In this document: positions 1-17,070 of the stretch, piece by piece
Numbering within the stretch: the first letter of the stretch is position 1
How the letters are laid out: each line of letters begins with the position of its first letter
IMG/VR virus record: IMGVR_UViG_3300044546_001014
Direction: 5' to 3' (one strand)
DNA length: 17,070 nt
Source of the DNA: a virus
Notes under the pieces: generated by a model
Told to the model about the DNA's origin: nothing
What the model saw: only the letters and a program-made list of their open reading frames with translations
The model's database searches: none
Made by a program: the position numbers and the translations under genes

Positions 1-2
1 GA

Positions 3-1193
3 TATCGCTACAGGATTTATCCTACCCTGCAACAAGAACAACAGATGACGTCTGTGGGTGGTGCAGTTCGATTCCTATACAACCACTTTCTCAAGGTAAA
101 CATAGATCAATACAACCAAGACAAAACATTTGTGTGGCAGTTTGACATGTGCAAACAGTTCACATCACTCAAGACCCAACACACTTGGTTGAAAGACACC
201 TACAGTCAGGTGTTGCAGAGCAGCATCAAGGACCTAGATCAAGCACTCAAGAACATCAAGAAAACCGGTGCTGGGTTCCCCAAGTTCAAGAGCAAGTACA
301 CTACGCCAATAAGTTTCAGATATCAACAACATACATCAATTAGCACTGATGGCAAATATGCCCATCTACCAAAAATAGGTGCTATCAGAATCAAGCTGCA
401 CAGATCACTGCCCAGCAAATATACCGGTTGCACAATCACACAAACACCACGTGGTTGGTATGCAAGTTTTGTGGTTGATGTGGCAGAACTGCCATTGGTA
501 GATCAAGTGCAGAACCCAGTGGGAGTGGATGTCAACAGCCAATACACAGCATTATCAACTGGTGACCTGATTGCCAATCCACGACCACTCAAACAAAAAC
601 AAGTGAAAATTAAGTCACTACAACGCAAACTTGCCAAGAAACAAAAGGCAAGCAAGAACAGAACCAAAGCAAAATTAAAACTGGCACGAACTCATGATCT
701 GGTTCGTTGCCAAAGATTAAACCATATACACCAAATCAGTGCGAGAATAGCCAAATCGCATGACCTGGTGTCAGTTGAAACACTGAAAATTGAAGAGATG
801 AGGAAGAAGAGCAAGCTAGCAGCCAAAGCTATTGCGGATGCAGGATGGGCCATGTTGGCTAACGCAATCGCCTACAAATTCCAACTAGCTGGTCATCACT
901 TCACCAATATAAATCAGTGGCTACTCAGTAGCAAGACATGCAGCTCATGTGGTACCAAGAAATCATCACTGGATTTGAAGCAACGAGAATATCATTGTGA
1001 ATCTTGTGGTGTTACACAGCATCGCGACATCAATGCAGCAGTGAATATCAAGAACTGGGGACTCCAACAATGGAACATAGATCATGCAAGGCAGGAACTG
1101 CCTCAAGCGCCTGTGGATGTGACTTGGGATATAATGGACAATTGGGGCCATGTATCTCAGTCACAATTGAAGCAGGAAGTCACTGCCCTTTAG
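3..1193 (+). CDS. tnpB: IS200/IS605-family TnpB (OrfB), an RNA-guided RuvC-like nuclease; the N-terminus is cut by the window edge
   Basis: The reading frame is open from nt 3 (YRYRIYPTLQQEQQ precedes the listed Met, matching the TnpB N-terminal 'KAYKYRIYPT..EQ' block). The RuvC-I motif is GVDVN; the RuvC-II Glu lies in VSVETLKIEEM. The zinc finger is CSSCG...CESCG and the RuvC-III motif is HRDINAAVNI. A Lys/Arg-rich linker is typical of the family. Confidence 0.9.
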   Translation, partial: YRYRIYPTLQQEQQMTSVGGAVRFLYNHFLKVNIDQYNQDKTFVWQFDMCKQFTSLKTQHTWLKDTYSQVLQSSIKDLDQALKNIKKTGAGFPKFKSKYTTPISFRYQQHTSISTDGKYAHLPKIGAIRIKLHRSLPSKYTGCTITQTPRGWYASFVVDVAELPLVDQVQNPVGVDVNSQYTALSTGDLIANPRPLKQKQVKIKSLQRKLAKKQKASKNRTKAKLKLARTHDLVRCQRLNHIHQISARIAKSHDLVSVETLKIEEMRKKSKLAAKAIADAGWAMLANAIAYKFQLAGHHFTNINQWLLSSKTCSSCGTKKSSLDLKQREYHCESCGVTQHRDINAAVNIKNWGLQQWNIDHARQELPQAPVDVTWDIMDNWGHVSQSQLKQEVTAL

Positions 1194-1244
1194 GGCGTGG
1201 TAGTTCACATACATATTCACAAGCTGTGTCAAACACTGGCAAAT

Positions 1245-1742
1245 TTATCCCAGCATGGCGATAGCTTTGGCAGCATCTGAATGGGAGAGGCCCACAGTGG
1301 GATCAGTTACAATGGCACGTGGTCCCAGGCTGGCAATGCCTGTGATATCGTCCACAGCCACCCAGTTTGTGATTTCTGGATGATCAGCCAACCACCTATG
1401 GATTTCATTTACTCTGTGGCTGCTCAACTTTCTGGGGGTCATGTAACTGCGTTCACTGGGATCTTCCCACTCAAAAACATGCTCAGTGCTGATACCATTG
1501 CGTTCCAGGCAACTGGTGATTTGGCTAAAACTATGGCCCATGGCCCAGCTGGTGCTCAGCACAATTTCTGTTTGTGTGGTGTTCAAAATGTGCATGAGGT
1601 TGCTCACGCACTGGTGATCAAATACCACTTTGTCCAGGTAATTGGCATGTGTGAGACCTTGATTGGCTTGTTCTTGTGCTAGGGGATCTGGCAGGAGAAC
1701 TCCATCAAAATCCAAAAATAGTATTTTTGTCAACGGTCTCAT
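1245..1742 (-). CDS. HAD-superfamily hydrolase or phosphatase-like protein
   Basis: The N-terminal motif I is ILFLDFDGVL (DxDG). A VAVDD motif near the C-terminus is consistent with HAD motif IV. An AGAGG sequence abuts the ATG. The gene is convergent with tnpB. Confidence 0.55.
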   Translation of the reverse strand: MRPLTKILFLDFDGVLLPDPLAQEQANQGLTHANYLDKVVFDHQCVSNLMHILNTTQTEIVLSTSWAMGHSFSQITSCLERNGISTEHVFEWEDPSERSYMTPRKLSSHRVNEIHRWLADHPEITNWVAVDDITGIASLGPRAIVTDPTVGLSHSDAAKAIAMLG

Positions 1743-1802
1743 CCTCTTGACGTATGTGTGTATTTAGAGTAAGCTTTTTCAAGTATTAAGTCAAGGATTC
1801 CC

Positions 1803-2267
1803 ATGGACAGCAAATGGAAACAACGGTGGCTGAAATTGGCACACGAAGTGGCCAGCTGGAGCAAGGACACTGTTCAGGTGGGTGCCATCATATTTGATCA
1901 CAACAGAAACCCTCGTGGGTTTGGCTACAATGGTCAGCCTCGTGGATTGGATGATCAACATCCTGATAGATTACAACGTCCGCTCAAGCCCTTGTATTTT
2001 GAACATGCAGAACGCAACGTGATTTTTGCCTGTGCTAGAAATGGCATCAGTTGTGATGGTTGCACCATGGTGGTCACACACTGGCCCTGTTGTGATTGTA
2101 CCAGGGCCATCATACAAAGCGGTATAAGAGAATTGATTGTGGATGCAGCGTGCATGGATCCACAAGGTTATTTTTTCCAAAAATGGCAAACTCACATTAG
2201 TGAAAGCCAACAAATGCTGGATGAATGTGGGATTGTCTGGCATCTGGAAAGTTTATCATCAGGATAA
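1803..2267 (+). CDS. dCMP (deoxycytidylate) deaminase
   Basis: The zinc-binding signature HAERNVI...THWPCCDC (HAE / PCxxC) matches the CMP/dCMP deaminase family. An AAGGA sequence lies 8 nt upstream of the ATG. Confidence 0.85.
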   Translation: MDSKWKQRWLKLAHEVASWSKDTVQVGAIIFDHNRNPRGFGYNGQPRGLDDQHPDRLQRPLKPLYFEHAERNVIFACARNGISCDGCTMVVTHWPCCDCTRAIIQSGIRELIVDAACMDPQGYFFQKWQTHISESQQMLDECGIVWHLESLSSG

Positions 2268-2295
2268 ATATTCTCAAAATACAGGGAATATCACC

Positions 2296-2742
2296 ATGAG
2301 TGAATTGGGATCAAGTATGAAGGTTGTGCTGGCAGATACATTCAGTATGTATATGCAAGCACACAAATATCATTTCAATGTGGAAGGTCCAGATTTCAGC
2401 CAATACCATGAGCTGTTTGGCAAAATCTATGATGAGCTGTGGCAGAGTGTGGATGAGATTGCTGAACACATACGAGTTTTGGACGAGTATGTGCCTTTCA
2501 ATTATGCCAGGCTACAGGAATTGAGCACAGTGGAAGATGACAACAAAATTCCCACAGCCAGCACCATGATAGAAAGATTGCTGGACACCAACAACAAGGT
2601 GATTGAGAGTGTCAAACAAGCACTGGAACAGGCCAAGATTGCCAATGACGAAGGATTGATCAACTTCCTGGGCGAACGTCTGGAAGTGCAGGGCAAACAT
2701 GGTTGGTTCCTGAGAGCCAGCACAAAAACCAACAGGGCTTAA
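2296..2742 (+). CDS. dps: Dps/ferritin-like DNA-binding protein
   Basis: LADTFSMYMQAHKYHFNVEGPDFSQYHELFGKIYDEL...VDEIAEHIRVL matches the Dps ferroxidase-centre helices (H, D and E ligands in the expected spacing). The start is placed at the in-frame ATG at 2296 (an alternative Met is at 2317) rather than the overlapping upstream Met at 2137. Confidence 0.8.
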   Translation: MSELGSSMKVVLADTFSMYMQAHKYHFNVEGPDFSQYHELFGKIYDELWQSVDEIAEHIRVLDEYVPFNYARLQELSTVEDDNKIPTASTMIERLLDTNNKVIESVKQALEQAKIANDEGLINFLGERLEVQGKHGWFLRASTKTNRA

Positions 2743-2744
2743 AG

Positions 2745-3386
2745 TTACTGCCAAGCCACCATTTTGAATCGTTCACTGGGTAGTCCAAAAAAAGCACACT
2801 TGTAGTCACTTTGTGCAAAAAAATCCAGATCATGCCATTCCTGTTTACGCCGCAGCAGTTCTTTTGCTGCGGCTTCCCAGTCTTGATTGAGAAACATGGG
2901 TTCCAGTTGGGCTTTGACCTGTTGTATCTCTGAATAATCAAAACTGTCAAATTCATAGTGGAATATTTCAAACACGTTGCCCTGGGTGTCTGCCCAGTCT
3001 ATGCTGAAGTCCAAGCCCCATTTGGGTCTGTATCTGGCAACTTTGTAGAACAAGGGAATTTGTTGTGCCCAGGTTTCCAACTGCTCTAGGGCTGCTCCTG
3101 CATATCCTTTGCGTTCAAACAACAGTGCATGATTGAGAACAGCACCCTCCGCTACCTCTGGTTCCTGTAAGAACCAAGGTTTTTTGAGGGCTATGTGCGT
3201 GTAATTTCTGTGCATGCTGTGCCAATTGGCATTCACCTTGCTGTACATGATTTCCAATTCACTGAGATCATATCCATTTTGATCAAACAGAGCAACGGAA
3301 TGGGCTGGGGGACATGTGTGTTCAAGGAGTGGATTTGTCCAAAAAGCATTGGCATCAAATTGGCTGTCAGCAAGTGATAGGGTCAT
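2745..3386 (-). CDS. hypothetical protein (213 aa)
   Basis: A long ORF divergent from the tail-fibre gene; no recognisable motif. Confidence 0.45.
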   Translation of the reverse strand: MTLSLADSQFDANAFWTNPLLEHTCPPAHSVALFDQNGYDLSELEIMYSKVNANWHSMHRNYTHIALKKPWFLQEPEVAEGAVLNHALLFERKGYAGAALEQLETWAQQIPLFYKVARYRPKWGLDFSIDWADTQGNVFEIFHYEFDSFDYSEIQQVKAQLEPMFLNQDWEAAAKELLRRKQEWHDLDFFAQSDYKCAFFGLPSERFKMVAWQ

Positions 3387-3440
3387 ACCCGGAGTCTAGA
3401 ATGAATACTGGTAAATATTCCATATTGCGGAGATATTTTT

Positions 3441-7364
<3,924 letters not shown>

Positions 7365-7370
7365 TAGAAT

Positions 7371-7400
7371 AACCTCACAGTATGCAACTACTGTGAGGTT
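7371..7400. terminator. bidirectional intrinsic terminator between the convergent tail-fibre and 7431..7847 genes
   Basis: A perfect 12-bp stem (aacctcacagta / tactgtgaggtt) has loop tgcaac. It is followed by ttcaattcc on the plus strand, with ATTCTATCAA on the other side. Confidence 0.6.
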
Positions 7401-7430
7401 TCAATTCCTGAAGATTTTGGTGGATTTATT

Positions 7431-7847
7431 CTATCTGCGTTTACCCAGTTCAGTCATCTTCAAATTACCGGCATATTGCACAGGACCTTTGTGATACAAA
7501 GGCATGAGATTGGCCTTTTTGGCTTGTGCTGCCTTGAGTGCAACTGATTCGCGGTCAGCCATCACAGGATCATCTGCATAGGTGCGTTGCCACTCACTGT
7601 CAAATACACTCTTTTTGAATCCACCCACGCCAAATCCATTACTGCATTCCAGATCTGTTTTTTCAGGCTTGACAGTGCGAGTGAGTTTGCCTGTGGATTT
7701 GGCTCTGCTTGCCAGTTGATCGGGATGAATGCCCTGCTTGCACAACCAAGCTTCATGTTCAGCTTTGGCCTTTTGCTGTTTAGCAGATGGCTTCTTGCGG
7801 GAATTGCCAATGTTGTTATAGGCAGGACCCAGTAAGTGCATGGTCAT
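7431..7847 (-). CDS. hypothetical basic protein (138 aa from the GAGGAG-preceded ATG)
   Basis: The ORF is Lys/Arg-rich. A strong SD (GAGGAG-N7-ATG) lies at the internal Met, so the start is placed at 7847 rather than 7892. Confidence 0.5.
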   Translation of the reverse strand: MTMHLLGPAYNNIGNSRKKPSAKQQKAKAEHEAWLCKQGIHPDQLASRAKSTGKLTRTVKPEKTDLECSNGFGVGGFKKSVFDSEWQRTYADDPVMADRESVALKAAQAKKANLMPLYHKGPVQYAGNLKMTELGKRR

Positions 7848-7907
7848 TGTCAAACTCCTCAACCTTCTATAATCTAGCACATGTGCATTCATGCGTCAAA
7901 GAAAAAA

Positions 7908-7931
7908 GGTGGTGTAATCAAATACACCACC
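7908..7931 (-). terminator. intrinsic terminator for the 8028..8285 minus-strand gene
   Basis: A 9-bp stem (ggtggtgta / tacaccacc) has loop atcaaa. On the minus strand it is immediately followed by a UUUUUUCUUUG run (the plus-strand A-run lies at 7902-7907). Confidence 0.6.
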
Positions 7932-8027
7932 CTTGAGTAACTAGTAACATTCAAATATTCTCTCAATTCACTGGGTGATCAAGAGTATCAAAATTGGATT
8001 TATTATAGTCTATTTAGACTAGAGCAG

Positions 8028-8285
8028 TCATGACCTTTCAAAGGTGATCTTGCTGCGACTGCCATTCTTGTCCCTGGCACTGATGCTATAGGATGTGAGC
8101 CCCTTGTAGTTGGTGCGAGTGTTCACACGCAAACCCAGCTTGCGCAGTTCACTCATTCTTGCACGTAGACTGCGAACATTCCACATTGCCTGGGCCTGAG
8201 CAGACGTGAGTTCACGGCCAGTGCCTCGCAGATAATTCACAATCTTTTGTGCTTGACTGACATCAGTAGTTGTAATGGTTGCCAT
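8028..8285 (-). CDS. small hypothetical protein (85 aa), possibly a DNA-binding regulator
   Basis: A strong SD (AAGGAGG-N6-ATG) precedes the ATG. A helix-rich, basic segment LTSAQAQAMWNVRSLRARMSELRKLGL resembles an HTH or winged-helix recognition region. This is an inference only. Confidence 0.5.
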   Translation of the reverse strand: MATITTTDVSQAQKIVNYLRGTGRELTSAQAQAMWNVRSLRARMSELRKLGLRVNTRTNYKGLTSYSISARDKNGSRSKITFERS

Positions 8286-8360
8286 AGTATGCCTCCTTGT
8301 TGCTTGTTTTTGAGCTATGCAATACTCAAAATTTAAGCTAACAAACAGGCAACGTCAAGC

Positions 8361-8385
8361 ACTCCACCAAGATAGTTGGTGGAGT
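8361..8385 (-). terminator. stem-loop downstream of the 8408..8692 minus-strand gene (putative terminator)
   Basis: A 10-bp stem (actccaccaa / ttggtggagt) has loop gatag. A moderately U-rich tract follows on the minus strand. Confidence 0.4.
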
Positions 8386-8407
8386 CTCAACTCACACTCC
8401 AGGACTA

Positions 8408-8692
8408 TTAGGCAACCATGCGCTGGTCACCATCACCAGCATCACCAACTTCCTCAGCCACAGTTTCAGCAGTGGGGATGGTGAGTCCGCGACGTGCAGC
8501 AAGATCAGCTGCCATCACAGTCTTGAAGGCATCTTCCTTGGTCATCTCGCCAGGCAGCTCGACGAACTCAATGTTCTCGAAGCCTTCCTTGGTCATGGTC
8601 TTGATGCGTGCATCAGCACGACCATTGGTAAAGCGAAACTTGTCCTTGCCCTTGTAGATGGCAGCGCCAATGTGAGTGAAAGTCTTGGCCAT
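8408..8692 (-). CDS. hypothetical protein (94 aa)
   Basis: An SD (AGAGGAGAA-N8-ATG) precedes the ATG. The C-terminus is acidic. No motif is recognised. Confidence 0.5.
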   Translation of the reverse strand: MAKTFTHIGAAIYKGKDKFRFTNGRADARIKTMTKEGFENIEFVELPGEMTKEDAFKTVMAADLAARRGLTIPTAETVAEEVGDAGDGDQRMVA

Positions 8693-8804
8693 AGCTGTTG
8701 TTCTCCTCTGTTTTGAATCAGCTTATGTCATCAATATAGCATCTGACTCTGATCAGTCAATGGGATTTTTTGCCAAAATAACTGATTAAACCCCTAATTG
8801 ATTG

Positions 8805-8832
8805 TTGACATTTTTGCGCCTGGTGCTATTAT
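8805..8832 (+). promoter_or_regulatory. sigma70-type promoter (TTGACA-N16-TATTAT) predicted to give a leaderless mRNA starting at the ATG at 8840
   Basis: A consensus -35 TTGACA (8805-8810) and a -10 TATTAT (8827-8832) lie in the divergent intergenic region. The ATG at 8840 sits 7-8 nt downstream of the -10 box with no room for an SD. Confidence 0.5.
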
Positions 8833-8839
8833 CAGGTTT

Positions 8840-9265
8840 ATGAAAAAGAATTCACCCGTTTACGCATATGTTTTGATGAGAAATGATCTGGCCAGCCTGG
8901 GCGCAGGCAAGGCAGCAGCACATGCTCATCATGCAGGAACAAGAATGACCTACCATGTACGCAAGCATGGCACCAGGGCACAAAAAGATGTGCTCAACAC
9001 CTGGGAACAGGAATGTGAGGGTGTGGGCACCACCATCGTGTTGAGTTGCGATGAAGAAACCATGAAGTGGTGTGTGGCAGAAATTGAAAAACTGCGAGAT
9101 CAGGGTTGCAGTGCAGGTGTGTGGCGTGACCCCACCTATCCCAGCACCACAGAGCGTGGGTTCTGTTTGATGGCAGTGGACGTGTGTGCCTGGGTTCTGG
9201 GCAGCAAGGACGATCTTTCACCTATCCTCAGCGACCTGCCTCTCATGAACAATTGTGCATGGTAA
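8840..9265 (+). CDS. PTH2-family peptidyl-tRNA hydrolase-like protein
   Basis: VYAYVLMRNDLASLGAGKAAAHAHHAG resembles the PTH2 N-terminal block (vvR.DL.mg.GKiaAQ..HA). The start is placed at Met-15 of the listed ORF because the 8798 ATG lies inside the predicted promoter. Confidence 0.45.
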   Translation: MKKNSPVYAYVLMRNDLASLGAGKAAAHAHHAGTRMTYHVRKHGTRAQKDVLNTWEQECEGVGTTIVLSCDEETMKWCVAEIEKLRDQGCSAGVWRDPTYPSTTERGFCLMAVDVCAWVLGSKDDLSPILSDLPLMNNCAW

Positions 9266-9268
9266 CAC

Positions 9269-9478
9269 ATGCAAGTGACCTTGACTCTGTCAAAAGAACA
9301 AATTCATAAATGGCAACAAGTGTGGACTCACAACGGATTTAGAGACTGGAATGATGCTGGTAGTTGGCTCTGGTGTAATTACCGAGCCAATGCCTATCGT
9401 GATCGTGGAGGCATGCTGTTTGTTTTTGAAACGCAAGAAGAACAAACGTCATTTTTGCTCTCCTGGCTGTCTGACTAA
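9269..9478 (+). CDS. small hypothetical protein (69 aa, Trp-rich)
   Basis: The ORF abuts the preceding gene (stop-4 nt-ATG). No motif is recognised. Confidence 0.35.
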   Translation: MQVTLTLSKEQIHKWQQVWTHNGFRDWNDAGSWLWCNYRANAYRDRGGMLFVFETQEEQTSFLLSWLSD

Positions 9479-9597
9479 TAGGCCTATTCCACATGATATG
9501 GCGTGAATACAGAGATATATGGAAAAACCAAACTCTCTACATAGTAAGTCTATCATCAGAAGAATGGCCCAGTGCAACCTTGCATGAAATAGTGCAT

Positions 9598-9617
9598 GGT
9601 CTCTGCTTCCAGAGACC
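9598..9617. terminator. hairpin between convergent genes (possible bidirectional terminator)
   Basis: An 8-bp stem (ggtctctg / cagagacc) has loop cttc. The flanking U tracts are weak. Confidence 0.3.
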
Positions 9618-9707
9618 CGCCGAATTACCGCTATCTTACAGCATCATAACTTGTGAACTGTTTGTTATTCACCAGCTATTATTAGCATGGGCATCGCACA
9701 TTGTCAA

Positions 9708-10148
9708 CTACAAAGTATATTCAAAATTTTGCGTGTGTGAATTTATTTGCAGCAACTGAGCACCATTTTTGATGTGAAATTTGGTTGCCATGTCCGTGAG
9801 AGGACTGAGAGTCACCAATCTTTGGATGTGACCCAAATTAGTCTTCACATGATTTCTCGCATGAACAATCATGGCCTGACCTCCACCTTTTTCAATAGCC
9901 CAGATGGTGTATAACACTGCCACTGTGGCATCAGTGCCCTGATAGCTGAACAATTGTTGCTCTTGAGTAGGCACTGTATCTGTGAATGCCACACATACCA
10001 CACTCTGCGGCTCATCCTGCTCGTTTAACAGCACCCAAACACTGGCATTATTGCCCACTCGCTGATGTGGGGGAATATGAGGACGAACAGGATCTTCTTT
10101 GATCAATTCCATCAAGGGATCGTGGATATCCTCTAGAGTTACCAGCAT
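9708..10148 (-). CDS. hypothetical protein, possibly a GNAT-fold acetyltransferase
   Basis: A GGAG sequence lies 9 nt upstream of the ATG at 10148; the listed upstream start has no SD. 'AVLYTIWAIEKGGGQAMI' loosely resembles the GNAT motif A (Q/RxxGxG/A). Confidence 0.35.
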   Translation of the reverse strand: MLVTLEDIHDPLMELIKEDPVRPHIPPHQRVGNNASVWVLLNEQDEPQSVVCVAFTDTVPTQEQQLFSYQGTDATVAVLYTIWAIEKGGGQAMIVHARNHVKTNLGHIQRLVTLSPLTDMATKFHIKNGAQLLQINSHTQNFEYTL

Positions 10149-10215
10149 GTGTGCGTCTCCTATAATACACATATTTAAAGACGCAGCACTAGTGTATTTC
10201 AAATAGCTAGACTTT

Positions 10216-10473
10216 TTAGCACCAATTCAAATCAAAATATGTTTTGTATGCTTTGTCACAAAAATACACTGTGAGCAAAGTTTTTTTCTGATCACTGCTC
10301 CAATGCTGCCAACTGAGTTGGCCCATATGTTCCAGACACCATTTGATGATCAGTTGACTGCGTTCCTGATCCAGGTTGTGCAATTCAGTTTTGTAGGGCC
10401 AGTGCTTTGCCATGGGTTTGTATTTAAGATCTACTCTGCTAGGTATTGTGGATCCCACTGCAATACAAACCAT
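10216..10473 (-). pseudogene. downstream half of a possibly frameshifted gene (it overlaps 10431..10660 by 43 nt in the -1 frame)
   Basis: Two same-strand ORFs overlap by 43 nt. The downstream one has no RBS, and there is no obvious slippery heptamer. Confidence 0.3.
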
Positions 10474-10660
10474 ACAAAAAGTTCATGAGTTCTAAAGATC
10501 AATGCCATATTCAAGGGATCAATATCCCAATCATCTGCGTCAAAATTATCCTTGCACCATTCTATTTGGTCCTTGACCAAATGTGGTAATTTGTCCTTGT
10601 GACCAAAATTGACTATATCTATAGTGCGTAATTTATAGCTGGGATAGGGAACTGCTGTCA
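10431..10660 (-). CDS. hypothetical protein; the upstream half of the overlapping ORF pair
   Basis: The first ATG is at 10660; the listed start at 10670 is a TTG. Confidence 0.35.
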
Positions 10661-10722
10661 TCTTGTCCAAGAATGCGGCAAGAATTGTTGCAGAGTCAAT
10701 TTGTAGGAGATTATGGAAATTT

Positions 10723-10847
10723 TGGTAGGCCCCCTCCGGTTCGAACGGAGATATGCTCGCTTATAGTTTGGGGATTGAGGAGTTGAACCTCATTGTGTAA
10801 CCTACATCCCCCGAGGCGAGTTCATTCACCAATTATGATAGAGGCCC
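10723..10847 (-). tRNA. tRNA-like cloverleaf with canonical acceptor, D and T arms and an encoded CCA, but a ~65-nt anticodon-arm region in place of 17 nt (a tRNA with an insertion, or a tRNA-derived structured RNA)
   Basis: Minus-strand reading: acceptor gggcctc/ggggcct (5 Watson-Crick + 2 G-U pairs); T8 A9; D stem tcat/atga with D loop aattggtga (A14, G18G19, A21). The anticodon stem is ctcgc/gcgag and the loop begins c-U33-CGG-G37, followed by a ~48-nt insertion. The insertion contains a second canonical T-arm (tgagg TTCAACT cctca) closed by ggggat/atcccc. The variable loop is catat, the T arm is ctccg TTCGAAC cggag, the discriminator is A, and CCA is encoded. Confidence 0.5.
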
Positions 10848-10995
10848 TTACCAACTGTTCATATATTATGTGCTAGATATGGGTTTGTCAACACATAATA
10901 TATAAATAAAGATGGTAATCCTGTTGCTACGAACAACAGGAAACCCGGCTTGGAGCCCCAGGCTGTCCCACACATATATTTACTTGGAGATTCCT

Positions 10996-17070: not shown

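Follow-up and report, generated by a model that had tools for sequence, protein, structure and literature searches.

The window, by which we mean the whole stretch of 17,070 nucleotides analysed here, opens inside a tnpB gene and continues, on the opposite strand, into a gene for a phosphatase-like protein of the HAD_SAK_2 family that is convergent to tnpB (Table 1). The tnpB frame is open from base 3 to its TAG stop. The window edge cuts off the first four codons (MKLR) together with all DNA further left; contigs L067-L082 carry the complete ORF of 400 aa. Read in the orientation of tnpB, the gene order is AdoMet_dc (-), 91 nt, tnpB (+), 51 nt, HAD (-), dCMP deaminase, Dps/ferritin and a tail-spike-like gene. 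Its PHROG matches (tail-spike proteins and an HNH homing endonuclease) show the genome to be that of a tailed phage. This phage, uncultured and from freshwater, carries the tnpB module in the DNA that separates its AdoMet-decarboxylase and HAD genes. An exact-protein look-up of HAD returned many metagenome contigs of the same phage (JGI, NCBI, ENA and Logan), which are 98-100% identical to the window. Exact IMG/VR searches with the right flank and the left flank gave no match, and the HAD homologues found in IMG/VR were relatives of at most 34% identity that lack synteny.

Table 1. Features at the tnpB locus, in window coordinates.
Feature	Position	Strand	Basis or remark
tnpB coding sequence	1-1193	+	frame from base 3; stop TAG 1191-1193; full protein 400 aa (P0028)
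ωRNA (reRNA) scaffold	1084-1208	+	covariance model R1, covariation, RNAalifold, MFE
ωRNA stem-loop 1 (AGGCAG-GAA-CUGCCU)	1089-1103	+	4 of 6 pairs with compensatory changes
Long-range helix, CCUGU (1110-1114) with GCAGG (1172-1176)	1110-1176	+	encloses variable stem 1118-1165
Subterminal right-end hairpin, 3' hairpin of the ωRNA	1180-1200	+	compensatory variants across copies
Last 8 nt of the right end (TAGTTCAC)	1201-1208	+	boundary between 1208 and 1209
Predicted ωRNA guide (ATACATATTCACAAGCTGTG)	1209-1228	+	follows from right-end boundary; intergenic
HAD_SAK_2 gene, neighbour outside the element	1245-1742	-	Pfam E 1.8e-26

Three Pfam domains, all of them exceeding the curated cut-offs, were found in TnpB: HTH_OrfB_IS605 (PF12323, E 4.7e-12), OrfB_IS605 (PF01385, 7.8e-20) and Cas12f1-like_TNB (PF07282, 1.4e-19). 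Together with the ISDra2 structures, these domains give the layout of a TnpB protein, namely an N-terminal HTH/WED-REC part, a split RuvC and a zinc-finger TNB. When the protein was searched against the PDB with phmmer, residues 6-358 aligned to the ISDra2 TnpB structures 8BF8, 8EXA and 8H1J (E 1.9e-45), the best natural match. The RuvC triad is intact, with VGVDVN, VSVETLK and HRDINAAVNI aligning to D191, E278 and D361 of ISDra2, and the CxxC..CxxC zinc finger is in place, with CSSCG and CESCG matching that of ISDra2. Indeed, the original prediction, made from the letters of the DNA alone, had described an intact TnpB at the window edge with all RuvC catalytic residues and the zinc finger, and a convergent gene 51 nt beyond its stop; the alignment to ISDra2 and the gap at 1194-1244 confirm this. 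The span proposed at the time, 3-1260, is correct at its start, whereas its end overshoots: the last 16 nt belong to the HAD gene, and the element finishes at 1208. Judged by its sequence, window 3-1193 (+) encodes, but for the four codons cut off, a full-length TnpB with its catalytic residues, which would be an ordinary RNA-guided nuclease.

The exact 400-aa protein was found in one context only, on 17 contigs read from 31 index blocks, and its relatives in IMG/VR, with 69-85% protein identity, lie in unrelated contexts. Megablast of window 1-3400 against GenBank phages gave no match and tblastn found only TnpBs of less than 35% identity. A scan of GTDB genomes for a host copy returned nothing above 37% identity, so that no host can be inferred. 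Copies that carry tnpB at this site (occupied alleles) are nearly identical, and the polymorphism among them is too low for a test of purifying selection. The split tnpB of L075 might have been taken for decay, but proved to be a mosaic formed with an L003-type copy, and L118 is another putative mosaic. On the left of tnpB, where the element is truncated, a promoter scan and a Shine-Dalgarno check each gave nothing convincing.

The right end and the ωRNA scaffold

The right end (RE) of the element could be placed to the base. Its terminus, 15 nt past the tnpB stop, is common to at least seven independent copies, which end in TAGTTCAC and diverge at the next base; an internally deleted subgroup reads TAGTTCGC. 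DNA comparison of copies in IMG/VR showed them to be alike up to GGTAGTTCAC and completely divergent thereafter, and alleles of the phage that lack the insertion (empty alleles) resume at 1209, in agreement with this boundary. Just inside the terminus lies a hairpin whose UUUA loop and first stem pair hold the tnpB stop codon. Its arms change in a compensatory manner among copies: one listing gives the arm pairs CCACAGCCC/GGGCGUGG, CUGUUGGUC/GACCAACAG and CCUCACCCC/GGGUGAGG, and a second listing gives CCACAGCCC/GGGCGTGG, CTGTTGGTC/GACCAACAG and CCTCACCCC/GGGTGAGG. In those relatives that have a left end (LE), the LE hairpin co-varies with the RE hairpin, and such co-variation is a hallmark of IS200/IS605 ends. 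Both features sought at the RE of such an element, a subterminal hairpin and a precise terminus common to copies, were found.

The ωRNA scaffold, for which the 5' limit of 1084 is a minimum estimate, occupies the last ~37 codons of tnpB and the 15 nt past the stop, and ~88% of its length (110 of 125 nt) is coding. The coding part encodes the C-terminal tail of TnpB, and this tail does not align to ISDra2. In stem-loop 1, the GGCAG/CUGCC arms are replaced in relatives by CCGUCG/CGACGG and by GACUG/CAGCC. The long-range helix is near-invariant, with four of its five pairs never varying and one sequence breaking one pair, and in the variable stem that it encloses 11 pairs are changed on both sides. 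An RNAalifold consensus of 13 right-end regions contained three helices with compensation in 9 of 20 pairs. The five-helix structure, which adds the variable stem, has 85% of its cells paired, compared with 38-44% when the 3' partners are slid, and both-sided changes in 22 pairs, compared with 2-9 in the slid controls, a pair count that leans towards the structure in being taken from the window's own fold and from related sequences. On four of the five measures, none of 500 shuffles did as well, and the MFE z-score of the scaffold is -3.0.

A covariance model (R1) was built from 11 relatives, with the window and its closest copies excluded. Its sole match in the window is 1084-1208 on the plus strand (101.8 bits, E 1.7e-24); it also matches distant tnpB 3' ends outside the training set, including those of a Planktothrix genome and an Oscillospiraceae MAG, and gave no match on the empty loci. 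Searches of Rfam, at gathering thresholds as well as at permissive E-values, matched no ωRNA family, and a hit to 'Transposase-1 RNA' at 956-1001 (E 0.76) was dismissed as being at chance level. This ωRNA is of a type that has no Rfam family. The covariation and the R1 match show that a structured ωRNA scaffold is encoded at the tnpB 3' end and the RE, and its transcription is predicted. The original prediction had placed an ωRNA across the tnpB 3' end and the IS right end and had proposed a covariance search there, which found the scaffold; of the two arrangements that it offered, a scaffold almost wholly inside the tnpB coding sequence is the one that holds. The reRNA of ISDra2 has the same geometry (PMC8612924). 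Since the RE lies at 1208, the scaffold is mostly coding and the guide is intergenic, the 51-nt spacing between tnpB and HAD is ordinary, and tight spacing of this sort is normal TnpB anatomy.

Empty sites, the guide and the left junction

The insertion is 1,233 nt long and polymorphic within one phage species: some genomes carry it and others do not. The predicted empty junction, searched as an exact pattern, led to L090, and look-ups with a HAD fragment and the dCMP deaminase yielded four more empty alleles (L091, L122, L123 and L129), the last three on 10-17-kb contigs with an identical dCMP deaminase protein. The empty junction reads GGCGATTATTTAT followed by ATACATATTCACAAGCTGTG, that is TTTAT followed by guide-matching DNA. 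L090 and the occupied allele are 100% identical between positions -115 and +150 relative to the site; in L122, L123 and L129 the left flank is 98.3-98.9% and the right flank 96.4% identical to the occupied allele. Both kinds of allele coexist across the samples. More distant relatives, in which HAD is 62-80% identical, keep the synteny, with HAD directly beside AdoMet_dc and no tnpB between them. A TTGACA-17-TATAAA arrangement can be read by eye in the empty site; the promoter scan did not call it.

A comparison with TnpB-free loci had been proposed from the outset, and the empty sites now define the boundaries of the insertion. It had been reasoned at the same time that the lack of a structured RNA at the 3' end would speak against an ωRNA, and that one and the same tnpB-HAD junction in homologous genomes, with no empty site, would point to a domesticated, non-mobile copy. 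Neither holds here, since a structured RNA can be detected and there are empty sites; on the other side, one single fixed site is occupied.

The length of the guide, 16-20 nt, was taken from ISDra2 (PMC8612924), which sets its 3' limit at about 1228, 17 nt before the HAD stop. In L090, L122, L123 and L129 the 20 nt after TTTAT agree with the guide at 20/20 positions, as against 18/20 for L091 and 17/20 for L088. A guide from the RE flank that matches the empty site beside a TAM-like motif was thus found, and a search for a second guide target in the 17-kb window returned none. As for the motif itself, the bases 5' of the LE are TTAC in L001, L005, L006 and L119 and TTTAA in L003, and the TAM inferred from the LE-flanking bases of about six relatives is TTAC, TTTAA or possibly TTATA. 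By this comparison TTTAT is a plausible TAM, which may be suboptimal. The occupied allele continues after TTTAT with ATACATAGATATG, of which only the first 7 nt match the guide. Since no more than these 7 TAM-proximal nt match, the occupied allele should not be cut, and should therefore escape its own nuclease.

At least 17 contigs extend the window leftwards, and on these the next gene is AdoMet_dc on the opposite strand, 91 nt from the tnpB ATG. No tnpA was found in the longer contigs of the same phage. Among the relatives, L002 carries a Y1 tnpA, and L001, L003-L006 and L119 have a hairpin-containing LE about 75-90 nt long; the relatives' LE consists of the TAM, (C/A)nnCCGCCGCGGAAAG, the hairpin, ATGGATAGCGGC and, further on, TTAT ATA(A/C)ATAG(A/C)nATGAT ATG. 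Here, only ATACATA-GATATGAT stands before the tnpB ATG, 8 nt of IS-like sequence lying directly next to that codon, and the DNA further upstream is native and contiguous in the empty alleles. An LE profile (nhmmer) scored 88 and 64 bits on control loci and 21 bits on the occupied flank, where it covers the tnpB 5' end and ~15 nt, and by this profile there is no LE hairpin upstream of tnpB. We considered whether the native leader upstream of tnpB might be a decayed LE and rejected this, the profile being silent in every empty site. Of the features of a complete IS200/IS605 element, a Y1 (HUH) tnpA was not found at the locus and neither was an LE hairpin with its cleavage site; no full-LE allele at this site was found either. 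The original prediction had allowed that tnpA might lie upstream of the window or be absent: the gene is a solo tnpB, and the longer contigs hold no tnpA upstream. The leftward extension that it had suggested, with tnpA, the left end and a TTAC-like target in mind, recovered the target, present in the empty alleles as TTTAT, and found neither tnpA nor the left end; that the left end would be gone had not been foreseen.

The left junction carries a further mark. The guide begins with a 7-nt ATACATA (1209-1215), a second copy of which lies beyond the window, at the left junction; by our own estimate the chance of a junction overlap of 7 nt is roughly 3e-4. Once the preceding TTAT is counted, up to 11 nt are common to the target (TTAT-ATACATA) and the relatives' inner LE (TTAT-ATAAATA in L119). 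The 7-nt repeat was considered as a target-site duplication and rejected, since elements of this family produce no such duplications and the copy on the left can be aligned to the relatives' inner LE. Microhomology with the inner LE accounts better for the ATACATA at both junctions than a duplication does. The right junction appears canonical (TTTAT at the target, then the RE and the flank), as it would be from TnpA chemistry or from homing, and the left one has the appearance of a microhomology junction of 7-11 nt.

Readings of the locus and comparison with known systems

Our preferred reading, to which we give a probability of roughly 0.6, is that of a TnpA-immobile tnpB/ωRNA module of the IS200/IS605 type in phage intergenic DNA, which has lost its LE and would still be competent for homing. 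Such a copy would no longer be excised or moved by Y1 TnpA. In sister phages that co-infect the same cell, the TnpB-ωRNA complex would cut empty alleles, and these would receive the module when the break is repaired on the occupied genome. The net result would be a TnpA-independent, 'non-restorative' form of homing or gene drive, like that of a free-standing phage homing endonuclease. The coexistence of occupied and empty alleles does not by itself show drive, and the empty alleles could in part be secondary deletions between the two ATACATA repeats.

The loss of the LE would best be explained by a microhomology-mediated event at ATACATA, for which three routes can be envisaged. A crossover may have joined an empty allele to the inner LE of an allele occupied by the full-length element. 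TnpB cuts 15-21 bp downstream of the TAM, and a TnpB cut distal to the TAM may have left TTATATACATA, with repair then primed at the inner LE. Finally, a later small deletion might have had the same effect. The hypothetical precursor would be a full-LE allele inserted after TTTAT, in which the junction would read GATTATTTAT followed by CTCCCGCC, AATCCGCC or CTTTCGAG. The second route leads to a bolder proposal, which we put forward tentatively: the locus might be a natural snapshot of TnpB-driven, TnpA-independent homing between co-infecting phages, in which the LE-less module acts as an RNA-guided, free-standing homing endonuclease gene. The loss of the LE would then be the footprint of that process, left when the TTATATACATA end annealed to the inner LE of the donor and primed repair, so that the LE hairpin was skipped.

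The main rival, which we consider rather unlikely, holds that the copy is a stranded and functionless relic that has lost its LE, can neither move nor home, and has not yet decayed. The pattern of presence and absence would then reflect one old insertion followed by phage recombination, or deletion between the 7-nt repeats. Consistent with a relic, tnpA and the LE are both missing, the copy is known from a single context, a clear promoter or Shine-Dalgarno sequence was not found, and the near-identity of the occupied copies leaves purifying selection unsupported. Moreover, many of the solo tnpB genes found in genomes are probably inactive. However, the ORF, the triad, the zinc finger, every ωRNA helix and the exact RE are all intact here, the identical protein recurs in 31 index blocks, and the guide and TAM-like motif fit a coexisting empty allele exactly.

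An improbable reading is that of a domesticated TnpB, which would have taken on a new phage function as an RNA-guided regulator or as an anti-competitor or anti-host nuclease, and not one in selfish homing. Such a role would suit the fixed position, the lack of transposon mobility and the carriage by a phage, and phage-borne derivatives of TnpB (TldR) are indeed known (PMC10705468). Yet RuvC is intact, unlike that of TldR, the insertion is not fixed in the species, and the guide is native flank, as it is in any IS copy, with no other match in the 17-kb window. On account of the intact triad and of this guide, a TldR-like nuclease-dead TnpB was rejected.

Two further readings are refuted at this locus. 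A canonical, TnpA-mobilisable IS200/IS605 element, whose left end and tnpA would lie immediately beyond the window's left edge, is very improbable: the family is canonical elsewhere (the Y1 tnpA of L002 and the LEs of L001, L003-L006 and L119), but the left side of tnpB on those 17 or more contigs is native DNA and AdoMet_dc, where the LE profile finds no hairpin. That the IS right end overlaps or created the HAD 3' end, with a guide targeting the HAD coding sequence, is scarcely credible, for the short 51-nt spacing is all that speaks for it, whereas the RE stops 36 nt short of the HAD stop, the native intergenic DNA of 1209-1244 recurs unchanged in the empty alleles, a guide of 16-20 nt ending at 1228 is wholly intergenic, and the HAD C-terminus (...AKAIAMLG) is kept in homologues 51-99% identical, tnpB-free loci included. 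Being the same with or without the insertion, this C-terminus was not shaped by the IS, and the second arrangement of the original prediction, along with its claim of a guide against HAD, is not borne out.

We return to the preferred reading, a module that has lost its LE and may still home. Its locus supplies both alleles of a TnpB target in wild phages, one occupied and one empty, in genomes that are otherwise 96-100% identical. This configuration is suited to testing whether TnpB alone drives an element through a phage population; within the literature searched, TnpB-only drive has been shown for plasmids and, for phages, only proposed. It also suggests one route by which transposon nucleases may turn into stand-alone homing genes.

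Several known systems resemble the module in part. With the ISDra2/IS608-type TnpB-ωRNA (Karvelis 2021, PMC8612924) it has in common the domain architecture and catalytic residues (E 1.9e-45 to 8BF8/8EXA), an ωRNA from the tnpB 3' end and RE, a guide from the flank, a subterminal RE hairpin, and a TAM that would be the transposon target motif, with, on the RE side, an apparent insertion 3' of a TTAC-like motif. It differs in its protein, which is ~30% identical, in having no tnpA and no LE, in residing in a phage genome, and in its TAM-like motif, which is TTTAT and not TTGAT or TTAC. TnpB-driven, TnpA-independent spread of IS605-family elements has been demonstrated in multicopy plasmids (bioRxiv 10.1101/2025.02.20.638934), and a 2026 review lists 'transposon non-restorative homing' as a theoretical mode for co-infecting phages (PMC13565253). 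As in the plasmid gene drive, we find occupied and empty alleles of a multicopy replicon, a guide and TAM that fit the empty allele only, and a spread that would not require TnpA; unlike the plasmid case, which was shown experimentally, the replicon is a phage, the evidence is comparative only and the LE has been lost as well.

Phage free-standing homing endonucleases such as SegF and SegB of T4 (PMC13565253) are likewise encoded by intergenic nuclease genes that lie between conserved phage genes, are present or absent in close relatives and have mosaic flanks, and, like those genes, the module is predicted to cut the allele that lacks it. Unlike theirs, its recognition would be by an RNA guide and a TAM and not by the protein, and self-immunity would come from interruption of the target by the insertion. 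TldR, too, is a tnpB homologue without a transposase that is carried by phages, but in TldR (PMC10705468) RuvC is inactivated and the guides are aimed at host promoters. A TnpB-ωRNA module is thus known in kind, and what is unusual here is its LE-less, polymorphic state in a phage.

The tnpB insertion point and the AdoMet_dc leader

At the insertion point, a TTGACA-17 nt-TATAAA(T) arrangement was read by eye on the AdoMet_dc/HAD strand of three alleles that lack tnpB (L088, L089 and L090); it corresponds to window 1209-1235, minus strand. The tnpB insertion point falls exactly between the two hexamers of the empty site. A consensus promoter scan of the empty site did not call this arrangement, because its second hexamer has a terminal A. 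If the putative promoter is real, then the promoter of AdoMet_dc, the AdoMet-decarboxylase gene to the left of tnpB, would have been split by the insertion.

The AdoMet_dc leader was examined in L067, a longer contig of the same phage that extends the window leftwards. It contains a 10-bp inverted repeat (ACCTTCCATG ... CATGGAAGGT), which encloses a second, small hairpin and overlies a Shine-Dalgarno-like GGAAGG preceding the likely true start of the protein (MNYLEHF). The ORF as called runs through this leader, giving 155 aa compared to 126-129 aa in relatives. The leader resembles a translational control element and had no match in Rfam.

Coordinates of the features discussed (window positions unless a contig is named)
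Feature	Position	Strand	Remark
AdoMet_dc leader	L067 about 8690-8760		left of window; conserved
Mosaic tnpB copies	L075 about 1976-3400; L118 1-1030		phage junctions identical to the window's
Shortened copies/RE fragments, same IS family	L025-L028 about 5000-5411; L039 about 5020-5159
Shortened copies/RE fragments, same IS family	L007 989-1288 (inverted); L002 18-212
Dps/ferritin-like gene	2137-2742 or 2296-2742	+	two candidate starts
Tail-spike-like ORF	3441-7364	+	1307 aa
81-nt repeat	3781-3940		collagen-like GxT; upstream of the 51-nt repeat in the tail-spike-like ORF
51-nt tandem repeat	4307-5729	+	27.9 copies, 83% matches; within ORF 3441-7364
190-aa ORF	10912-11484	+	PHROG 655 (homing endonuclease/HNH family), E 1.2e-42

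Mosaic alleles and internally deleted relatives

The empty allele L090 is mosaic (positions 100-180 versus 180-300). Its leader and the 3' half of HAD are identical to those of the occupied phage, but AdoMet_dc has an L085-type start and the 5' part of HAD is divergent (76-80% in windows of 50 nt). This places recombination breakpoints no more than a few hundred nucleotides from the tnpB site. In L091, also an empty allele, positions 1-40 at the contig end are Illumina adapter (AGATCGGAAGAGCACACGTCTGAACTCCAGTCAC), so the public record contains an artefact of assembly here.

Mosaicism was also found in two occupied contigs, L075 and L118, where the tnpB interior shares 95-96% identity with an L003-type copy versus only 88-90% with the window; in L075 the ORF is broken in two (266 + 131 aa). 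The L003-type copy sits on another viral contig, and L004, a copy of this type, comes from a lake metagenome in which an occupied contig was also found. Two explanations fit this pattern: tnpB copies may have undergone gene conversion with one another, or the metagenome assemblies may be chimeric.

Internally deleted derivatives of the IS retain either the LE or a piece of tnpB, together with the terminal stretch (40-110 nt) of the RE/ωRNA region, and lone or inverted RE fragments adjoin full copies. On these derivatives and fragments the ωRNA covariance model scored 53-81 bits.

Other genes in the window

The Dps/ferritin-like gene encodes 173 or 148 aa depending on the gene call, the longer overlapping the dCMP deaminase gene by ~45 nt. 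In the tail-spike-like gene, the 51-nt tandem repeat yields units of ~17 aa (NTAVGxxSLxxNTTGxx). The gene varies in length between contigs of the same phage: where it is complete, the product is called as 876 or 1460 aa, and calls cut by the contig end are listed at up to 1670 aa. This variation suggests fast change of repeat copy number in a putative receptor-binding protein. Finally, the 190-aa HNH ORF is, by homology, a candidate for a second selfish nuclease in the same phage, one that would be protein-guided.

Follow-up and report, generated by a model that had tools for sequence, protein, structure and literature searches.

Peptidyl-tRNA hydrolases of the Pth2 type have been described from Archaea and Eukaryotes, where the Sulfolobus solfataricus enzyme (1XTY) and human PTRH2/Bit1 (1Q7S) provide the structural references, and they have in common the motif R-x-D-L...G-x-G-K-x-A-A-x-x-x-H-A and a later invariant Asp. 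PTH2-annotated proteins are also found in many phages and in giant viruses. Iyer et al. 2021 (PMC7824862) reported PTH2 in jumbo phages and proposed that it acts on peptidyl-tRNA after tRNA cleavage, as a means of ribosome rescue, and a study of Lake Erie (PMC12542629) found PTH2 to be an abundant virus-encoded gene. The bacterial Pth enzyme, in turn, reverses the acetylation of aminoacyl-tRNA by TacT (PMC9241777). Leaderless mRNAs are likewise known from phages. The lambda cI message transcribed from PRM (PMC10491246) starts with its AUG, with the -10 element about 12 nt upstream; known leaderless mRNAs have no Shine-Dalgarno sequence and a weakly structured 5' end, and 70S ribosomes bind them directly at the 5'-proximal AUG (PMC9031893). 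In genome sequences, leaderless genes are recognisable by the first T of a TANNNT element lying about 12 nt before the start codon (PMC3160421).

Here we analyse a locus at which a PTH2 gene of viral origin appears to be expressed from an mRNA of this kind. It lies in a stretch of 17,070 nucleotides (IMG/VR virus record IMGVR_UViG_3300044546_001014, hereafter the window), and comprises a coding sequence for a PTH2-type hydrolase of 141 amino acids on the plus strand (8840..9265, with the stop codon TAA at 9263-9265) behind a promoter that abuts its ATG. As in lambda cI, the start codon is AUG and the -10 element lies about 12 nt upstream; in common with known leaderless mRNAs, the gene lacks a Shine-Dalgarno sequence and its predicted message has little structure at the 5' end. 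The locus differs from lambda cI in that the 5' end of its mRNA is predicted rather than mapped, and in that the gene encodes an enzyme and heads a small operon instead of encoding a repressor. It differs from known leaderless mRNAs in that a whole phage clade retains the layout, and in that neighbouring genes show it in alternation with leadered, Shine-Dalgarno versions. The same protein family is present in isolated phages, among them Sinorhizobium phage phiN3 (A0A0F6WCM5; 34% identity to the window protein, TM 0.85) and phages of Brevundimonas, Caulobacter and Erythrobacter (35-42% identity by tblastn). In the latter three groups PTH2 is an internal gene of an operon, whose neighbours overlap or closely abut it, and does not lie next to the promoter, whereas in the clade of the window PTH2 heads the transcription unit.

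The extent of the gene bears directly on this arrangement. Public gene calls often give a 155-residue form that starts at TTG 8798 (e.g. P0001), other members of the same 90% cluster being called at 141 residues, and the frame is indeed open for 14 codons 5' of ATG 8840. Were the 155-residue protein the real product, the promoter-like motif would lie inside coding sequence. We regard this as very improbable, in spite of the several database entries called so and of the open frame. Among 30 homologues, nearly all have as their first residue the Met that corresponds to 8840; upstream extensions occur in few of them and are unrelated to one another, so the 14-residue extension is either absent or without counterpart. 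Upstream of the ATG the frame is closed within 3-12 codons in most of 13 orthologous loci, six of which offer no alternative in-frame start there. Further, TTG 8798 has no Shine-Dalgarno sequence and stands upstream of the sole credible promoter. The earlier note had named use of this longer ORF, with a transcription start upstream of 8798, as one finding that would count against its reading; the ORF is not conserved in homologues, and ATG 8840 is favoured. On the comparative evidence, then, ATG 8840 is the true start, and TTG 8798 is not.

By direct reading and by a promoter scan, we located a -35 hexamer TTGACA (8805..8810, plus strand) and, 16 nt past it, an extended -10 element TGcTATTAT (8824..8832, plus strand; TG at 8824-8825 and hexamer TATTAT at 8827-8832). 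The hexamer is followed by caggttt and then by ATG 8840, a -10-to-ATG distance of 7 nt. Sites were scored against a sigma-70-type consensus, the promoter rules of the host being assumed. TTGACA-16-TGcTATTAT agrees with the consensus at 11 of 12 positions, carries the TG extension in addition and is among the window's three best sites in the consensus scan. It also has the features of a sigma-70 extended -10 promoter, namely hexamers 16-18 nt apart and a TG one base 5' of the -10. Agreement with a consensus does not prove that a promoter is active, and a lone match is unconvincing, because the number of promoter-like sites in the window (28) shows no excess over that in shuffled sequences (25.0, sd 4.3), and the weight of this one comes from its position and its conservation. 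The upstream neighbour is a minus-strand gene with a promoter of its own, so plus-strand transcription must start within the 147-nt divergent intergenic region, and there a low-threshold scan detected no other plus-strand -35/-10 pair scoring above 8/12.

From the spacing to the -10 element, transcription is predicted to start at 8839..8840 on the plus strand, most likely at A8840, which is the A of the start codon. A start at T8839, giving a leader of one nucleotide, is also possible because the spacing is 7 nt in the window against 6 nt in most relatives. The trinucleotide AGG at 8834-8836 was considered as a Shine-Dalgarno sequence and rejected, its spacing of 3 nt being too short and the motif not being conserved. 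Folding of the predicted transcript over its first 60 nt is weaker than in 199 of 200 shuffles, and every orthologue has little structure in its first 45 nt. Since low 5' structure is usual at most bacterial gene starts, we give this result little weight: it is consistent with a leaderless message but unspecific.

In order to follow the layout beyond the window we gathered loci from viral and metagenome collections, supplemented by an exact look-up of homologues, and retained 13 orthologous loci with distinct upstream sequences, the window included (protein identity to the window 51-100%). Conservation upstream of the gene is limited to three elements, the -35, a (TGn)TAT -10 and an ATG 5-7 nt past the -10, and the rest of the upstream region has diverged. 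The -35 reads TTGACx in nine loci and TTGTGx (three loci) or TTGCGA in the other four, the spacer is 16-17 nt, the -10 has the form (TGn)TATnnn, and the ATG is invariant (13/13). Eleven loci place the ATG 6 nt past the -10, while the window has 7 nt and L022 has 5 nt, so that the first T of TANNNT stands 12 nt 5' of the ATG in 11 relatives, 13 nt in the window and 11 nt in one, in agreement with the -10 position reported for leaderless genes (PMC3160421). When the 13 loci are aligned on the -10, the information content is 2.0, 2.0 and 1.4 bits over the three positions of TAT. The TG before it reaches about 1.0 and 0.6 bits, and for most of the remaining columns the value is at most 0.6 bits. 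Automatic scoring recovered the leaderless layout at 12 of the 13 PTH2 starts; at the thirteenth, L020, the scorer took another register, and the anchored alignment reads TGcTATATG-agcact-ATG.

The stretch between the -10 and the ATG varies by locus and, at 5-7 nt, is too short for Shine-Dalgarno spacing; no Shine-Dalgarno or purine-rich motif is conserved in it among the 13 loci, and no second promoter is present upstream of the PTH2 ATG. An AUG start and the lack of a Shine-Dalgarno sequence, both features of leaderless genes, go together here. A pyrimidine directly precedes the A of the ATG in 12/13 loci. Such a register is uncommon elsewhere: of the 4834 ATGs that the window and 11 related loci contain, only 31 have a promoter of comparable score (>=10) in it, and 12 of those 31 are the PTH2 starts included in the scan. 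Two more distant homologues are arranged differently, L009 having a normal leader with a Shine-Dalgarno sequence and L023 having a PTH2 gene that overlaps the preceding one. The two central proposals of the earlier note, a near-consensus promoter and a transcription start on or next to ATG 8840, are borne out by this comparison, the former by the match described above and both by a geometry conserved in the 13 orthologous loci, with the start itself remaining a predicted one. Taken together, the comparative evidence makes it likely that the PTH2 mRNA is leaderless.

One element of the earlier note did not stand. According to it, all other window genes use a good Shine-Dalgarno sequence, which would make PTH2 an exception. 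We found a clear, well-spaced Shine-Dalgarno at only about 5-6 of about 20 window starts, such as the minus-strand starts at 8285, 8692 and 7847 and the plus-strand starts at 3441 and 1803; examples of starts that have none are 45, 9269 and 10912 (plus) and 10473 and 14937 (minus). Nor is PTH2 alone in its layout, since in relatives a promoter abuts the ATG at three other genes: one encoding a 139-residue protein (5/9 loci), the PP-loop gene (three of the five loci shown, representing two distinct sequences, because L012 and L013 have the same upstream sequence) and the dCMP deaminase gene (2/3 loci). In the window, the 139-residue and dCMP deaminase genes each have a similar promoter and, after it, about 17-27 nt of leader in which GAGGAG or AAGGA occurs. 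As the window versions are leadered and those of several relatives have the promoter at the ATG, these orthologues switch between the two states. PTH2, unlike them, is of the leaderless type in 13/13 loci. Two other candidates in the window were discarded. A plus-strand ORF at 14293-15051 behind TGcTATAAT, taken as a second leaderless candidate, is spurious, the real gene there being the PP-loop gene on the opposite strand, and a minus-strand ORF at 2243 with a promoter-like motif is antisense to the dCMP deaminase gene.

These observations are relevant to a different reading of the locus, in which the PTH2 transcript has a leader, begins at some other start (an unrecognised promoter, a promoter used by a phage polymerase, or read-through) and is translated without a Shine-Dalgarno sequence, for instance by S1-dependent or 70S-scanning initiation, the conserved boxes being something else, e.g. 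an operator. Because many window genes have no good Shine-Dalgarno, it is clear that translation in this system can begin without it; other genes of the window have their nearest relatives in huge phages, and large phages can encode their own polymerases (PMC5312081). Still, we consider such a transcript unlikely. With the upstream gene divergent, it would have to come from an intergenic region in which we found no further plus-strand promoter. Conservation falls on precisely the columns that a -35, a TG extension and a -10 with a 16-17 nt spacer would occupy, and the fixed 5-7 nt to the ATG would go unexplained if the boxes were unrelated to the 5' end. Moreover, where orthologues of the neighbouring genes are leadered, they acquire Shine-Dalgarno sequences of the GGAG type, an indication of how a leadered gene appears in this lineage. 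A leaderless message therefore stays the preferred reading of the 5' end.

The genes on either side of PTH2 are conserved with it. A gene for a 69-residue protein (9269..9478, plus strand) begins 3 nt past the PTH2 stop (TAAcacATG) without a Shine-Dalgarno sequence, and tblastn places it behind PTH2, in the same orientation, in 11 related loci. It is probably co-transcribed with PTH2, and the three-base gap together with the lack of a Shine-Dalgarno suggests coupled re-initiation. On the other side lies a divergent gene for a 94-residue protein (8408..8692, minus strand), which occupies the same position in 11 related loci and has no match in Pfam, PHROG or PADLOC. Its promoter, TTGACT-16-TATATT with a TG extension (8733..8760, minus strand), drives 8408-8692 and leaves a leader of about 34 nt that contains AGAGGAG. 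In the intergenic regions of relatives, a GTCAA motif followed by a run of T (as viewed on the plus strand) recurs. In close relatives PTH2 heads a plus-strand block of small ORFs that diverges from a minus-strand block including the 94-residue protein and an HTH_39 protein. The plus-strand block of the window is short, consisting of PTH2 and then the 69-residue gene.

More widely, the window encodes a TnpB (45-1193), a HAD_SAK_2 protein, a dCMP deaminase, a ferritin, a collagen/S74 tail fibre, an HNH protein, a major-vault-protein-like protein and a saccharopine-dehydrogenase-like protein. The two translation-related companions that the earlier note had assigned to PTH2, TilS and a tRNA-like RNA, are present as a PP-loop (TilS-like) gene at 14335-14937 and a tRNA-like element at 10723-10819, both on the minus strand; ARAGORN with default settings predicted no tRNA in the window, and neither the window nor 10650-10900 gave an Rfam match better than chance. 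The vault-like protein has its closest phage relatives in huge phages of 462-735 kb, and the PP-loop protein in uncultured phages of 635-642 kb, followed by PA5oct-like jumbo phages. The window is probably derived from a large, uncultivated freshwater phage. Positions 7000-11000, searched for near-identical DNA among 50,697 phage records, gave no match. As a clue to the host, TnpB yielded only matches of 31-42%, scattered over unrelated phyla. No prophage or host copy was identified, since no close relative of the PTH2 protein was found in a scan of one genome each from 185,579 bacterial and archaeal species.

The assignment of the protein to the PTH2 family, as proposed in the earlier note together with an HMM check, is supported by several methods that agree with each other. 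With 29.6 bits (E 8.8e-07) the protein exceeds the gathering cut-off of 23 set for Pfam PTH2 (PF01981), its residues 10-99 aligning to positions 4-83 of the 115 in the profile. An AlphaFold2 model built with 30 homologues (mean pLDDT 92.4, pTM 0.86) was compared with the PDB by Foldseek, and all 13 matches with E<=0.001 are Pth2 enzymes, including 3erj, 2zv3, 1xty, 1wn2, 1rlk and 1q7s, with target-normalised TM values of 0.67-0.85. The S. solfataricus structure 1xty gives the 0.85, and human Bit1 (1q7s) is also matched, so the protein has the same alpha/beta fold as the archaeal and eukaryotic enzymes at a sequence identity of 17-22%. A profile made from 41 family representatives (30-43% identity to the window protein, except P0003 at 78%) matches six Pth2 structures with E values from 5e-07 to 2e-03. 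By hhalign, the family aligned over its full length to the core of human PTRH2 with 91% probability, the reference agreeing with the tool alignments over its first 72 residues and carrying a provisional sequence over its last 45.

The conserved residues point the same way. K24 of the window protein aligns with K18 of 1xty and D97 with D86, and among the 41 representatives D97 is invariant and K24 at least 90% conserved. K18 and D86 of Pth2 were reportedly found to be essential for catalysis by Fromant et al. in 2005. The motif residues in common with canonical Pth2 (R14, D16, G23, K24, A27, H31 and D97) are all kept. On these grounds of family, fold and conserved residues, the best-supported activity is a predicted hydrolysis of peptidyl-tRNA or N-acyl-aminoacyl-tRNA, by which the tRNA would be returned to the pool. 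The PTH2 proteins of other large phages share this predicted role, be it the recycling of tRNA or the rescue of ribosomes.

The window protein is nevertheless set apart from the archaeal and eukaryotic Pth2 enzymes. It is phage-borne, its activity is a predicted one, and its length exceeds theirs by about 25 residues, the beta-hairpin after D97 being extended; its clade has AAH where they have AAQ. As canonical Pth2 has a shorter hairpin at this place, the window protein may act on a different substrate. The NCBIfam Pth2 equivalog models score it far below their cut-offs (NF003314, 20.6 against 126 bits; TIGR00283, 19.2 against 82 bits), and it also matches PHROG 1866, a family annotated as 'unknown function', with E 1.2e-15. 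An exhaustive profile search collected 688 clusters (50% identity) at E<=1e-10, and the family is therefore a large one. Judged by these sequence comparisons, the protein is a member of a divergent, phage-associated PTH2 subfamily and not an orthologue of archaeal Pth2. The view in the earlier note that PTH2-type hydrolases are archaeal or eukaryotic in origin is kept in part: it agrees with PMC7824862, but the window protein belongs to a large family of its own that falls below the equivalog cut-offs.

This divergence is one argument for an enzyme that is translated from a leaderless mRNA all the same but is specialised for another tRNA-linked substrate, acting in counter-defence and not as a housekeeping recycler. 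Candidate substrates would be N-acetyl-aminoacyl-tRNA, the product of GNAT-type toxins, and peptidyl fragments on tRNAs cut by host anticodon nucleases. Along with the low equivalog scores and the longer hairpin, it is favoured by the separate family of 688 clusters, whose members in isolated viruses are phage proteins and whose relatives in the metagenome loci examined are surrounded by genes of phage type. The neighbourhood, too, has a HAD_SAK_2 protein (a domain of RNA-repair systems), the PP-loop TilS-like protein and, in relatives, tRNA genes, and a counter-defence role is plausible since bacterial Pth reverses acetylation of the TacT type (PMC9241777); the proposal of Iyer et al. on cleaved tRNA (PMC7824862) is compatible with it. 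On the other hand, nothing speaks against ordinary Pth2 activity, because the canonical motif residues are kept; PADLOC gave no match to a defence or anti-defence model for the PTH2 protein or its five neighbours, and the literature that we searched contains no experiment on any phage PTH2. We hold the specialised esterase to be a tentative possibility, somewhat doubtful at present.

Combining the promoter at the AUG, the leaderless mRNA and the PTH2-fold esterase translated from it gives the explanation of the locus that we think probable. Host RNA polymerase carrying the primary sigma factor would recognise TTGACA-16-TGcTATTAT and begin transcription at or within one base of A8840. With a start at A8840, the mRNA would open with its own AUG and thus have no ribosome-binding leader, and a 70S ribosome with initiator tRNA would bind this 5' AUG directly, the host's capacity for leaderless translation being an assumption. 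The 141-residue esterase would then remove the peptidyl or N-acyl-aminoacyl group from tRNA, and the free tRNA would go back to the pool during infection. The earlier note had further suggested that the gene may be expressed early and may serve to rescue ribosomes stalled by host defences. Translation of the 69-residue gene three bases downstream would follow, probably by re-initiation on the same transcript.

A broader idea can be attached to this explanation, although we consider it unlikely as a whole: that the phage lineage deliberately puts genes of the translation apparatus on mRNAs that begin with AUG. The set may comprise PTH2 in every member, and the PP-loop/TilS-like gene and other operon-head genes in some, with PTH2 as the one gene in which the layout is obligatory (13/13 loci) and with neighbours that switch freely. 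Messages of this type may continue to be translated by 70S ribosomes when initiation through 30S subunits and Shine-Dalgarno sequences is impaired, either by the phage or by translation-arrest defences of the host. PTH2 could also act together with the amber-suppressor tRNA of relatives, clearing peptidyl-tRNA that arises from read-through and from stalled ribosomes.

PTH2 genes in large phages and leaderless phage mRNAs have both been described already, and the probable leaderless PTH2 gene reported here is in that sense a clean and fairly ordinary case, which leaves current understanding unchanged unless experiments bring a surprise. For annotation, it indicates that the TTG start and the 155-residue product frequent in public calls are spurious and that the 141-residue form from ATG 8840 is the supported one. 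Across 13 loci the layout in which the promoter abuts the AUG has stayed fixed amid diverging sequence, and the alternation of neighbouring orthologues between leaderless and leadered forms provides a small natural data set on how modes of initiation interconvert. PTH2-type hydrolases are widespread in large phages, and a strongly promoted PTH2 at the head of its operon would be a convenient candidate with which to distinguish tRNA recycling from the countering of tRNA-directed host defences.

A tRNA with the anticodon CTA, that is, of the amber-suppressor type and labelled 'tRNA-Pyl' by ARAGORN, was found with this program in six relatives, 1–3 kb downstream of the PTH2 operon. All copies lie on the minus strand of these related phage or metagenome loci (L012, 13337-13412; L014, 12223-12298; L016, 8390-8464; L001, 8277-8352; L018, 4366-4438; L019, 4194-4269). 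In the window, only the first 35 nt of this tRNA are retained (9611-9645, minus strand), directly behind a consensus promoter (9707-9678, minus strand). Homology between the window and L018 ends at 9611, within the anticodon stem, and that between the window and L002 ends at 9618, beside a hairpin, GGTCTCT-GGAAGC-AGAGACC; the site looks like a recombination breakpoint. The TAG stop codon is still in use in 5 of the 20 window genes. An 88-aa ORF (9493-9759, plus strand) runs opposite to the remnant and its promoter, overlapping both. Its protein conservation is limited to the first 42 residues and to L002, and it is probably not a gene.

A second, tRNA-like element (10723-10819, minus strand) stands behind a promoter of its own (10891-10863, minus strand; TTGACA-17-TAATAT). 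It contains a T-arm, CTCCG-TTCGAAC-CGGAG, followed by a second T-loop-like hairpin and then by GGGGCCTACCA. Neither ARAGORN with default settings nor Rfam gave a match; relaxed ARAGORN called the region a 97-nt 'tRNA-Leu(caa)'. Its homologue in L016 (9668-9761) was called tRNA-Ser(cga), and the fold z-score of the window element is only -1.8.

Two further window genes, encoding a 139-aa protein (7431-7847, minus strand) and a dCMP deaminase (1803-2267, plus strand), and their orthologues in L001, L003, L012, L014, L020 and L022 alternate in their 5' layout. In some members of each set the promoter abuts the ATG (the leaderless type), while in others a similar promoter is followed by a leader of 17–27 nt with a GGAG-type Shine-Dalgarno sequence.

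The 200-aa PP-loop (ATP_bind_3) protein encoded at 14335-14937 on the minus strand is 43% identical to TilS-annotated proteins of PA5oct-like jumbo phages; a longer plus-strand ORF at 14293-15051 is spurious, the real gene being that on the minus strand. Another gene (11805-14294, minus strand) encodes an 829-aa vault-like protein with major-vault-protein shoulder and repeat domains; within the collection of isolates and records, only the huge phages LR756500-LR756503 (462–735 kb) have a relative of it, at 37% identity. A 1307-aa tail-fibre-like protein (3441-7364, plus strand) combines collagen repeats with an S74 chaperone domain at its C terminus. Its gene has a periodic repeat of ~51 nt, which on the minus strand gives rise to successive, almost identical hairpins that resemble terminators (4515-5606). 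Finally, a TnpB gene with OrfB_IS605 and Cas12f1-like TNB domains lies at 45-1193 (plus strand) in the window, at 12853-14001 in L014 and from 6002 onwards in L020. Because TnpB genes thus occupy differing places in related phage contigs, their distribution indicates that IS200/IS605-type elements are active in this phage group.

Follow-up and report, generated by a model that had tools for sequence, protein, structure and literature searches.

The minus strand of the viral DNA shown above (IMG/VR record IMGVR_UViG_3300044546_001014; 17,070 nucleotides, hereafter the window) folds into a cloverleaf whose anticodon stem, CTCGC/GCGAG, encloses 55 nt. The questions raised by this locus are whether it is a genuine tRNA gene, which tRNA it encodes, and whether the surplus nucleotides are an intron that is removed from the transcript. 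A sequence-only reading had taken it for a genuine tRNA gene with an intron-like insert. When we ran ARAGORN with its intron option at default stringency, a check proposed in that reading, a single gene was called in the 17-kb window, c[10723,10847], exactly at the locus; the call comprises a cloverleaf of 77 nt and, within its anticodon loop, an insert of 48 nt (Table 1).

All the cloverleaf elements listed beforehand could be found: a 7-bp acceptor stem GGGCCTC/GGGGCCT, with two G.U pairs among the seven; T8; a D arm TCAT-AATTGGTGA-ATGA with its GG; the variable loop CATAT; a T arm CTCCG-TTCGAAC-CGGAG; a discriminator A; and an encoded CCA. Default ARAGORN gave no match at the locus, and Rfam gave none for the window copy at the gathering threshold or for positions 10600-10960 at E<=10, because the insert interrupts the tRNA. 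In Rfam, an intronless homologue (L027, 47.9 bits) and an intron-bearing one (L016, 46.5 bits) both exceed the RF00005 gathering score of 29. The insert-bearing tRNA is real and goes beyond chance, given that identical copies of the 125-nt gene occur in six other metagenomic contigs (L001-L004, L010 and L011) and that diverged homologous tRNAs carry inserts with compensatory changes in the insert helix. The promoter-like site upstream of the gene is a match to consensus only; TTGACA-N17-TATATT stands at the equivalent place in L012.

Table 1. Features of the interrupted tRNA locus and the linked mini-TilS gene (window coordinates)
Feature	Position	Strand	Description	Basis
Sigma-70-like promoter TTGACA-N17-TAATAT	10863..10891	(-)	~16 nt upstream of tRNA +1	10/12 consensus matches
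Whole interrupted tRNA gene	10723..10847	(-)	125 nt: 77-nt tRNA with encoded CCA + 48-nt insert	ARAGORN -i
Exon 1	10813..10847	(-)	35 nt: acceptor 5' strand, D arm, anticodon-stem 5' strand CTCGC, C32 U33 C34 (last nt C34, standard numbering)	Boundary from intronless homologues L022, L027, L023/24 and L026 (loop CTCATAA)
Intron GGGGGATGTAGGTTACACAATGAGGTTCAACTCCTCAATCCCCAAACT	10765..10812	(-)	48 nt, between C34 and A35	Computed coordinates; family alignment; covariance models
First intron nt G (opposite A10769) and P1 5' strand GGGGAT	10806..10812	(-)		MFE fold
Junction GTAGGTTACACAA	10793..10805	(-)	Invariant AGGU (D-loop-like GG)	Alignments
T-arm-like hairpin TGAGG-TTCAACT-CCTCA	10776..10792	(-)		MFE folds and alignment
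P1 3' strand ATCCCC and tail AAACT	10765..10775	(-)	5-nt single-stranded tail; tail end = 3' splice site	Folds and alignment
Exon 2	10723..10764	(-)	42 nt: A35 U36 A37 A38, anticodon-stem 3' strand, variable loop, T arm, acceptor 3' strand, A73, CCA	ARAGORN -i and computed split
Mini-TilS	14335..14937	(-)	200 aa, catalytic N-domain of tRNA-Ile lysidine synthetase	TIGR02432

Comparison with related loci identifies the gene as a tRNA(CAU) and places the insert within the anticodon itself, between C34 and A35; the earlier assignments, an anticodon CGG and an insertion at 37/38, did not hold, and no bulge-helix-bulge can be drawn. Upon excision of 10765-10812, the loop becomes CTCATAA and ARAGORN calls tRNA(cat). 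The exons of the orthologue L014 match the window at 74 of 77 positions, yet L014 has CCG where the window has CGG, and its insert helix reads GAAGAT/ATCTTC against GGGGAT/ATCCCC; because these changes compensate each other across the helix (P1), the supposed anticodon bases are part of the intron. All intronless tRNAs with the same D arm or genomic slot are CAU, with the loop CTCATAA. The D-arm 21-mer retrieved three further viral contigs (two distinct tRNAs) with tRNA(CAT) genes of this kind, and, in the proposed comparison of related loci, the syntenic slot holds a tRNA(CAU) without the insert in L012, L022, L027 and L028. In L019, an intronless tRNA(CAU) directly follows the TilS gene, 23 nt apart. 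For lineage B of the intron family described below, exon 1 aligns with annotated tRNA-Met genes of T4-like phages as far as the splice site (blastn, GenBank phages).

The tRNA(CAU) is probably the AUA-reading tRNA-Ile2, because a gene for a mini-TilS is linked to it. The protein, which scores 122.5 bits against TIGR02432 (cut-off 93.6), is intact and identical in the window and L014, and in relatives, too, the TilS gene is linked to the tRNA(CAU) slot; the window thus holds a cognate TilS, which is likely the modifying enzyme for C34. Initiator tRNAs are marked by a 1:72 mismatch and three G-C pairs. These hallmarks are absent from the window tRNA as read from its sequence (G1.U72, anticodon stem CUCGC/GCGAG), so that the CAU in CUCAUAA, obtained once the insert is removed, is not of the initiator type. 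E. coli TilS tells its substrate from elongator tRNA-Met by C4-G69 and C5-G68; both pairs are present here, although the determinants of the E. coli enzyme may not be those of the phage enzyme. As for codon use in the window, ATA accounts for 35 of 250 Ile codons, and CCG, the rarest Pro codon, for 6 of 168.

The window is a fragment of a large or huge phage and not of a cell. A giant-virus origin, considered on account of MVP, collagen and PTH2 domains, was overturned by tail-fibre PHROGs and huge-phage homologues; loci with MVP-like proteins (L006, L007, L033 and L034) contained no tRNA. The genome had been described as using Shine-Dalgarno sequences, but in this large phage they are weak or absent upstream of most ORFs. 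The HNH gene noted as a neighbour lies on the opposite strand, is divergent from the tRNA and is missing in relatives with the same intron. In the window strain, half of a neighbouring suppressor tRNA has been lost. End-healing-type domains occur in the clade (HAD_SAK_2 in the window; PTP-SAK and an AAA_33/Zeta-type kinase in L020), and no genes for an RNA ligase, RNase P or a splicing endonuclease were seen in the phage fragments examined.

In MFE folds of the insert, GGGGAT/ATCCCC closes the hairpin TGAGG-TTCAACT-CCTCA, in agreement with the T-arm-like hairpin and acceptor-like helix first recognized by eye. The acceptor-like stem comprises seven positions, one G.A pair and six Watson-Crick pairs, and stacks on a 5-bp stem bearing a canonical T loop. 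The hairpin keeps the equivalents of G53-C61, U54, C56, R57 and A58, as it does in L014, L013/16, L064, L180 and L196. The D-loop-like AGGU comes after the acceptor-like stem, and the return strand is followed by a 4-nt 3' overhang, so that the dimensions are those of a tRNA acceptor/T-arm minihelix with such an overhang; as modelled, the window intron is a minimal mimic of the tRNA 'top half'. A further hairpin, P2, is seen in three other lineages and cannot form in the junction of the window copy. The suggestions that the region fuses two tRNA 3' halves, or is a rearranged attP-type fragment, run against the conservation of the insert structure, via covariation, in several different tRNAs. 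An IS200/IS605-type miniature element was considered, as TnpB is encoded in the window, and rejected: the insert lacks ends of the kind seen in transposons, and its two termini covary as the strands of an RNA helix.

The window insert is a member of a family whose seven variants measure 47-51 nt and occur in six tRNA genes with three anticodons; the hosts are two tRNA(CAU) bodies, one tRNA(UAA) and two tRNA-Arg(UCU) bodies, split at 34|35 or 35|36. The common plan (one nt, P1 of 5-6 bp, NN-AGG(G)U, a T-loop hairpin with a G-C closing pair and the loop U-N-C-R-A-N-U, P1' and a 5-nt tail) is shared by the window, L014, L013/L016, L064, L180 and L196. In all seven variants, AGG(G)T stands two nt after P1, the tail is 5 nt long, and excision restores a canonical 7-nt loop identical to that of intronless homologues. 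The splice sites are fixed relative to P1 (one nt before it, five nt after it) and not to the tRNA body; these P1 offsets also hold in lineage B, whose helix stack has one pair fewer. The bases at the splice sites vary (last exon-1 nt C, A or U; first intron nt G, C or A; last intron nt U, G or C).

The structure is supported by covariation, with all six P1 pairs changing on both sides across the family. The model pairing leaves 90% of cells paired, versus 29-52% with slid partners, in an alignment of seven variants that was fitted to the model. Independent MFE folds of the variants gave the same topology, and the fold z-scores of the isolated introns were modest (-1.1 to -2.1). Covariance models recover family members at 68-82 bits, the window copy scoring 80.7 bits (R1) and 73.6 bits (R2); L064 reached only 18.8 bits, and only with filters off. 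Between the window and L014, identity is 96% in the exons, 69% in the intron and 61-62% in the flanks; between L013 and L016, the figures are 96%, 98% and 59-65%. For L180 versus L196, the intron (80%) is more similar than the exons (62%).

Searches for further members were largely negative. Exact-pattern scans of IMG/VR with the intron core, the 3' exon and the lineage-B intron gave no matches; the 5'-exon 20-mer found two unrelated chance matches in JGI metagenomes; the D-arm 21-mer was absent from GTDB genomes; and the 16-mer CCGGTCCCNNAGGTAG gave mostly chance matches and otherwise only Arg-type copies already known. Three family members, compared with GenBank phages by blastn, returned exon and T-arm matches only, and over ~1.8 Mb of related loci R1 and R2 detected no members beyond those found by ARAGORN. 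The tRNA clusters of 635- and 642-kb phages (L031 and L032) contained no intron of the 47-51-nt minihelix type, and three other ARAGORN -i candidates (L055, L092 and L113) were judged spurious or unclear.

The closest precedent is provided by the 'enigmatic' tRNA introns that Devoto et al. (2019, PMC6784885) described in Lak megaphages and that are echoed in work on alternative-code jumbo phages (PMC13037316); in the literature, we found no proposed mechanism for such introns. The window intron agrees with the Lak type in location and polymorphism: both are short, non-group-I inserts in the anticodon loop of a tRNA gene of a very large phage, lack an Rfam match and are present in some strains and absent from others. 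In both, moreover, the tRNA-like part is an acceptor-like helix with a T arm (TTCGAAT in Lak) against its 3' strand, near the 3' splice site. The architecture differs, as judged by folding four published Lak introns. These are 79-114 nt long, as opposed to 47-51 nt, and have a separate 4-6-bp 5' hairpin, an A-rich linker and a fuller tRNA-like body, whereas the window intron starts directly at the helix and has the top half only. The tail after the acceptor-like helix is 2-3 nt in Lak and 5 nt in the window family, and the Lak inserts lie at 36/37 or 37/38 (tRNAscan), whereas the window family splits the anticodon triplet. No sequence similarity was found between the two groups, which come from gut Prevotella phages and aquatic phages, respectively.

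Archaeal and eukaryal bulge-helix-bulge (BHB) introns are excised by EndA/Sen endonucleases, and the exons are joined by RtcB or Trl1. They share with the window family their small size, the anticodon-loop location, splice sites set by RNA structure and a likely dependence on proteins for removal. However, they lie at 37|38 and have two 3-nt bulges separated by a 4-bp helix; this motif is absent from the window intron, and the family, in a bacterial-virus context, is split at 34|35 or 35|36 with both splice sites at the same end of one helix, in a 4-nt stagger. Group I introns of bacteria interrupt the anticodon loop in cyanobacterial tRNA-Leu(UAA) and Azoarcus tRNA-Ile(CAU); in this they resemble the window family, which likewise interrupts bacterial-domain tRNAs, CAU and UAA ones included. 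Such introns are also found in Patescibacteria (PMC13011429). Yet group I introns measure ~200 nt or more, are built around a P1-P9 core, and show U.G at the 5' site and G as their last nucleotide, while the window insert has 48 nt, none of these hallmarks and no Rfam match at E<=10, which upholds the initial view that it is too small for a group I intron.

Other parallels concern single steps. RNase P minihelix substrates, the tRNA-like domain of tmRNA, plant mitochondrial t-elements and mitochondrial tRNA punctuation all act as tRNA-like processing signals, and the acceptor/T-arm architecture, which marks cleavage sites in these settings, suffices for RNase P and other elbow-binding enzymes. 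The window intron resembles them in having an acceptor-like stem on a T arm, a reduced D-loop GG and no anticodon arm. Their role, however, is to set transcripts apart or to generate RNA ends, and no such element is known inside an anticodon with re-ligation of the flanks. In phage T4, Pnkp and Rnl1 seal the anticodon-loop nick made by PrrC. The likeness lies in the joining step, performed by phage enzymes at an anticodon-loop break of a folded tRNA, and in the end-healing-type domains of the window clade; the T4 system, though, repairs damage, whereas here the insert is gene-encoded and the fragments examined contain no ligase gene.

On balance, we think it fairly probable that the locus is a large-phage tRNA(CAU), likely a tRNA-Ile2 for the phage's own mini-TilS, split at C34/A35 by a removable 48-nt minihelix intron. 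We infer that splicing takes the intron out of the transcript and unites both halves in a working tRNA; the stronger conservation of exons than of flanks, both for the window and L014 and for L013 and L016, counts in favor of this explanation. Since the intron mimics a tRNA end, tRNA end-processing enzymes may excise it. RNase P would cut the 5' splice site, which sits exactly at the RNase P cut position for a 7+5-bp minihelix; a 3' endonuclease would cleave four nt beyond the stem; and an Rnl-type RNA ligase would then close the 3'-OH/5'-P nick left in the anticodon loop. Alternatively, a dedicated endonuclease together with healing and sealing enzymes would do the work.

The details of the ends bear on the individual steps. 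RNase Z cuts after the discriminator, which would be three nt before the 3' boundary, and the tails are not CCA. A simple excision by RNase P and RNase Z in the MFE register was tried and rejected: if the anticodon is read as Pro, a 12-nt loop would remain, and if it is read as CAU, the RNase Z cut would fall three nt ahead of the 3' boundary. Lineage B, where the stack is one pair shorter and the P1 offsets are the same, agrees poorly with a ruler based on the T loop.

Among the alternatives, the one that fares best shares the view of a true intron and differs in enzymology: a dedicated phage or host endonuclease would recognize the minihelix and leave a 2',3'-cyclic phosphate and a 5'-OH, to be healed and sealed by Pnkp/Rnl-like or RtcB-like enzymes. 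Even with a stack one bp shorter, the splice sites stay at the outer end of P1, end-healing-type domains adjoin the region in the window and in L020, and RNase P alone cannot define the 5' splice site of the Lak introns because 26-30 extra nt precede their tRNA-like part. These healing domains, however, may simply counter host anticodon nucleases, and neither a candidate endonuclease nor a ligase was identified in the fragments examined, so that we regard this enzymology as a possibility to be held tentatively.

More doubtful is the idea that the insert is never removed, the tRNA having been inactivated by a small mobile tRNA-like insertion or the 125-nt product acting as such, for instance as a decoy. 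Possible decoy targets would be host anticodon nucleases, TilS, synthetases and tRNA-processing enzymes, and the minihelix shape would bind tRNA-handling proteins. In favor of this idea, bacteria have no known machinery that would remove an intron of this kind; P2 is missing from the window copy; and tRNA decay does occur in the window strain, as attested by the half-lost suppressor tRNA nearby. Nevertheless, the exons have stayed 96% identical in two lineages while the flanks fell to about 60%, precise excision yields a canonical loop in every variant, there is no target-site duplication, an intact TilS is kept beside the tRNA, and the element is present in six otherwise intact tRNA genes.

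It is very unlikely that the insert represents a novel, very small RNA able to splice or cleave itself, with the halves joined by RtcB or by the RNA itself. Its conserved structure, the invariant AGG(G)U and the T-loop module, a common tertiary-docking motif in ribozymes, would be in keeping with this, as would a size near that of hammerhead, pistol and twister. But a single 48-nt fold would have to bring about two cleavages, neither splice site has a conserved nucleotide, and the U.G and terminal G of group I introns are absent. No Rfam family matched at E<=10 beyond chance: the scan of 10600-10960, examined for small self-cleaving ribozymes (hammerhead, twister, pistol, hatchet, HDV-like), gave only chance microRNA/snoRNA matches with E>2. 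A hammerhead core was rejected both by eye and by Rfam.

Hardly credible at all is the reading as tRNA-Pro(CGG), in which an archaeal/eukaryal-type intron would occupy the 37/38 position or one beside it and be cut by a splicing endonuclease that recognizes a BHB or measures the mature domain: ARAGORN -i does report tRNA-Pro(cgg) i(38,48), and G37 would suit tRNA-Pro, but this reading is already contradicted by the sequence comparisons, given the P1-paired CCG in the near-identical L014 body and the CAU of every relative of this body. The program misnames three of four intron types, including Arg(UCU) members called Arg(cct) and Gly(tcc); the window ORFs hardly use CCG; with the 5' boundary next to P1 and the 3' boundary within a single strand of 8-9 nt, there is no room for a 4-bp helix with 3-nt bulges; and the context is a tailed phage with sigma-70-like promoters.

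Beyond the single locus, we can only tentatively suggest a third kind of tRNA splicing, next to group I self-splicing and the BHB/endonuclease route, in which 47-51-nt top-half-mimic introns that split the anticodon in large aquatic phages would be excised in bacteria by an undescribed nuclease and RNA-ligase pathway. The nuclease would be either a cellular tRNA end-processing enzyme, with RNase P acting at the 5' site, or a dedicated endonuclease that recognizes the minihelix. The prevailing view is that tRNA splicing in bacteria and their viruses relies solely on self-splicing group I introns. Short megaphage tRNA introns were described in 2019 and left unexplained (PMC6784885). The present locus is a minimal, well-delimited case, with 48 nt, unambiguous boundaries and a covariation-supported structure, and its geometry suggests candidate enzymes, namely RNase P, a 3' endonuclease and an RNA ligase.

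If the intron is not removed, the locus would represent a new kind of tRNA-like RNA on a disabled tRNA. If, as we favor, it is removed, there would be a protein- or RNase P-dependent route of tRNA splicing in the bacterial world, which would also account for tRNAs missed or misnamed by annotation tools. It would bear, too, on the ways in which phages control or protect the decoding machinery they encode, in this case an AUA-reading tRNA with its TilS: the intron may gate the activity of the phage tRNA or shield anticodons from host anticodon nucleases.

Read on the minus strand from 10847 to 10723, the interrupted tRNA gene has the sequence GGGCCTC TA TCAT AATTGGTGA ATGA A CTCGC (55 nt) GCGAG CATAT CTCCG TTCGAAC CGGAG GGGGCCT A CCA. 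In default mode ARAGORN found no tRNA in the whole window; with the intron option, at normal stringency, it called a single gene, at 10723-10847, named tRNA-Pro(cgg) with a 48-nt intron. Rfam gave no match at gathering thresholds and none around the locus at E ≤ 10. Within the insert a 6-bp helix (P1, GGGGAT/ATCCCC) closes the hairpin TGAGG-TTCAACT-CCTCA. The ARAGORN call and this fold bear out the sequence-only reading in its description of a cloverleaf with a T-arm-bearing insert, and the feature is real. Its name is not: the locus was misnamed both there and by ARAGORN. Excision of 10765-10812 leaves a 77-nt cloverleaf that ARAGORN identifies as tRNA(cat).

The identity of the tRNA emerged from its relatives, syntenic contigs (L-numbers) that we fetched through the neighbouring 164-aa MCD-like protein (53-90% protein identity). 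The slot upstream of the MCD-like gene (in L019 directly after the TilS gene) holds in every case a tRNA with the loop CTCATAA. This tRNA(CAU) is intronless in L012 (Rfam 46.5 bits), L019, L022, L027 (Rfam 47.9 bits) and L028, and interrupted in the window, in L010 and L011 (both the same as the window copy), and in L014, L013, L016 and L017. The exons of L014 and the window agree at 74 of 77 positions; CTCCGAAGAT... stands in L014 where the window has CTCGGGGGAT..., and P1 becomes GAAGAT/ATCTTC. Given this helix swap, the supposed anticodon (CGG, or CCG in L014) consists of intron bases covarying with their partners, and a single split, CTC·...·ATAA (dots mark splice sites), yields the identical mature loop CUCAUAA for both genes. 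The reading as a tRNA-Pro(CGG) with an intron at 37/38 is thereby overturned. The window's D-arm 21-mer recurs in three further tRNA-carrying viral contigs (two distinct tRNAs), all tRNA(CAT) with CTCATAA, and L022 and L027 have the same tRNA body without the intron. Codon use accords with CAU (CCG, 6 of 168 Pro codons; ATA, 35 of 250 Ile codons).

TilS is linked to the slot across the clade, and in L019 its gene and the tRNA are 23 nt apart; this linkage and the CAU loop lead us to infer, as a last step, that the tRNA is probably a lysidine-dependent tRNA-Ile2. Beside the slot runs a conserved module, saccharopine dehydrogenase, R2K-type ATP-grasp and mini-TilS; the ATP-grasp has a Pfam match in L180, and the window ORF at the equivalent position has none. 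Some relatives carry in the same slot a tRNA(CAU) of 85-88 nt with a class-II-like long variable arm, unusual with a Met/Ile-type anticodon.

Inserts of this kind also occur in other tRNAs. Lineage B (L013, L016, L017) has a different tRNA(CAU) body and a 51-nt insert, CTCA·G GGTTC ... GAACC AAAAT·TAA, its exon 1 matching annotated tRNA-Met genes of T4-like phages as far as the splice site. Searches of IMG/VR with MCD-like and TilS protein profiles returned three more types: a 50-nt insert in a tRNA(UAA) of L064 and, in L180-L184 and L196, inserts of 47 and 48 nt in two different tRNA-Arg bodies. The latter read CTTC·C GGTCCC ... GGGACC GCTCC or GTCCC·TAA; since removal gives CTTCTAA, these tRNAs are Arg-UCU, misnamed Arg(cct) and Gly(tcc) by ARAGORN. 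Members score 68-82 bits with covariance models (L064, 18.8 bits with filters off), which found no further members over ~1.8 Mb of related loci; GenBank phages showed no sequence similarity to the inserts. A candidate tRNA proposed by ARAGORN intron mode in L113, whose 32-nt insert contains TAAGGTACC, lies outside the family plan.

All seven variants follow that plan. They open with 1 nt, P1 (5-6 bp) and 2 nt; the invariant AGG(G)U comes next, and a variable linker leads to a hairpin closed by a G-C pair around the loop U-N-C-R-A-N-U (the tRNA T-arm invariants), after which come the P1 return strand and a 5-nt tail. In the linker a small hairpin, P2, is possible in L014, lineage B and L064, and impossible in the window; the return strand abuts the T-arm-like hairpin directly, save for one extra A in L064. 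In three lineages the first intron nucleotide pairs with the first tail nucleotide as C-G, and in the remaining ones the two form a purine-purine mismatch; atop P1 this makes an acceptor-like stem of 7 positions, joined by a T stem of 5 bp and a 3' overhang of 4 nt. In its dimensions the element corresponds to that half of a mature tRNA which comprises acceptor and T arm. In a small sample, with an alignment fitted to the structure, 90% of cells were paired, versus 29-52% with partners slid, and six of six P1 pairs had changed on both sides.

The tRNA is split at 34/35 in the window and L014, at 35/36 in lineage B and probably at 35/36 in the Arg genes. Relative to P1 the sites are constant (1 nt before, 5 nt after) and no base is conserved at either, so that they are specified by intron structure. 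An archaeal/eukaryal-type intron fails because the sequence allows no bulge-helix-bulge: the two sites share one end of a single helix, and the 3' site falls within an 8-9-nt single strand. Window and L014 are 96% identical in exons, 69% in the intron and 61-62% in flanks; for L013 and L016 the values are 96%, 98% and 59-65%. Exon against flank identity in these pairs indicates that the tRNAs are still under selection, and hence that the insert would have to be removed. Between L180 and L196, compared in intron and exons, the intron, at 80%, exceeds the exons, at 62%, which suggests either movement of the intron from gene to gene or a constraint on the intron itself.

As for removal, the 5' splice site coincides with the RNase P cut point of a 7+5-bp minihelix, in which AGGU and the T loop would rebuild the elbow bound by RNase P and other tRNA enzymes; the 3' site falls where an NCCA end would stop. 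RNase Z would cut three nt before the 3' site, so a different endonuclease would be needed; candidates are RNase E-like cleavage of the trailer, cutting in an 'after-CCA' mode, and a dedicated enzyme. Cleavage of the RNase P/trailer type would nick the anticodon loop of the folded tRNA, leaving 3'-OH and 5'-P ends. Such nicks are substrates of T4 Rnl1-type ligases. A simple RNase P ruler sits poorly with lineage B, whose stack is one pair shorter at the same offsets, with the extra 5' sequence of Lak megaphage introns, and with the result that the phage fragments examined showed no ligase gene. Alternatively, a dedicated endonuclease would produce ends bearing a cyclic phosphate, which would then be healed and sealed; HAD_SAK_2, PTP-SAK and AAA_33 kinase domains are encoded near the region in the clade.

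Lak megaphage tRNAs contain 'enigmatic' introns, one perhaps itself encoding a tRNA (Devoto et al. 2019, PMC6784885), noted again for alternative-code jumbo phages (2026 survey, PMC13037316). When folded, the published Lak introns (79-114 nt) begin with a hairpin, continue through an A-rich linker into a nested tRNA-like body whose T arm sits against the body's 3' strand, and finish in a tail of 2-3 nt. The window insert is likewise a tRNA-like intron in a tRNA of a large phage, and no mechanism is known for either; it differs in architecture, size, position and hosts; our literature searches on such introns found no paper giving a mechanism. It is a compact form of these poorly understood introns, for which sequence comparison gives unusually clean support of boundaries and fold.

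The window is phage DNA, neither cellular nor archaeal. An ORF of 1307 aa hits PHROGs of tail fibres and tail spikes (E as low as 1e-172), the 37% homologues of the MVP-shoulder protein are confined to huge phages (the genomes of 735 kb and 462 kb and related ones), and mini-TilS has homologues at 43-44% in 635- and 642-kb phages and PA5oct-like jumbo phages. The MVP-like protein also has 59% homologues among IMG/VR contigs. The same contig turned up again in one MAG and in several metagenomes, its tRNA region identical. A clear Shine-Dalgarno motif is missing before most ORFs, contrary to the 'SD-using genome' of the sequence-only reading. The HNH homing endonuclease gene noted there is indeed a neighbour, but it is divergent from the tRNA and missing in L014, where the gap is only 245 nt; it is thus a strain-specific insertion, placed with the MVP-like gene on one side and the tRNA on the other, and unconnected with the intron.

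A promoter-like site (TTGACA-N17-TAATAT) lies upstream of the tRNA. Where the HNH and tRNA genes diverge, a long inverted repeat rich in A+T (TATATTATGTG...CACATAATATA) overlaps this site; Rfam returned only chance microRNA-like matches for the repeat. The small ORF immediately downstream of the tRNA, without family match, is 89% identical to L014 (farther flanks, ~62%).

Of the amber-suppressor tRNA(CTA) that the clade conserves, the window keeps the 5' half alone: homology to the L010 gene ends past nt 35, inside the anticodon as well, and ~348 nt of unrelated sequence replace the 3' half and a 191-aa gene. From the tRNA(CTA) of relatives and the split release-factor ORFs of L019, the clade may recode TAG; against this, 4 of 19 ORFs in the window terminate at TAG, and its suppressor tRNA is truncated.

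Coordinates of features in the window and in related contigs (L-numbers)
Feature	Contig	Position	Strand	Match or remark
TnpB/OrfB_IS605 gene	window	45-1193	+	Cas12f-like TNB domain; window edge
HAD_SAK_2 domain	window	1245-1742	-	RNA-repair-type
PTH2-like peptidyl-tRNA hydrolase	window	8798-9265		
Amber-suppressor tRNA(CTA)	window	9611-9645	-	5' half only
Small ORF, ~75-79 aa	window	10431-10670	-	
Inverted repeat	window	10856-10908		
HNH homing endonuclease ORF	window	10912-11484	+	phrog_655, E 1e-42
MVP-like protein, 856 aa	window	11805-14375	-	Major Vault Protein shoulder + Vault_3 domains
Mini-TilS, 200-aa TilS catalytic domain	window	14335-14937	-	122.5 bits (cut-off 93.6)
Dehydrogenase/ATP-grasp/mini-TilS module	window	14335-14937, 15169-15906, 16173-16994	-	
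Same module	L180	2775-5609		
tRNA(CTA) beside MCD-like gene	L010; L013; L014	1643-1718; 4313-4385; 5049-5124		
tRNA(CTA) beside MCD-like gene	L016; L019; L180	4940-5015; 11008-11082; 7466-7539		
Long-variable-arm tRNA(CAU)	L012; L019; L028; L196	877-963; 7955-8040; 666-750; 5643-5730		
Split release-factor ORFs	L019	1628-2305		PCRF/RF-1
AAA_33/Zeta-type kinase; PTP-SAK phosphatase	L020	3637-4338; 9385-9948		RNA-repair-type
Lineage-B interrupted tRNA gene	L016	3749-3873		
Candidate tRNA with 32-nt insert	L113	677-784		outside family plan

The Rfam tRNA model spans the lineage-B gene of L016 at 46.5 bits, taking the intron as an insertion, and the copies in the window and L014 escape it; ARAGORN intron mode assigns wrong anticodons to the genes of the window, L014, L180 and L196. 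In annotation pipelines this family of insert-bearing tRNAs will go unnoticed or be mislabelled.
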